Shown here: piece after piece, positions 1-64,000 of the stretch | How the letters are laid out: each line of letters starts with the position of its first letter | How positions within the stretch are numbered: the first letter of the stretch is position 1 | NCBI RefSeq assembly: GCF_000315625.1 | Contig: NW_005434653.1 | Coordinates: 353,745-417,744, forward strand | Direction of reading: 5' to 3' | DNA length: 64,000 nucleotides | From: Guillardia theta CCMP2712 | Taxonomy: Eukaryota; Protista; Cryptophyta | Position numbers and translations under genes: made by a program | The notes under the pieces: generated by a model | What the model saw: only the letters and a program-made list of their open reading frames with translations | Database searches by the model: none | What the model was told of the DNA's origin: nothing

Positions 1-176
1 GCGGGAGGGAGGGAGGGAGGACGGGGAGAGGCAAGGAGAGTTAGAGCGAAGGGAAGGTGTAGGGTAGAAGGAGGGCGGCGGGATAAGAGGTGAAGAGGGA
101 GACGTAGGGTCAGGGGAGGAGGCGATGAGTGGGGAGGGAATCAAGTAGAAGGCCAGGGGATCAAGACGGTTGCGAC

Positions 177-929
177 CTTCTCTCCTGACGTTGTGAAGCT
201 GGACAACAATTCCTGCACACCAGTCACAACCTGCAGTAAGAAATCCTCCTCCCCCCGATTACTGCCTTATTTCCTCTTGCTCCTCCTTCTCCTGCTCTTC
301 CCTGTGTCCTTCTCCTCCCCCCTCACCTTGCCCATCGTTTCGTCGTTGCTCCACAGGCCAGCATACTCATCTCCAAGCGAAATGATGCATGCTCCTGTAG
401 AAAGAGTGAGTGATGCACAAGCAAGCAAAGGAGAGAGAGGAGAGGAGGGAGAGGAGGGAGAGGATAGGAAGTGAAGAGAGAGGGGATAGGGAATGGGAGG
501 AGAGGGGAAGAAGCTAGTGACGTGAGCGAGCTGACCGGTCAGAGTGGCTATGTCAACAATTTCTTGAGCTCCTGCAGAGCACACGAGCTGGTAAGAGTTG
601 TATCGACAAACAAACAAACTTTGTTTCCTCTGTCCCTTCTCCTCCTCCCTTACCGGCTTGCTCCGCATACACCAAAGCATCTGCAAGCGTCAGCCTTCCC
701 TCAGCATCTGTGTTGAGAACTGCAAGTGCGAAGTCAAATCCCTACCTCTTCCTCTTCATCTTCCTCCTCCCCCTACTCCTTAGCTCTACCCCCTCCACCC
801 CCTTCTACCTTCGATGGTCTTGCCGTTGCTGGCAGTCAAAATGTCTCCGGGTCTCATGGCGTCGGACGAGATCTTGAAGAAAGTGAGCATTATGAAAGAA
901 GGAAGAAGGGAGGATGGAGGGGAGGAGGC

Positions 930-1016
<87 letters not shown>

Positions 1017-3430
1017 GGAGGAGGAGGAGGAGAGCACCATGTTCTCGCACGCTGCCACGATGAAGTGAACCTCAACTCCTTCCGGCTTCATCATCCCCAC
1101 AGCCTGCTCGACATTTCAGTTTCCTACTTTGCTGTCTTCGTCCCCGTCCTTCTTCTTCTCCCCTCCCTCCCGCTTCGTCTGAGCGTCCTCGCTCACCTTG
1201 GCGCATCCCAACGTTGCAGCGCTTCCTCCCATGTCGAACTTCATCAGCTCGATCATCGATCCAGCACCAGCCTGTGAGACATTGAGTGAGAAACAGGAGG
1301 AGGGAGAGCGAGGAGGCATGAAAACGATGGGAGGAGAGAGAAGGGAGAAGAGGAAAGGAGGAGCGAGGAATGGGGAGCGACAACAGAGGAGGAGGGATGC
1401 AGAGGAGGAGGATGAAGAGACCTTGAGGTTGTACCCTCCTGAGTCAAAGCACAATCCTTTGCCGACGATTGCAATCTGCATGAGCAGGTCAAGAGAGATT
1501 TACAGCATCTCATCAAAACATTCTTTCCTTTCGATCCCCAGGCTCATGACTCCTCGACAACCACCACCACTACCTCCTCCCCCTCCTCCTCTACAACGAC
1601 CACTACTACTTCTTCCTCCTCCTCCTCTACAATGACCACCACTACCTCCTCTTCCTCCTCCTCCTCTACAATGACCACCACTACCTCCTCTTCCTCCTCC
1701 TCCTCCTCCTCTACAATGACCACCACTACCTCCTCCCCTCCTCCTCTACAACGACCACCACTACCTCCTCCTCCTCCTCCACCACCACCACCACCACCTC
1801 CTCCTCCTCCTCCTCCTCCTCCTCCTGGACCTCTTACCTTCTTCTTCACCTCTCCCTTGGGCTTGTAGGTCACATGAATAAATTTAGGGGGCTGGGCTGA
1901 TCCCCTTGACACCGCCAGGTACGCGCCCATTCCTCTCCTCTCGCACTCGTCGCGCTCAAGGATGGTGCAGCTCATTCCATGCTCCTTGGCGATGTTCCTT
2001 GCAGTCTCAGCCAGGGTGGAAGGAGTGACGTAGTTTGAAGGAGCTCCCACCAGATCTCTAGCCATCTTCACCCCTGACGAACAAACAGTAAGGATCTTGC
2101 ATCGTTCTTCCTCTTCCTCTTCCTCTTCCTCTTCCTCTTCCTGCCCGTCCCCGCATTCCTTGCTTCCGTCCTCGCTCCTCGCTCCTCGCTCATTCTCCAC
2201 CCTTCTCCTCTCACCCTCGTTAATGTGGAAGGAGGACTGAACGAGCGCATCGTCGTACACATCGTTGCTCGCGATGACCTCCAGGCTCTCTAGCAGGCAA
2301 CCTTTCTCCTTGTCATCTCCTGACTTGAAACGCACGTCGTGGTAAATCCCCTCCAGCACAGCCTGCGCCTACTGGTCACCTCCTCCACTCCTTCCCCACC
2401 ATCGCGGTCACCTGCACCATCGCCTTCACCGCTGTGCTGTCAAACCCCTGGGGCACGACAACAGCTGCTGTCTTCGCCTTCTCGGTCTTGGCAGAGCTCG
2501 CAATCTGCTTGCCCAGAGCGAAACCTGACGCCATTGCAGCCTGGGTGACATTCCCCATCCCCACCAGCGACAGTTTCTTGAAGCTCGACGACTTTGCAAG
2601 GCGGGTCAGCACGGAGGATCCTGACTTGCCCTTGAACTCGTTTTCCTTGATGATTTCGGACAAGAGGCCGTCAATGGAGGCGTCGAGCTCGGCAGCGGCT
2701 CCAGTCAGGCTGACCAGCGCGTTCTTGTCCTCTCCCCCGACCTCAGGGAAGGGAAAAAAGAGCAGGTCGCCTTTCCATTCCTTCGGGGAGGAGGTGCTCT
2801 GACGGACAGCAAGCTTCGGGGAGTCTGTGAAGACAGGATGGTTGCCAGCAATGGACGACATTCGCACCAGGGGGAACGACTGCCTGGTCACCGAGCTCCT
2901 GGTCAGCTGGAGAGGTTTGTACATGGATGACGGACGTAGCGACTTGTCAAACCAGCTGGAGGAAGCAAACCTCCTGCCCATCAGCGCAGGAGTCATCTGG
3001 AACGCCCAGGAGGACTGAAATAGGAGTTAGTGCTGTCCGATCAACAACTCCATGGAGCATCATGATCAACTTGGAACATTTAGCATTAGAATGTTCCGAT
3101 CTTTCACCAGTTCTCTCAACTGATTACCCCGCTCAAACCGTCTCTTCTTCACAGAATGAGTTTGAGAACACCTTGTCTATCACATCAACTCTCGTTTTCT
3201 GTCCATTGTGCTGTGGTGTGCATGGTGTGGTGTAATGTGATGTGATGAGATGAAATGTGATGTGATGTGATGAGATGAAATATGATGTGATGAGATGAAA
3301 TATGATGTGATGCGATGCGATGCGATGCGATGCGATGCGATGCGATGCGATGCGATGCGATGCGACGTCTTTATCGTCTTCATCTTCTCACCTGCGCCAT
3401 GGCGACAACAAGCAGCCCCTGCGCGCGCAT
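177..3430 (-). CDS. M17 leucyl aminopeptidase, multi-exon, with bipartite plastid-targeting presequence; 3' end lies beyond window start
   Basis: Spliced exons give the M17 motifs [54 protein letters not shown] and [16 protein letters not shown]. Exon 1 (3430-3392, [13 protein letters not shown]) joins exon 2 at 3014 ([15 protein letters not shown]). Confidence 0.95.
931..1014. repeat. (GAT)28 microsatellite in an aminopeptidase intron
   Basis: Perfect trinucleotide run; it explains the spurious poly-D/S/I/H ORFs. Confidence 0.97.
3230..3365. repeat. Pentanucleotide satellite: degenerate GATGT/GATGA grading into about 11 GATGC units, in intron 1 of the aminopeptidase
   Basis: Directly visible tandem pentamers. 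Confidence 0.93.
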
Positions 3431-5036
3431 TCCTTTATATGTTTAAGAGGCTCGCAACCTGATTGACCTTGTTTGAGTGCCGGGTACCATCACACAGGGC
3501 GGCCCCGGCGGCAGCCGGGCGGCCCGGCCCGGCCGTCCGATCAGAGCCGCCCGGCCCGGCGGGCCGAGGGCCCCGGCCCGTGACGGCCTCGCCGCATGCC
3601 ACTGGGCCAGGCTCAGCTGGGCCAGGCTCAGCAGTACTGATTTCAAGTCCGAGTCATTTTAACTTCAACTTGAGAGGCTGAGTCAACCGCGCGACGCCGG
3701 GCGAACTTTCAGGGCCCGGCTCTTCAAAATCCTAAGCCGGGTCCGATCGGAGACTCTGCCAGAGTCTCCCCGCGCAGCCTTACCCGTATCGTACGGTCTG
3801 TCACGCCGTCGTACTGACTAGTAGTAGCCCGGCGAGTCCCGCCGATCTGGCCCACGGTCCGCCGAGTCTCTGCCACCGCGGCGCCGCGCGGCCGGGCCGC
3901 CTCGGCCGGGCGGTGCCGCCCGCGGCCCGGCCGGCACGCCGGTGACCCGGTACTACCGTACGGTCGGCCGACCGCCGTTGCAGTACTAAAGTAGGGTGGT
4001 CACCGCAGTCAAAAGTCACGTTCTCGGCACGCTGCCCCGACTCTCATCAGTCACGGTGATTCGGGTTTCACCGATAGCTGTAAGCCTGCCCGAATCCTCA
4101 GGCTAACCGAAAGATGATCTAATTACTAGTTACTGTGGCCCGTGCCGGCTGCAGGGGGCCGGAAGGAGGCACGAAGAGGCAGCAGTTGCGTCCGTTAGTT
4201 AAGACCTCGGGGATAAAGAACTCTACCTCATGACATGTAGGCCATGACAGTGATTCGGTCGGCCGGGCCGATCTTTAACCCTTCACGGGCCCACCTCGGC
4301 AAAGGTGACATGGACTGCAGTTGTACCCGGTGACCGGGTAGTTCTAGGCTACAAGCGAAGGCATTGAGGGGGTAGGGTGATGAGAGTCAGTACTGTAAAA
4401 GCGGCAAGGGATTCAGGCTGACCTCTTTGCTTTCAGAGGGTTACAAATCCCGTGACTCCTATGGCTACCCCTTCACCCCCCTTCCCCCCCTTGATCACCC
4501 CTACCCCCATCCAGTAGAAACCTTTCACGAGCAACTGAGGCAGGCAAGTCACGTCAAGCTTAAGGAGTTATAGCAGAGAGGAGAGGGGTATGCTCGATTT
4601 ACTTTGAGGACAATTAGAAAATGCTCGACGTAGACCCCTGAAGGTTTCAAGATCTCGTTCTCTTTATATAGTTTGCATGAGGGTCCGAACGTACCGTTCG
4701 AAGTTGCGCTTGTCTCCGATAAACTACCCTACCCCACCATGAATTTAAAAAGTACCATTGACCCCCCAGGATTACCTGAAAAGAACCCCTGGGATGGAGT
4801 TTGAACCCCACCCTAAGATAGTTGCAGTGCGCATTCATTACTACACCTGTGCTGCCCAAATGGAAACACCCTCCTCCCTTCTTCAACTCCGCTCCGCTCT
4901 ACACTGCTCTCTACTGCTCTCCTCCACCCTCCTATCCACTCCACACTCAAGCCTCAATCAACTCTCCGCTCTACACTCAGCTCCACTGCTTCGTCACTTG
5001 TTTTCTACACCGTTTGAAAGGATTGTCGTGACGACG

Positions 5037-5609
5037 ATGACATCAAGAGTGTTCGTTAGTGCAAGGGCTAGGCGAGGAGCAAACAGAACAAACAGACCCT
5101 TCCTTCATGAACGATCGAGAGAGGTGGAGATCACAAGACAAGTCATCCTAGAACACATCCACATGAGGCAAGTCGATGCGGCCAGAGCGCTGGTAAGAAT
5201 CCTCAAGCAATTCACAACTCCTTATCTTCCCTGCTTACCTTGCTGTCAGGGCATCTCTCTCACGAGCCTCAAGACCGCATGCCGCCGTTTAGGCTTCAGC
5301 CGATGGCCCTACTCCAGGCACAGGGCCCCAGACACCACCCTCCAACATGTACAAGAACATGAGCACGGCGATACAACGGACGAACGAGTTCAACAGGAAG
5401 TTAAGTGGGACAGTGAGAGTGACAGAGAAGAATACCTGTTGAGCCTGGAGGATCAAAGCGGGAGGGACATTGATATAGAGGCTTTTGGTGAGGAGGATCA
5501 AGTCAGGATCGAAGGGTGCGGAGAAATTGAAGGATCATGGCTGGAGTGGTATTTACGTAGCACGGACGAGGACGATGTGAGTAGGATGTGGAAGGAATTG
5601 GCTCAGTAA
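5037..5609 (+). CDS. RWP-RK domain transcription factor (copy 1); intron 5193-5249
   Basis: Spliced product HIHMRQVDAARAL/GISLTSLKTACRRLGFSRWPYSR matches the RWP-RK consensus; GT-AG intron of 57 nt. Confidence 0.9.
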   Translation: MTSRVFVSARARRGANRTNRPFLHERSREVEITRQVILEHIHMRQVDAARALVRILKQFTTPYLPCLPCCQGISLTSLKTACRRLGFSRWPYSRHRAPDTTLQHVQEHEHGDTTDERVQQEVKWDSESDREEYLLSLEDQSGRDIDIEAFGEEDQVRIEGCGEIEGSWLEWYLRSTDEDDVSRMWKELAQ

Positions 5610-7262
5610 GGGGATTTGCTTGAAGTTGATCTATGATCTACAGATCACAGTTTTGATTCATGCCTGCATGGAGCGACGAATGTTTAACTTTGCTCACGGT
5701 GAAGCTAATGATACTCAGTAGTTCCCTGACTTGATCAATGGTGAATAATCTACCTTAAAGTCGCTGTCACATAGCATTAAAACATTGCCTTTACTTAAAA
5801 AGGGCCAAACTCCAAATACTTTTTGTCCTGGGATGTTTTTGTCACAACCCGAAGCTGTACGGGTTGCAGACGTCCACAGCGAAGGTTCAAGGCCCTCCGC
5901 TGGATCACACATATAGATGTAGTGTAGTGATGTCGAGTTTACTAGCGATGCTTGCTCAGCGTGGCATGCAACATGAGGAGAGAACAGACCCTTCTAGCTT
6001 GACAGGCTGATCCTTACATAGGCTAAGGGAAGTACTAGGGGTACTGGGGTAGACTATCCTGGGTTATCCAGGAGAAGTCAGTTTCGAACCCCAGTACGAG
6101 ACAGCAAACTGTCCTTTCTTTTCAGTAAACCTTTGTCTGACTCGGGCTCGGTTCCTATGAGCTCTGACATGTCTGTCATGCTTATACAGAGTGCGAGGGG
6201 GTTTGTCAAGGAAACATCACAGTCCGTGACTAGGAACTTGATGTTGCATCCACGTGCACTGGGTTGCAGCAGCAGCAGACATGGCGATATCGCAACGGCA
6301 TACAAGTCTGGCAGTTACAGGCAGACGAGGCTCCGATGATAACCTGGTGAGGGAACTGTTCCAATGAACTAGCAAAGCTGCGCTGGGGACGAGGAGGATG
6401 CAAGCCTGAAGCTAGATTCCTTTATGTACAGCAGACAATACAGACACTGCTACAGAGTACTGGAGTTGCGACCACTCTTCTGCCTCACACGTACAAGCGC
6501 ACCTGATCTCCATCGAGACCAGTAGTACATGCCGTGTTAGTTGCTCGGAACTTGACTGCATCCACGTGCAGTCGCAGCAGTATATGCCAACATCAGAACT
6601 CTGACTCTCTCTCTAGCTCGCGCCCCCTCCGTCCGTCTGTCCGTCCGTCCCCCGAGACAAGGATCAGACAGTGAGGGGAACTTGTGCTTTCTGTTGGTAT
6701 AACGACGACGTTGTCGTTGAAGACATTTTGATATCCAACGATCCTGATAGCAGAGGTCAACTCTGTTAGCGTCACAAGTTAGCTTTACGAGTCAAGAGTT
6801 TCAGTAAAACCTCAACGGATGTAGGGGCAGCGCATTGACCGTTGCAGCGCAGTCCGTCTATTAGGTTTTAAAACAGAGACCTCTGGTGGGTGTTGTAAAG
6901 TGTCGATGATGAGATGTGACAGGACGTGACGCCGCCGTGTCAAAATCGTGACTTGTAAGTCGAAACGTTTTGATTTAAGTTGACGACCCCAAAAAAATCC
7001 CCAAAAAAGAAAATTAGGACTACATCAGGAAGAAGACATCCATTTTTCTTCTTTCAGACCTCAAAAGACGCGATTTCTGAAAGGAGGTGCCCCGCTCGTA
7101 GCACGAGCGCAAGGGACAGCATCTGCCACATCAAACAGCGTCACGACGCTGCTAAACCTCCTCCTCCTCCTCCTCCTCCTCCTCCTCCTCCATCTACCTG
7201 GAAGATCCACTGACAGGAACAGCACAATGCAGGTGTGAGGGGCAAGACTCAGAATCTCACAC

Positions 7263-7823
7263 ATGTCTACCATTGTGCTTGTTGGGGCGAGACCGCGGCG
7301 AGGAAGCAACGGGCTGCATGAGCATCAGACAACGCAGGAGGTCGAAATCACAGGTCCAGTCATTCAAAACCTCTTCCATATGAGGCAAGCTGACGCTGCA
7401 AGGATCCTGGTGAGTCACTGTTCTGGTTCTAGATCATTCGCTCACGCCATTCTTCAGGGCATCTCTCTCTCGAGCTTGAAGTCCGCGTGCCGTCGCCTGG
7501 GCTTCCCCCGATGGCCGTACTCGAGGCATAGACCCACCGCCACTCATATCGACGACAAGACAGACGAGGAGGCCTCAGGTTCGACTTCTGCCGCAGGATG
7601 TAGCCCAGCATCAGCCCCTGGATGTGCCAACTCCCTTCAAACCCTCCTACCTGAATTCCCCCGAATCACCTACTCCCCAGACAGAGTCAGAGACAGAGAA
7701 GAGGTGGCAATGACGACGCCCTGCCTGCACGAGGCTGCTGGCGGCGACTGGGAGGGCGAGCGAGGCATAGACACGTCATGGCTGGAGAGGTACATGCAGA
7801 GTACGGACGAGGACGAGGTGTGA
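7263..7823 (+). CDS. RWP-RK domain transcription factor (copy 2); intron 7410-7457
   Basis: LFHMRQADAARIL/GISLSSLKSACRRLGFPRWPYSR; 48-nt intron at the same position as in copy 1. Confidence 0.92.
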   Translation: MSTIVLVGARPRRGSNGLHEHQTTQEVEITGPVIQNLFHMRQADAARILVSHCSGSRSFAHAILQGISLSSLKSACRRLGFPRWPYSRHRPTATHIDDKTDEEASGSTSAAGCSPASAPGCANSLQTLLPEFPRITYSPDRVRDREEVAMTTPCLHEAAGGDWEGERGIDTSWLERYMQSTDEDEV

Positions 7824-9631
7824 GGAGGGAGGAGAGGAGAGAGCGAGGAGGGAGCGAGGAGCGGAGAGGATCTAACGCATTAAAGAAGCATGGCGACGAG
7901 GGTTGTGAGGGGAGGGTGCGGAGGGCTGATCATCAGTGCTACTGGAGGTCTGCTAGAGGATAAATCTTGCTCTAGAAGATGTTTCACCACAACGCATGCT
8001 CGTAGAACCTTAAAGAAAGCACAAGAGGCAAGTGCGAGCGATGCCTCTAGATGGTGAGCAGGATTACCAAACAAATCCGAAAAGCGTCATGGAGAGGACA
8101 GGGGAAAACGCGTGCAAGGTGATTGGGACACGCTAGAAGTAGCTCGATTCACAGCTTCTCACGCAATAGTCCGTGTTCTCCTCCTCCGCTGCCCACATCC
8201 TCGACTTCTTGGCTAAACTTGCTTCCAACAGACAACGCTACAGGGCCCTCACTGACCACTTCGATTTGCCGCTTCCGTCGAGGATCACCATGCACTCCTA
8301 TCAGCCGCTGAGCGGCGATGTTACCGTCACAGTCCGCGCGCGCGCGGATGAGACCCGGCGGGCCGGACGTACTGGAAGTTCGCCGGACAGGCGATTCACT
8401 CAAGTCTGAGACTTGTGGAGACTCTACCATGGTGGCACGTTGAGTAAAGCCGCGAGGAGGTGTAAACCAATCTCGAGATCGATCTTCGTATCTTAAAAGG
8501 GTTGTTGGATATCACTCCTTTTCGAGTTGCAGCCTCAATCCATATCCGTTTCCGACCAGTCGCTCTCGCACCTCCCTGGCTCCAACACGAGTCGATGCCC
8601 CTCCCCGTCACTCCCCGTCCCCCCTGCTCTCCCTCCCCCCACATCTCCTCGTCCCTACGTGTCTGCTCCCCGCCCCTTTGCTCAGATAGCCATCTCTCTT
8701 CCCTTTTCCCCTCCTGCACTGATCGCTCCCTCAAGCTCATCAATGTCCTCTTCCGTCCTCATCGGCGCGAGACCTCGGGATGGTATGGCCCATCACACAC
8801 GCAGCAGCGAGGAGAGGGAAGTAGAGGTCACCAGGCAAGTCATCTTGGACCTCTTCCACATGAGGCAAGCCGACGCTGCCACCTCCCTGGTATGTATCTC
8901 ATGCCCTCCTTCATCTCCCTTCCTCCCCCCCCTTGTCTCGATCCCTCCTGCCTGGCTTGCCGTGTCAATGAGACATGCGCTGATTGCGTTTCGCTCCTCA
9001 GAGCATCTCTCTCTCGAGCTTGAAGTCCGCGTGCCGTCGCCTGGGCTTCCCCCGATGGCCGTACTCGAGGCATAGACCCACCGCCACTCATCTCGACGAC
9101 AAGACCGACGAGGAGGCCTCAGGGTCAGCGTCAGGGTCGGGCTCATCAGCCCCTGGTGCTGCTACTACTGCTACTGCAGCAGCAGCATGTGCATGCGCAT
9201 CTCTTGCTGACTCGTCATCTCCTACTGCTGCTTGTGCCTCTGCCAATCTCACTACACCTTACTCTGATACTGCTGCCGCCGCTTCAGCTGTTTGTTCGAG
9301 GTCTGCTCCAGATGCCTGCAGGTATGCGGCAACCAGCTTCAGCTGCTTGGAAGAGGACGAGGAGGGAAGCGAGATGACAGCGACGACGCCCTGCCTGCAC
9401 GAGGCTGCTGGCGGCGACTGGGAGGGCGAGCGAGGCATAGACACGTCATGGCTGGAGAGGTACATGCAGAGTACGGACGAGGACGAGGTGTGAGGAGGGA
9501 GGAGAGGAGAGAGCGAGGAGGGAGCGAGGAGCGGAGAGGATCTAACGCATTAAAGGAGCATGGCGACGAGGGTTGTGAGGGGAGGGTGCGGAGGGCCGAT
9601 CATCAGTGCTACTGGAGGTCTGCTGGAGGAT
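7712..9631 (+). repeat. Near-identical direct repeats between RWP-RK copies 2 and 3 (7712-7961 vs 9382-9631; also about 7459-7579 vs 9003-9123)
   Basis: Visual alignment: a block of about 250 bp including 3' UTR with only a few mismatches. Confidence 0.92.
8743..9493 (+). CDS. RWP-RK domain transcription factor (copy 3); intron 8890-9001
   Basis: LFHMRQADAATSL/SISLSSLKSACRRLGFPRWPYSR; 112-nt intron at the same position; shared C-terminus WLERYMQSTDEDEV. Confidence 0.92.
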
Positions 9632-9649
9632 GTTTGCACGACGTTAGCT

Positions 9650-11827
9650 CGCCGATCGATTCGCGAACTTGGAGCGTATCGGGCTGTACTTTCAGCCGTC
9701 GTGGGCCATTCTAAAAACCAACCTAAAGAGACGTTCTCGCAAGGTTATGGTACATGTAGCAGATGTGCGGATCGTATGCTAGCCCATTGCTCCGAAGCAG
9801 CCAAGATACTCTTATGACCAAGAGAAGCCGATGTTTGTTGATAACCCTCGCCATCAGCATAGCCGTGCTTGGCCAGCCAGTGTCGCTAGTTTTCTCTCTG
9901 TCCATAAGTCTCCATGTTCATGATAGAATGATGGCAGAACGCGACGGTCGAGCATGCACGAAGGCGTCAAGGCCAGTCTCAACTCCAGCCACTACGATAC
10001 TTCTCCTCCACGTCAGCACTTCAGTCTGCTGCAGCTCGGACCGCCCGGCCGGGGTCCCTCCGTCCTTGACCAGGGTCATTTGTAGCTTCAACTCCTTCAC
10101 GAGCTGTCAGACTGGTCCAAGCAAGGGGAAGTGCAATCACCCATTCGAAGCTCCCAACACTTGATCTCAGCGTCGGGGCAGCGGAGACTGGAAGAGTGAG
10201 GAGCTGTTGGAGGGTAATCATCAAGGGAGGACGAGCATGGCAGGGAGGAGGGAGGGACAGGAGAAGCATCGTTCGTGCTGTCTCACCATGTTGGTGTGCA
10301 GTCGGTTCTCAGTGCAAACCGTCCTGGAGATATGCTGTGTGCATTGTGCGTTCTGTTGAGGTCGATTAAAACCTCAATGCAATCACAGATATGCAGGCGG
10401 CAACCGGATCGTTGTCCGAGTCTGCCGGGTATGTAGCGTAAGGCTTGTTGATGGTTTCTTGGCTCTCAATCGTCACCGTTATCCTCTCACACTTGACAGC
10501 AGCCTGCAGTGCAGCAGGTTAAAGTCACGAAGTCTGACGAGAGCGGCAACCCTTGTTACCTCGCTGAAGTCGAAACAGATCGCGATGTTTTCCCCGCAGT
10601 GGAACTCACCATCGGGCATTTCGAAGTACATCACCAGCCTGTTCTCGAACATGATTTTGAACGAGGACATGTCAATGGGTGCCGAGGAAGGAACACTATC
10701 GTAGACTGCAAGCTCCGCCGGCTTCTCTAGTGATGACAAGATCTTCTCTCCTATTGAATTCCTCGCCTTGCCAAGGAGTCAGCCCACCCCACTCCCAGCA
10801 GACTCCCACCCCACTCCCAGCTTTTACCCGTTCCAGGGCCTGAGCTCTTGCTAAGAACTCATGGTACAGGCTTCCCTCTAGCCCGAAGATCTGGATGACG
10901 TGTACTTGCTAGCTCCACTCCGTCAGCCGATGTCTGCTGGGGCAGTGCTGGAGTACCTGGGGCGCATACCGCGACACTACCCGGAGGGGCAGAGTGAGCA
11001 CTCGCGGCTGAGGCACGATGTTTCCTATCCCTTCCAGCTGTATCTCCACCACAACCCCGTAGGTGAACGAGAAGCATTTCCCTGCGATGATCCCCGTGCG
11101 TCAGGTCCGAGACAAGAGACAACTGGGGACCGTGTCGGCACCTTTGAACGTCGGAGGGAGGAGAGGAGGGAGTGTGAACTCATAAAGGTACGAGCGCTTC
11201 TCGCCTTCATAGATGACGGCATCTGAGCAAACTGATAGCGAACACTTGTTCAACACACATCCCCACGAGTAAGTTCAGAAATCACCGAGCGTCTGCTGAC
11301 TTTCAAAAATCTGTTCCAAGGAACCCGAGTCGTATTCGCCAGGAAACTTAGTATGAAGGTAGCTGGACAAAGGAGAAGATCTTGCGATCCTAGAGCTCTT
11401 GTCCAACTTCCCATACCTCGGGTTCAACCGGATCCATCCAACAGCGCTGCATGAAACTCCAGGGTCAGTCCTTCAAGGTCGGGCCACCAAGGTTCACCTA
11501 GCCGCGCAATGTAGCACAGTGACGGACTTCTCGTGGTTCGGAACTCTCTTCTCCGGACATGGCCAGCAGATGCTGATCACCGCCCGAACACAACTACGAA
11601 GAACAAGGCGCGCATCAGCGAACCGGGGCCTGACCACCCAATGAAGCCGCTGTCGCTCCGGATCCGCCATGCTGAGCTCGCCCTTCCCAGTCCTCGACCA
11701 ATCCGAGGCCTCATTCTAAACCTCCTCCCCTTACAATAAGCTATGACTGACCTCCCACCTCCTTCTCCTCTCTGCTTTACCTGCCTGGCGCCGCCATGGC
11801 GTCCACCGCCTCCAGCGTACACTCCAT
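9650..11827 (-). CDS. Hypothetical multi-exon protein, no recognisable domain; boundaries uncertain
   Basis: Consecutive phase-compatible exons with GT-AG introns (GVVVEIQLEGIGNIVPQPRVLTLPLRVVSRYAPQ / QVHVIQIFGLEGSLYHEFLARAQALER / ARNSIGEKILSSLEKPAELAVY...); candidate ATG at 11827. Confidence 0.45.
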
Positions 11828-13676
11828 TGTGAAGCTGGACCAGGCAGTTTGATTTTTAGTGCTGAATGATGGCAGACCATGGTCGGAAATACCATGAGGC
11901 AGGCCCGCGGGCTATCAGTGATCGGACCGGCCGTACGGTACGCGGCCCGGCCAGTGCCACCCGCCAGGTCGCAGGGCCCGCCCGGCTCCAGCAAGAGTAC
12001 CGTACCGGTCACTGGCAGTGGAGTATCTGGTCTAGAGGAGGGGTAATGATATATAATGGAGGGAGGCTTGACGTTGACGGTCAGTCATCCTCCCTTCTTT
12101 ACTCAAAGTTAAGTTAAAAATCAGTACGAGGACAATAATAGAGTCGACCGGTCCTACACCGTGAAACTTTCGACCACCCCCACCACAGGGTCTGCGATCC
12201 CTGGCCACCACCCACCTCATGGGGGGAAGGTACAGGCGGCCAGAGGCAAGGAGGGGTAAAGATTGGAGTAAATAGACAGGTAGGGGTGGATACCCATTCG
12301 ACTCCGGCGATAATCAGGCCGCTGCGTGGCAATCGGAGGGGTGGAACCAATCTCAAGTTTTGAATTGAGACCACCCGTCTATATTACTGATTTAGTCCTC
12401 TAAAAGAGAGGGTGGGTACAGCATTCCTGATGATACCCGCCACCGACGTCCGAGAGCCTGGACCTGGGCAGTTCCGAACCGACTCCGGCCGGAGAGGGGG
12501 TGGGGGTTGAATCTGCTTTGACGAAGTGGTGGTGGGGTGGTGTTCTATACCCTGAAATGGTAGGGTGGTAAGTCTGAATGCATATGGTGGTAGAGTTGGA
12601 GATGCTTAGCAGGAATGGTGTTGAATCAATTTGAGGGTCATCTGAGGTCAAATGAGGGTGGGTAGTCGTACGTTTTCAGGGTGGCGGGATTTGGATGGCA
12701 CGATAGGTTTCTTGGGCTTGCCATGGCTGTTCTGATCGAGGGAGGAGAAAGAATGTGCATACAGCAGAGAGATGCTGATGTAGCATTGCACAAAGAAGTG
12801 CTTTAGGGTATACAAAAGATGCGCCGATGTATGATGGCTTCTGTCGGAGCACCAAAATCTTTTCACTCACGAAACAACCTGGATGTGTAACGCACGTCAT
12901 CACAGGCGGTCGATTCCGCTCTAACTCACATTTCTGCAGAAACCAGCAGCGCTCTAAGATCCCATGAACTTTCATAATGGTTATTTTCATCCGACCAGCT
13001 TTGGAAGTAACCAGGTTCATTGTCGTCATTTTTTCTTCCGTTGAGTGACTGAATTTTACAATTCAGCATGAAATGAACATGAACAGCTTTTATCTTTCCT
13101 CAACAGCAAGCCCTGCCTATCCCTCATATGTCAACATATCCTTGCGTCCGCCAATTCATTCACACCCGCACGAATTTCACATTCATAACTCCGCAAAGGA
13201 GGTACAGAGCGAAGCATCGCCTTTTGAAACGTACTTACAAGCTGTGCAGAATCTTTTCAACTACCCTGGCCATGAAAACAGATATTTCCATTTCATTCTG
13301 TAAGCCCTCATATGCATCTCTAAAGTTGTCACTGAAGCTCTGTCTTTTCTGCAGGAATCGTCAACCACACACGATGAATTTACAACACCCTTCGTTTCAT
13401 GCACACTCGAACCCCACATTCTTTCTGAATCAAGGAGTCCCAAGGTAGGGTTGATTGGACTGCACAATTCAACTCCTTTCGATGTATTTCAATGATTGAG
13501 CATGGTTACAGCTTTCATTCACACAGGGATACATCATTCATTGTGAGAGTATCATCGTGAATTGAACTCGTGAGCTCACTTGTTGCTGTGGCAGAAATAC
13601 TCTGCGAGACGATCAAAGAATGTGACCGCACCTTTGAGTAATCTTTGCCAAACTTTCTCTGCTCTTGTCAGACCTG

Positions 13677-14730
13677 ATGATTGATCCTCGTCCAGTGGTT
13701 CCAACAGCGGAGCAACACTCTTCGCCGCAATCAAACTCATTCTGTGCTCTGTGCGGTCAAACGGTTGGTACCCTTGAAGTCACGACAGAATGCGGTCACT
13801 ACGCTCACTCCAGGCACTCTCCTTGGTTACTTGTATTAGCCGTTGATTGCATGGTTTCAGTTGTTGGCAGCAGCATATGGCAAAGCATGCCGATCTGCAC
13901 AAGAAGACCATCACTTGTCCGGTTTGCAGCACCAACTTAAATCTCAGACAACTCGAGCATGCTCATGCAAGTCCTCATATGAAAAGCTCTCATTTGAATT
14001 CTATCTCATCTTTGGACGATCATTTGGATGATGGTCTTTATCCCAAGTGCTACCAGATCACTGATGGGAAAAGTCACAGCAATTTTGATGAAGGTAGTAT
14101 CACGCCGATTTTCTCAGCGTTGATGTAATTTTCGATTCAGATGAAATCGACTCTTCTGTCGATACCTCAACCAGCTCATGCCCAGAGGAGCAATCCTTTC
14201 TGACGTGAGCTTTCCATGAATCAAGCTCGTATTTGATTTGAACGCTTCAGCTCATCTTACATTGCAAGCCCGAATCTCAAGAGTGACGGAATTTGTGCTG
14301 AGGTATGCTCTTCTTGCACCCTTTGCTATGGGTTTGTGATTTCCTGCAGGTTGGTTTCCTTGACAACTCAATTTTCACGCCATACAAGCAAAAACGCTTC
14401 ATTGAGATAAAGAGTCCACCCTCTGCTCGTTCACAGGAAGGTAGGAAGTTGATTATCACCTGGAAGACGTTTTTGATTTTGTCTCCAAGGTATTTACCGA
14501 CGAGTACTGCATGCTCGCAATTGTCAGCAGAGTATAAGATTTTCTACGGATGGTACAAAGCAAGAGGTGTTCATTTAGAATTCAAGAAGATGCAGTCAGG
14601 CATTAACTGACTGTTGAATCAGTTCCATGATACATGTCGAGGTGAACAAAACCTCACAAATGTTCATGGCAAATTCAGAGTTGCTGGCAGTGATGAAAAC
14701 AATAATCCTTCAGCAATCTTGTTCATGTGA
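13677..14730 (+). CDS. RING-H2 finger protein (putative E3 ubiquitin ligase), multi-exon; 3' end approximate
   Basis: CALC-x12-CGHYAH(S)SC-W-x16-CPVC is reconstituted across intron 13814-13860; further small GT-AG introns follow downstream. Confidence 0.75.
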
Positions 14731-14943
14731 AAGAATGAATAGGTATTGTTTGTACAAAAATAAAGCTGTTACGCAGCTCTTGCTTTCCTGGTTAATGATC
14801 TCAGTTTGATAATGATTTCCTGAATCAGTGACACAATCGGAACGTGACGCCAAACATGAAACTTTGGATAGCATATGATCACAAAGATTCATTATCAACA
14901 AGGAGACATGTTTGGCTGTGTGGAGGCTGTCCATCGGTAGCGC

Positions 14944-15255
14944 TCATTGGCCATGCAAAGCTTTCTCCTTCTCTTCCTGAGCAATCATGGCCCTCGATTT
15001 GATCGGGATCAGCTTCGGCTTGCAGAGTATCTCAGTCAGGGTCCCTTTCTCGCTGTACACCAGCCCAGCCTGCAGTCGAGCAGGAGATGAGCTCAGAGTG
15101 ACTTGGAGCAGAGAGCAGAGAGCAGGGGGCAGGGGGAGGGGGCAGGGGGCAGGGAGCCTTACCTTCGACAGGACTTCCCTCGGAGCCGACTCCAAGTCGC
15201 TAGTTCCCTTCATTGGCTGGGTGCCCAAACGACGTCCTGCCAGGCTCTCAGTCAT
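14944..15255 (-). CDS. BBIP1: BBSome-interacting protein 1 (BBIP10/BBS18); intron 15070-15162
   Basis: Spliced 72-aa product with REVLSK/AGLVYSE...ILCKPKLIPIKS, matching the BBIP1 signature REVLPKQG...LCKPKLLPLKS. Confidence 0.9.
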   Translation of the reverse strand: MTESLAGRRLGTQPMKGTSDLESAPREVLSKVRLPAPCPLPLPPALCSLLQVTLSSSPARLQAGLVYSEKGTLTEILCKPKLIPIKSRAMIAQEEKEKALHGQ

Positions 15256-16646
15256 GCTGCTGTGACATGGGACAGAGGAGGGCTCTCAACCATTCGACCT
15301 AGTTGCGCACTGTAACTTCACCCAAAACGATCAACTAGAGCCCGTTGCACTCTGAAGTGCTTCCGTGACGTCAACACGGCTTCTACATGAGCACCCGGCT
15401 CGCTTCAAGCTCGCACTGATCTCAGAACTCAGAAGCCTCTTCTGAAATCATCGTCCCTCGATACCTCCCCTCTCCTCCCTCTCCATTCTCCTCCCCACCC
15501 CGCAAGTATCCCCTCATCCGTTAAAGAGTAACGGTCCTCAACATCAAAGAGGGCCCATCGGGGGGAGGGGAAGGGGAGGGGAAGGGGAGGATAGGGGCGC
15601 GTGCAGGAGTTCACCTAGCCACATCTCACAAAGACTTAGCAGGCAATGTTTATCTTCCCCACCATCACTATTCCTGTTCTAGCAACTCCCCCTTCCCTCC
15701 CACCTATCCCCGATGCTTCGAGGATCTCGAAGACTCAACTGATATCAACCCTTCGCCACTTTTACCCTAGCTTGACATTGCGGCATCAGTTAGGATCATG
15801 TGCACCAGAAGAATTTGATATCATCATCCGCATGCGCATGCCTCTAAATGAGAAGGCCGAACGAGGATTTTCTCGTTCATGATGAACAAGATGACGATTG
15901 TGACCACGAATGCTCAGAAGAGGTATCTATCCTTGGTGTCAACCATTGCTGTCAGATTCATTCGTTTCCATTACTTCATCACATCCAGGTCTTTGTGTGA
16001 TTCTGTGCTACAAGCATGCTGTGTTTGCCATTGATCCGATGTCATCTCTGTTCCCGACGGAAACATCTGATGACTTACTTTTACCATGTCTCATGTCTTC
16101 CATCCCCCCCCTTCTTCCTTCGTCTCCTCTGATCGCCCAATCATGAATCTCCTGACCTCATCCTGCATGGATGCTGGCATCCATGTGCCGATTTTCTCCT
16201 CTCTCCCATGGATCCGGTTTACATGACTACCCCTCACCCCCATTTTGACCACCAAAGTACCCCTGATAGCTATTGGTTCCATGGCACTTTGGAGGAATTG
16301 TTGAGGCGGACCGTCATCAATCACCGATAACGGATGATACGGTTATCGATACCCCCGTTCTCAACCGCCCAGCTAGGTTGACCGCTGGAGATGCGGGCTA
16401 GCCCAAGGGATGCACAAGGAGGGAGAGGCGGGAGAGGCGGGAGAGGCAGATAGGACGGGCACAAGAGTGCAGGAGAGCCTCAGTAGAGAGAGGAAGATCA
16501 GATATCTCCAGACACGTGCTCGCCGTAGACGCGCGGCGAGCGAAGAGACTGAGAGTTCAAGTGGTTAGTGAACGGCTGCGAGGCACACCAAGATAGGCAG
16601 ATGGAGGCAGGAGAGAGCGAGAGGGAGAAAGACTGCCGCCAGAGCC

Positions 16647-19600
16647 ATGGATCATGCTAGATCCTTGCTGATTGCACTTGACGCAATGCTTTCAATGCTT
16701 TCTGAACATGACTGCGGCAGGTTCGAAATGTAAGTTGGTGAGAGACGAAGCTCAACTTGCTTGAGCCATGGAGATAGACTTTCACTATGAGGATATAAGC
16801 TCGCCAGACAGCAAAGCTGACACTCGCCCGGGAACGTCCACGGGAAAGATATTGAAGGCTTCAGAGCACGAAGCATACTGGACCGAAGATGCCAAAGTCA
16901 ATCATCGTCCTCAAGTTCTGCAATGCTCGGATGAAGAAGAGCAACTAGAAGTGCAGGAGCTGGAGACTGACATGCCGTCCTCTTCAGGGTGGAAAGTGGT
17001 CGAGTACACGGATAAGAGCGAGAAAGCTCGAGACCGTCGTGAAGATCAGGGTCAGCCAGTGAGCGATGGTGACTTGGCCTTGCTGTCTGATTTGAGGAGC
17101 CTCATCGACGAAGCTGTCTTGCTGGTTGAGCACGCGGCCGATGGCGTTTATGAAGACCTGGTGATGACGCTCGAGCAGAGCAGCAGCCCTATCGGTCGTG
17201 CTATCCGAAACGAGTTGAGCAAGAGGACGGGAAGCGCGGATGTGAAGTCTCTGGCAGTGACCAGCTCTCAGGAAAATGGTGTCGATGCAGCACTTGAAAG
17301 GCTGGTAAAGGAGGGGAGCGAGCTGCTGGAGAAGATGCCGGAGGAGCTGGTGGAGACGCTCGGGGAGGCGCTTAGGAGCAGCAGCCCGGTGGCGCAGATG
17401 CTTCGAGACCAGCTGGAGGGGGGCAGGGAGGAAAGGGAGGAAGAGGAGGAGGGCGGGAGAGGGCTTGAGAGAGAGCCGGGAGACAGGGAGGGAGGCGGTG
17501 GAGTAGGAGAGGGAAGGGCAGATGAGAAGGCCGAGGAGGCACTGAAAGAGACAGGAGCAGCGGGCAGCAGCGGGCAGGAGCAGCACGGGACTAGTACCGA
17601 ATCGACGGAGGAGACGAAAGAGGACAGCGGAGAGATCGATGCGGAGGTGGAGACGGAGGGGAGAACACATACGGAGGTCAATGGAGAGGAGGGAGGCAGC
17701 GGGTCAGGGGAGGAGTCGCTGGTGGGGAGGCTGGTAAAGGAGGGGAGCGAGCTGCTGGAGAAGATGCCGGAGGAGCTGGTGGAGACGCTCGGGGAGGCGC
17801 TTAGGAGCAGCAGCCCGGTGGCGCAGATGCTTCGAGACCAGCTGGAGGGGGGCAGGGAGGAAAGGGAGGAAGAGGAGGAAGAGGAGGAGGAGGGCGGGGG
17901 AGGGCTTGAGGGAGAGCCGGGAGACAGGGAGGGAGTCGGTGGAGTAGGAGAAGGACGGGGAGGGACAGAGGGCAGGGAGGGCGATTTGGGGGCGGAGGAG
18001 GACAGGAAGGCAAGCGAGAAGGCCGAGGAAGCCGAAAGGGAGACAGGAGCAGCGGGCAGCAGCGGGCAGGAGCAGCACGGGGCTAGTGCTGACATGGAGG
18101 AAGTTGGAAGCTTGGGGGTGGAGGGAGGGGACCATGTGGAGGAGACAATAATGTCAGGGGAGGAGGAAGCCGGTGGTAGTGCTGGTTTACCGCACTCTGC
18201 TCAGGAGGAGCTTGTCGGAGCAGAGGTTGCAACTGACATGGAGGAGGGAGTGCATGGAGGGAAGGAAGAAGACTGCCGGGCAAGGGGATCTTTGCAGCAG
18301 GTTGAGAGGGATAGGGAGGAGAAGGACAATGTTGGGAAGATACTGGGAGAAGAGCAGGAGGTGAAGTTGGAGGTGAAGCAGGTGGAAGGGAAGAAAGTAG
18401 AGGAGGAGAACCTGCGAGCAGAGGTCGGCCAGTATGATGTCGGCTCTGATGGAGGGGACGGGAAGCAAGCTGCGAGCAAGGAGGAAGGGCAGGAGGATGG
18501 GAAGGGGCTGCTCAAGATCAGGATCCCTTCACTGCCAGAGACGAAGACGAGGAGAAAGGGGAAGACGGCAGATCTTGAGTTCGAAGGAGGTTGGTTGTGC
18601 TCTTGGGGAGCTTCTGAGGTTTGACATGGACTTGTTTGCAGCTACCAGTGAAGGGAGTACAGAGGGTGGGAGGGGAGGAGCAAAGTTGGTTGACAGCCCT
18701 CCTAGGAACTCACCTCCAGGTCGTTGATGAGTTCGTGCTTGCTTGTTCGGTTGCACTGTTGGTCACATGGCGATGGGATTTGTCTTGACAAATTCTCTCT
18801 GCCTCCTCCTCCTTCTGTTCCCTCACTCCCTGTCCCCCCCTCCTCCCTGTTCCTCCTCTTTTCCTCCTCCTCTTTTCCTCCTTCCTTCCTCCTCCATTCT
18901 TCTCCCCCTCTATTTGCTCCCTATCCCCCCCTTCTCTCCTTCCCTCTTCTCCGTCTACTTCATCTCTCTGCCTTCCATGCTCTCGGATCACCTCAACTCG
19001 CTCCTCATGGCTGATTTCATTCTTTCAGTTCGATCGCCATCCGTCAGACTCTCCCTTCCAGTCTCCTCCCCTCCTCCTCAAGGTTGACCATCTGCTGGCA
19101 ACTAAGCTCCCCTCTTCTCTGTTCCTGCTCCACCTCCTCTTCCTCCTCTTCCTCCTCCTCCTACTACTGCTCCTCTTCCTCTCTGTCTCTGTCTCTGTCT
19201 CCTTTCGCTGCTGGCTTCCTTGTCCCTCTTGCGCCTTGCTTGACTTGCCTTGCCCCCCTACCACTCTGTTCCGATGACCTTCTCCTTCACTCTCCCTCCC
19301 TCCTCTCTCCCTCCCCGCCCTCCCCTCCCTCTCCCCACCTCCCTCCCTCGTCCTCTCCATCCTTCTGTTCATCTTCCTTAATCTTTCAACCAGCTTCTCG
19401 CTCTCCGCATCCCAATCGTTACAGGATGCTGGCAGGTTTGGACCTCCCTTCATCTACCCTTTCCTCATACATATCCTTCTTCTCTGTTCTCGTCCTTCTA
19501 CGTTCTCCCTCCCTTACTCTCCTCCCTCCCAACTTCTCTCCGCCTCCTCTAACACGTTCAACAGCCAGCAAATCAACCTCTATCCTCCTCCATGACAGTC

Positions 19601-22600
19601 CCTACTGCTCGCCTCCTCCTCCTTCTCGCACATCTCCCCATCTTCATCCTCCTCTCCGCCCCAAGAGCACTTCCGATCTCCTCCCGAAGTTCGCTCGCAG
19701 CAGGCGTCTCCCTCCTCCAGCTCGCAGCCGCATGTCCCTTCCCCTTCATCTTGCACATGAGAGCATAGCGCCATGGCAAACGCGTGAAGGCGCCAGGAGC
19801 TCGTCGAGCCGGAGGAGGAAGAGAACAGAGGAGGAGCGCAGAGACGAGAAGCAGGGATCTGTAACGAGGGAGGAGGAAGAGGAGGAGATTTTCGACCTTC
19901 TGCGTTGTTCGAGCATCTTTGCTCCCCTCCTTTTCGAATCTCTCCCTGTGGGCAAGAGCGTCGTCCCCTCCAGCATGCTAAGCGCGGCTCGAAGAGGGTG
20001 AGAAGAGGGAGGAGGGGAGCGGATGGAGGACAATCATAAGGAGGAGGAGGAGGAGGACAATCATAAGGAGGAGGAGGAGGAGAATCATAAGGAGGAGGAG
20101 GAGGAGGAGGAGGAGGAGAGGGTGGTGGTGGTGGTGGTGGTGCCGGACTTACTCACTTTTCTCATTTCTCAGCTCTGTGGAGGTAGAGGTCGCTCATCAG
20201 GACAGGAAGAGCTTTCCGATTCTTACCAACAAGGTGCGAAGTTGGAGTAGGAGTGAGGACGAGGAATATGAGCATGAGGAAGAGCAGGAGAAGCAAGCTA
20301 TGGAGCAGTGAACGAAGAGCAAGGGGAGGAGGGGCAGGAGGGGCAGGAGCAGGAGCAGGAGCAGGAGCAGGGGCAGGGGCAGGGGCAGGGGCAGGGGCAG
20401 GGGCAGGAGCAGGAGCAGGTTAATTTGGGGTGTAGGTCAACACTTCCATCTCATGCTCGTGGAACTGGAGGGACGAGGAGCCAGCAGGGCTTGAGCTGAC
20501 CATCGAAACTATCAAGGCAAGAGACATCCTTGTCCGTCCTCCGTCCTCCCACCTCCCACCTCCCTCCTCCCTCCTCTAATTCTTCACTTCTCTGCTCCTT
20601 CCTGACTCTCTCATCTCCCCTCCTTGCTGCAATTCTTATCTTTTCCTTTCTGAGACGTTCTGAAATCAGAGTCTTCCCGTGCTTGACCGCTTCGGCCTGG
20701 CAAACTTGAAGGCAAGTCGGGGAGGAGGGGAGAGGAGAGCGAGCAAGCGAAAGAGGCCGAGAGGGAGCAAGTGAAGGAAGAGGAGAGGGAGCAAGTGGAA
20801 TAGGAGGAGGAGGAGCAAGTGAAACAGCAGGACGAGGAGCACGTGGAGGTGGAGAGGGAGCAGGAGCGAGACGGGGAGTGCGCGGGAGTTGAGGGGAGCA
20901 AGTGAATGATCGGAGGAACAGGTCATGGCAGAGATTGGGAAGAGCGTCAGAACCTCCCGGGCTTACAGGCTGATGTATGATCCTGCCCCTGCCCCTGCCC
21001 CTGCCCCTGCCCCTGCCCCTGCCCCTCCTGCTCTCGCTCCCGCTTCCGCACCTCTTGTTTTCGGGCGTTGACCTGGCATAGGGACGAGGCTGATCTCAGC
21101 ATGGGCGAAACCTTCTGGCTGCCTTGCGACCAGCTAGCAGGAGGAGAAATCCCGTCGCTGACTATGGTGAGAGGGATGGAATATACCTGCTGCTGCTGCT
21201 GCTGCTGCTGCTGCTTCTCCTCCTCCTCCTCCTCCTCCTCCTCCTCTCCTCCTCCTTTTCTCCTCTCCTCCTCTCCTCCTCTCCTCCTCTCCTCCTGTTC
21301 GGTCATCCTCGCTGGCAAGAGATCTGAGGTCTCGTCGCAGAGTTTGCTGCTCGTCGACTCGGAGGTGCTTGTCCGTGAGGTAGCCCGGGCATGCCGCATC
21401 TCGACGATGAGGGAAGGAGAGGTAAGGAAGAGGAAGAGGGAGAGGAGGGTGGAGGAGAGAAGGGAGAGGGAGAGGAGGGACGAGGAAGGTGGGAAAGGTG
21501 TAAGGAGGAGGGAGAGATGGCAACGAAGCAAGGAACGGGAGTGAGGCGGGAGGAGAATGGAGAAAGGGGAAGGGAGGAGTTGGAATTGGACGAGGGAAAT
21601 GGGAGAGGAGGAGGGGAAGGGGGGAGAGAGTCTGGTTGTTTCCTCTCGTTGAGATATTCAGCTCTCATCAGCGATGTAGATGATGAAAATCGGAGGGAAT
21701 AGTCCTGATGCTCCTAAAGGGATGAAGAAAGTAATTCATATCTGTAGTCTCTCCTCTTCCTCTTCCTCTTGCTCTTGCTCTTCCTCGTCCTCGTCCTCTT
21801 CTTCCTCCTCCCCCTCCTCCTCCTCCTCCTCCTCCTCCTCCTCCTCTCCCCCCCCCCCCCTCCAGAACTCTTTCCTCTTGCTGCTTCTCAATCGATTGTC
21901 TTTCAGTCTTTTGTCGTCTCCTCTGAAGCTGCCGTCCTCCTCGGCCAATTCGCTTCTGGAAGTCCCACGAAGATGCTCAAGGATCTGAAGAAAAAAGACA
22001 AGGTCCTGCTCTTCTTCTTCCTCCTCGACCTTCTTCTCCTGTTGCCTCTCCTTCCCCTCCTCCTCTATCTCAATCTTCAATTCTTCACTCCAATTTAGCA
22101 GTCCTTCAATCCCATCCTTTCACATATTCTTTCTTGGCTTTCGATTGTCATCCTCCTTGTCTGCTCTCCATTTTCTCCCTCTTGCATTCTTCGTTCCCTC
22201 TGCAAAATCTGCTACCTCTCTCCTCTCGTCATAACGTTTCTGATCGCAGTCAAAGTTGTTCAAGGAGTTGCTTCTCAACAGAGGAACTTCGATCGGTCAC
22301 TCCTCGCTCGACTCCCTCCTCTTCTTCTTCCCGCTCCCTCATCACTCTTCTCCTCTTCCTCCTCCACACTTCGCCCCTCCCCTTCTTCTACCTCTCTCTT
22401 CTCCTCACTTGACCCGCAGGCGCCCCCTCCCTCCTCCTTCCCAGCTCCTTCCCAGCTCCTCCACAGATCCTCATTGCTGTCAAACCCTTCCAGCTCGTTC
22501 ACGTTCCTCGAGCTGCGATTCTCAGCTCGATTCGAGCTCGACCCCAGATAGCCCAGCACCTGGCCCAGCACCTGGCGTATCCCCCCACTTCCCATTTCAT

Positions 22601-24745
22601 CCGCTGCTGACTGCGCAGCAGGAGGCTGGAGGAGGTTGACCTCTCTGCTGGAGGCGGAGGCGCAAACTCCCTCACCGTCCATGTCCATGTGTACTCAGCT
22701 CGGCAGCTCCCGGCTTGGGTCAAGCTGGGGTACAGCGAATGCGACCCCTGCTGCTTCGTACGGGTGGAGGATGCGGCGTTCAAGACAGGTGCGAGGGAGG
22801 AGGGTGGCGAGGAGCAGCAGGAGCAGCAGGAGAAAGAGGAGAAAGAGGCGCAGGAGAAGGAGGGGTGTCGGGTGTAGGAACGAGGAGAAGAAGGAAGTAT
22901 GACAGCACTGGAAGAGAAGATCAGGGGTTGAGACAGGAGGGAGGGGATGGTAGACGAAAGGGAGAGAGGCAGGAATCTACTTATCACATTCTTCACTGAC
23001 TTGTCTTGTTCTTTCAGCCTCTCAGCGTTTCAGCCGGCAATCGGGTGAAATGCCTTTCTGGGATGAGCGATTCGTGTTCGAGTCACTTCACAGCTCCTCC
23101 GGTGCCATCGAGTGAGAAAATTCTGCTCCCTTTCTTCTCCCGCTCCCACCTCCATCTCCTTCCTCCTCCAACTCCTCCCTCCTCCCTCTCCTTCCACCTA
23201 CCTCCTCTCTCCTCTCCTCCTCCCTCCTCTCCTCCTCCTTCGTCCTTCGATCTTGCTNNNNNNNNNNNNNNNNNNNNNNNNNNNNNNNNNNNNNNNNNNN
23301 NNNNNNNNNNNNNNNNNNNNNNNNNNNNNNNNNNNNNNNNNNNNNNNNNNNNNNNNNNNNNNNNNNNNNNNNNNNNNNNNNNNNNNNNNNNNNNNNNNNN
23401 NNNNNNNNNNNNNNNNNNNNNNNNNNNNNNNNNNNNNNNNNNNNNNNNNNNNNNNNNNNNNNNNNNNNNNNNNNNNNNNNNNNNNNNNNNNNCAGGGAAG
23501 GGAAAGACATTAAACATGACATCCATCCCATCCCCGGACCCCCCTAACAGACCGTATATGATCGTGTATGATAAAAGAAAGCGCCCGATCACTCCCAGAC
23601 ACCCCCGCGATAGGTGTCCTTCCACCGGGAAAATTCAATCCAGTCTGTCCAATTCACGGTAACCACCACACCCCTCCACGGCCCTAGGCCTACCCCCCCT
23701 CCCCTCGCGTCCCGTCCCCTCCTTCCATCCTCTCTCATCGCCTTCTCTGTCCTTCTCTTGTCCCCTCCCATTCCTCACGTGCAGGCTCAGTCCTGCTCTC
23801 TTCTCCCAACAATGACAAGCTTCCAGCACCCTCAAGCAGCACAGGAGCTTCACAGGCTGCATCAACCTGAAGCGAGGAGGAGGAGAGGCTCTGCTGCTGG
23901 GGGAGAGCTGGCAGGGGGGGTCGAGGGAGGCGGAGGGAACGGGAGCAAGCACAAGGCAGTTGGAGGAGTCCGTTGTACTCGTCCACTTGAACTTGCTAGG
24001 AGGATATTACCCTGGAGAAAGAGAACTCATCGCAGCCCTTCGCAGGTGCTCTCGGGCTCCTCCCTCTTCTTCCTCCCTCCTGCTCCTCTCCTTTTCCGTC
24101 TCTTCTCCTCCTCTTCCTCCTCCTTAACGTGACTTTCGATGTCCTCATCCTCCTTCTCCTGTACTTGTTCTTGTTTCCGCTAATATTCTTCTGTTTCTCG
24201 CAGCATCTCATCGGAATCTTGCTTCTCCCTTCTTAGACAGCTTGTACCATCACACCTCCCCCTCTGCTTCTCCCCTCCCCTTCACCTGCAACTCCCTCCC
24301 TCCCTCTCCCCAACCCCCCCCCCTTTCTCTCTCGCCCTCCCTTCCTTCCCTCCCTCCCTCCTTCCCACCTCCCTCCCACCTCCCTCCCTCTCTGCCTCCC
24401 TCCCCCCTTCCTCCCTCCCTCCTTCCCTCCCTCCCTCCCTCCCTCCCATCACGGTCTTTGCTCAGTTAGTCAATCAGGGAGTGAGGCGCGTCGAAGATCT
24501 GCTGCTTGACCTCGACTTGTCGTCACTGCGGGCAGGTGCAGAAAGAGGAGGAGAGGAGAGAGGGAGAAGAGCAGGAGGAGGAGGAGGAGGAGGAGGACCT
24601 GACGGTAACAGCAGGCATGTCAAGGAAGCGGTTCGAGTTGTTGTGCGAGAGGCTGCAGGCAGGAAAGAGGAGAAGGTTTCTGTCTAAAGCAGAGATGAGC
24701 ATCGCAGCATCGCTGGAGGAGGCGAGTAGGGAACTGGAGGGCTGA
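16647..24745 (+). CDS. Large multi-exon protein: acidic repetitive N-terminus, Ser/Pro-rich linker, one or two C2-like domains; model approximate and spans an assembly gap
   Basis: 618-aa acidic ORF at 16768-18624, then small exons among purine/pyrimidine microsatellite introns, including LELTIETIK/SLPVLDRFGLANLK...GETFWLP and LTVHVHVYSARQLPAWVKLGYSECDPCCFVRVEDAAFKT (about 22670-22790, C2 consensus). Confidence 0.55.
17299..18086 (+). repeat. Intragenic direct repeat (copies start at 17299 and 17728, offset 429 nt)
   Basis: RLVKEGSELLEKMPEELVETLGEALRSSSPVAQMLRDQLEGGREE is encoded twice with near-identical DNA. Confidence 0.93.
23258..23492. other. Assembly gap (235 N)
   Basis: Run of N. Confidence 1.
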
Positions 24746-25440
24746 GGAAAAGAAGGGGGGGGGGAGCAGGAGAGTCCGATCAAGAGATGCGGATGATGTA
24801 GGGAGAAAAAGGCTGTTTGATAGGTTTGTTTCTGTTTCATATTATTTACATTCACCATTCGTGCTACTTTACATGCTGATGTTACAGATACACTTGAATC
24901 CTCCTCCTGGTCCTCCTGCTCCCCCTCCTGAACCCCCCCTTCCCCCGCTTTGCTCCTTCCTCCTCGATTCTCGACAATCTCCATATGTCCACATCCCGTC
25001 TTGACCCCTTGTGCTTCCCTAGCTGCCCCCCTCTAGTTGTGTACGGTCGCACACCACCACAATCTTGACTTCTCCTCCTCCTCCTCCTCCTCCTCCTCCA
25101 CTACAACCATTTCCTCTTCCTCTTGTACCTGCTCCTGCTCCTCTACCTCCTCCTCCTCCTCCTCCTCCTTCCCCTCCTCCTCCTCCTCCTCCTCCTCCTC
25201 AGCTACTCTGGTCCAGCAGGGGCATCCATCAGGTTTCTTGCCATCACTTCCTCTGCGGGACTGCACTTCAGGTCAGGAGTAGCAGCAGGACGCGCAGCTC
25301 TTGCCTGCTCCTTCTGTGCTCTGCCAGTATTCTCACCCGCTCCGCTATCACGTCTCGGTCAGCAGCTGGAGGGTTCGTCCTCCTCCACTCCATCACTAGG
25401 CTCGCCTGTTGGAATCTTGAGCGCCTTATCTCCTCCTCCT

Positions 25441-26051
25441 NNNNNNNNNNNNNNNNNNNNNNNNNNNNNNNNNNNNNNNNNNNNNNNNNNNNNNNNNNNN
25501 NNNNNNNNNNNNNNNNNNNNNNNNNNNNNNNNNNNNNNNNNNNNNNNNNNNNNNNNNNNNNNNNNNNNNNNNNNNNNNNNNNNNNNNNNNNNNNNNNNNN
25601 NNNNNNNNNNNNNNNNNNNNNNNNNNNNNNNNNNNNNNNNNNNNNNNNNNNNNNNNNNNNNNNNNNNNNNNNNNNNNNNNNNNNNNNNNNNNNNNNNNNN
25701 NNNNNNNNNNNNNNNNNNNNNNNNNNNNNNNNNNNNNNNNNNNNNNNNNNNNNNNNNNNNNNNNNNNNNNNNNNNNNNNNNNNNNNNNNNNNNNNNNNNN
25801 NNNNNNNNNNNNNNNNNNNNNNNNNNNNNNNNNNNNNNNNNNNNNNNNNNNNNNNNNNNNNNNNNNNNNNNNNNNNNNNNNNNNNNNNNNNNNNNNNNNN
25901 NNNNNNNNNNNNNNNNNNNNNNNNNNNNNNNNNNNNNNNNNNNNNNNNNNNNNNNNNNNNNNNNNNNNNNNNNNNNNNNNNNNNNNNNNNNNNNNNNNNN
26001 NNNNNNNNNNNNNNNNNNNNNNNNNNNNNNNNNNNNNNNNNNNNNNNNNNN
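25441..26051. other. Assembly gap (611 N) flanked by CCT-type microsatellites
   Basis: Run of N. Confidence 1.
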
Positions 26052-26183
26052 NCCTCCTCCTCCTGCTCCTCCTGCTCCTCCTCCTGCTCCTCCTGCTCCT
26101 CCTGCTCCTCCTGCTCCTCCTCCTCCTCCTCCTCCTCTTTCCCCTTCCCCTTGCTTCTCCTCTCCCTTCCCCTCCTCAACCTC

Positions 26184-27160
26184 TGCCGTTGCCCTCCTAC
26201 GCGGGTCCAGCTGGAGGAGACTCGCAACCAGATCGACTGCAGGTGGAGGGGCAGCTGGAAGAATCTCCTGCCATGAGCAGGGAGCCACCTCGGCGAACTG
26301 AATCAACAGCCCTCCCTGCGAGCAGAGTCAACGAGGAAAGAGAAGAGGTGAGGGAGGAGGAGGAGGAGAAAATGAATAATAATACAAGTGGAAGGCGACG
26401 ATGGGGAGGGCGATGAAGCAGACAAGGAAGGGAGGAGAATCGTGAGAATGAAAGGAAGGAGGAGGGTAGAACATGACAGCTGTTGAAGGAGGAGGGAGAG
26501 GAGAGGAGTGACAAAGAGGAAGAGGTGGAGAGGGAGCAGATGAGGAGGAGGCTCAAACCTGGTCGGCAAAAATCTCTTCATAGACTTCGGCAGGAGGGGA
26601 GCCGAGCTTGTCGATAATGGAGCCCAGAACACCGAGATCGGACTGACCGGAAAAGATCGTCCTCCTCTGCGTTAGATTTCAGACAGCACCATATGCTCCT
26701 GAATCTCCTCCTGCCCTTGCCCCTGTTCTACCTCCTCCGTGCTTCTCCACATCTTCCTCCTCTCCCTCCTTCTCCTCGTGCTCGTGCTCGTGCTCGTGCT
26801 CCTCCTCCTCCTCCTCCTCCTCCTCACTGCCACTCTCTCCCTCCTCCTCTTACCAGCAGCATTTCAGCCACCACACACCCCACGCTCCACATGTCGCTCT
26901 CTCTGCCGTAGGATCAGACAGGCGCAACCGCTTGCCTTCAGCACGACGTCATGCAGCTCCACGATGTTGGGGTGGCGGATCTCTTTCAGCGCACAGATCT
27001 CGTCCAAGGCTGTCGTCCTCAGGCCCTCCTTGCTCCTCTCCATGTACACCTTCTTCATAGCAAACACTCTCCGTGTCGCTACATGCCGCACCCGGTACAC
27101 GACCCCAAAACTTCCTTCCCCGACAATGTGAAGTTTCTCGTACATCCTGCCAGCCAACAT
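26184..27160 (-). pseudogene. CDK7-like kinase paralog lacking subdomains V-VIII (pseudogene or mis-assembly); 3' part may continue across the gap
   Basis: The N-lobe (GEGSFGVVY...AMKK...EGLRTTALDEI...HPNIVEL) is joined at about 26910, out of frame, directly to YGRESDMWSVGCVVAEMLL. Later exons read IFSGQSDLGVLGSIIDKLGSP and LLQLDPRRRATAE. No HRD or DxG motif is present. Confidence 0.75.
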
Positions 27161-28138
27161 ACGTATCAGCTCGATCCACCACACCCTCGCCCAAAAAGCG
27201 CGGAGATCGCGCTCTCTGCTCGTGCTTTCTATTGCTTCTGCCGCTGCCACGCCACTTCTCTTGCTCCTGCTCCCACTTCCGCCTCTGCCCCTGCTCTCAC
27301 TACCGCTCTTGCTCTTTTCCCTGCCTCTGCCCCTGCTCCTGCTCCTTCTGATCCTTCTGATCCTTCTTCTCATGAACCTCCCCTGCCCCTGCCCCTGCCC
27401 CTGCCCCTGCCCCTGCCCCTGCCCCTGCTCCTGCTCCTGCCCCTGCTCCTGCTCCTGCTCCTTCCCGATGCTGCTGCTCTTTGTTGACAGGATGCTCGGA
27501 AGCTTCGCACAGGATCCAGTACCCCTACCACCTCATCTCCATATCAAATCATATCACCACCCGTACTAATCCCTTTTTTTGTACCCGTTGTCCATGACCT
27601 TACCCCACCGAAATTCAAAATGTTCACCCACCGCTCATTCAAGATCAAATCCTTAGGACAATAACCGGGTACGTTTACTATAAGCTGTTAGTACCCCTCG
27701 GGAACATATATAAAAGTACCCCTCATATCGTCATCGAGGGGAACTGTTGAATTGCCGTTCGTTTCGACTGTTTTTTCCCGCCATGGCGCCTCCTCCATTG
27801 ATAACAGTTCTCGCTTCCTCCTCCTCCTCCTCCCCCTCCTCCTCCTCCTCCGTATCACCTTCCTCTGCCCTCCAGACTCCTCTCGTCTGATTCATCTCCA
27901 TCCTCCTCCTTACTTTCACTTTCTCCTCCTGAGCCTGTCTACTGCTGTGACCTCCATCAAGTACTCTTGCCATATTTCCAACCCGCCCCTTTCCCCCTCA
28001 CCACCAGCTGTGCTGTGAAACCCAACCCATCGTTGATCACCTGCGATTCCTTCTTCCACATGCTGCTTTCTCCCAGTTTTCTTCCTTGCAAGGTGTCCCA
28101 GAAGTAGACCTACACCCTTTTCAACCCCCACTCCCGTG

Positions 28139-29438
28139 ATGGAGAGCAAGTATGAAAGGAAGGGAGTGGCGGGAGAAGGAGCGTTCGGAGTCGTGTACAG
28201 GGTCGTGCACAAGGACACAGGGAAAGTTTTTGCCATGAAGAAGATCAAGATGGACAAGAGCACGGATGGAGTTAGAAGCTCTGCCATCGACGAGATCATG
28301 GCGCTGCAGGAGATTCGCCACGAGAATGTTGTTACTTTGCACGAAGTGATTGGCAAGAGAGCCGGCAGTGTCTTCCTCATCCTTGACTTTCATGATTTGG
28401 AGCTCGAGCATGTCATACAAGCCAAGGAACCAAACAGGTAGAGCGTGCTCACTCCGACGAAGACCGCGTGCCTTGTTTCGTAGCTGACTTTGGGGGGATC
28501 AGGACTCCCTACATGGAGCTCTGCATGTCCGACGTCAAGGCGTACATGAAGGTGGCGCAGCTCAGTCGTAGCGCGCATGATCTTGTCGCTCACTCGAGTG
28601 CAGATGCTGCTTGCTGGTGTGGAGGCTCTGCATTCCTTGGGGCTGATCCATCGAGACCTGAAACCGAGCAACCTGCTGATAGATGAACTCGGCACCCTCA
28701 AGCTCGCTGACTTGGGACTTGCAAGAACCTTTGGCAGCCCTGACAGAGTGAGATGGAGCTCTCCATGCTCAAGGAGACACGAGCTGACTGCTGTACGGCA
28801 GCTGTTCTCCCCCAGCGCCTTCACGAGGAGGTATCGCCCGCCCGAGCTCTTCTTTGGGTGCACACGATACGGGAAGTCGGCAGACATGTGGAGCGTTGGA
28901 TGCATTTTAGCGGAGATGATGCTGGTAAGCTGATGAAGGTGGAGACGAAGCTAGTCTGAGCATCTCGTGTAGCGTCAGCCGCTCTTCCCAGCAGACACCG
29001 ACCTGGGCGTTGTAAACTGCATCTTCGAGAAGTTAGGCTATCCTCATATGGATGTTTATGAGAGGCTGCTGCGATCTTCGGTATGAGGATCAGAGGCATT
29101 GAGCACGCAAGTAATGAGTTTACAGGACCCCAACGACTCTTATCATCAAGCTTTGTTGCAAGCAGTTTCAAGCTTCAAAACCTTCGACGAGCATGGCGCT
29201 TTTAACGCGATTCTCCCGCATGCTGCAGTAGAGGACAAGGCGCTTCTTTTGAGGCTCCTCCACTTTGACCCCATGCGGAGACTTTCCGCGAGGGTGAGAG
29301 AGGCAGAGATGAATGACGCGCACGTGACACTGCTTGCAGGATTGCTTGCTGAGTGATTGGTTTGAACATGTCCCACTCCCCTCTTCCAAGCACAAGATGG
29401 CCGAATCTATCACGCTCTTGCGCAACTCGAGACGAGAT

Positions 29439-29473
<35 letters not shown>

Positions 29474-29849
29474 AATGGGTTATCGTGCCATGGATGGTGA
29501 GAGATTTTCCGTGCACCGCAACGTGCTGGACTTGTCGTTAGGGAGTGAAACCTCCTTGTTTGCTTGTCCCCCCAAGTGCCGCATGGGAATGTTTGATAAG
29601 CCAGGCGCCAGCAGGGCCTGCAAGGAGTCGGCATGGAGCAGAGCCATCTGCTTCGACAGCCTGCAGAAGGAGGAGGACGATCGGGTTGGAATGACTGGGA
29701 CGCCGACGCTCGACTCCGATCTGTCCAACGAGGCTACGTCACTCGCAGACTCCAGCTCCAAGAGCTCCATGATGTTGACCAACAGCATGACGCCCAAGGA
29801 TAGGAAGCGAGACAGAGGGTCCATGGGAAACGACGACATGGTGAGCTGA
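28139..29849 (+). CDS. Cyclin-dependent kinase, divergent CDK7/CDKD (CAK)-like, multi-exon
   Basis: [96 protein letters not shown]. Confidence 0.88.
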
Positions 29850-30175
29850 CTGAGCCTGTGGCATCGCTGAATGTGAGCAGGACATCACTCCTGCTGCTCA
29901 GCGCATCATTCACTTCCAGACTCCCGAGGAGATCAACATGTACGCGATATCCTCCTCTCCAAGCCTGACCAACGTGCGCAGGAGCCATGGAGGAGTGCTG
30001 ACGGGAAAGAGAAAGATGAGGGACGAGTGCTTCGACATGTCAATTTCTCCGCACTGAGAGAGGCAAGAGATCAAGCAAGGTGCTTGTATGCAGAAAGAAC
30101 TTGTGCTTCACCTGTGCAAAAGAAAATGCATTGACAGCAAGAAAATAATGTAAAGACTAATAGTGATCAGATTGA

Positions 30176-33100
30176 TCATATGGTGTACACACTTCCACCA
30201 TAGGTGGGATCTGGTGGCGTACCGCACTGCACAAATCACATCAGCTACAACCAGAAGAAAGAGAAGGAAGAGGAGGAGGAGGAGGAGAAGATGGGAGGGT
30301 AGACATGGGCGTACCTTGGGGCACTTTGGCCAGGAGGCGTTAACGGGGTGCTTGCACCCCACACAGCATAGCCATCCAGGGGGGAGTAAGCTGAAGGGAG
30401 CAAGTCAGCAGCCACCCCAACCAAGAGTCTCTACCTTGCGATGTCAGCGATCGAGAACGTGTCGAGGGGGGAGGCCTCCTGCAGCATCAACTCATTCCTC
30501 GTCAAGGAATCGCACAGAGGATCAGACACCTGCTGGGCAGCTTCGCCTGCCTCTGAGTCCGGCGTCTTGGGCTCGTCAGGAGCGGCCTCGAGCTCTTTCT
30601 CGTTGGTTCCGTCGGGCTCCTCCAGCTGAGTCTTGGCCGCAGCCTCTGGTCCTCTGCTGCTGTAAGACATGGCAGGCTTCTCCTCCTTCTCCTCCTCCTT
30701 GGGTTTCTCCTCCGCCTTCTCTGGCTGTTGCATAGCTGCTGGTTCGCTGGGCAACGCCTCTGCTTGCACGGAGATCTCCACGTCCTCCTTCGACTCTTGA
30801 ACCTTCTTCGACTCCTCTTGCTTCGTCGGCTGGACCTCAGAGGGAGGAGCTTGCGACTGCTGCCTCACAGTCTGACTCTCTGCCTGGTACACTCCCCCGC
30901 CCGATGCCGAGGTCGTCATCGTCGTCTTGGGCCCTCCTGCTGGAAGGGCCCTGGTTTGAGAGGGCCTCGGCCGATCTCTCTCCTTGGCCTTTCTTTCCTC
31001 CTCCCTCTTCTTCGCCTCGTTCTCTTCCTCCAGCTTCTTCTTTTGCTGGCGCTCCTTGTAGTCGTAGTAGTAGATGCCAAACATGCCGACGACGACGAGC
31101 ACGCAGATGACGATGACGACCGTCACGGTTGGGTTGTTCGAGCTGCTCTGCTCAACTGCACCAGGTGGAGCAGGAGGGGCGGGAGTGGTGGTCGTGATGG
31201 CGATGGTTTGGTTGCTGACGTTGGAGACCGTGACACTTCGCAGAGGCGTCGCAAGGACCGTGTACAAGGAGAAGGACGACGTCTGCGCTTGGACGACTCC
31301 TTGCACGAAGTTGACGGGGGTGGAGCTGCTGGCTGAGTACGCCTTGGGGACCCAGGAGTTGGTGGAGGTGTTGAAGACGAACACGTTGAGCTGAGAGTTG
31401 CCGTAGTCGACGCGGTTGTCAAACGGGATGGAGATAGAGACGGGCGTTGAGAAGATGATTCCAGAAGGCTCGAGGTAGATTCCCTGCCCTGCTATCTTCT
31501 TCTGGTCCTTCAAGGCGCTGCCAGTGACTACAAGGTTCGATGAGAAGTTGACCAGGTTGATCTTCACAGGACGAGTCTCTCCAGCGGGCCAGGCCCCGGG
31601 GGGGAAAGTGATGGACATGTTGGTGGAGGCGAAGAGGTAGGAGGTCGACCGGCTCCGATTGGGTGGTGGGAATGCTTGCGAAGAGATAATCTGGAGGGCC
31701 CCTGACGGCAGCTGAATTCCCGCACTGCTGGAGTTCGTGGTGTCCAGCACGTACCCAGCTGGGCAGGTGACCTGGACTGTTTCCCCAAGGGTGAAGGTGG
31801 ACATGAAGTTGAGGCCTTGCGAGTTTGCTGTGGTGAAGTCGAAGACATCCAGCAAGTCACCGCACGTGACTCCCGAGCACTTGACCGGGGCCGGGGACAG
31901 GCTGCAGTCATCCATGCAGCGGGAGGTTCTAGTCGCTCCGTTCTGGCTGACGTAACCGAAGGAGCAGGAGGATTTGACGTACTCCCCGTACGTCACCCTG
32001 CTGACGGCCTGCATGGCGTCATTGCTGAAAGTCGTCCCGGGCGCCTCAAGGCTGCACGTGACGTTCCTGGTGCAGGGGCCCTGAGAGTCGTAAGGGATGT
32101 TCGTTCCCGTGTACATCCACACCCATCTCGAGCTGTTCCACTGGCAGGTCAAGCTCCACCCTTTGCTGCAAGACGAGGCTGCTGAGTTGAACGGAAGTTT
32201 CCCAGCTCCGCACGTGCCGTATGCTCGGTCACTGTTGGGTGTTGACGTCACCGTGGAGTCCGGCCACTCACGGAGGGGGCCACAGGCATTCTTGCGGACG
32301 CACACGTACTGACGAGCCCCCCAGCTGCATGGGCTAGACGAGCTGCCGCACGTGATGGGGTAGAAGGAGCTGTAGCTTGAGCTGCACGTGCACGAGCTGC
32401 TCGACGCCGGTTGTTGAAGAGCTTGCAGCTTGCGCCGAGCTGCCTTCCCAGCAGGATTAGCTTGGTTTGTCTGCTGGCAAGGGCAATGGGCAACGTAGCC
32501 TTGATCACAATTGACCAATACGCTGCTCCCGTACTCCACGCTCTTGGTTCCGTCATGTGCAACGATGGTTCCGTTGGCCAGCTGCACCCGGGTGAGATCC
32601 AACGATCCGTTGACCAACGTCATGCCCGTGAGGGAGCTGGGGGGAGGGCAGGTGGCAGGAACACACTTGAGTTGGTCGACGAGTGAAAACTGCCGAGAGG
32701 GCAGGCATTGAGGGTAAAAGACGTTGACGCACTTGTTGTACAAGGGCCCAGAAACAATGAAACCAGGCAAGCAGGTTATCTTGATGGTGTCGAGCAGCGG
32801 GACGAGCACAGGGTTGAAGTTGGCGTTAGCAAACGAGATGTTCAGCCCCTTGGTTGCGTCACAGGCAGCGACAACACAAGTCGCTGCGTTCTCCAGCTGA
32901 CAGGACGCGTTGCATGTGGGAGCGATCGACTTGGACGAATCCAATATGTTGTAACCTGATTCACATCGGATGCTGACGGTAGATTGATACGGGACAACAC
33001 CAGAGCTGGGTAGGTAGGATGTGCCGTAAGAAAGAGGAACTTGACATGTGACGGGAACGCATCTTGGAGCTGAGAACTTACCGTCGTCTTGACACATAGC

Positions 33101-36100
33101 AACGCCGCTGTTGCTGCAGCTCTGAGACGATTCCACCCTGAAGCCGGGCGCGCAGGTGAACTCGACCACGTCACCGTAAGAGTACATCATGTTGGGGATG
33201 GAAGAGTCCTTGACAGTGTTGTTCAGCTTCTGGAAGAGTCCGCAAGAGACTTTGTGGCACAACGAAGAAGATGACAAGGGGCAGTTGGTTGCTGAGCAGG
33301 AAACCGCGACAGACCGTGACGCGGCAGGCGAGCACTGACTCTTGCTGCACAAGGGACTGTTCCCTTGACTGTCTGCTCGGTACCCAGGCTGACAGGAGAA
33401 GAAAGAGGTTTGGCCGATCGGAACATACTGAACGCCTGATGAAGAAGGCAAGCCGGGGATGGCACTAAAATTTAGTGCGCAGGCCAAGGGTGCGCAGTGC
33501 ATGGCATGAACAGCCTGACAGTCCGAGCAACTGATGGTGTACGATCGCTGGTTAGAACTGCTGCAGTCTGCGAACTGTTTCGATGTCTCCACAGCCGCGT
33601 ACCCACTGAGGCAAGTGATCTGCTTGCTCCCAGTGAAGGAGGTCGACCCCGTGAACGACGGGCTGCCGAACATGTCCTGGTACAAGCAGCTCTGATTCGC
33701 ATCAACAACGGCGCAGTCTGCAACTTGAGGCCAAGAGCCGTCTGCAAAGCAACTCACGTGCGATGACACAGTCTGGCATGTCTGCTGGGGCACATGATAG
33801 TTCGACTGGCATGTGTAGAACGCTTTCTGACCAAACACATAAGATGTTGAGTTCGACGTCGAGAACTTGGGAGGTGAGAAGGCCTGACAAGCTATCGGTT
33901 GACACAAGCCCGAGATGGGTGGGTAGTAACCTGAGTCGGTACATTGAACCACACCCATCGCTGAAGAACTTTGACTGACAAAGCTGTAGCCCGGTTTGCA
34001 TTCAATAGTCACATTGCTACCATACGGCATTTGCAATTGATTGATATAACTGAATTTCTGATCATACACTTTGTAGAAATTTGGGTATAGTGAAATGTTA
34101 ATCAGCGGACACTGAGCAAGTTGGCAGGCAGGCAATCTCGTCGTATTCCAGGTGCAATCGTGGCAAACAAGAGTTGCTTCATTAGGACGAAGAATGTCTG
34201 AGGTCCCGAAACGATAGCCAGCTTTACACTTAGCTGCAATCTGTGCGAATCCAGTGGAAGTTGAGACTCGCAGCGGAAACGAAACACCGAAGGAAAGATT
34301 GAAGTTCTGATCCTGAACATGAAGAGCAGAGCAATATTGCGGGATGCAAGACACAGAGGGCTGATAAGACATTCCCGCTCCCGACGAAAACTGGAGTTGA
34401 CCATTCAGACAGAGAGCTTGGAAGGTCTGAGAGCTGCAGTTGCTGTTCCTGGTGAGATTGTTTTGGAATCCATTGGCGCATGACAGAGTTGAGTTCTGAC
34501 CATGAACCAGGTACTGTGAGGATGCCTGGAGGTTCGAGAGCGTCGGCAGGTTGCACTTGATCGGCTTGCACTGCTGGGTGGCTTCAAAGTTGCAGTTTGA
34601 GCTACATCGGACCTGATAATACATCGGGTCCGAGATCAAGGCAAAGCTGGAGGAGCTGGAAGCAGCTCTGTATCCGTGATTGCATTGGATGGTGAGAGAA
34701 GAAGAGTAGGTTGCGAAGGACGAGGAGTTGATCACGTTTCCATTCAGATCACTTTGCTGGGTCCACCAACACCGAAATGGCTTACAAGAAGTATTCATCG
34801 TCTGAAAGTTGCAGTACCTGCAGTTGAGGGTGAAGTTGTTGGGTTCGATACACGACGAGTATTGAGAGTAGATGGATGACGCCCTGTAGCCATTCATGCA
34901 CGTGACAGTCACGGAGGAACCGCTGGCCACATACTGCAAACCAGTATCAACAATGTTCTTGGACACGTTCTGAGGGCTCGGGCAAGTTTCCATTCCGCAC
35001 GTGTCGTTCTTCAAACCGCAGCCGACAATGGGCTCGCAGGCGGGAACTTGTTGGGATACATAGGCGCCATGACTCCAGTACAGCAGATAACCCTCGAAGC
35101 AGCGAGCTCTCATCACGGACGTGCAAGGTGAAAGGTAAGTGCTCTGACTGCCTGCAAGCCGATACCCAGGCTGACATGTCCAGTTGACGTTCTGACCAAA
35201 CACAACAGGGCCAGAAAATCCAGCATTTGCATTTGCAATATTTGGAACAGAACATACGACAGGTTGACAAGCCGTGCCCAAACTTGATTTGATGCCGCAG
35301 TTGTCCAGACAGGTGGCAGAGTAAGATGTGGAATCATTCAAAAGAGAGTACATGTTGCTGCTCGCCCGATATCCTTTGTTGCAAGAAACCATGATGCTGG
35401 CGTTGTATGCATAGGCATTCTTGGCGACATATCCGTTCGCATCCACCAAGTTTGATGCCTGGCACTGAATTGGCTGACATGACTGCTGAGAGTTCGGGTC
35501 CAAAGTGCAGTATCGACAAGAGCGAGAGAAGTTGCGCGGAAAGCTACAAATGTTCTGAGGAGTCGCAGTGGGAGTGGCAGCTCTGTATCCCATCTCACAC
35601 ACAACAGTTTGATTGCTACCGCTCGGAGTGTTGGTGTTCTGCACGATTTCTCCTGCTCGAGTGCTAGAGGGACAACTCTCACTGCCACAAACATCATTCA
35701 TACTACCGCAATTCATCGGCACACATGAGACGTTCACGAGGACTTTCGGGTTCTGCGTCTGATTCGTGTCTAGATACACGAATTTGCCATCTTCGCACTT
35801 TGCATAGAAGACACTGCTGCAAGCGTGATTGAATGAACTGGGAGAGTCTGATCTTCGATATCCTGGGGAACAAGTGATCTTGATGGCAGGATCGGCAGAG
35901 GTGTATTGGCTGTACTGGAGGTCGAGCTGAGAATTGGCAGGCTGAACAAAAGCTGGGCAGGCAACTGGATTGCAACCAGCAGGTATAGTTTTCTGGTACC
36001 CAAACTCGTTTGATGGTGAGCCGCACGAGACATTGTAACTCGATGGGTTGGCCGAGCTCACTCCCCTGCCAAGAAGTCAGCAGATGAGGAGCTAGAAGAC

Positions 36101-38766
36101 CACAGGTCACCTGCTTCCCGAAGGGATGGGAGCTGCCCTGTAGCCTGATTTACAGGAGACAGTAGCGACGGCTCCGTAGAGCAACGGTGAGGCTCCCGCC
36201 ACGTACTCAGTCGAAGCCGGCACGAAGTTACAAGCTATCTTCTTGCAGGTCTTGGTGGAGTACCAACGGCAACCGGAGCAAGTCCGGGTGTACTGCTTTG
36301 AGGAGGCATTGCAAGGGATCGACGGATTTTGACAACCATAAGCGTCTCCAACATCAGCAGCGATGTATCCGGTGTTGCATGCGAGAGTGATCTGACTGCC
36401 TTGGTTCTTAGCAACATCTTGGCTCACTGGCTTTGCGTTGAGATCTTCCGGTACATACGTTCCATTTTGTACTGAGTATGGCCCGCACAGAAAGGAGACT
36501 TGTTGGCAAGCGTAGGAAGTCTGCGCTGGAATGTAATCCGAAGTAATAGTGAACATCAATCCACTTGACAAAGCCGTTGCGAAGGATCTTCTGACCATCA
36601 CATAATCTGCAAATAGTGTCATCCGAAAAAGTTGTCAATGTCAGGGTTGATACCACTACAGCTTGACTGGAGTGATACATTAGTGCAATATGCCCCTGTT
36701 GCAATGATCGTCTGGTTTTCACCATCTACCATGATATGCAAGCCAACGTATGCAGCAGGGTTGGGCAAATTTTCAAGGGTAAAGGCTGATTGATTAATGA
36801 CTTGTTTCAATTTCCCTTGTAGAACATTGAAGCGCTGGATTGGATTGCAATTCGACAAAAATGAACTCTGGCAAGAAGACCACGAAGTCGATTTGCCCTA
36901 ATTCAAAAGTCAAACAGGTAATCTACACTTTCGACAGCTGAACCTGGAGAGCGTAACCAACATCACAGCTCACTTGGATTGCCTTGTCAAAGTAGGTGAA
37001 AGAGACATTCACATTAGAATTCGGAGCTGGAGTAAAAGCACTGCATTGATTCGCTACAGCGCAAGTGTCAGCATTCAAATCTGTGCATCTTTCAAGCGCA
37101 ACTCACGAGAGCATTGTGCAACATTTTCTGTATATTGGCAAGTAGTGCTACATTTCATGGAGGCTGATACTGCACCATTCACCGAATAACCTGCAAGAAC
37201 GCGGTGAATTGTGAGATTACCAAAAAGCCGGACGTACCAGTGTTGCATGTCTTTTCAACGATTGCTCCATAGTTTACCGAAGAATTTGTAGAAACTTTTG
37301 CAACCACAGCACCTGATTGGAATCAATTCCCACTTCGCATACAATCACTCAGGGAGATTGACCTGGAACAGGGCAGATGGTCGCATTGGTACATTTCAAA
37401 GAGTTGGAGTTTAGATCATATGGCGGACACGTCACAGGCACACATTGATCCTTACAAAGCGCGTGAGAAGAAACTTGAGGCCTGCAGCGTCACCTGCAAC
37501 TGCCATGTGCCTGACTCAGAGCAGAAGGCCGAGATCGAGGTTGAGCAAGGAAGATTGAATGTGGGGCTAGAAGAAGCGGCTCGGAACCCCTCCAAACAAT
37601 TCACTTGTCTTGTGTCTCCATACTGTCCTTGAGAAATCCCTGCTGTATTTAGAGGAATGCTCATCGGACAAACCTTACCTGCAAAACCAAAAGCGTGAGG
37701 AGTATGGCATCGTTAGTTATGAAAGCTATCAGATAGAATTCTTACGATTGCATGTCAGCGAATGACTCCAAGAACAATTTTGTAGACAAGTTACAGTCTG
37801 TTCTCCACCGGACAATTGGTATCCAGGAAGACACTGTACTTGCAGAGTGTCTCCCGTTCTGGCTTGAGATATCTGGTTTGATCCAGTGCTTGTTGTGAGT
37901 GAGATCTTTGCATTCAGTACCGAATACGGTCCACAAGTTTGCGGAACACATCTTCTCCACTGCGTAGAACTGACACTGCTTGCGAACGTTCCAGCTGTTC
38001 CAGCAGGGTTCATCCAACAGGTGGCAGTAAAACTGTTTGCAGGACAAAAATGAGAGAAACTTGAGCTTGTTTCAACCGGTGTGAGAGCATTTTTGATATG
38101 TATTTCCCAATTCTGAGTTGTCTCATTGCAGACGCACAATAATTCTGAAGAAGGTATGTTGGTTGTACTATCCAAGTGTAGACGTCTTTGGAACACACCA
38201 TCTTGAAATAGGACGATTTCCGAATGCAAAATAGCCTCACGAATGTCTACATGATCATTTAGCAAAGCCATCTTGCTTCTAATTGCGTCAAAATTGTGAT
38301 GCACGAATTCCAGCAAAGAGTGCTTTGCGAAGTCCTGTACCGCATTTAAGCCCAAAAGTGTTCCGACGGGTTGGCAAGTGCAAATTTGTCCTGTTGCCAC
38401 AGGTTGAGAACTATTAGAGGAAGAAGAGTTTGAAAGCGACGAATTGTGGAAAGATGAGGTATTGGACGTTCCATTCTTCGAGCTATAGTTCATACCCATA
38501 TGAACTGTGAGAACGGATACAAGAGCAACGTAAGCAAACAGATATCATTAGTTCAATTTGTCACCTGTTTGCAGCAATCTTCTTCTTGGCTTGGAATTAT
38601 CTGAAAACGCAGGAGGAATTGAGAACGTCAATTTACTAGAGGACACATTTGTATCCGATCCTTGGGTACTCACGTAGACAGCTAAGGCCGCACATGAGAC
38701 AACAGCAGCTGCAACAATAAAAAATGATCTGGGATAGATCATTGGCGTTTGAGCCAAAGCAGGCAT
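30176..38766 (-). CDS. Giant single-pass cell-surface protein: N-terminal hydrophobic segment, many sushi/CCP-like repeats, ZU5-like domain, TM helix, charged tail, C-terminal Zn ribbon
   Basis: A 1876-aa ORF plus upstream exons carry repeated C-x-(P)GY...C...C-x-P-x-x-C units. Other segments: GIYLEPSGIIFSTPVSISIPF...TSSFSLYTVL; TM VTVVIVICVLVVVGMFGIYYY; spliced tail WLCCVGCKHPVNASWPKCPK/CGTPP...VYTI*. Confidence 0.88.
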
Positions 38767-39525
38767 CTCAGTTTAGTACTTCAAAGAAAGATCTGTTCTC
38801 AGCAACCCATCGCAAGACTGTCCCGTTCACTCCTCTGCATTCCTTCAGATCGACTCGACTACTGCAATGTGTCCCCTTCCAGGAATCACCACTGAACTAC
38901 CAACTACAACGTTGGGTAGATGATTCCTTAACGTTCAGAGAGGACCCAGTCCTAGGAGGAGCGGGAGGAGGAGCGTACTACAGCCCTAGCTCGCGGAAGC
39001 CTGGCAAGCTAGATCCTGGGGGAGGAGGACGGGTGTATTGACTATAGAACCAGGCCACCCTGGGGTCATACCATCAATGCAGCATCATAGTCAATATCAT
39101 TGAGAGCAGCTCAAAGAGAACTTGACTAAATCACTTATTAGGCACAGAGGATCATCCAAGGGAACATAATGAGACCCATGACGGTAGGGGTCCATTTACA
39201 ACGAGGGGTCCTATTGCCTTACATAAGGGGTGATAATATCATGAAATTTAACTTGCAAGGGTGGGTACTCGCTTCCATTTCTTTCGGGCCACCCACAAGT
39301 GAGGCTAATTTGGGTGGGCGACGTAGACCACCCCTGCTCCTGCCCTTTTCGCCACTACCGTAGTACCCTACTTATCACCCTCCATCAATGTGGGGTAGGT
39401 GGCCCGAGGACTCCGGGAAGGCCAGCTACCGGCGCTCAGTACTACCCGGTTATTAGCCGCCCCGCTTGCTGAATTGCAGGGGTGGGGGGTACGGTAAATT
39501 CATTTTACTACAGTTAAAGCTTGTT

Positions 39526-40701
39526 TGGGCATTCCAGTCTATTCTGAATATTGCAGGTCATTTTCGGGCTCTTTATCTGAAAAATTCAATCAATTGTTTG
39601 AGTAAAGCTCCGGTAGCAACCGTTCCCCACTGAACCCGGTGACCGTTTCACTGTTCACGACGGTTCAACTTCCGGCTCGGAGCGGGCCGGCTGGGCGCCC
39701 GGCGGCCCGCCGCCCCGCCGGGCCTAAGACCGCTAACTAAGTTCGAGTCCCCCAGAGCAAAATCCAATTTTCCTGGTACTAATTTTAGTCAACACATCTC
39801 GGGCGATTTGAAATCTTCCATGGATTTCTATTAAAAGTGAATTATAAACAAAATCTTTTCAGACGAAAAGCAATCTTCAGATTGCATTTCCCCTAGGCAC
39901 CGATGGACATGCAGCAAGCGACATGATGCGAGGATCATGATGAATGGGAGGAGGAATGATCTGAAGACGACTACGACGACGGATGGCAGTCTTCGTGCAT
40001 GTTAAAGCGTCTCAAAGGGCATGAACATTTATCAAAATGACCTATAGAATCGCCCATAATGCCACTGGAAGGCGAGCTCTCTCAACATGCAGAGGAAGAT
40101 TTGACAGGTATACATGGGTAAAACCTCTTTAAACTAATAAGAGGCTTTCGAATCTTTGAAACCAAACTCTTTACAATATGGATTCCTTCTCACCTTCCAC
40201 CCCAGGTCGCTAGTATCCGCCCTTTTTTCCAACGATGCCACCCCTCCTTCCTTCCTTGCCTCCATCTCCTTTGCCGCAGTTCGTTTCTTGCCAGCCTGAG
40301 CATTCTTTGGTACTTTCAATAGCAAGTTTCCTAAAGAACGGGTCCACTAGCCTCCATGACAGTAGAAAGCACTCTCAGCCAACACAAAGTTGTGTTCCAG
40401 AATCTCGTTTCCTTCAGCCCCCCCCGGCTCCCTCCCTGTGTCATCGGGAGACAACCAACATGTATAATAGAGGAAAAGTTTGCATATATGCGCTCGGAGC
40501 AAGAGGAACCAAACTATCAGCACACGCTGTGTCTCAACTTTCGTTCGCATCCGCCATGTGTGCGATGATGGAGATGGCTGGGAATTTGAACACAAACGAT
40601 GACAAAAATAGCAATTTACACTCTAAAAACGGATTCAAACTAAATTGTTGTATTTTTCAAATAAATTTCAGGGTCTGCAATATTCCAGGATTTTGTTGCC
40701 A
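39526..40701. mobile_element. Decayed inverted-repeat-bounded element (possible non-autonomous DNA transposon)
   Basis: 39541-39602 aligns, with gaps, to the reverse complement of 40634-40691 (shared GAATATTGCAG ... TTTATYTGAAAAATWCAA ... CAATT ... GTTTGA); the interior has only stop-interrupted frames. Confidence 0.5.
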
Positions 40702-41303
40702 ATCCGAGGCTCAGCGGCTGCTCTCGCGTTAGGCGAACCTTACCCCGGCGAGGGGGTCACCGATCGGACCTCCAGCCGATGCCAGTCACTGTCAGTGTAC
40801 TACGGAGTCACTAGTCCGATCACTGATCGGACTAGGCCCGGCGGGCCCGGACCCAGTGATCGGACCGTCGTACAGGGTCGCGCCTCCCGGCACACCCCGC
40901 CGGGGCTGGCCGGGGCGCGCCGTGGCCGCACTGTTGGATGAGGCCCGGGCCGGGCCGGGCCGGGCCGGGCCGGGCAGGCCCTCAGGGCCTGGTGGACTCA
41001 GGCTGTCCGCCCGGCCGGCCGCCGAGCACTGGCCTGCCGCAGTGCGGCCGGTCGGGGGTGCGCAGTGCGGCACCGTGACTGCAAGGTCGCATTCCGGAGA
41101 TGCGCATGCCATGCGTGCAGGCGCATGAAGATTGCTGCAGGAGAGAAGGAGACACGAACATAAGTCTAGCTCTGTCTCGATCTCCCTGGTAGAGTGACTT
41201 CATCCAACGGGAGCTGACGTAAGTTTCCGTTGTTCTCTCGTCGAGATATTCGGAGGTGAGGGGATTGAGCGTCCAAGGACAGCGTCCAAGGACCTCCGAC
41301 ACG

Positions 41304-42532
41304 ATGGTCGAGAAACCTCCTCATGTGCTGTCATTGCTTCTTGCGCTTGTTGTTGGGTGCTCGATGGAGACAAATAATGGAATGCAATCACAATGTGATC
41401 ATCGATATTGTGCAGGGTTCCACAAACCTATATATGGGACAAAGGAAACGAGGCATGCGAGTACAACTTCTATCCACTTGACCCTCATGCTTAAAGGATA
41501 TGGTCCAAAGGCATCAGCGAGTGGTGGAAAACAGAAAGCCATTAAAAAGATTGTGGAGGATAAGACGTTTGGGCTGAAAAACAAGAAGAAGAGTAAAACT
41601 GTTCAAAAATTCGTCAAGTCCGTCGAAATTCAGGCCAAGAACATGGTTATTGATGCGAAAAAAGCAGAAATGAAGCGGGCAAAGAAGGAGGAGGCGAAGA
41701 GGCAAGAGGCTGAGATGGCCATGTTGTTCAACACACGCACTGAGGGCTCCAAGGATACCACGAAAGAAAGTGATCAACAGATAGAGAACGGAATGACTGG
41801 GAAGGAACTTTTGGAAGACTATGAGTACCAAAGCTCAGTGCAGGTTATTTCTTCGCCACTTTTGATTTTCTGGCTGTGATATGATATTCCACAGGCATTG
41901 ACACGATCTGATATTGACAAACCCTTGGGAGAGATCACTGTAGACCAAGAAATTGAGGAGCTCCGAGCAAAAGTAAATGAGAGTGAAAAGATTCCGATTG
42001 ACAAGCAATGGTAATCATGCTTTGGATACGAATGTCAATTTTTCTTGTTTGTAAATCACTTACACCATGTATGTAATCGTAATTCGCAAGGTTCGACGAG
42101 TGGGTACAGAAGAACATCTTGAAGAACTACACAAAGGCCGAGAAGAAGGCAGCGAACAGAATCGCCAAAAAGACTGGGAAGCAGGTTGGAATCGGTACTC
42201 CTTCTGACACCGGGACTAAGTTCTGGTCTTGAAGATATTTATGGAGGCCAAGGATTCAAATCAATTCAAAGATGATGATGAAGTGGATGAAAACTGGTTT
42301 CAAAGGTCCACATATTTTCATTCGATGATTGATGTTTGATGCTACACCAATCCTCCAGACGGAGCACTGACTCTTGGGACTCTAATGAGGATGACTCCAC
42401 CGAAAAGCAGGTTGCTCATGACATGCTTGTTTTACACGTTTTCTTGAGTGACGTTGAGTCTTGTTCTTCGACCAGGATGACAACGAGGTTTCCGAACTGA
42501 TAGATGGAGTTTCGAAGTTATCTACTGGTTGA
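41304..42532 (+). CDS. DFRP1/Tma46/ZC3H15-like DRG-regulatory protein lacking CCCH fingers, with N-terminal signal/transit-like extension; 5 introns
   Basis: KKIVEDKTFGLKNKKKSKTVQKFVK is the Tma46/ZC3H15 N-terminal signature. Spliced EITVDQEIEELRAK...IPIDKQW/FDEWV...KTGKQ/IF...FKDDDE matches the DFRP C-terminal domain. Stop codon at 42530-42532. Confidence 0.85.
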
Positions 42533-44456
42533 CCGTGAGGTCCAGTGCTTCAAGCCTCAAGAAACAAGTGCTACCCCCATTCTATCAAAGATGTCAGACT
42601 CATGGGTGATACTGGAGTCCAGCATTGCAGCTCGCAAGTCTTCTATATCAGGTTGCTGACACAGATTTCGGATCCTCAAGGCCGGTCGGAAGGGCTTCAT
42701 ACGCTGCATGAGGCTGGGAGCTCACGAAATGGATACAGACTTCCGTTACCTATCGACGGAGGGCAGTTGCTCAGCAACCAAAATCCTTGACACTTCTGGA
42801 AGATTTACTGCAAAGCCTCCTACACCCGGCAATATCGCTTTGTGATGGCCATCAGCGGCCTCAAATCAGTCTAGTAGACCCCCAAACGAAAAGTTTGAAA
42901 TGGATGCCAGGGCGAGTTCTCCCAGGAATGACATGACTCAGTGATGTGGCCTCACTGGGCCGGGCCGGGGCCGGGGCCCGAGGCTCGGACTCGGTGAGCC
43001 GGTACGGTAGCCTTCAAGCGGCGGGCCGCCGAAGTTGCGCTGCGGGACTCGACTCAGTCGACCAGGATCAAGGCGGCTAATAGTGCCACGATGCCACCGT
43101 CACTACTTTGAGAGCCAGTGGGATACGGTCGGAGGTCAGCTGATGCGGCAGGCCCTGAGCCTCTGGCGGCATGATGCGCGAGCCTCTCTGCTTCAATAAA
43201 CCGAACTCCCCCGCCCTGCTACCGTACGGTACGTCCGAAGTTGTGCTCAGATCTGCTACGTCTTTGGCTCGGAGGCTCGGAGGCTCCTCAGTCAGGTTGC
43301 CGCACGGGCCGCCGCCCGGCCGAACCGTTGACTCGGTCCTGCGCGGCCCGGGCCCGGCCGGGCGCCCCCGGGCCCGGCCCGGCGGGCCCGGCGGCGGCGG
43401 GCCCGGCCGGCCATTGTAAGTTAAGATAAAAATCATTACGACGGCAAGAAGAGAAAAGAACGTACAGCGAGCCACCAAACCTAATCCTCAGTGCCAACTG
43501 CTGTCCCCCAAACTTAACTGATACCTTCCGGCACTCAACAGCGCGGCGCGCAGGACCATCCCCCCCGCGCCATGGCGGGCCAGCCGCGGATCGGATGTCG
43601 TGACACGCATCATGGCATATTGTTACGCGATGATGGCAGCCGCGGAAGGACAGGGAGGCCTGAACTAGTAAGCTGTGTTAAGCTGACGAACAGGCTTCCG
43701 ATTTCGGAAAGATCCTGGACCGGATGCGTTTGCAAGTCGGATCGATACCTGAGATGTCTTGCGAGGCCGAGAGACCTCCAGCGCTGCCGTTTCCTTGTCG
43801 GTAGTTACTAGACGTGATGACTGCCGCGGCTGCGGTGCTACCAGGGGTGAAAGGAAGGTGAGTCTAAGGGTGGGTGGGCCATCGGGAGCAATATAGTAGG
43901 GAGGGGTGGTATTCTACGGTAAGATCGTAGGGTAGGCGTGTCCACTTATCATAAGTTATCCCCCAGCAACCATTGGATCGGATGGGAAATGAGTACCCCC
44001 AGGGTCTCTTACACCCCCCTTTGATCTTGTCTTATTGGGGGTACACTTGATTTTTTCTTCAACATTCTACGAGAACAAGATTTGACTAAAGTTGTGTCAT
44101 GAGGCAGTTGATGGGGTTGATCGAGTATAGGATCGCAAGATGGCGATGAGCGTTGGCATTGCAAACAGACATTGAGGTGCTTGTATGTTCGCATGCATGC
44201 TGACAGCCTTGCTCTCCTCTTCCTTCCAGCACCTCACTGCCTGCTTGATTGCTCTCACTTTGTTTCTTCCATCTTGTGCTCGCACTTAGAGATGTTGTGC
44301 TCTGTACCTGTTGAACCTGGGGAGTCTGTGTAGTCGTACTGGATTTTGATTTGACGTTTGCTATGGCTTTGACGCAATGACGATGCATATAGCTAGACAA
44401 GATCCTCCATGCCATGACATAACTCAACAGGTCACTGCTTGTCAGGTTAAACTCGA

Positions 44457-47400
44457 ATGTGGCACAGATCGTGCGTCCCATGCGTGGGACTCTGGCTCTT
44501 GCAGCTGGGGTCCATTCTAGCTTGTCCTACACAGGATTCGGTATGACTTGAACACAAAACTTAAATGCTCGTGAACCTGAGATTCTGATAGATGAATGGA
44601 CTGATTGCGGGGAACTATCAAATCACTTCATCTGATGGCGATGGTGTGATTGGAAATGGAAGCATTGTTCTGGGAACTTTCAGCTTTCTTTCTCACGAGG
44701 TTTGTCGTATCCACATGCAAATATGCCTGTATGGTATGCTTGACAGACCCTCAGTTGGCAGGTGACGCGTTGGCATCTGGGCAAGTAGCTGTACAGGTGT
44801 ATTGTGCCAAAGTAACCAACGCTGGTTGCGATGGAAACCTGGGAAGTTCTGTTGGCACCGCGGGAACGACATCGAAGTGCGTGGGTTGCTATGGGACTGT
44901 CTCGGCTCAGATCACTGGATTGGGAGCTTATAACTCGACATACTTCTCAACATGTACGGGCTGCTCTTGTAACACCTCAGGGACCCCCTTCTTGGATGGA
45001 TCCCCAGCCCAAGGTCTGTGGAATTCCACAGGTAATTGCAGTCTGGACAACAGCACGGGCTCCGGACAATGTCAGTGCGATCCTTACGACGGCCATGTCA
45101 TTACCCCTCTTGGTCCTTGGCAGCCTTCAGGAAATTGTTCAGCTTGTCAGTGTGATGGGCTGGGGAATACCATAGTTCCCCCAACAACCTACAACACTAC
45201 CTTTGAAAATCTCTCCTATGTCACTGACTGGGAAATTGGTTTCGAGCCTTACAATTATACAATAACTTACATCTCCTCTTTTGATGCCAACCTGACATAC
45301 ATCGATTATTATCGAGCAGTATACGTGCCTCCTGTTGATAACTCTTCGACAACTTTTAATGTCTCAAATTCTTCTTTGGTGGAGAACTCTGCACCATTCA
45401 ACTCTTCAACAAATGCTACGAATGCCTCTAGTGCTACCCCTGCTGACTGCACCTGTGACACCTACGGCAATGCTTCCAATGTATCCGGTTGCTCCTGCAC
45501 ACCTGTGCAAGCACAATGCAGCGCAAAGAATTGTAAATGCGGCGCCAACGGAGAAGTGATCACCAACACATCTGACGGATCTCCTTGCGGTTGCTCTTGC
45601 ACCCCTGTCACAGCATCATGCTCCAAGTCGAATTGCTCGTGAGATGACTTTGATTGAGAGTCCTCGAACCTCCAACGTTGCGTTGACTCTGTTTGTTTGC
45701 AGGTGTGATTCCAACTACTATGGCGCCACTCCTGTAACCTATTCGCCCTACAACCTTTCTTGCGGCTGTACTTGCACTCCCAAGACAACTTTAACGTGCT
45801 CCATCAACAACTGCTCATGTGACAGCTCTGGTGTATCCTCGACCTCCTCCCCTATCAATCAGTCCTGTGGATGTGGCTGCAAGCCCAACGTCTGCAGTTG
45901 CTCATGCGCAAGAGCCTCATGCGCTTGCTCATGTACCAAAGTCTGTGGGTGCGACTGCACGAGGAATCCTTGTGGCAAGTACAGCTCTTCAGATGGGAAG
46001 ACATTCTACGCTACAGGGGGTGGAACATGCTCAGTCACGGCGTCTTGCTCTGGAGGGCTGTATGATGGAGGGGTTTACACTGCATTCTCAGCGACAGGAA
46101 ACGTTCTGGCGTATCTTTTGAAGGGCGGTGTTGATTACGGTACAAGCTACTTGAACAACTACAAGGGAGTTTACTCTGGTGGTCAATTCACATTCAGCTC
46201 TCTGTATGTGAAAGCAGCTGCGTCTTATTACAACAGGTTCCAGCTGTACTTCCAAGACGTGTATGGCCTCCTGAAGAGCAGTCTCACCGCTAGTTTCAGT
46301 TGTGTCCCTTGGAGTATTTACACCAACGGAAATGCTGCAACAACCCTTTCACAGAATTCTTATGTCGTTGGAGATCAGGATTTTGTGCTAGGGAATTACG
46401 TTATCAATATGTACGATCATCAGAGCAATCAAATCCAGCTTGTGGACTCTACAGACGGGTTTTATCTTCATTTGAGCTTGTTGACTGGAGCGAATTCAGA
46501 CTCATCAGCATATCCCTCTTACACCTCGAGTTACACGACCGTCAGTGCATCAGACCTACGTGTTTATGACATCTCCCTGCAAGCCGAATCCGACTCTGAT
46601 CAAGTCAACATTCAAAATTCCACCCACAACTTTCAGTTTTCGCTCAATATTACTAATCAGACTGGGCTCTACTTCCAAATCTTAGCGAATGTGCCTCAAA
46701 TATCGTCTCGTCCAACCTCTCTGTTGCAAGGGCCTTCTGGACAAGCTTTTCGGCTTGATCCAGCAGTCATGGCGTTGGGCTACGGGGCCGGCGTCTACTT
46801 CGATGCCCACACATTCCCCACAGTCGTCAAGCTGGACGGATCGTCGGGAAACAACACGATGAACGTGGACGGGTTGCCCTCTCCCATGTGGGTTGACTTC
46901 ACTGATGCTGCAGGGCAGACCCTGGCACACGCCAACTGCTTGAACTGTGTGCAAGTTCGACTCGTGCAGTGCACTGACAGTCAGTCCACTGCGGCTCTAT
47001 ACCCGACATGCACATCAGTCGCTCAAGCATATTGCGCAACGCTCGCTGGAAGCTGCTCTCAGAACGCTTACCTGCCGACTCTGTCAGGGACAACAGTCGT
47101 GAACTTAGTCAACGGCAAAGCAACTTTCACTGATGTCCAGGTGCAGTATGTGGTGGGGAGTGGATACAAACTTCAATTCACCTTCAATGGCGCTAGCGGG
47201 GGAGGATCAACTACTGCGCTCACCGTGACGTCGAGCAACACAAATGGTCAGGTCTACCTGCCTGACAAGTATGCCGTGGCTGGAGTCAACAACAGCTTCT
47301 TCATCCGACCGTACAGCCTGAGCATCTTACAGAATCCAGGCGGAGACGGGGTAGATATCAACGGGGATGGATTTCCTGATGGCGTGGGCCTCGGTGTTCC

Positions 47401-50400
47401 ATTCCGATTGCAGCCGGCCGTGGTGATCAAGGGAAACAAGTATGACTTCAGTCAAAGCTGGAACGTCCATGGGTTCGTTCCTGTCGCTGCTTTCGTGAAG
47501 CCTTGCAGCGGGTGCTGCTGTCAGAAGAACGCTTCCTTGACGCTCTCGGGCTCTGCGACTGGAGCCTCGTCTTTCCTGCAATCATGGACGACAGAGGACT
47601 GGGAATCAGGTGGCTATCTTACCAACTCCACCACCAAGTCAACAGTATACATGACTTACAACTCTCTTCTTGTCAATCAAGTTGGAATGCTGTGGCAGGA
47701 TCTTGCGATATCCTCCAAGACTCTATCAGCATTTCTTGACATCATCATCTCGTTTCAAGTTGGGACATCTGACATTTACACCGAAGTGTTATCAAACACT
47801 TTCGATTGCTTCTTGCCGCCTGATCCGCCTCAAAACCTCCAAGTAACAAGCTATGGAAATCAAGGTTTTCGATTGGAATTCTTGCCTCCAGTCATTTCCA
47901 GGGCAAAGCCCTTGTCAGGTTTTGTCTTTGAGATTGATCTCTGCCAACAGAGCCAGGACTCGTGCACCTCATCGGCCAACCCGTACTATCAGCCTCGTTT
48001 CAGCCTTGACACAACCCTTGGGACAGATCTCGGGAATGGAGGAGGTCACACCGAGGAAATCTTAATGAGCTACGGTCCTCAAAATGCGACAGGCTCCCCG
48101 TCGACCATCACCTTGCAGATGAAGCCGAAGTTGAACATCGAAGCAGGGGATCAGATGTACATCCGTGCTGGATATCCCAATGTTCTCCTGTCTTCCTTCT
48201 TCAGCAACTGCTCTTTAGAGGGACCAGATGGGTCGAAGGTGACTGCATCGGTGCTGAACAGTTCCACGCTCGTCCTGACGGTCAAGGATGGGTATATCTT
48301 ATGGAGAGGATACGCGGTGAACATCTTGATACCCGAAGCTTGTAACATCTTCCTCCCCAACTTGAAAGAAGCATCCTATGCTAGGGAGTACGGTGAAGGC
48401 AATCTCAGCCTCCCCAGCATCATAGTCGCTCCTATCGTTGGTCAAGGCCGACGCTTCGATAACTGCAAAGGCGCTTCCGGTTGCGCAGCCTCCACGACCT
48501 ATGTCCTGCAGACGCTACAAGACGCGAGCTCTATGGACGTCTCTTGGAGCGGTCAGCTGTACAACGGAGCGACTGGTGTAGGTTGTGGGAACAGCATTTC
48601 TGCCTCCTCGCATGTCTACCCGGCAACCGCGTATTGCAGCCAATATTCACCCAACAGTAACAACGGCCCGCAAGGAACAGGAGACAACGGATCTCCCATA
48701 GCGAATGGTGCTGCTTATATCTCAAATGCTGCATCATGCAGGTCAGGCACTTCTCAACAGAATCCATGTACCTTGCCCATCGGCCAAGACTGGATCTTCA
48801 GCACAAACATCTCCTACCTCTTCAACCAGTCTTCCTCCAACAATCTTACTGGTGTAGAGTTGGAGTTTTTGCGTGATCGAGCTTTGAGCATCGGCGATGT
48901 GATTTCAATCCAGGTGGACAAGATCTTTGTGTCTCAGCAGATTGCTCCCTTGTGTAATTACACCTACGAATATCAGAGTGGGATGGACTCGTGCTACGTC
49001 CTTGACACCGCCGTCTATCTCAACTACACCAATCCGCTGACAGGATGGACTTCAAAGTGGAACACCATGACGTCGTCCTTTGAGATTCAAGTTGGATCTC
49101 AGGTGTTGCAGAGCTCCATCATCTGGATCAGGATCAGCAACCTGCACATGTACTCGACCGTCGATGCCTCCAAGTTGACCTCTCAACAGATCTGCACGGT
49201 GCAAAGGTCGGACAAGACAACCATCATCTTCCATAACGGCATGGCTGGAATCGGCTACTCCACCTCCCTCGGCGACCCAGTTGCAGGCTACACGATCAGT
49301 TCCACCATCCCCATCAACCAAGGCAGCATCTATCAGTTCCGAATGTTCTCCTACAACGGACGTTTCAAGAGCGCCGCCACCCAGTCGCCGGTGCAAAACC
49401 GGGCGATCGGACCCCCTAAGGTGACATGCTCTGCTCCTAGGAGCCCTCGTGACTGGCTGCTTGCTGACTGTTGTTGTCTCAGCCTCCATCTTACTTCGCA
49501 CAGATGAAGCAGCACCTGATCCCCGTCAATCTCCAGTACAGCCTCCTCTCGTCCACCCTCGTCGCCACAGGCAGCTCGTCAGCTCGGGTGTCTCCTCAGC
49601 TCCCCTACCTGGGAGAGGCGACGAGGATTGGAGTCACCTTCACCTCCGACGTGCTCATCAGCGAGTACCAGACTTTGACGCTGCTGCTCGAGGGATTCGG
49701 AGGGCCGAGCCTCGTCGACATCCCGCCCAGCAGCCTCTTGGCAGAGACGTACTACCCCTACGGCAACAACGCTGGATGTCAGTGCGGAGCGGGAGGGACC
49801 ATCATCATACCTGCAAGCACGTCGGCGTCATGTCAGTATCCTACCGACGTCACGAGTTGCACGCAGTGCGGGTGCAAGCAGAACATCACCAACACCAAGT
49901 TCGCCAAGGCGAGCTGGTCAAGCTACACGTCGAGCCTGGTGCTCACGGTAGGGGAGAATCAGGTCATCCCTCCCGGGCAGCAGCAGATCGTGTGGGTGGC
50001 AAAGAGTGTGGGAATCACGACGCCAGTCGATCCGACCTTGTTCCCTCCAAGCGGCTCCAACTACGTGTCGGGCAGACTCGCAAGGTTCTCGCTGAGCTGG
50101 GTCAGTCCCTTCCCGACGGTAGCAAATCCTCGCACCGGATTCCTCGTGCAGGTATCAAGTGCTAACCTTGCTTGCCTGAGATGACTGTGCTTCTCAGTTC
50201 ACCACAGACATGTACTGGAAATCCGACATCCAGACTGTGAACTTTCCAGATCTTCTGAATCGAGGAGTGAAGGAGGTCGTGCCTTTCACGAACCTCATCG
50301 CTGATGTCACTTCAACGGATCCGATGATCAAGATTGCAGTTCCATATGCGATGTTCGTGCAAGGCAAGACCATACAGATTGGCTACGAGCTGATGCTTGT

Positions 50401-52799
50401 GGTTTATGTTCAGAATCACACTCTTTACGTTGAGAGAGGTTACTTGGGCACGTCAGCCACTTCTCACCAGGCTCAGGCGCTCACTCCAGGCTGTACATGC
50501 AACGACTTGCAAACGTGCCAGTGCTATCAAGTGTTCCTCGCGTACACGTACGCCACAGACATATCAGACAGAAACGGAGGCATCGACTACCAGACGGGCT
50601 TCAACGGCGACTCTTGCCGTGTGGGCACGCAATTTGTAAGTCGAGGATGGAAACCTTCTAAACCTCTTCTGACTTATCACTGGCAGGATCAAGAAGGCTG
50701 CAATCCGCTCAAGATTGCTTTTGGAACTCAACCTCGAACCCATCAAAAGGCAACCATCATTGACTTCGGCACAAAGAGCGTCGACTGGATCTCTGCCTGT
50801 GGGGGGTCAAGCGTCAAGACTTGCTCACAAGACTGCAAATGTTCGGCAACTACCCTCCTGCCCTCCATGGAGTTTGGGAACGTGATCAAGGCATCCAACA
50901 TCTCCCTGTCCACTCCCGGTTACGTGCTGGACTACCCGTACAACCCTGTCACAACCTCGACAACGACTATCGCGGACGACCAAGTTCAGTACTTTGCTGT
51001 TGCAGACCCATCTCAGTTGCTAGGAAAGTTCATCAGGGTTGACGACGAGTTGATGTTTGTGAAGCAAGTCTCCCGTGGAGTCCTGGGCGTCAGCAACTAT
51101 CAGCCGATCCCCTCGACCTGCTCCTGCCCGTCGTCCGGTCAACTCGGACAGTTACAGACCAACTGCATCTGCTCAGGGAGCGCTGGCACCAACTGCACGG
51201 CAGGAGGGACCCTGTCAGCCAACGGAGGAGGAGGGGTGGGGTTCTCTGCTACCTTCTCAGTCACCGGGGGGTACATCAGCAACGTTGTCGTGACGTCACC
51301 CGGGGGTAAATTCGTTGCTACCCCCAGCATCAGCATAGCGACGGGAGGTGACGGATGCGTTGGAGCAACCTTCTTCGCTCAGATGTCCTCCAACGTTCTC
51401 CTAGTTGTCCGAGGGGCTCTAGGGACTGTGGCGACTACCCACACCTCCGGGGCTCAGGTCTCTATCGTTCCCTGGCCGTCTCAGAGCAGCCTCAACTACC
51501 CCGGGCTGCAGTACTACTTCAGGGTTGCTGCTTACAACTACGCAGGGATCAGTTCCTTCCTGTACTACGACCTGAGACTCTTCTCGGTGACCCCCCGCCA
51601 GCTGGCTGCCGCTGGTAACTCCATGCTGGAGATCGTGCTTATAGGGGGTGGTACCACTGCTACCAACTACACGGTCTACGTGGGGCGCCTGACCGCAGCT
51701 GGGCAGGTCGATATGATAAGATCAAGGGAGTGCACCAATGTTCAGGTGATCGACAGCGCTGGCACGAAGATAAGATGCTTCTCGCCGAGTTGGGTCGGTA
51801 AGACCCACGACCTGATCGTGCAGTATCGGGAGGGGATGTTCACTCAGATCGCCAAGGGGAACAGCTGGATGAGTTTTAACCCTCCTGCCATCACCTCCAT
51901 CTTCCCAGCCCTCATCGACTCCAACACGACAAGCGTCAACATCACTGTCTTCGGTAAGAACTTCGGCAAGTACAGCTCGGAAGCGAGCGGGAAGTTGGTT
52001 GGCTCCACGACGGTCTCGTGTACTCCGCTTGTGATTCAGAATGACGCCAAGGCCGTGTGTTCGCTCCGCGCTCCTACCGGAGTCAGCCTCCAAGGCAACA
52101 TACAGCTAACCATCGGCAACGATCTGACTGGCGGGGGGCAGCAGACAAACTCAGGCCCACAGACTAAGTTGTCGCTGAAGCCTCAGCCCGTGCAGATGCA
52201 AGCGACGGTCCCTCTCAACATCTCCAGCTTTCCTCCCGGATCCTCGGCAAGGAGCAGCCTGGAGACGAACTTCAAGACCGACATCGCAAACGCCGCTGGG
52301 ATCGCGATCTCTCGCATCGTTATCCTCAACGTGACCGCAGGCAGCATAATCTTCGACTTTCAGATTCTCCCAGACTTGACTTCAGCCTCTGCTCCTTCTC
52401 CTGCCTCGGTTGCTGTGAACCTTGCAAGTCAAGCTACCGATCCCAACTCGAAACTCCGACAGGGCTCGATAACGTCGCAGATCTCGCTCCCTCTCCCACC
52501 AGGGGTCCAGGCGCAAGCAGCTACCAGTCAGGCCTCCGCTGCCTCCAATCCCAACCCATCATATTACTCTCAATGCTTTGCCAGGAGTTATCAGAGTGAC
52601 GACATGCGTCGTTGCTACTTCTGTTGCCAGTACTTGTGCATGTTTGGGCCCGATGCGCCCACCAATGTGAGTAACCTTTCCCCGACCTCTTGTGGTTGGT
52701 TCTTGACACTCTCAACAGGTAACTGGATTCCTCATCCAAGGGCTTTGTGAAAGTCTGTGCATGCTGCATTGCGGATATGGACGTGCTTTGCCGGTTTGA
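44457..52799 (+). CDS. Giant secreted mosaic glycoprotein (about 2650 aa): Cys-rich N-terminus, bacterial-type Ig-like domains, FN3, IPT/TIG, SEA-like, Cys-rich C-terminus
   Basis: Signal peptide MWHRSCVPCVGLWLLQLGSILA|CP. Long exons (ORFs 44650, 45644, 49471, 50210) are joined by short GT-AG introns. FN3 motifs PPDPPQNLQV, YQFRMFSYN and YYFRVAAYN; IPT motif PPAITSIFP...ITVFGKNFG; ends LCMLHCGYGRALPV*. Confidence 0.88.
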
Positions 52800-53267
52800 C
52801 ATGGTAGGGTGGACAATTATGAGGCGAAATGTATAGAACGAATGTTAATTCCCGAAATGCTTTATTAGAGACCTCAGAATCATGCGTAAACATTACTCGT
52901 GCGTACTTCGGAGTACCAAACAAAATAAAAAGAAAAATCTTGTAAACAATCACGACCATTATCAATATCAATACCACAAATTCATCGGTAGCCGGTTTGT
53001 TCGTTTCAAAAGATCACATTTCGTTTCGATAGCATCTGTCCACAAACAACCCCATGAACAGCCTTGCACAAGCGTCAACCAGACCTAGTATGTGGCCATA
53101 TTGTCATCTTGGCTGGAGTTTTACAGCATGGAGTTCTTGTTGCCTTTGTAAGAGACTAAGACACAGAGAAATAACAGAATAGAGGTGACAGCAACGGAGT
53201 TTCATATAACCACAGTCACGCGAAAAACAGGGACAAGGTCTTTTGTCACCTTGCGTCATTATGGACA

Positions 53268-53402
53268 GCATGCACAGTGAGTGTGGTGGTTGTGCGTAGT
53301 TTACCTCCTAGTAAACTTAGAGACTTCTATTTCCTGCTTCTCAATCTTCTTCATCCTTACTTTACTCGTGTCGTTGACAATCTCTGTGTTGTGTATACAA
53401 CA
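53268..53402 (+). repeat. 5' LTR (truncated; first 112 bp missing)
   Basis: Matches 58667-58801; ends in TACAACA. Confidence 0.93.
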
Positions 53403-53426
53403 TTCTGGAAGCGAAGTGGTTGATTC

Positions 53427-54973
53427 ATGACCTCGAAACAAGGAAGAGGAGGAAAGAAACCTCAGCCGGAAAGGAGCCCTCAACCTCGATCTAAGCAATC
53501 AGGAGCATTTCAAACAGAAATTGCTGAAGAGAGTTCTGAGGAAGAAGTCGAATGGAGCGAGCGGCTGCAGCTGCAGCAGCAGCAGCTTTCTCCGAGTCAG
53601 ACCAGTGGATCTTTGACTCAACCTTATAGGGATGGAGATGTACAACGTGAAGCGCTGTCTAGCGCGGATCAACGGGCCCGAAACAAGAGGGATACTCCCT
53701 TGCGAAGTATTCTGCGATCAGCCTTCAGGAGGCAACTCAGAGAGCAGCCTCCCCTGCAACATCGGTACGTCTGCCAAGCTCGGAAAATTTTTCATCCGAC
53801 CCCGTCATGTCCTCGCCAGTGGCGCAGGACCGAGCTCTTCTCCTTCTTCGTCGAATGTGTGCCCTCCTGGCTGACACCACGCAGGACGAGCGTTTCCACA
53901 TGCTCGCCAATGCTGCCGACGAATTTGCGACAGCCGACGCTGCTGCAACACCAGAGCTCCCGCATCTCGCACGGAAAGTTACCCTGCAAGATGCTAATGC
54001 TGATATCTATTCAGCTGAGGAATCAGCTAGCGCTGAATCCTCTGATCAGGAACCAGTCCTCTCCAATCGGACTCTCGTGAATGTGCTAACGAACTCCAAG
54101 AGTTTCAATTCCAGCCGCATTCCGATGTACAAAGGTTTTGCTGATCCCCGCTCTGTCGAAGAATTCCTTCGTCAGTGCAACCGCGAATTAATCGCTCAAG
54201 AGATCCCAACTCGCAAATGGGTGAAGAGCATCACGCCGTTGTTCACCAACGAAGTGATGGTGGTGGTAGAACGTAAGTACGGAAAGAGTCTCGAGGCCAT
54301 CAACAAGCTTAAATGGGATGAATTTTCAACTCATCTAAGTTCGTGTCTAGCCCCAATGCGGCAAGCCAAGAATTATCAGACTCAGCTTGATCAGCTCAAG
54401 CAGCAGCCCAACGAATCCGCCTGGGCGTACTTGACTCGCGCCACGACACTCTTCGCAACGCTCGAATCGCAGGTAGGGTCAGCCATACTGTACTTCAACG
54501 ATCAGCCACTCCGGAAATTCATCAAGGGATTTTCGCATACGCCGACGCGCACGTCTATCCACACATGGTTTACGATTTATCGCAGTCAGTACGGACACGG
54601 AGAAGACATGTTCTCTCGCCTAGTCACTTTCATCACAGCTCTTCTGGACGATGGTGAACCGCTAACAGTGTCTAAGCAGCCTAACTCAGCTGCTGCTAAC
54701 GCTGCGCAGACCTCTTCGCACACGAAGGCCAAAGCCAACGGTGGGCAGAACAAGAAGAAGTCCCACGGTAAAGAAAACCAGCGCAAGCAGAAATCCATCC
54801 GTTGTTTTTACTGTCAAGAACCGGGTCACATCAAGCCGGACTGCGAGCAGTACAAGCGCGAAGTCGCCCTCCAGCAGGAGCGCCATGAGAAACTCATGGC
54901 CACCCAGCACGAACAGCATGTTCAGCTTTTAGCTGCTCTTCAACCGCTCGCATCGCGCGCGGGAAACGAGTAG
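53427..54973 (+). pseudogene. gag: Gag with CCHC zinc knuckle; probable frameshift near 53700-53800
   Basis: CFYCQEPGHIKPDC; capsid-like LDQLKQQPNESAWAYLTRA; the ATG at 53427 and the conserved part (ORF 53807) are in different frames. Confidence 0.85.
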
Positions 54974-55041
54974 CGGCGGCAGGCAACGAGAGGGGAGCAT
55001 CACTTGCTCCTCCTGCCGCTGGTCTTTGCCCCAGCCCTCTC
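54961..55041 (+). promoter_or_regulatory. -1 programmed ribosomal frameshift signal (G GGA AAC) followed by a predicted pseudoknot
   Basis: X XXY YYZ heptamer in the gag frame just before TAG; the -1 frame is open into the protease; three complementary stems lie downstream. Confidence 0.85.
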
Positions 55042-58000
55042 TTACCAGGTAGCAGCGCTTTACCTCCTCATCGGAGCTCGCTAAGCCATTTCGTGCTGCC
55101 GCCTGATCGGAACGCGTCGTGCTCAACGGCCGCGTCCCTTCCTACGGGTCAACTACATGTTTGCCCCTGCTTAGCCCTCAGCCGTGGCGACGCCTCCGCG
55201 CCGCTTCAGCTCGCCTTACCCGATCTTATTCGGCTCCCCGTTAGCGTCAGCTCTTCCCGAGTTCATGCTCACCAGACCGTTGCCCTGCTCGATCACGGCG
55301 CGACGATCAATATCATGTCTCAGCAGCTTTTTCAGCAGCTGGGCCTCTCCGAGACTCTGCTACAGCGTGATACTCAGTTCACCGTGCAAGTTGCGGACGA
55401 CCGCCAAGTGCAAACCCTCGGCGCCGTCTCGCTCGCCTATCGCATCGGCCGCTTTTCAAGCAAAGATACGTTTCATATCTTGCCACGTTGTTCTCAACCC
55501 CTGATCTTGTCCCTCCAGTGGATACATCGTCACAACGCTGTATACGTTCCGCGGACCCGCGAAGTGTTCGTCGATTCCCCCAAAGCTCGACGAGCCCCTC
55601 CGATTAGCTTGCCAGTTCAGCATCAAGTGCCCTACAAGGACTCGGTCTTAGCCGTGACAACCGTCTCGCTCACCGATGCTCACGCTCTGCGCGTCGCCAA
55701 TCCTAACGAGGAATAGTTCTTGTTGCACCTGCATGTCCCAACGACAGCTTCCGCCTCGGCCTCTTCCGCCGACCCGCCAGTGGGCGCCCCCGCTCACCTT
55801 GCTCAAGCCCTCTCTGAGGAATTCGCCGACGTCCTCGTCGACGACCTGCCGCAAGGACTTCAGATCAACCGTCCCCCTCAGTTTGACGCTCACATTCAGC
55901 TCAAGCCAGGGACCTTGCCCATTAACTGCAGGCCATATCGCATCCCCCTTCATCTTGAAGGAGAACTCCAGGCTACCATCGCGTACATGCTCGAACACGA
56001 CATCATCGAACCCTCCAATAGTGAGTTTGCCTTTCCTGTGCTTTTCAGTCGACGTCCCAACGATCCACGCTCCCCAACTGATCCCAAAAGCTACCGCTTT
56101 TGCTGCGACCTTCGCCGCTTGAACCAAGTCGTCTTGAATCAGCAGACCGCCGCAACTCCTGCCCGTCGCACAACCGATGAGCAGCTATGCATCACTACGC
56201 TTGATTGTATCAAGAGTTTTTGGCAGGTACTCGTACGTGTTCCTGATCGCCGATATCTCGCGTTCATCACACCGATTGGTCACTACCAATACAAGCGCCT
56301 ACCATTTGGATTCATCACTGCCAGCAGCATATTCCAAGGATTCATCCAGCAGGTCCTCCATGATCTACCCCACACGTTTGCATACATCGACGACATCGTC
56401 ATCGCTACGTATTCCACCTGGGAAGCTCATGCAGATCACGTTCGCGCCGTGCTTCAACGCTGTCGCGAGCATCAGGTCTTCCTTAAAAGAGAGAAAGCTC
56501 AATTCTTTCGCACTAGTGTTGACTTCTTAGGTCACCGTGTCTCCGATGACGGCGTGACGACCCAACACTCCAAGACGGCGGCTATCTCCGCGTGGCCGCT
56601 ACCGACGACTACTAAACAAGTCAAGATGTTTCTTGGACTAGCTTCCTATTATCGAAAGTTCATCCGCAACTTCTCGACAATAGCAGCCCCTCTGACTGAC
56701 CTTCTCCGCAAGGGCGCTCAGTTTCAGTGGACTGCAGCATGTCAAAGCGCGTTCGACAACCTCAAGCAAGCTCTGACGTCTCAGCCCCTCCTGCATCACT
56801 TCGACCCGTCCATTCCGACCGAAGGCGTGCACTGCGACGCGTCCAATGTCGGGATAGGAGGCGTACTTCTACAGCAGCCTCCCAACGCCCCCGCCCGCGT
56901 CATCGGATTCTACAGTCGTAAGTTGACTCCGACCGAACAACGCTATCACGCGACCGAACGAGAGTTACTCGCAATCAAGGATACCATCCTTTTCTTCAAG
57001 TTCTACTTGATAGGGACTCCATTCAAGGTCTTTACTGATCATCAAGCTCTTACGTATTTCCAGACACAGAAAGACATCAACAGCAGATTGATTCGTTGGC
57101 TTCAAACGCTCAGCGAGTTTGCAATCACCGAGTACTGTTACGTCAAAGGTTCTCAGAACGTCGTCCCCGACGCTCTCAGCCGTCAAGATGAAGTTCCCCT
57201 CTCGACTGCAGTCGCTCCTCATCACGAGCAACTCTCTCGTCAAGAGGACGGCTTCTTGCTCGCCTTCACCGTCAGCGCCTTGCAGCCTTTGTCGGACCAG
57301 ATTCAAGCCGCCTACGAGACGTGCGACTTCTGTCGTCCTCTTATCCAACGTCTCCGCGCCAAGTCTTCCGTAACTTCTTTTCATCTGGATGATGAGCTTC
57401 TGTTTTATACAGATTCGCTGCGCCGCATCCGCCTGTGCATTCCGCAAGCATTGCGTCGAGAAGTTCTCTTCCGCGCCCACGACCTTCAGTCCCACCTCGG
57501 GTTTTCAAGAACCTACCTTCAGCTAGCAGCAACTGTTTATTGGCCCCAGCTTCGGAAAGATACCGAGCTTTACATCCTGTCATGCCAGCATTGTCTTCAA
57601 GGGAAATCTTATCGACAACGACCAATGGGAACTCCTCATTCCCACGCCGTTCCCTCGACACGCTTCGAAGTCGTCAGTCTCGACTTGCTGACCGGACTCC
57701 CACGAACTCGAGATAAGAACGATGCCATTCTTCTCTTCATTGACGAGTTCACAGGGCGAGTTTATCTCACCCCTTGCCGTAAATCGATCACTTCTGAACA
57801 AGCTGCTCAAAAATTCATCGAAACCGTGTTTCGATCCCAAGGCCTTCCTCAAGTCCTTATCAGCGACAACGCTGCCATCTTTTCGTCCAGATTCTGGAAC
57901 GCGCTCTTCAAGATGCTCAACGTTCACGTGAAGCATTCGTCGCCTTTTATGCCTCAAAGCAACGGTCGACCCGAGCGTATGAACTCCGTCGTCCTCGAAG

Positions 58001-58653
58001 CACTGCGTATCTACACCACGCAGTATCCTCGAGCCGATTGGGATAGGTACCTCCCCATCCTGGAGACTCACCTAAACTCAGCTGTTCGCCGTCCCATCGG
58101 TGCCAGCCCTTTCGAAGTCATGTTCGGCAAACCTATCAGGACACAACTCTCTCTGCCCTCACCTGACGATCATCAGGACGAGACCCTCGCCTCCATTCGT
58201 GAAGCAACCGAAGTCAGCGCCGAAGCTGCCCGAGCTGCTCTCGAAGCTGCAGCGCGAGCCACCGAAGCTCGCCTTGCGCAGGCCCGTCGTCCCTGCCGCT
58301 ATCAAGTTGGAGATCTGGTCTGGCTCTCTACCGCCAACCTCAACATCCCCGACGCCGCCTCGAAGCTCAACCCTCGCTTCGTTGGTCCCTTCCGCATCCT
58401 GGAATTTGTTTCAGACAACACCGTTCGTCTCGACGTCTCTCCTCGCTTCGCATCGATCAGAAACACCGTCATCAACATCAAGTGGCTTGTCAAGCGCAGA
58501 TGGAGCGATGTTGTATGGAGCGATGTTGTAAGTTGTCAAGCGCAGATGGAGCGATGTTGTATCCATGAGGATCCGGAACCTCGGATACTCGTCGGATACT
58601 CTGCCGGATATTCCCTATATAGGCGGACGCATCTCGTGCGGACGGCCTCCTGA
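54961..58653 (+). pseudogene. pol: Pol (protease, RT, RNase H, integrase) with in-frame TAG at 55714-55716; C-terminus runs into the 3' LTR
   Basis: LLDHGAT (PR); LPFG...YIDD (RT); CDAS...ERELLA...FTDH (RH); H-x4-H...CQHC, SLD...ISDN...NGRPERMN and GPF (IN). Confidence 0.93.
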
Positions 58654-58801
58654 ATTTCCCCCACTTGCATGCACAGTGAGTGTGGTGGTTGTGCGTAGTT
58701 TACCTCCTAGTAAACTTAGAGACTTCTATTTCCTGCTTCTCAATCTTCTTCATCCTTACTTTACTCGTGTCGTTGACAATCTCTGTGTTGTGTATACAAC
58801 A
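58555..58801 (+). repeat. 3' LTR (247 bp)
   Basis: TGTTGTA...TACAACA inverted termini; preceded by purine-rich AAGCGCAGATGGAGCGA; TATA-like CTATATA at about 58615. Confidence 0.92.
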
Positions 58802-61333
58802 GTTTCCAATGACACGGGACTTGGCCGCATGCTTCCGCACAAACATACCTGCGTTCACACATATGTGCGATTCACCCAAATCTCAAAACAAATGCAAGTT
58901 CCATTCACAACGTTCCACTAACGTTTGTGAAGATGCAATCATCAGGTGGACACCAGACATGAAAAACGATGAAGCATATTACGACGAGCAGGCACTGCTA
59001 TTATGCCTATTTCATTTTCTTTTTTTTTAACTGTATCCGACGCGTTGAAACTGTCCCTCGTGATCAGCTGACAAACCCATGTGACTTTGTGTGTGGTAAT
59101 CTCAAAAACATTGTCCCGTTCCCGATTGGGTCTGTGCATAATACAGCGCTTCGTATCCGAAATTATAAGGTTTCGCGTTAGCAAGAACTGGATCTTCCGA
59201 AGCAATGCTTTTACTGACCGGGGGTAGCGTGATCATCGGAAAACATGTCCTCGCAAGATATTTACTATAGAGCCAGGGCCCCGACAGACAATGGTACAAA
59301 CATTGACTATGGGCATACAAGATCGTTGGGGGACGGGTGACAGGGGCTGGAAAGCTGACACGATGACAGGATCCCGAGATTCAATTACCACATCGCTTCG
59401 CTTAAGCCGGTGGAGTAAAATCTAGGTATCCAGAAGGGGAGGGTGGACACGGAAGTAGACAGGGTGGGGTTCGAGGAGGGTGTGACTTACGGAATATGGG
59501 TGGGTGACAAAGTGCCTGGGTGGGTCCGGACTCATCGACGTAGGAGATCGGAATCTTCTCCCTTGTTCTGCGGCCCAAGGGACCCCTACCCCCTTCAGTT
59601 CTATCACCCTGACCCCATTTGCCAAGGCTTCAGGATACGACTGCTAGCGTACAAGCATATCAAGCATGGGATGTAGGGTGGGGTACTTAATAATTGGGTT
59701 GTATAAGAGAAATATCTTCACTGGGTTTGGCTATTGCTGCCGGGTGGGTGGTATGTAACTAAATTGTGAAATCCGACCTTCTTGACTTCCTACCCTAACC
59801 CCCCCCACCCCACCGACCCCCTCCACCCCTCACCCCCTACTCCCAAGCCACCTCTTGACCTCGGATGGAACCAAAGCTGACCCAGGATGAATTCGTACCC
59901 AGGTAGGAGAGAGATGTTGGGGGTTCATTTTTTGACCTACAAGGTTGGGTGACAAGGATATGATTTACAGGGGTCGGGTACTCCCAAAAAATGGGGTGCT
60001 TTGATATGAGTTGTGTCATTGAAGGGGTACTTGACAAAGGAGGGGTCCAAATTATACCAGTGTAGAAGTTTTCGAAGCGGAAAAGCAGGGTTATACATGG
60101 CACAAAGTCATTTCGATGGTGGGGTGATCGAATATTGGAACTCCCAGGCTGGGTGGTAGTTAGGAGGGGGTGTAAGATGACGTGGAGGATTCTCCATTTT
60201 TCAACTTCATGGGGTGGGGTAGAACGGAAGGCTTGATGGAGTCAAAGGGGTGGAGGGTAGTGCTGGTCGATTGACCACTTGTTGCCAGTACCAATGTCAC
60301 CGCTATCAGTTGGGACCTTTGAGGTACCAATCAAGAGCGTGAAATATCGATTCTGCAACTAACTTCATAGGTACATCCATCGCCCCTTGACTTTTTTACT
60401 ACTCTCACCCCAAATTTGGGATACAACCCTTTCTCCAGTGCGTACCATCTTCATACCCCCGACCCTACTACGCTTGATACCCGATAGGGACCCCCCCCCC
60501 CTGCACAACGACCTGACCTTGATAGACCCGATCGACCAGACAAAAGTACCCCTCTCCCCCGGAGATATTTTATATAGGGTGGTTCAAGACAAAGGATTCA
60601 CCCTACCCTTGTAGATGAAGTATTCACCACTACCCCGCAACAATCCAGCCAAGAATTTGGTCCTGCATAGGTAGGGTACGCCAAAGGGAGGGTATGCGTG
60701 TAGGAGGTGGGGTGAGTTACGAAGCAATTGTGGTAAAGTGGAAAAGGACCCTTGGGTGGGGTGGGGTACCTTGCCAGAGTACCAGGGCGACGTGGAGGGG
60801 GTTGGGGTCAGGGTATCAGGGTTGGGTCGGTTTGCACCCTCCTCCTGCCTCCTCGGTACAGCCTCATCTCCTCCGCATCCTCTGGCCGCGTCAAGAACCT
60901 GTCGCCCACCCCCACTCCTCCCCTTCTTCCCCTTCTGCACTGAAGCATCTCAGGACAGCCCTCTCGCTGATCTTCGTTTGCATGGCAGCTTCTTGGCACT
61001 GATCTTATCGAACGCTTGCAGGAGCAAACGTTTTCGATCAGATCAAGAACCAACGCGACTGCAGAAGCAAGCGGAATATCCTTGCTGCGAAGAGCCAATC
61101 CGAGCAGCATCAAAACTCTCTTTCCTTCTTCGTCCCTCTCATCCCTCTTGACGCGGTCCATCCACATACTTTGTCTTCCCAGGCGAAGTAAACATTTGCG
61201 GAGGAGCCATTTCAACCATCCCAACGTAGGAATACTGTCTTGTACACGAAGCAGATAGAAGACCCTTTTAGTTCTCCTCTGTTGTTTCGCAACAAGAGCA
61301 CCAGTAGAGGCCTTTCATCTTGCCCAAAGGAAC

Positions 61334-62919
61334 ATGAAAGTCTTCGACCTCAACCTGCGATCATGCGGATTGGATGCCGGATGGTTCTGCGCTCCCGCTC
61401 GGAGCTCAAAGCGCTCATGTGGGAGTGGATGGGGAGCATGTATCGATCTTCCTGATAGCAACAGGTTTGATTTTTCTGCGTGAAGGATTTGGAAGTGACA
61501 TTTGCTGCAGGGAGTTCGTACAACCTGAAAGCAAGGCGTTTGTTCAGGATGACATTCTGATTGATGCCGATGGGCTTCACGTCAACAACAAGAAGTCTTT
61601 GCACCAAGAATCAGAGCTTTTTCTTCTCCTACAAACAGCAAGGAGAGCATCACAGCGCCATGATGATGATTCGTTGTCCACAGCTTCAACACACATCGAC
61701 GACGAACCAACAATGATTTCTGCAAATCGACTCGCAAAGCACGCCGGGGTGCCATCTATCAGTGACAAAAGGAAAGACAATCGCTATATTCCACCAGTAT
61801 GGAGGACTGCAAGCACCAGTTCGGACAAGAGTCTTCAGCTCCCATCGCTCACTGGATTTAGCTCCAGTTTCTCGCAAGAGGGTTCATCAGGAAGGAAAGA
61901 AGTCAGACTCTGCAACATTCAGAAGATCAAGGAAGTTGGGAAAGGCAATACTGCAACTGTTTGGAAGTGCATCGATTGTTCAGACAGAAGAACCCTTGCT
62001 GTAAAAGAGGTGAATGATTGATACCTTATGAAAAACGATTTACTTACTCCTTCTGTTTTAGATGCCAGTGGATCGGGATGAGAAGAGAAAGGACATGGCA
62101 CTTCGCGAAATGGTCACAATGTTTGGGATCGATCACGCTGGAATCGTGGCTTGTCACAATGTTTTCTACTCCAAGAACATGTTTCATATCGCCATGGAGT
62201 ACATGGATGCAGGATCGCTTCTTGATGCAATGCGGAGGACCTGTCGCCAATCGGGGAGCTACACGATGCCTTTGCCTGCCCTGGCGCATGTTTGCCAAAA
62301 GGTTCTCAGTGCCCTGGACTTCCTGCATGAAGGCATGCAACTAGTGCATCGGGACGTAAAGCCTGGAAACATTTTGCTTTCTGTCCAAGGGGAGGTGAAG
62401 CTCGCTGATCTTGGTATTTGTGCACAGCCGATTACAGAGGGTGGATTGCAAGAGGAAAGTACCGGGGTTTGTGCGACACCTGTTACAGAATGGATCGGAA
62501 CAGTGACGTACATGTCTCCTGAGAGGTTGTTGGGAGAGGCCTACGGCTACAGCGCAGACATGTGGAGTCTGGGGCTTGTGCTGGTCGAGGCTGCCATGGG
62601 GAGATACCCTCTGACGCCTTCGGACTTTCAGGGAAACTTGCAATTCTGGGATCTTCTTGACATCGTGATGTCTGAGTCAACTTGCGCTTTCAAGCTGCTT
62701 GAGGGACTCGACAGGGAATATGATGAACTTCGCACTTTCACAGATGCTTGCTTGATCAAGGACGGAGTTACCAGACCCTTGGCTCGAGATCTGTTTGGAC
62801 ATCCGCTTTTGAACTCTGCAGACCAGTCTGTGTTTGCACAGTGGGTTTCCAGAAGTTTGACAGAGCGGGGTTGTGACATTCCTGATTCCCAGTGTCTTGA
62901 GGTTGATGGTTGGGCTTAG
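61334..62919 (+). CDS. MAP kinase kinase (STE7/MEK family); introns about 61465-61509 and 62010-62061; start codon tentative
   Basis: GKGNTATV, LAVKE, IAMEYMDAGSL, VHRDVKPGNILL, VKLADLG, WIGTVTYMSPER, ADMWSLGLVLVEAAMGRYP. Confidence 0.92.
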
Positions 62920-63572
62920 GAAGATTCTCATTTTCGTGCTTTGAGAGCTTTAGCTGATTTTGCATTTATGTTATTCATTACACTGTACTTTGTTTGTTAC
63001 CCAATGCTTGTGTGCTGTCGACGGTCACGTTTGCAAAGTGCGTCCCGGACTCCCGTCTGAGAGTCCGCGGCACTCAGTGACTTCGGCTGAGTCCCATTAC
63101 GAGGATCGGACACGGTGTATGATCGGATGATCCGTGGCATGAGCCAAGTGCGCCGGGGGCTCCACGCACCGCACGCGGCTAGCGGCACCCCCGCGGGCCG
63201 GGGGCCGGCCGCCGCTCCTGTCGTAGACGGTGATTATTCTGCCAGAGCCCGGCGGGCTGATGACCATACTAGTGACCAGTGACTTTAGTAGTGACTAGAA
63301 TGGCACTGCAACTTAGCCTACTACGGTACATAGCGCCCCCCCCGCAGTGCTCAGCAGAGTAGCCTGCTACCCCGCTATGGGCGCGGCCTACCCGGCCGCC
63401 AGCCCGGCTGGCATACGGTGACCCGGCCGCCCGGCGCAGCGCGGCCGCTTGAACGGTCACGCGGCGTCAGTCTCGGCGATCGGACGGCCGCGGCGGCGGC
63501 GCTGGGCCCGGCGGCCCGGCGCTGAGTTGGTCCGGGCAGTGAAGGGGATGAGGGATGCAGTGGCCTTTCACA

Positions 63573-63740
63573 ATGCACAGGATGATGCGTGAGTTGGGTG
63601 GGGTGCCGGCAGTAGCCGCGTTGGTCAGTGGGCTTCTCCTTGTCATGATGGTGATGTCCTTGAGACCGAGTCCCACTGAGAGGGTTCTGCTGGAACGAAA
63701 GCATGCTATGCCTACTATCTCCCGGCGATTGCGCTTCCAG
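63573..63740 (+). CDS. First exon of a putative membrane-anchored or secreted protein; continues beyond the window
   Basis: Hydrophobic stretch VPAVAALVSGLLLVMMVMSL; exon ends at CAG|GTATGA; lies downstream of a GC-rich island. Confidence 0.45.
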
Positions 63741-64000
63741 GTATGAAGGAATTTTTAAGTACCTTGGCGTCAATTCTTCGATGAAACTTGATGTCTGTGC
63801 TGAGTCATATGAAGATACGTTGTAATCATTGTTGTCTCTTGTTCTGCTCCAAGACTTTGAGCTCTACCTGTTGGCAGTCATGTGCGTCGTGTTGAAAACT
63901 CTCGATGCTCAATGGTGCATGATCCATTTTGACTTTCTCTCTCCAGAAATCAGCAAGGCTTGCATATTTAAATAGTCCAGGTACTGAAAGCATTATGAAC

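Follow-up and report, generated by a model that had tools for sequence, protein, structure and literature searches.

A sushi-array surface protein of Guillardia theta with a membrane-proximal extracellular ZU5 domain and a candidate self-cleavage site

The window, a 64,000-nucleotide stretch of contig NW_005434653.1 of Guillardia theta CCMP2712, carries on its minus strand a coding region (30176..38766; all coordinates below are window positions on this strand) of 12 exons, running from an ATG at 38766 to a stop codon at 30176-30178. Once joined, the 12 exons gave a frame open throughout, of 2,666 codons plus stop. Nine of the introns were taken from RNA contigs and two were inferred. The contigs, X1 (8,804 nt) and X2 (8,237 nt), came from two studies of ordinary cultures (word depths of 194 and 20) and crossed 35900-38900 with nine joints, all of which read CT..AC on the plus strand and hence GT..AG on the minus strand, with introns of 43-67 nt each. 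The two 3' introns, between exons 10, 11 and 12, were placed without RNA reads, from canonical splice sites and the C-termini of orthologues. Almost certainly, the locus is a single gene, expressed, whose product is a type I surface glycoprotein 2,666 residues long with the architecture described here. It is most improbable that the exons belong to separate genes, which an earlier note on this DNA had named as grounds for giving up its single-receptor reading, or that the locus results from misassembly or contamination, as single RNA contigs of 8.2 and 8.8 kb crossed all nine 5' introns, the spliced frame stayed open over its full length and orthologous transcripts kept the same order from the first sushi module through to the four-cysteine end; nothing was found in favour of either, and the last two introns alone lie outside the direct read support.

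Exon 1 (38565..38766; joint 38504/38565) supplies the start codon and encodes a signal peptide of about 34 residues (38665-38766), read from the hydrophobic N-terminus in the list of open reading frames, and the N-terminus of Rhodomonas P0102 begins in the same way. Exon 2 (37746..38504), bounded by RNA joints, opens with about 180 residues that gave no family match and contains the first sushi module at 37759-37920 (Pfam Sushi, E 1.9e-08). A further sushi module (E 0.0035) makes up exon 3 (37494..37678), which has RNA joints and is 45% identical to Rhodomonas P0002 by tblastn. Exons 4 (37363..37450), 6 (37107..37190) and 7 (36944..37053, part of a sushi module) were each defined by RNA joints and by tblastn, for exon 4 to Rhodomonas P0002, while the 75-nt exon 5 (37238..37312), which is in frame, was seen in RNA only (joints 37188/37236 and 37310/37361). 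A conserved non-sushi insert begins in exon 8 (36654..36897; RNA joints; 66% identity to Hanusia P0001) and ends in exon 9 (36111..36606; RNA joints), followed there by two sushi modules, both detected by Pfam. The main exon, exon 10 (30435..36065, 5.6 kb; RNA-shown 5' joint 36064/36110), holds 14 Pfam-detectable sushi stretches, the ZU5 domain, the stalk, the transmembrane helix and most of the tail. Exon 11 (30315..30390), with canonical GT..AG on both sides, encodes the first half of a Cys4 motif (LLPPGWLCCVGC...CPK), is 81% identical to the C-terminus of Rhodomonas P0002 and has the same motif in P0003. Exon 12 (30176..30226) follows in frame with the last Cys of CxxC-x10-CxxC, the residues PPDPTY and the stop codon, an ending also found in P0003.

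The sushi/CCP array spans 31742..37920, introns included. The main exon matched Pfam Sushi (PF00084) at E 4e-34 and 117.2 bits against a cut-off of 20.7; 18 stretches were separately detectable over all exons at E<=10, and about 23 C-x2-G-[YF] hallmarks were counted, in tandem four-cysteine units joined by short linkers. The array noticed in the earlier note was therefore borne out, with its count of two dozen or more units coming down to nearer 18-23. The units are divergent and several are atypical, many having no canonical Trp and six alone being significant singly in Pfam; the last has two cysteines only and adjoins the ZU5 domain directly. The full gene model contains 154 cysteines. Within the array lies a Cys- and Trp-rich non-sushi insert (32042..32488), recognisable in Rhodomonas P0002 too, to which no known fold was assigned. 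Long CCP arrays on a single-pass anchor are known from animal type I receptors such as CR1, CSMD and the selectins, and the Guillardia theta protein is built likewise; these receptors are not known to have a ZU5 domain, or any self-cleaving module, near the membrane.

Between the array and the membrane lies an extracellular ZU5 domain (31244..31690; full-length residues about 2206-2355), located by Pfam, by profile comparison with the PDB and by an AlphaFold model. Scanned alone it scored 23.8 bits against Pfam ZU5 (PF00791; cut-off 21), and within the long open reading frame 19.0 bits, under the threshold; the ZU5 domains of four Guillardia theta paralogues reached 25.7-26.3 bits. A profile of 64 sequences searched against the PDB found ankyrin-2 (2.3e-12), ZO-1 (1.4e-10) and UNC5B (1.3e-3), and gave no sequence-level match to the ZU5 of NLRP1 or CARD8. 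The AlphaFold model was of high confidence (pLDDT 94.5, pTM 0.89) and superposed best on ankyrin ZU5 (Z 14.3, rmsd 2.6-2.8, 146-147 residues aligned), then on subdomain B of the GAIN domains of CD97 and BAI3 (Z 10-11.6) and on NLRP1 and CARD8 ZU5 (Z 8.7-9.7); in these Foldseek and VIA comparisons the best matches were all ZU5, followed by GAIN and NLRP1/CARD8 ZU5. The membrane-proximal module is a genuine ZU5 beta-sandwich, and we regard this call as firm. It answers the other doubt raised beforehand, that 31250-31640 might not fold as ZU5. Ankyrin, ZO-1 and UNC5 ZU5 are its closest relatives by profile, with ankyrin closest by structure, and share with it a G-P-x-G-x-x-F-x-x-P-V core; they are, however, cytosolic non-cleaving scaffolds, whereas the Guillardia theta domain is extracellular, and ankyrin has Pro at the position of the putative nucleophilic Ser.

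The ZU5 domain lies about 45 residues outside the membrane helix, and the intervening chain includes a Thr/Pro/Ser-rich stalk with N-glycosylation sequons (31130..31243). A hydropathy scan agreed with the single transmembrane helix and tail proposed earlier, the only segment above threshold being residues 1645-1667 of the open reading frame (31061..31129), followed by a Lys/Arg-rich stop-transfer stretch. Upstream of this helix that open reading frame contains 37 N-glycosylation sequons and 106 of its 108 cysteines. The cytosolic tail (30435..31060) is charged and of low complexity, with short motifs common to the orthologues, such as SPLDxFSIxDIA, and leads to the C-terminal CxxC-x10-CxxC, which is conserved in three lineages. 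This Cys4 terminus matched no Pfam model above threshold (sole hit Zn_ribbon_3, E 0.4), and AlphaFold on a two-row alignment returned helices at low confidence (pLDDT 65). Of the zinc ribbon suggested for it, the four-cysteine motif stood, so far as a conserved Cys pattern with a putative ribbon fold of RanBP2/NZF or other type.

The same layout was found in orthologues from Hanusia, Rhodomonas and Teleaulax, with 33% identity overall between the Guillardia and Rhodomonas proteins. A transmembrane helix lay within 120 residues in 30 of 39 complete relatives of SFS type, and across all motif types the median distance to the helix was 35 residues. At least 11 sister loci in the Guillardia theta genome share the ZU5 module. 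Our literature search found no paper describing this sushi-ZU5 gene, which is the sushi-array, S-F-S member of a membrane-proximal ZU5 theme.

The string TSSFSLYTVL, which had been likened to the autoproteolysis strands of PIDD and GPS with Ser in place of His, lies at 31268-31279 and onward, at the end of the ZU5 domain as had been described. Within it, S2345-F2346|S2347 (31268..31276) contains the predicted scissile bond, in a two-residue turn before the last beta-strand, SLYTVLATP. By DSSP of the AlphaFold model, one strand covers residues 140-147 and the next 150-157, with S-F-S at 147-149 in the turn joining them. In cleaved human NLRP1, the N-terminal chain (6x6a_B, last residue 1212) aligned up to model residue 148, the Phe, and five cleaved GAIN chains likewise aligned up to this residue. 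Among 82 relatives whose match reaches the motif position, x-F-S-x-[YF] was kept in 71 (44 SFS, 20 HFS, 4 TFS, 2 RFS and 1 YFS) and absent in 11, and the Phe, Ser and Tyr were at least 90% conserved in a 64-row alignment. At least eight paralogous G. theta loci have the canonical HFS at this column, followed by a stalk and a transmembrane helix. S-F|S is an experimentally shown cleavage motif in NLRP1 and CARD8 (PMC3210808; PMC11202080), and in CARD8 cleavage depends on the second Ser, the first, at the His position, being nearly dispensable (PMC3210808). The Ser for His therefore favours the proposed likeness. Cleavage of CARD8 also requires His252, His270 and Glu279 (PMC3210808); no conserved His or acidic column stood out in the 64-row alignment. 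Since ankyrin ZU5, which does not cleave, retains Phe and Tyr (D-F-P-x-Y), part of the motif conservation is structural. The domain shares two features with autoproteolytic ZU5, an [HS]-F-S motif in a turn just ahead of the final strand and the conservation of its Ser and Phe. It is not a FIIND, as no UPA follows the predicted cut site, no Pfam FIIND or UPA match was obtained and a 38-residue Thr/Pro stalk and membrane helix are found instead; nor is it a GAIN domain, having one short helix, no cysteines and similarity to subdomain B alone. Taken together, the motif and the model point to self-cleavage between Phe2346 and Ser2347, which we judge on balance likely.

Set beside known self-cleaving systems, the domain has the fold of the NLRP1/CARD8 FIIND ZU5 and the same S-F|S, likewise placed in the turn that leads into the final strand; a similar non-covalent two-fragment product would be predicted. 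Those proteins are cytosolic, with UPA and CARD after the ZU5 and a role in inflammasomes, whereas the Guillardia theta ZU5 is extracellular and leads, with no UPA in between, to a stalk and a membrane helix. To our knowledge, ZU5 self-cleavage has been demonstrated in cytosolic proteins only, for example NLRP1, CARD8 and PIDD1. The GAIN/GPS region of adhesion GPCRs and polycystin-1 matches it in placement, being an extracellular membrane-proximal self-cleaving module under a long adhesive ectodomain, with its scissile bond at the same structural position as the candidate site; it differs in its helical subdomain A, its GPS disulfides and its H-L|T motif, none of which is found here, and in a 7TM or 11TM body where the Guillardia theta protein has one helix. 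In MUC1-type SEA mucins a giant glycosylated ectodomain sits on a single-pass stub, with a self-cleaved membrane-proximal domain as mechanical break point. The design logic proposed here is the same, although the alpha/beta SEA fold and its G|SVVV motif are unrelated to this ZU5. Zhang et al. 2012 (PMC3482391) placed GPS and ZU5 in one superfamily and predicted bacterial ZU5 autopeptidases both in polymorphic toxins and in large proteins of the cell surface. These share the extracellular ZU5 in large adhesin-like proteins, but are not membrane-proximal in a type I protein and have a predicted function. The architecture had been called animal-style; this holds for the sushi array, while the extracellular ZU5 resembles the predicted bacterial surface usage more closely. 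The reason for the latter judgement is that all characterised animal ZU5 domains that we know of are cytosolic.

The best overall explanation, to which we give somewhat more than even weight, is a sushi-rod surface protein whose ZU5 domain cuts its own chain and whose outer fragment is held and then shed. The rod of about 18-23 modules would be the binding part of the receptor. The bond Phe2346|Ser2347 would be cut through an N-to-O acyl shift, with precedents in NLRP1, CARD8, PIDD1, Nup98 and the related GPS of adhesion GPCRs, assuming burial of the Phe and backbone strain at the site. As the cut would fall at the tight turn leading into the final beta-strand, SLYTVLATP would stay in the sandwich, and through this retained strand the huge outer fragment could remain attached non-covalently to the membrane stub; by analogy with adhesion GPCRs and mucins, the chain is probably cut and its two parts remain associated. 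Ligand binding or a pulling force may later release the outer fragment, leaving the stub with a newly exposed N-terminus. The cytosolic tail of the stub, ending in a conserved Cys4 motif common to other G. theta receptors, would relay the event or steer trafficking. Whether the protein serves in adhesion or recognition we consider evenly balanced.

The same architecture could instead carry a ZU5 domain that does not cleave, serving, as the domains of ankyrin, UNC5 and ZO-1 do, as a binding module or a stiff spacer close to the membrane, with F-S-x-Y kept for folding alone. This is a minority reading in our view, one consistent with a best structural match, ankyrin ZU5, that is not autoproteolytic yet aligns D-F-P-x-Y to the motif, with the lack of a visible conserved general base in the 64-row alignment and with the 11 of 82 relatives in which the motif is gone but function presumably persists. 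It accounts less well for the near-invariance of the Ser that ankyrin replaces by Pro, for the alternation of relatives between SFS and HFS, the two motifs known to cleave, and for a location, ahead of the final strand and close to the membrane, that is the one GAIN domains use. Rather unlikely also, cleaved or not, is a mainly structural protein, an anchor or component of the glycoprotein surface coat over the periplast, or a protective mucin-like layer, and no signalling receptor for other cells, prey or gametes. Cryptophytes do have surface glycoproteins of high molecular mass, expression here was steady in ordinary cultures, as the contig word depths indicate, and mucin-like repeats rich in Ser/Thr occur in paralogues that have this ZU5-TM module. 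The short tail motifs and Cys4 module are, however, conserved from Guillardia to Rhodomonas, which argues for specific cytosolic partners, and elsewhere in the family the tail bears different domains, for instance an HA domain in Hanusia P0025.

Returning to the proposed self-cleaving receptor, its placing of a ZU5 domain outside the cell, at the membrane and under an animal-like sushi rod, occurs in a unicellular alga. Self-cleaving membrane-proximal domains of the GAIN and SEA types are central to force sensing by animal adhesion receptors and mucins. Should the cut prove real, the protein would offer a tractable non-animal model for receptors that cleave, hold and shed, and would supply a missing link in the shared ancestry that has been proposed for ZU5 and GPS domains. 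More speculatively, and with doubtful odds, the cassette of ZU5, stalk, transmembrane helix and Cys4 tail could serve cryptophytes, and perhaps further marine protists, as a general receptor platform in which sushi rods, mucin repeats and REJ-GAIN giants are mounted on a self-cleaving ZU5, force or ligand binding is reported by shedding, and the exposed SLYTVL-type strand or the Cys4 tail carries the signal. Such a platform would form a eukaryotic extracellular ZU5 system between bacterial surface ZU5, animal GAIN/GPS and the cytosolic ZU5 of NLRP1 and PIDD1. The HFS-type matches that have no transmembrane helix resemble the bacterial ZU5 autopeptidases.

The gene was found on the minus strand of window 30176-38766, where a 1,876-codon open frame (30431-36061) is preceded upstream by several shorter frames. 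When Logan transcript contigs from three runs were aligned to window 35900-38900, two contigs from different studies (X1, 8,804 nt, and X2, 8,237 nt) spanned the whole of this interval, and nine joints were seen in the RNA contigs, each of them reading CT..AC on the plus strand and GT..AG in the direction of the minus-strand gene. In the roughly 6% of raw RNA-Seq run X13 that was covered, no read aligned, which speaks neither for nor against the gene model. The introns confirmed by RNA in this interval are all tiny, with 43-67 nt skipped at each joint, and a 75-nt exon (37238-37312) was missed by homology search and seen only in the transcript contigs. The 3' limit of the long frame is a canonical donor, AAG|GTAGAG. 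Two further exons lie downstream, one of 76 nt and the terminal one of 51 nt, each with GT..AG flanks, and their translation agrees at nearly every residue with the C-termini of the Rhodomonas orthologue and a metagenomic relative. As the RNA contigs were aligned to the 5' half, the two 3' introns are predicted ones, placed from the splice sites and the C-termini of these relatives. Joining the twelve exons gave an open frame of 2,666 codons, with the ATG at 38766 and the stop codon at 30176-30178, and the limits of 30176-38766 proposed in the earlier note proved to be exactly those of this joined coding frame. Searches and folds were made exon by exon, with the joined translation being used for the frame check and for residue numbering.

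The Pfam Sushi profile matched the main exon with an E-value of 4e-34, and at E<=10 it marked 18 stretches over the gene (14 in the main exon, two in exon 9 and one each in exons 2 and 3), while counting the C-x2-G-[YF] hallmark gave about 23 sushi units. The array is broken twice. One interruption, in exons 8 and 9 (36400-36897, minus strand), is a conserved non-sushi insert of about 100 residues without a Pfam match, present in Hanusia, at 66-73% identity, and in Rhodomonas. The other, at 32042-32488 (minus strand), is a stretch of about 150 residues rich in Cys and Trp, which matches no family and is recognisable in the Rhodomonas orthologue. Within exon 2, positions 37950-38502 (minus strand) encode about 180 residues after the signal peptide, with Asn/Ser-rich runs and no family match, and this N-terminal region is mostly missing from the Rhodomonas orthologue. 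In the main-exon frame, 106 of the 108 cysteines precede the single hydrophobic helix (ORF residues 1645-1667), upstream of which there are also 37 N-glycosylation sequons. Lys and Arg residues follow the helix directly and, taken with the N-terminal signal peptide, this distribution indicated a type I surface protein.

To the ZU5 profile of Pfam the membrane-proximal module scored just under the cut-off when scanned inside the long ORF (19.0 bits against 21), with an equally marginal match at the corresponding position of the Rhodomonas orthologue, and passed it when the domain was scanned alone (23.8 bits); four G. theta paralogues scored 25.7-26.3 bits. An exhaustive profile search gathered 98 relatives at E<=1e-3, and from the relatives found and the G. 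theta paralogues a 64-row alignment was built. Compared with the PDB, the profile of this alignment matched ankyrin-2 (2.3e-12), ZO-1 (1.4e-10), ankyrin-1 and UNC5B (1.3e-3), all of these being ZU5 chains; significance came only with this 64-sequence profile, an earlier three-sequence profile having given a marginal match to ankyrin ZU5 (E 0.09). The AlphaFold2 model made from the 64-row alignment had a pLDDT of 94.5 and a pTM of 0.89, and its best 17 Foldseek matches were ZU5 domains, followed by GAIN domains and the ZU5 of NLRP1 and CARD8. By VIA-align the model superimposed on ankyrin ZU5 with Z 14.3 (rmsd 2.6-2.8 over 146-147 residues), on GAIN subdomain B of CD97 and BAI3 with Z 10-11.6, and on NLRP1 and CARD8 with Z 8.7-9.7. 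The earlier note had made its reading depend on region 31250-31640 folding as a ZU5- or GAIN-like domain; this was tested, and both the sequence profile and the structure evidence show that it does so, upholding the juxtamembrane ZU5-like domain. GAIN and FIIND were each considered as the family of this module and were rejected: the last strand is followed by the Thr/Pro stalk and the TM helix where a FIIND would have its UPA subdomain, and of a GAIN domain the helical subdomain A and the GPS disulfides are lacking, the similarity being to subdomain B only.

In the AlphaFold2 model the S-F-S motif (full-length residues 2345-2347) occupies the turn of two residues that links the final pair of strands. 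The N-terminal chains of already cleaved proteins in the PDB, from NLRP1 (human NLRP1, 6x6a_B, ending at residue 1212, and the rat NLRP1 FIIND) and from GAIN domains (Gpr126, GPR97, latrophilin-1, latrophilin-3 and GPR56), aligned by VIA-align up to model residue 148, a Phe, and as all of them end at this aligned Phe, the known scissile bonds fall exactly on F2346|S2347. The pattern x-F-S-x-[YF] was kept in 71 of the 82 relatives whose match covers the motif position (44 SFS, 20 HFS, 4 TFS, 2 RFS and 1 YFS), and in the 64-row alignment the conservation of its Phe, Ser and Tyr is 90% or higher. At eight or more other G. theta loci the same column holds the canonical HFS, with a stalk of Ser, Thr and Pro and then a membrane helix after it. 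The replacement of His by Ser, which the earlier note had entered as a caveat, is no weakness, S-F|S being the demonstrated cleavage motif of NLRP1 and CARD8 (PMC11202080); CARD8 requires the second Ser and the Phe of the motif, whereas its first Ser is nearly dispensable, like His862 of Nup98 (PMC3210808). Against cleavage, ankyrin holds the Phe and Tyr (D-F-P-x-Y) yet does not cleave, the motif was lost in 11 of the 82 relatives, and no conserved His or Glu column was evident in the 64-row alignment. Self-cleavage of the ZU5 domain at F2346|S2347 is predicted with slightly better than even confidence.

The most likely mechanism would be constitutive self-cleavage of the ZU5 domain at F2346|S2347, and the cut would leave a non-covalent two-part surface receptor able to shed its sushi rod. 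The module is read as a predicted autoproteolytic ZU5 deployed in the manner of a GAIN or SEA domain. To our knowledge, the characterised eukaryotic ZU5 domains are all cytosolic, and in the literature searched we found no description of a eukaryotic type I receptor with a ZU5 domain outside the cell and close to the membrane, nor of sushi-ZU5 proteins in algae, Guillardia included. ZU5, GPS and the Nup98 autopeptidase have been placed in one superfamily, and for bacteria ZU5 autopeptidases have been predicted, both in polymorphic toxins and in large surface proteins (Zhang et al. 2012, PMC3482391; PMC3417536). The observation as a whole was borne out in its gene model, sushi array, ZU5 domain and membrane helix, leaving the architecture as read close to certain; the adhesion-receptor reading is supported as a candidate.

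Full-length or near full-length sushi-ZU5-TM proteins were found in Hanusia phi, Rhodomonas salina and Teleaulax amphioxeia, the closest homologue being a Hanusia phi transcript product (65-72% identity), and the Rhodomonas salina protein (2,551 aa) having a signal peptide and sharing the Cys4 motif at its C-terminus. Among 20 relatives looked up, Rhodomonas, Hanusia and Teleaulax were the only named taxa; one short fragment labelled as an archaeal MAG was treated as a mis-binned eukaryotic piece, and the others are metagenome proteins. A membrane helix lies within 120 residues in 30 of 39 SFS forms, and 17 of the 20 HFS forms from the searched library are without one in that distance. Of the HFS forms lacking the helix, most end about 120 residues past the motif; in P0059, P0063, P0065, P0079, P0087 and others the distance from T-H-F-S-[IL]-Y-Q is a uniform 106-137 residues, and these look like bacterial surface proteins sharing a C-terminal sorting domain.

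The same ZU5 module carries other ectodomains, with fn3, Calx-beta and DUF4215 in the relative P0053 and mucin-like repeats with DUF4215 and EGF in G. theta paralogues. Three near-identical paralogues (L003, L005 and L007) lie on one contig of assembly G000 (C146, about 78-139 kb), each with Ser/Thr-rich mucin-like repeats, a DUF4215 Cys-rich repeat, an EGF-like stretch and a ZU5 with the canonical D-H-F-S-G-F, then a Pro/Gly-rich spacer, an extra module of roughly 100 residues that looks SEA-like, and a TM helix. A second sushi-array gene of the G. theta genome (L002, G000 C186:66416-69817) has a frame that covers the beginning of a ZU5-like domain (E 7e-15 with the ZU5 profile built here) before it is interrupted, probably by an intron.

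Cytosolic tails differ on the SFS-ZU5-TM module, a helicase-associated (HA) domain (Pfam) following the ZU5 in Hanusia P0025 and a stretch appearing SH3-like by eye in the relative P0010. In the gene under study the cytosolic part is of about 250 residues, charged and of low complexity, with short motifs in common with its orthologues, and ends in LLPPGW-x-C-C-x2-C-x10-C-x2-C-G-x-PP, which is conserved in Rhodomonas and one metagenomic relative. Pfam gave no match on the G. theta Cys4 exon and, on the Rhodomonas C-terminus, Zn_ribbon_3 as the sole match (E 0.4); AlphaFold, from a shallow alignment, gave a helical model of low confidence (pLDDT 65). Judged by its residue pattern, the C-terminal element is a conserved Cys4 motif with zinc-ribbon spacing, assigned to no known family since Pfam does not recognise it and the model is uninformative. 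Three further G. theta frames (L014, L015 and L016, on G000 contigs C50, C28 and C89) have a related ending, W-x2-C-x2-C-x2-P-[VI]-x3-W-x2-C-P-x-C; one of these frames is 2,100 codons long and includes a TM-like stretch. The Cys4 ending of these and of the sushi gene appears to be an unnamed module that G. theta receptors share in their cytosolic tails.

What the first reader, a model, noticed from the sequence alone, without database searches (positions are those of the whole stretch)
41304..42532. Zinc-fingerless Tma46/DFRP1 with a secretory-type presequence: candidate import into the periplastid (nucleomorph) cytosol
DFRP1/Tma46 is a cytosolic partner of the ribosome-bound GTPase DRG1/Rbg1 and normally has two CCCH fingers. 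Here the N-terminal and DFRP domains are kept but no CCCH is visible between them. About 65 extra residues precede the normal start: a hydrophobic core (VLSLLLALVVGCS), no Phe at +1, and a transit-like stretch ending LTLMLKGYG. A cytosolic translation factor with a signal peptide makes most sense if sent to the remnant endosymbiont cytoplasm, giving the host control over nucleomorph 80S ribosomes (inference).
Basis: partly seen in the sequence, partly recalled or inferred. Interest (0 to 1): 0.7.

Follow-up and report, generated by a model that had tools for sequence, protein, structure and literature searches.

The report
Periplastid-targeted zinc-fingerless DFRP1 paralogue
This Guillardia theta gene is an expressed second copy of the ribosome-factor partner DFRP1/Tma46 that carries an import leader, and it is most likely sent, together with a leader-bearing DRG1 GTPase, to the remnant red-algal cytoplasm around the plastid; this is one more case of a known way of supplying that compartment.

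Summary
Window 41304-42532 (+) is a six-exon gene of 309 codons. It matches Guillardia theta GUITHDRAFT_136644 at 100% identity.

- **Expression:** RNA contigs from three studies splice all five introns as modelled. They reach 180-220 nt upstream of ATG 41304, so the leader is in the mRNA.
- **Protein:** it keeps the DFRP1 N-terminal motif and the DFRP domain. It has no cysteine after residue 36, so it has no CCCH fingers.
- **Leader (about 67 residues):** it has a short hydrophobic core at residues 8-18, small-residue cleavage candidates at 18-20 with C, S or M next, and a roughly neutral stretch.
- **Conservation:** the Hanusia phi orthologue keeps such a leader (29% identity, against 80% in the mature part). 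It has no Met at the alternative start. Two metagenomic orthologues have leaders too.
- **Paralogues:** a leaderless copy on another contig starts MPPK and is also fingerless, so finger loss is not specific to this copy. Of three DRG genes, one DRG1-type copy carries a similar leader.

Periplastid import is well supported but not localised experimentally. "Host control" is over-read. The leader ends in LKGYG, exactly where normal DFRP1 proteins start. This resembles the ubiquitin-tail-like leader end that this scan already noted on other DNA of this genome. The gene is a new member of a known kind.

The parts
41081..41303 (+). 5' untranslated leader of the mRNA (minimum extent). It holds short upstream ORFs starting at ATG 41100, 41106, 41111 and 41125, all ending before 41304.
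   Evidence: RNA contigs start at 41081 (X1), 41102 (X2) and 41122 (X5). ATG list.
41304..41363 (+). Signal-peptide-like segment, residues 1-20. The n-region is MVEKPPH and the h-core is residues 8-18. Cleavage candidates lie after residues 18, 19 and 20. The start codon has a strong context, GACACGATGG.
   Evidence: the Hanusia orthologue has the same layout
41364..41504 (+). Transit-peptide-like stretch, residues 21-67, with net charge about +1. It diverges fast (29% identity to Hanusia) and ends in the L-x-L-K-G-Y-G motif at 41490-41504.
41505..41843 (+). Rest of exon 1: the mature N-terminal DFRP1 region with the invariant EDKTFGLKNK (41556-41585), a basic coiled stretch and the orthogroup motif EDYEYQSSVQ. 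It contains no cysteine.
41895..42010 (+). Exon 2, start of the DFRP (DRG-binding) domain.
   Evidence: splice junctions; Pfam DFRP_C on public model P0001 residues 193-250
42091..42184 (+). Exon 3, middle of the DFRP domain.
42235..42305 (+). Exon 4, end of the DFRP domain and acidic DDDE stretch. The public model misses it because it reads through intron 3.
   Evidence: matches the Hanusia P0003 sequence
42359..42410 (+). Exon 5, acidic tail.
42476..42532 (+). Exon 6 with the stop codon TGA at 42530-42532.
42533..43054 (+). 3' untranslated region (minimum extent).
   Evidence: RNA contigs run on to 43054 (X2), 43076 (X5) and beyond 43100 (X1)

Best explanation
The gene encodes a nucleus-encoded, periplastid-compartment (PPC) version of DFRP1/Tma46. 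Translation starts at ATG 41304. The short hydrophobic signal peptide takes the precursor into the ER lumen around the complex plastid. The following non-aromatic, non-acidic transit-like stretch takes it across the second membrane, the SELMA route of red-lineage complex plastids, and it stays in the PPC. The leader is probably removed near ...LKGYG|PK, which leaves a protein that begins where ordinary DFRP1 begins. In the PPC its DFRP domain should bind and stabilise a co-imported DRG1-type GTPase, the leader-bearing gene at G000:C2. The pair should then act on the nucleomorph-derived 80S ribosomes as Rbg1-Tma46 does in yeast, relieving paused ribosomes. The leaderless paralogues on C82 (DFRP1) and C139 (DRG1) serve the host cytosol. 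Shown here: gene structure, expression of the leader, conservation of the leader, the paralogue pattern and absence of fingers. Inferred: the import route, the cleavage site, the DRG1 pairing and the ribosomal role.
For: - The mRNA contains the leader, and all introns are confirmed in three studies.
- ATG 41304 has A at -3 and G at +4. ATG 41487 has a weak context and is preceded by eight other ATGs.
- The window matches GUITHDRAFT_136644 of G. theta at 100%.
- The Hanusia phi orthologue P0003 has a leader with a hydrophobic core at residues 8-18 and has Ser where G. theta has the internal Met. The leader is 29% identical and the mature part 80%.
- Metagenomic orthologues P0004 and P0022 share the orthogroup motifs and have hydrophobic leaders.
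- The leaderless paralogue on C82 starts MPPK with a stop codon just upstream.
- There are three DRG loci. C3 scores best against Rbg2 (175 vs 171.6 bits). C139 and C2 score best against Rbg1 (271 vs 257.5 and 95.9 vs 80). Only C2 has a leader (MRFSVML..., core 7-17, VGSS cleavage candidates), and it is complete through the TGS domain.
- The targeting rules come from papers. A signal peptide plus a transit-like part, with an aromatic residue at +1, is needed for the stroma, and a negative net charge blocks passage (PMC3017844). About 2,400 nucleus-encoded PPC proteins are estimated, and cytosolic plus PPC paralogue sets of aminoacyl-tRNA synthetases are known in G. theta (PMC4494062).
- P0003 matches yeast Tma46 at residues 11-75 and 197-316, skipping the finger region.
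Against: - No localisation data exist, and SignalP or ASAFind could not be run.
- The cleavage site, and hence the +1 residue, is only a rule-of-thumb call.
- Contigs cannot show the true transcription start or rule out a minor shorter transcript starting near 41487. The raw-read run gave only 13 reads.
- The C2 DRG1 leader is read from genomic DNA only, with no RNA check.
- In yeast, deleting the Tma46 finger region abolishes ribosome binding (bioRxiv 10.1101/2020.07.06.190082), so how a fingerless DFRP1 reaches ribosomes is unexplained.
- Whether nucleomorph genomes encode their own DRG or DFRP could not be checked. No paper found mentions one.
Confidence: 0.72

Rival explanations
1. The upstream reading frame is incidental. 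The functional protein starts at ATG 41487 (MLKGYGPK...) and is a second cytosolic DFRP1.
For: ATG 41487 lies in frame just where canonical DFRP1 proteins start. A metagenome gene call, P0002, starts there. Contigs cannot exclude a shorter transcript.
Against: Hanusia has Ser-Leu-Arg at this place and no Met, yet keeps an open 66-residue leader with the same hydrophobic core. ATG 41304 has a strong context, and eight ATGs precede 41487. All three RNA contigs include the leader. A cytosolic copy already exists on C82.
Confidence: 0.07
2. The leader is only a signal peptide or membrane anchor. The protein ends in the ER lumen, is secreted, or sits on an endomembrane.
For: The only firm feature is an N-terminal hydrophobic core. 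Transit-like parts have no strict consensus (PMC3017844).
Against: A DRG partner has no known role outside a ribosome-containing cytoplasm. The core of 11-13 residues is too short for a typical membrane span. About 45 further non-conserved residues follow and are kept in length in Hanusia. A DRG1 paralogue has the same two-part leader. There is no ER-retention ending.
Confidence: 0.08
3. The protein is sent on to the plastid stroma, or goes to two places (PPC plus cytosol, by two starts).
For: The leader has the two-part layout that stromal proteins also use, and its net charge is slightly positive. Dual targeting is known for G. theta aminoacyl-tRNA synthetases (PMC4494062).
Against: No aromatic residue lies at any candidate +1 position, 19-21, which the stroma route needs in cryptophytes (PMC3017844). 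The stroma has bacterial-type ribosomes, for which DRG/DFRP has no known role. A dedicated cytosolic copy makes a second start unnecessary.
Confidence: 0.08

Closest known systems
Yeast Tma46 / human ZC3H15 (DFRP1), partner of Rbg1/DRG1 (PDB 4A9A, 7RR5)
   Same: Both have the N-terminal basic motif with EDKTFGLKNK and a C-terminal DFRP domain. The Hanusia orthologue aligns to Tma46 residues 11-75 and 197-316 and passes the Pfam DFRP_C cut-off at 30.2 bits.
   Different: The two CCCH fingers (Tma46 residues about 76-196) are absent, although the finger region is needed for ribosome binding in yeast (bioRxiv 10.1101/2020.07.06.190082). A leader of about 67 residues is added. The branch is very long, 2.59 changes per site.
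Leaderless fingerless DFRP1 of G. theta (G000:C82) and of other protists (for example Cafeteria roenbergensis P0038, MMETSP P0026, P0014/27/28/40)
   Same: They share the N-terminal motif, the DFRP_C domain and the absence of cysteines and fingers, with lengths of 256-320 residues. They fall on the same side of the tree as the window gene.
   Different: They start MPPK or MAPK 16-24 residues before the motif and have no leader. The window copy shares only 47% identity over 72 N-terminal residues with C82.
Nucleus-encoded PPC-targeted paralogues of cytosolic translation proteins in G. theta (aminoacyl-tRNA synthetases, Gile et al. 2015, PMC4494062; about 2,400 predicted PPC proteins, Curtis et al. 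2012 as cited there)
   Same: The pattern is the same: a cytosolic copy plus a copy with a signal peptide and a transit-like leader that lacks an aromatic +1 residue.
   Different: No paper found names DRG1 or DFRP1 for the PPC. Here both subunits of a heterodimer carry leaders. No GFP test exists, unlike for tyrRS1.

Membership tests
DFRP1 / Tma46 / ZC3H15 | Conserved N-terminal basic segment with EDKTFGLKNK | tested here: met
   The motif is invariant in the alignment of 11 sequences. It is present at residue 85. The Hanusia orthologue P0003 matches Tma46 residues 11-75.
DFRP1 / Tma46 / ZC3H15 | Two CCCH zinc fingers between the N-terminal segment and the DFRP domain | tested here: not met
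   There is no CCCH pattern and no cysteine after residue 36. RNA shows no extra exon. The alignment shows a gap of about 110 residues against finger-bearing P0012.
DFRP1 / Tma46 / ZC3H15 | C-terminal DFRP domain (Pfam PF16543) | tested here: inconclusive
Public model P0001, which lacks exon 4, scores 22.0 bits against a cut-off of 27.5 and is cut at profile position 57. Single exons score nothing. The 80%-identical Hanusia orthologue scores 30.2 bits and matches Tma46 in 4A9A.
DFRP1 / Tma46 / ZC3H15 | Binds DRG1 and stabilises it | not testable with these tools
   The DRG1 (C2) and DFRP exons are split by introns, so no unaltered contiguous chains were available for complex prediction.
Cryptophyte nucleus-encoded periplastid-compartment proteins (two-part leader) | Cleavable N-terminal signal peptide | tested here: met
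   The hydrophobic core at residues 8-18 has mean Kyte-Doolittle 2.93, with small residues at -3/-1 for cuts after 18, 19 or 20. The leaderless paralogues score 1.1-1.2 at most. These are simple rules only; SignalP was not run.
Cryptophyte nucleus-encoded periplastid-compartment proteins (two-part leader) | Transit-like stretch without an aromatic residue at +1 and without negative net charge | tested here: met
   The +1 candidates are C, S and M, and the net charge of residues 21-61 is about +1. The rule is from PMC3017844.
Cryptophyte nucleus-encoded periplastid-compartment proteins (two-part leader) | Leader conserved in other cryptophytes, plus a leaderless cytosolic paralogue | tested here: met
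   Hanusia phi P0003 and metagenomic P0004 and P0022 have leaders. The C82 paralogue has none.
Cryptophyte nucleus-encoded periplastid-compartment proteins (two-part leader) | Localisation in the PPC (blob-like GFP signal, proteomics) | not testable with these tools
   An experiment is needed.

The most novel reading that the evidence does not exclude
The remnant red-algal cytoplasm keeps its own complete DRG1-DFRP1 ribosome-pausing rescue module, imported as two leader-bearing subunits and working without the zinc fingers that yeast needs for ribosome binding. Its leaders are cut at a ubiquitin-tail-like Phi-[RK]-G-(x)-G site by a deubiquitinase-type peptidase coupled to the ERAD-derived import machine. 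That would release a protein starting exactly at the canonical N-terminus.
Probability: 0.22. Interest if true: 0.65.

Novelty: new member of a known kind. Interest (0 to 1): 0.4.

Why it matters
- **A new factor class for the PPC.** The gene adds a ribosome-associated GTPase module (DRG1 plus its regulator) to the factors the host must import to keep the nucleomorph's 80S translation running. Both subunits have been given leaders. I found no paper naming DRG or DFRP for this compartment.
- **A natural finger-deletion variant.** Fingerless DFRP1 is the only form in G. theta and occurs in other protists, although the finger region is required for ribosome binding in yeast. This gives a natural variant in which to ask what else anchors the complex.
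- **A testable cleavage site.** The leader ends precisely at the canonical N-terminus with a ubiquitin-tail-like motif. This gives one more alignable case for testing the leader-end signal that this scan noted on other DNA of this genome.
- **A corrected gene model.** The public model has a wrong C-terminus.

Tried and rejected
- **Pfam on single exons** found nothing useful because the exons are too short.
- **A third, finger-bearing DFRP1 in the genome was not found.** The DFRP_C profile, the window's N-terminal part and a canonical finger-bearing DFRP1 (P0012) all find only C21 and C82. A weak CCCH hit on C3:334811 is an unrelated multi-finger protein.
- **Origin could not be decided.** A maximum-likelihood tree of 36 family members puts the window-Hanusia pair on a 2.59 branch inside the fingerless group, with long-branch warnings and no named red alga. 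Red-algal versus host origin stays open.
- **A nucleomorph-encoded DRG or DFRP could not be checked.** Three nucleomorph papers mention none in their main text, their supplementary tables are not held, and the assembly searched is nuclear.
- **Curtis et al. 2012 is not in the library**, so I could not check whether protein 136644 is in its predicted PPC list.
- **The raw-read RNA run gave only 13 reads**, so no transcription start was mapped.
  - The third word-index protein search and the exhaustive representative search were not run. They are costly, the length window would exclude a leader-bearing DRG1 of about 423 residues, and the protein is not otherwise open.
  - Complex prediction was not run because no contiguous unaltered chains exist for the G. 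theta DRG1.
  - The joined RNA-based protein was not sent to any search tool.

Full report
**What is there**

The window is Guillardia theta nuclear DNA. Exon 1 is 100% identical to hypothetical protein GUITHDRAFT_136644 of strain CCMP2712 (P0001), which agrees with earlier notes of this scan. The stretch 41304-42532 on the + strand is a six-exon gene of 309 codons. The exons are 41304-41843, 41895-42010, 42091-42184, 42235-42305, 42359-42410 and 42476-42532.

RNA-derived contigs of three runs from three studies (X1, X2, X5) lie on it without a mismatch. They skip exactly the five GT..AG introns of 51, 80, 50, 53 and 65 nt. The contigs begin at 41081, 41102 and 41122, which is 180-220 nt upstream of ATG 41304. 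They are separated by a stretch of zero depth from the upstream gene's contigs, which end at 40509-40682. They show no intron between 41304 and 41487. The leader-coding part is therefore in the mature mRNA. Contigs cannot show the true start or rare isoforms, and the one raw-read run gave only 13 reads.

The public model keeps the leader but reads through intron 3 and ends wrongly.

The joined RNA-based protein was never sent to a search tool.

**The protein**

After residue 67 the sequence is a DFRP1/Tma46 relative.
- The family's invariant EDKTFGLKNK motif is at residue 85.
- The Hanusia phi orthologue P0003 is 80% identical over 183 mature residues. It matches yeast Tma46 twice, at residues 11-75 and 197-316, skipping the finger region. 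It passes the Pfam DFRP_C cut-off at 30.2 bits against 27.5.
- The truncated public G. theta model reaches 22 bits.
- There is no cysteine after residue 36, and the 51-nt intron 1 leaves no room for a hidden finger exon. The zinc-fingerless description is correct.

**The leader**

Residues 1-67 have no counterpart in 35 other family members, whose Met1 lies 16-24 residues before the motif.
- The leader has a short n-region, a hydrophobic core at residues 8-18 (mean Kyte-Doolittle 2.93) and small residues that allow cleavage after 18, 19 or 20.
- The next residue would be C, S or M. A roughly neutral stretch of about 45 residues follows.
- An 11-13-residue core fits a cleavable signal peptide better than a membrane span.
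- ATG 41304 has A at -3 and G at +4. The in-frame ATG 41487, where a canonical protein would start, has a weak context and lies behind eight other ATGs.
- Hanusia phi keeps an open 66-residue leader with the same layout but has Ser-Leu-Arg where G. theta has Met-Leu-Lys, so the downstream start does not exist there.
- Leader identity between the two species is 29% (E 0.22), against 80% for the mature part. This is the usual signature of a targeting peptide.
- Two metagenomic orthologues, P0004 and P0022, share the orthogroup motifs E-[ED]-YEY and WFD-[EQ]-W. They also have hydrophobic leaders and no fingers.

**Paralogues and partner**

The genome has one other DFRP1, on G000:C82. It starts MPPKASKK directly after a stop codon, has DFRP_C at 49.6 bits and also has no fingers. 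A canonical finger-bearing DFRP1 used as query finds only these two loci. Eight of the 35 other family hits are cysteine-free as well, among them one from Cafeteria roenbergensis. Finger loss is therefore not special to the leader-bearing copy.

There are three DRG genes.

| Locus | Best PDB match (bits) | Start | Reading |
|---|---|---|---|
| C3 | Rbg2 175 vs Rbg1 171.6 | canonical MGIKEKIAEI | DRG2-type, no leader |
| C139 | Rbg1 271 vs Rbg2 257.5 | MSASAQRIAAIEEE | DRG1-type, no leader |
| C2 | Rbg1 95.9 vs 80 and 108.5 vs 102.7 | 56-residue extension before the canonical start | DRG1-type, with leader |

The C2 extension is in the same exon as the canonical start. It has a hydrophobic core at residues 7-17 and VGSS cleavage candidates that are again non-aromatic. 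The gene is complete through the TGS domain. Both subunits of the DRG1-DFRP1 pair thus exist in a leaderless and a leader-bearing version, whereas DRG2 has one version. The C2 leader was read from DNA only.

**How it most likely works**

In cryptophytes, nucleus-encoded proteins for the complex plastid carry a signal peptide and then a transit-like part. An aromatic residue at +1 is needed to go on into the stroma, and a negative net charge blocks passage (PMC3017844). About 2,400 nucleus-encoded PPC proteins are estimated. Most aminoacyl-tRNA synthetases of G. theta come as a cytosolic, a PPC and an organellar copy, and one PPC leader has been verified by GFP (PMC4494062).

The window gene fits this pattern feature by feature. 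The PPC is the only place behind the ER membrane that has 80S ribosomes, which a DRG1-DFRP1 pair needs (PMC3510508; bioRxiv 10.1101/2020.07.06.190082). I therefore put 0.72 on periplastid import and action with the C2 DRG1 on nucleomorph-derived ribosomes.

The rivals are each under 0.1:
- a cytosolic protein made from ATG 41487;
- a purely secretory or ER destination;
- a stromal or dual destination.

"Host control" of those ribosomes is not required by the data. Plain supply of a housekeeping factor explains them.

**Open points**

In yeast, removing the Tma46 finger region abolishes ribosome binding of the complex (bioRxiv 10.1101/2020.07.06.190082). How fingerless DFRP1s, here and in other protists, reach ribosomes is unknown.

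The tree puts the window-Hanusia pair on a very long branch (2.59) within the fingerless group, with long-branch warnings. No red-algal sequence was identified, so the origin is undecided.

I found no paper that links DRG or DFRP with nucleomorphs or the PPC. Nucleomorph gene tables and the Curtis et al. list were not available.

**Leader end**

In all four orthologues a single Phi-[RK]-G-(x)-G motif ends 17-21 residues before the invariant motif, exactly where canonical proteins have Met1. The motifs are LKGYG, LRGYG, LRGG and LRGGG. The C2 DRG1 leader has LRLWGGG.

Earlier notes of this scan on other DNA of this genome (s1-431663, s1-434682) describe a ubiquitin-tail-like Phi-RGG ending of PPC leaders. 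Here the two metagenomic orthologues fit it strictly, and G. theta and Hanusia fit only a variant with an inserted Tyr. No paper holds both 'periplastid' and 'LRGG'. This is a lead, not support; cleavage there is untested.

**Verdict**

The gene is a new member of a known kind, of moderate interest.

Noticed in passing
G000:C2, locus L007:3508-5270 (+): A complete DRG1-type GTPase gene whose first exon adds a 56-residue leader before the canonical MSDAQRRIMDIEVEMARTQKNK start. The leader begins MRFSVML, has a hydrophobic core at residues 7-17 and contains LRLWGGG. It is the likely periplastid partner of the window gene. There is no RNA check.
   Followed up: partly
window 42185-42234 (intron 3) and public protein P0001: The public model GUITHDRAFT_136644 (265 aa) reads through intron 3 and ends ...VGIGTPSDTGTKFWS. 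RNA contigs splice it and add exons 4-6, giving 309 aa and completing the DFRP domain.
   Followed up: yes
window 41490-41504; P0003 62-66; P0004 71-74; P0022 117-121: The leaders of all four orthologues end in L-[KR]-G-(Y/G)-G, 17-21 residues before EDKTFGLKNK, which is where canonical DFRP1 starts. This resembles the ubiquitin-tail-like leader end that this scan noted elsewhere in this genome.
   Followed up: partly
G000:C82, locus L001:1075-1860 (+): The host-type DFRP1 of G. theta is also zinc-fingerless. Cysteine-free DFRP1 proteins of 256-320 aa occur in other protists (Cafeteria roenbergensis, an MMETSP transcript, several metagenome clusters), even though the finger region is needed for ribosome binding in yeast.
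   Followed up: partly
window 40945-40981, 42960-42990, 43351-43398: GC-rich (CCGGG)n-type simple repeats flank the gene on both sides and pair as imperfect inverted repeats about 2.4 kb apart. The reads tool skipped 40936-40984 as a repeat.
   Followed up: no
window 41100-41190: Four upstream ATGs open short reading frames of 5-30 codons in the 5' leader of the longest RNA contigs. They might modulate translation of the main frame.
   Followed up: no
L020:1065-2634 (marine metagenome contig) and L016:1187-2383 (aquatic metagenome contig): These are GC-rich (59-65%) genomic contigs of unidentified eukaryotes. They carry orthologues of the leader-bearing, fingerless DFRP1 with leaders ending LRGG. 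They are probably other cryptophytes, but their taxonomy was not established.
   Followed up: partly
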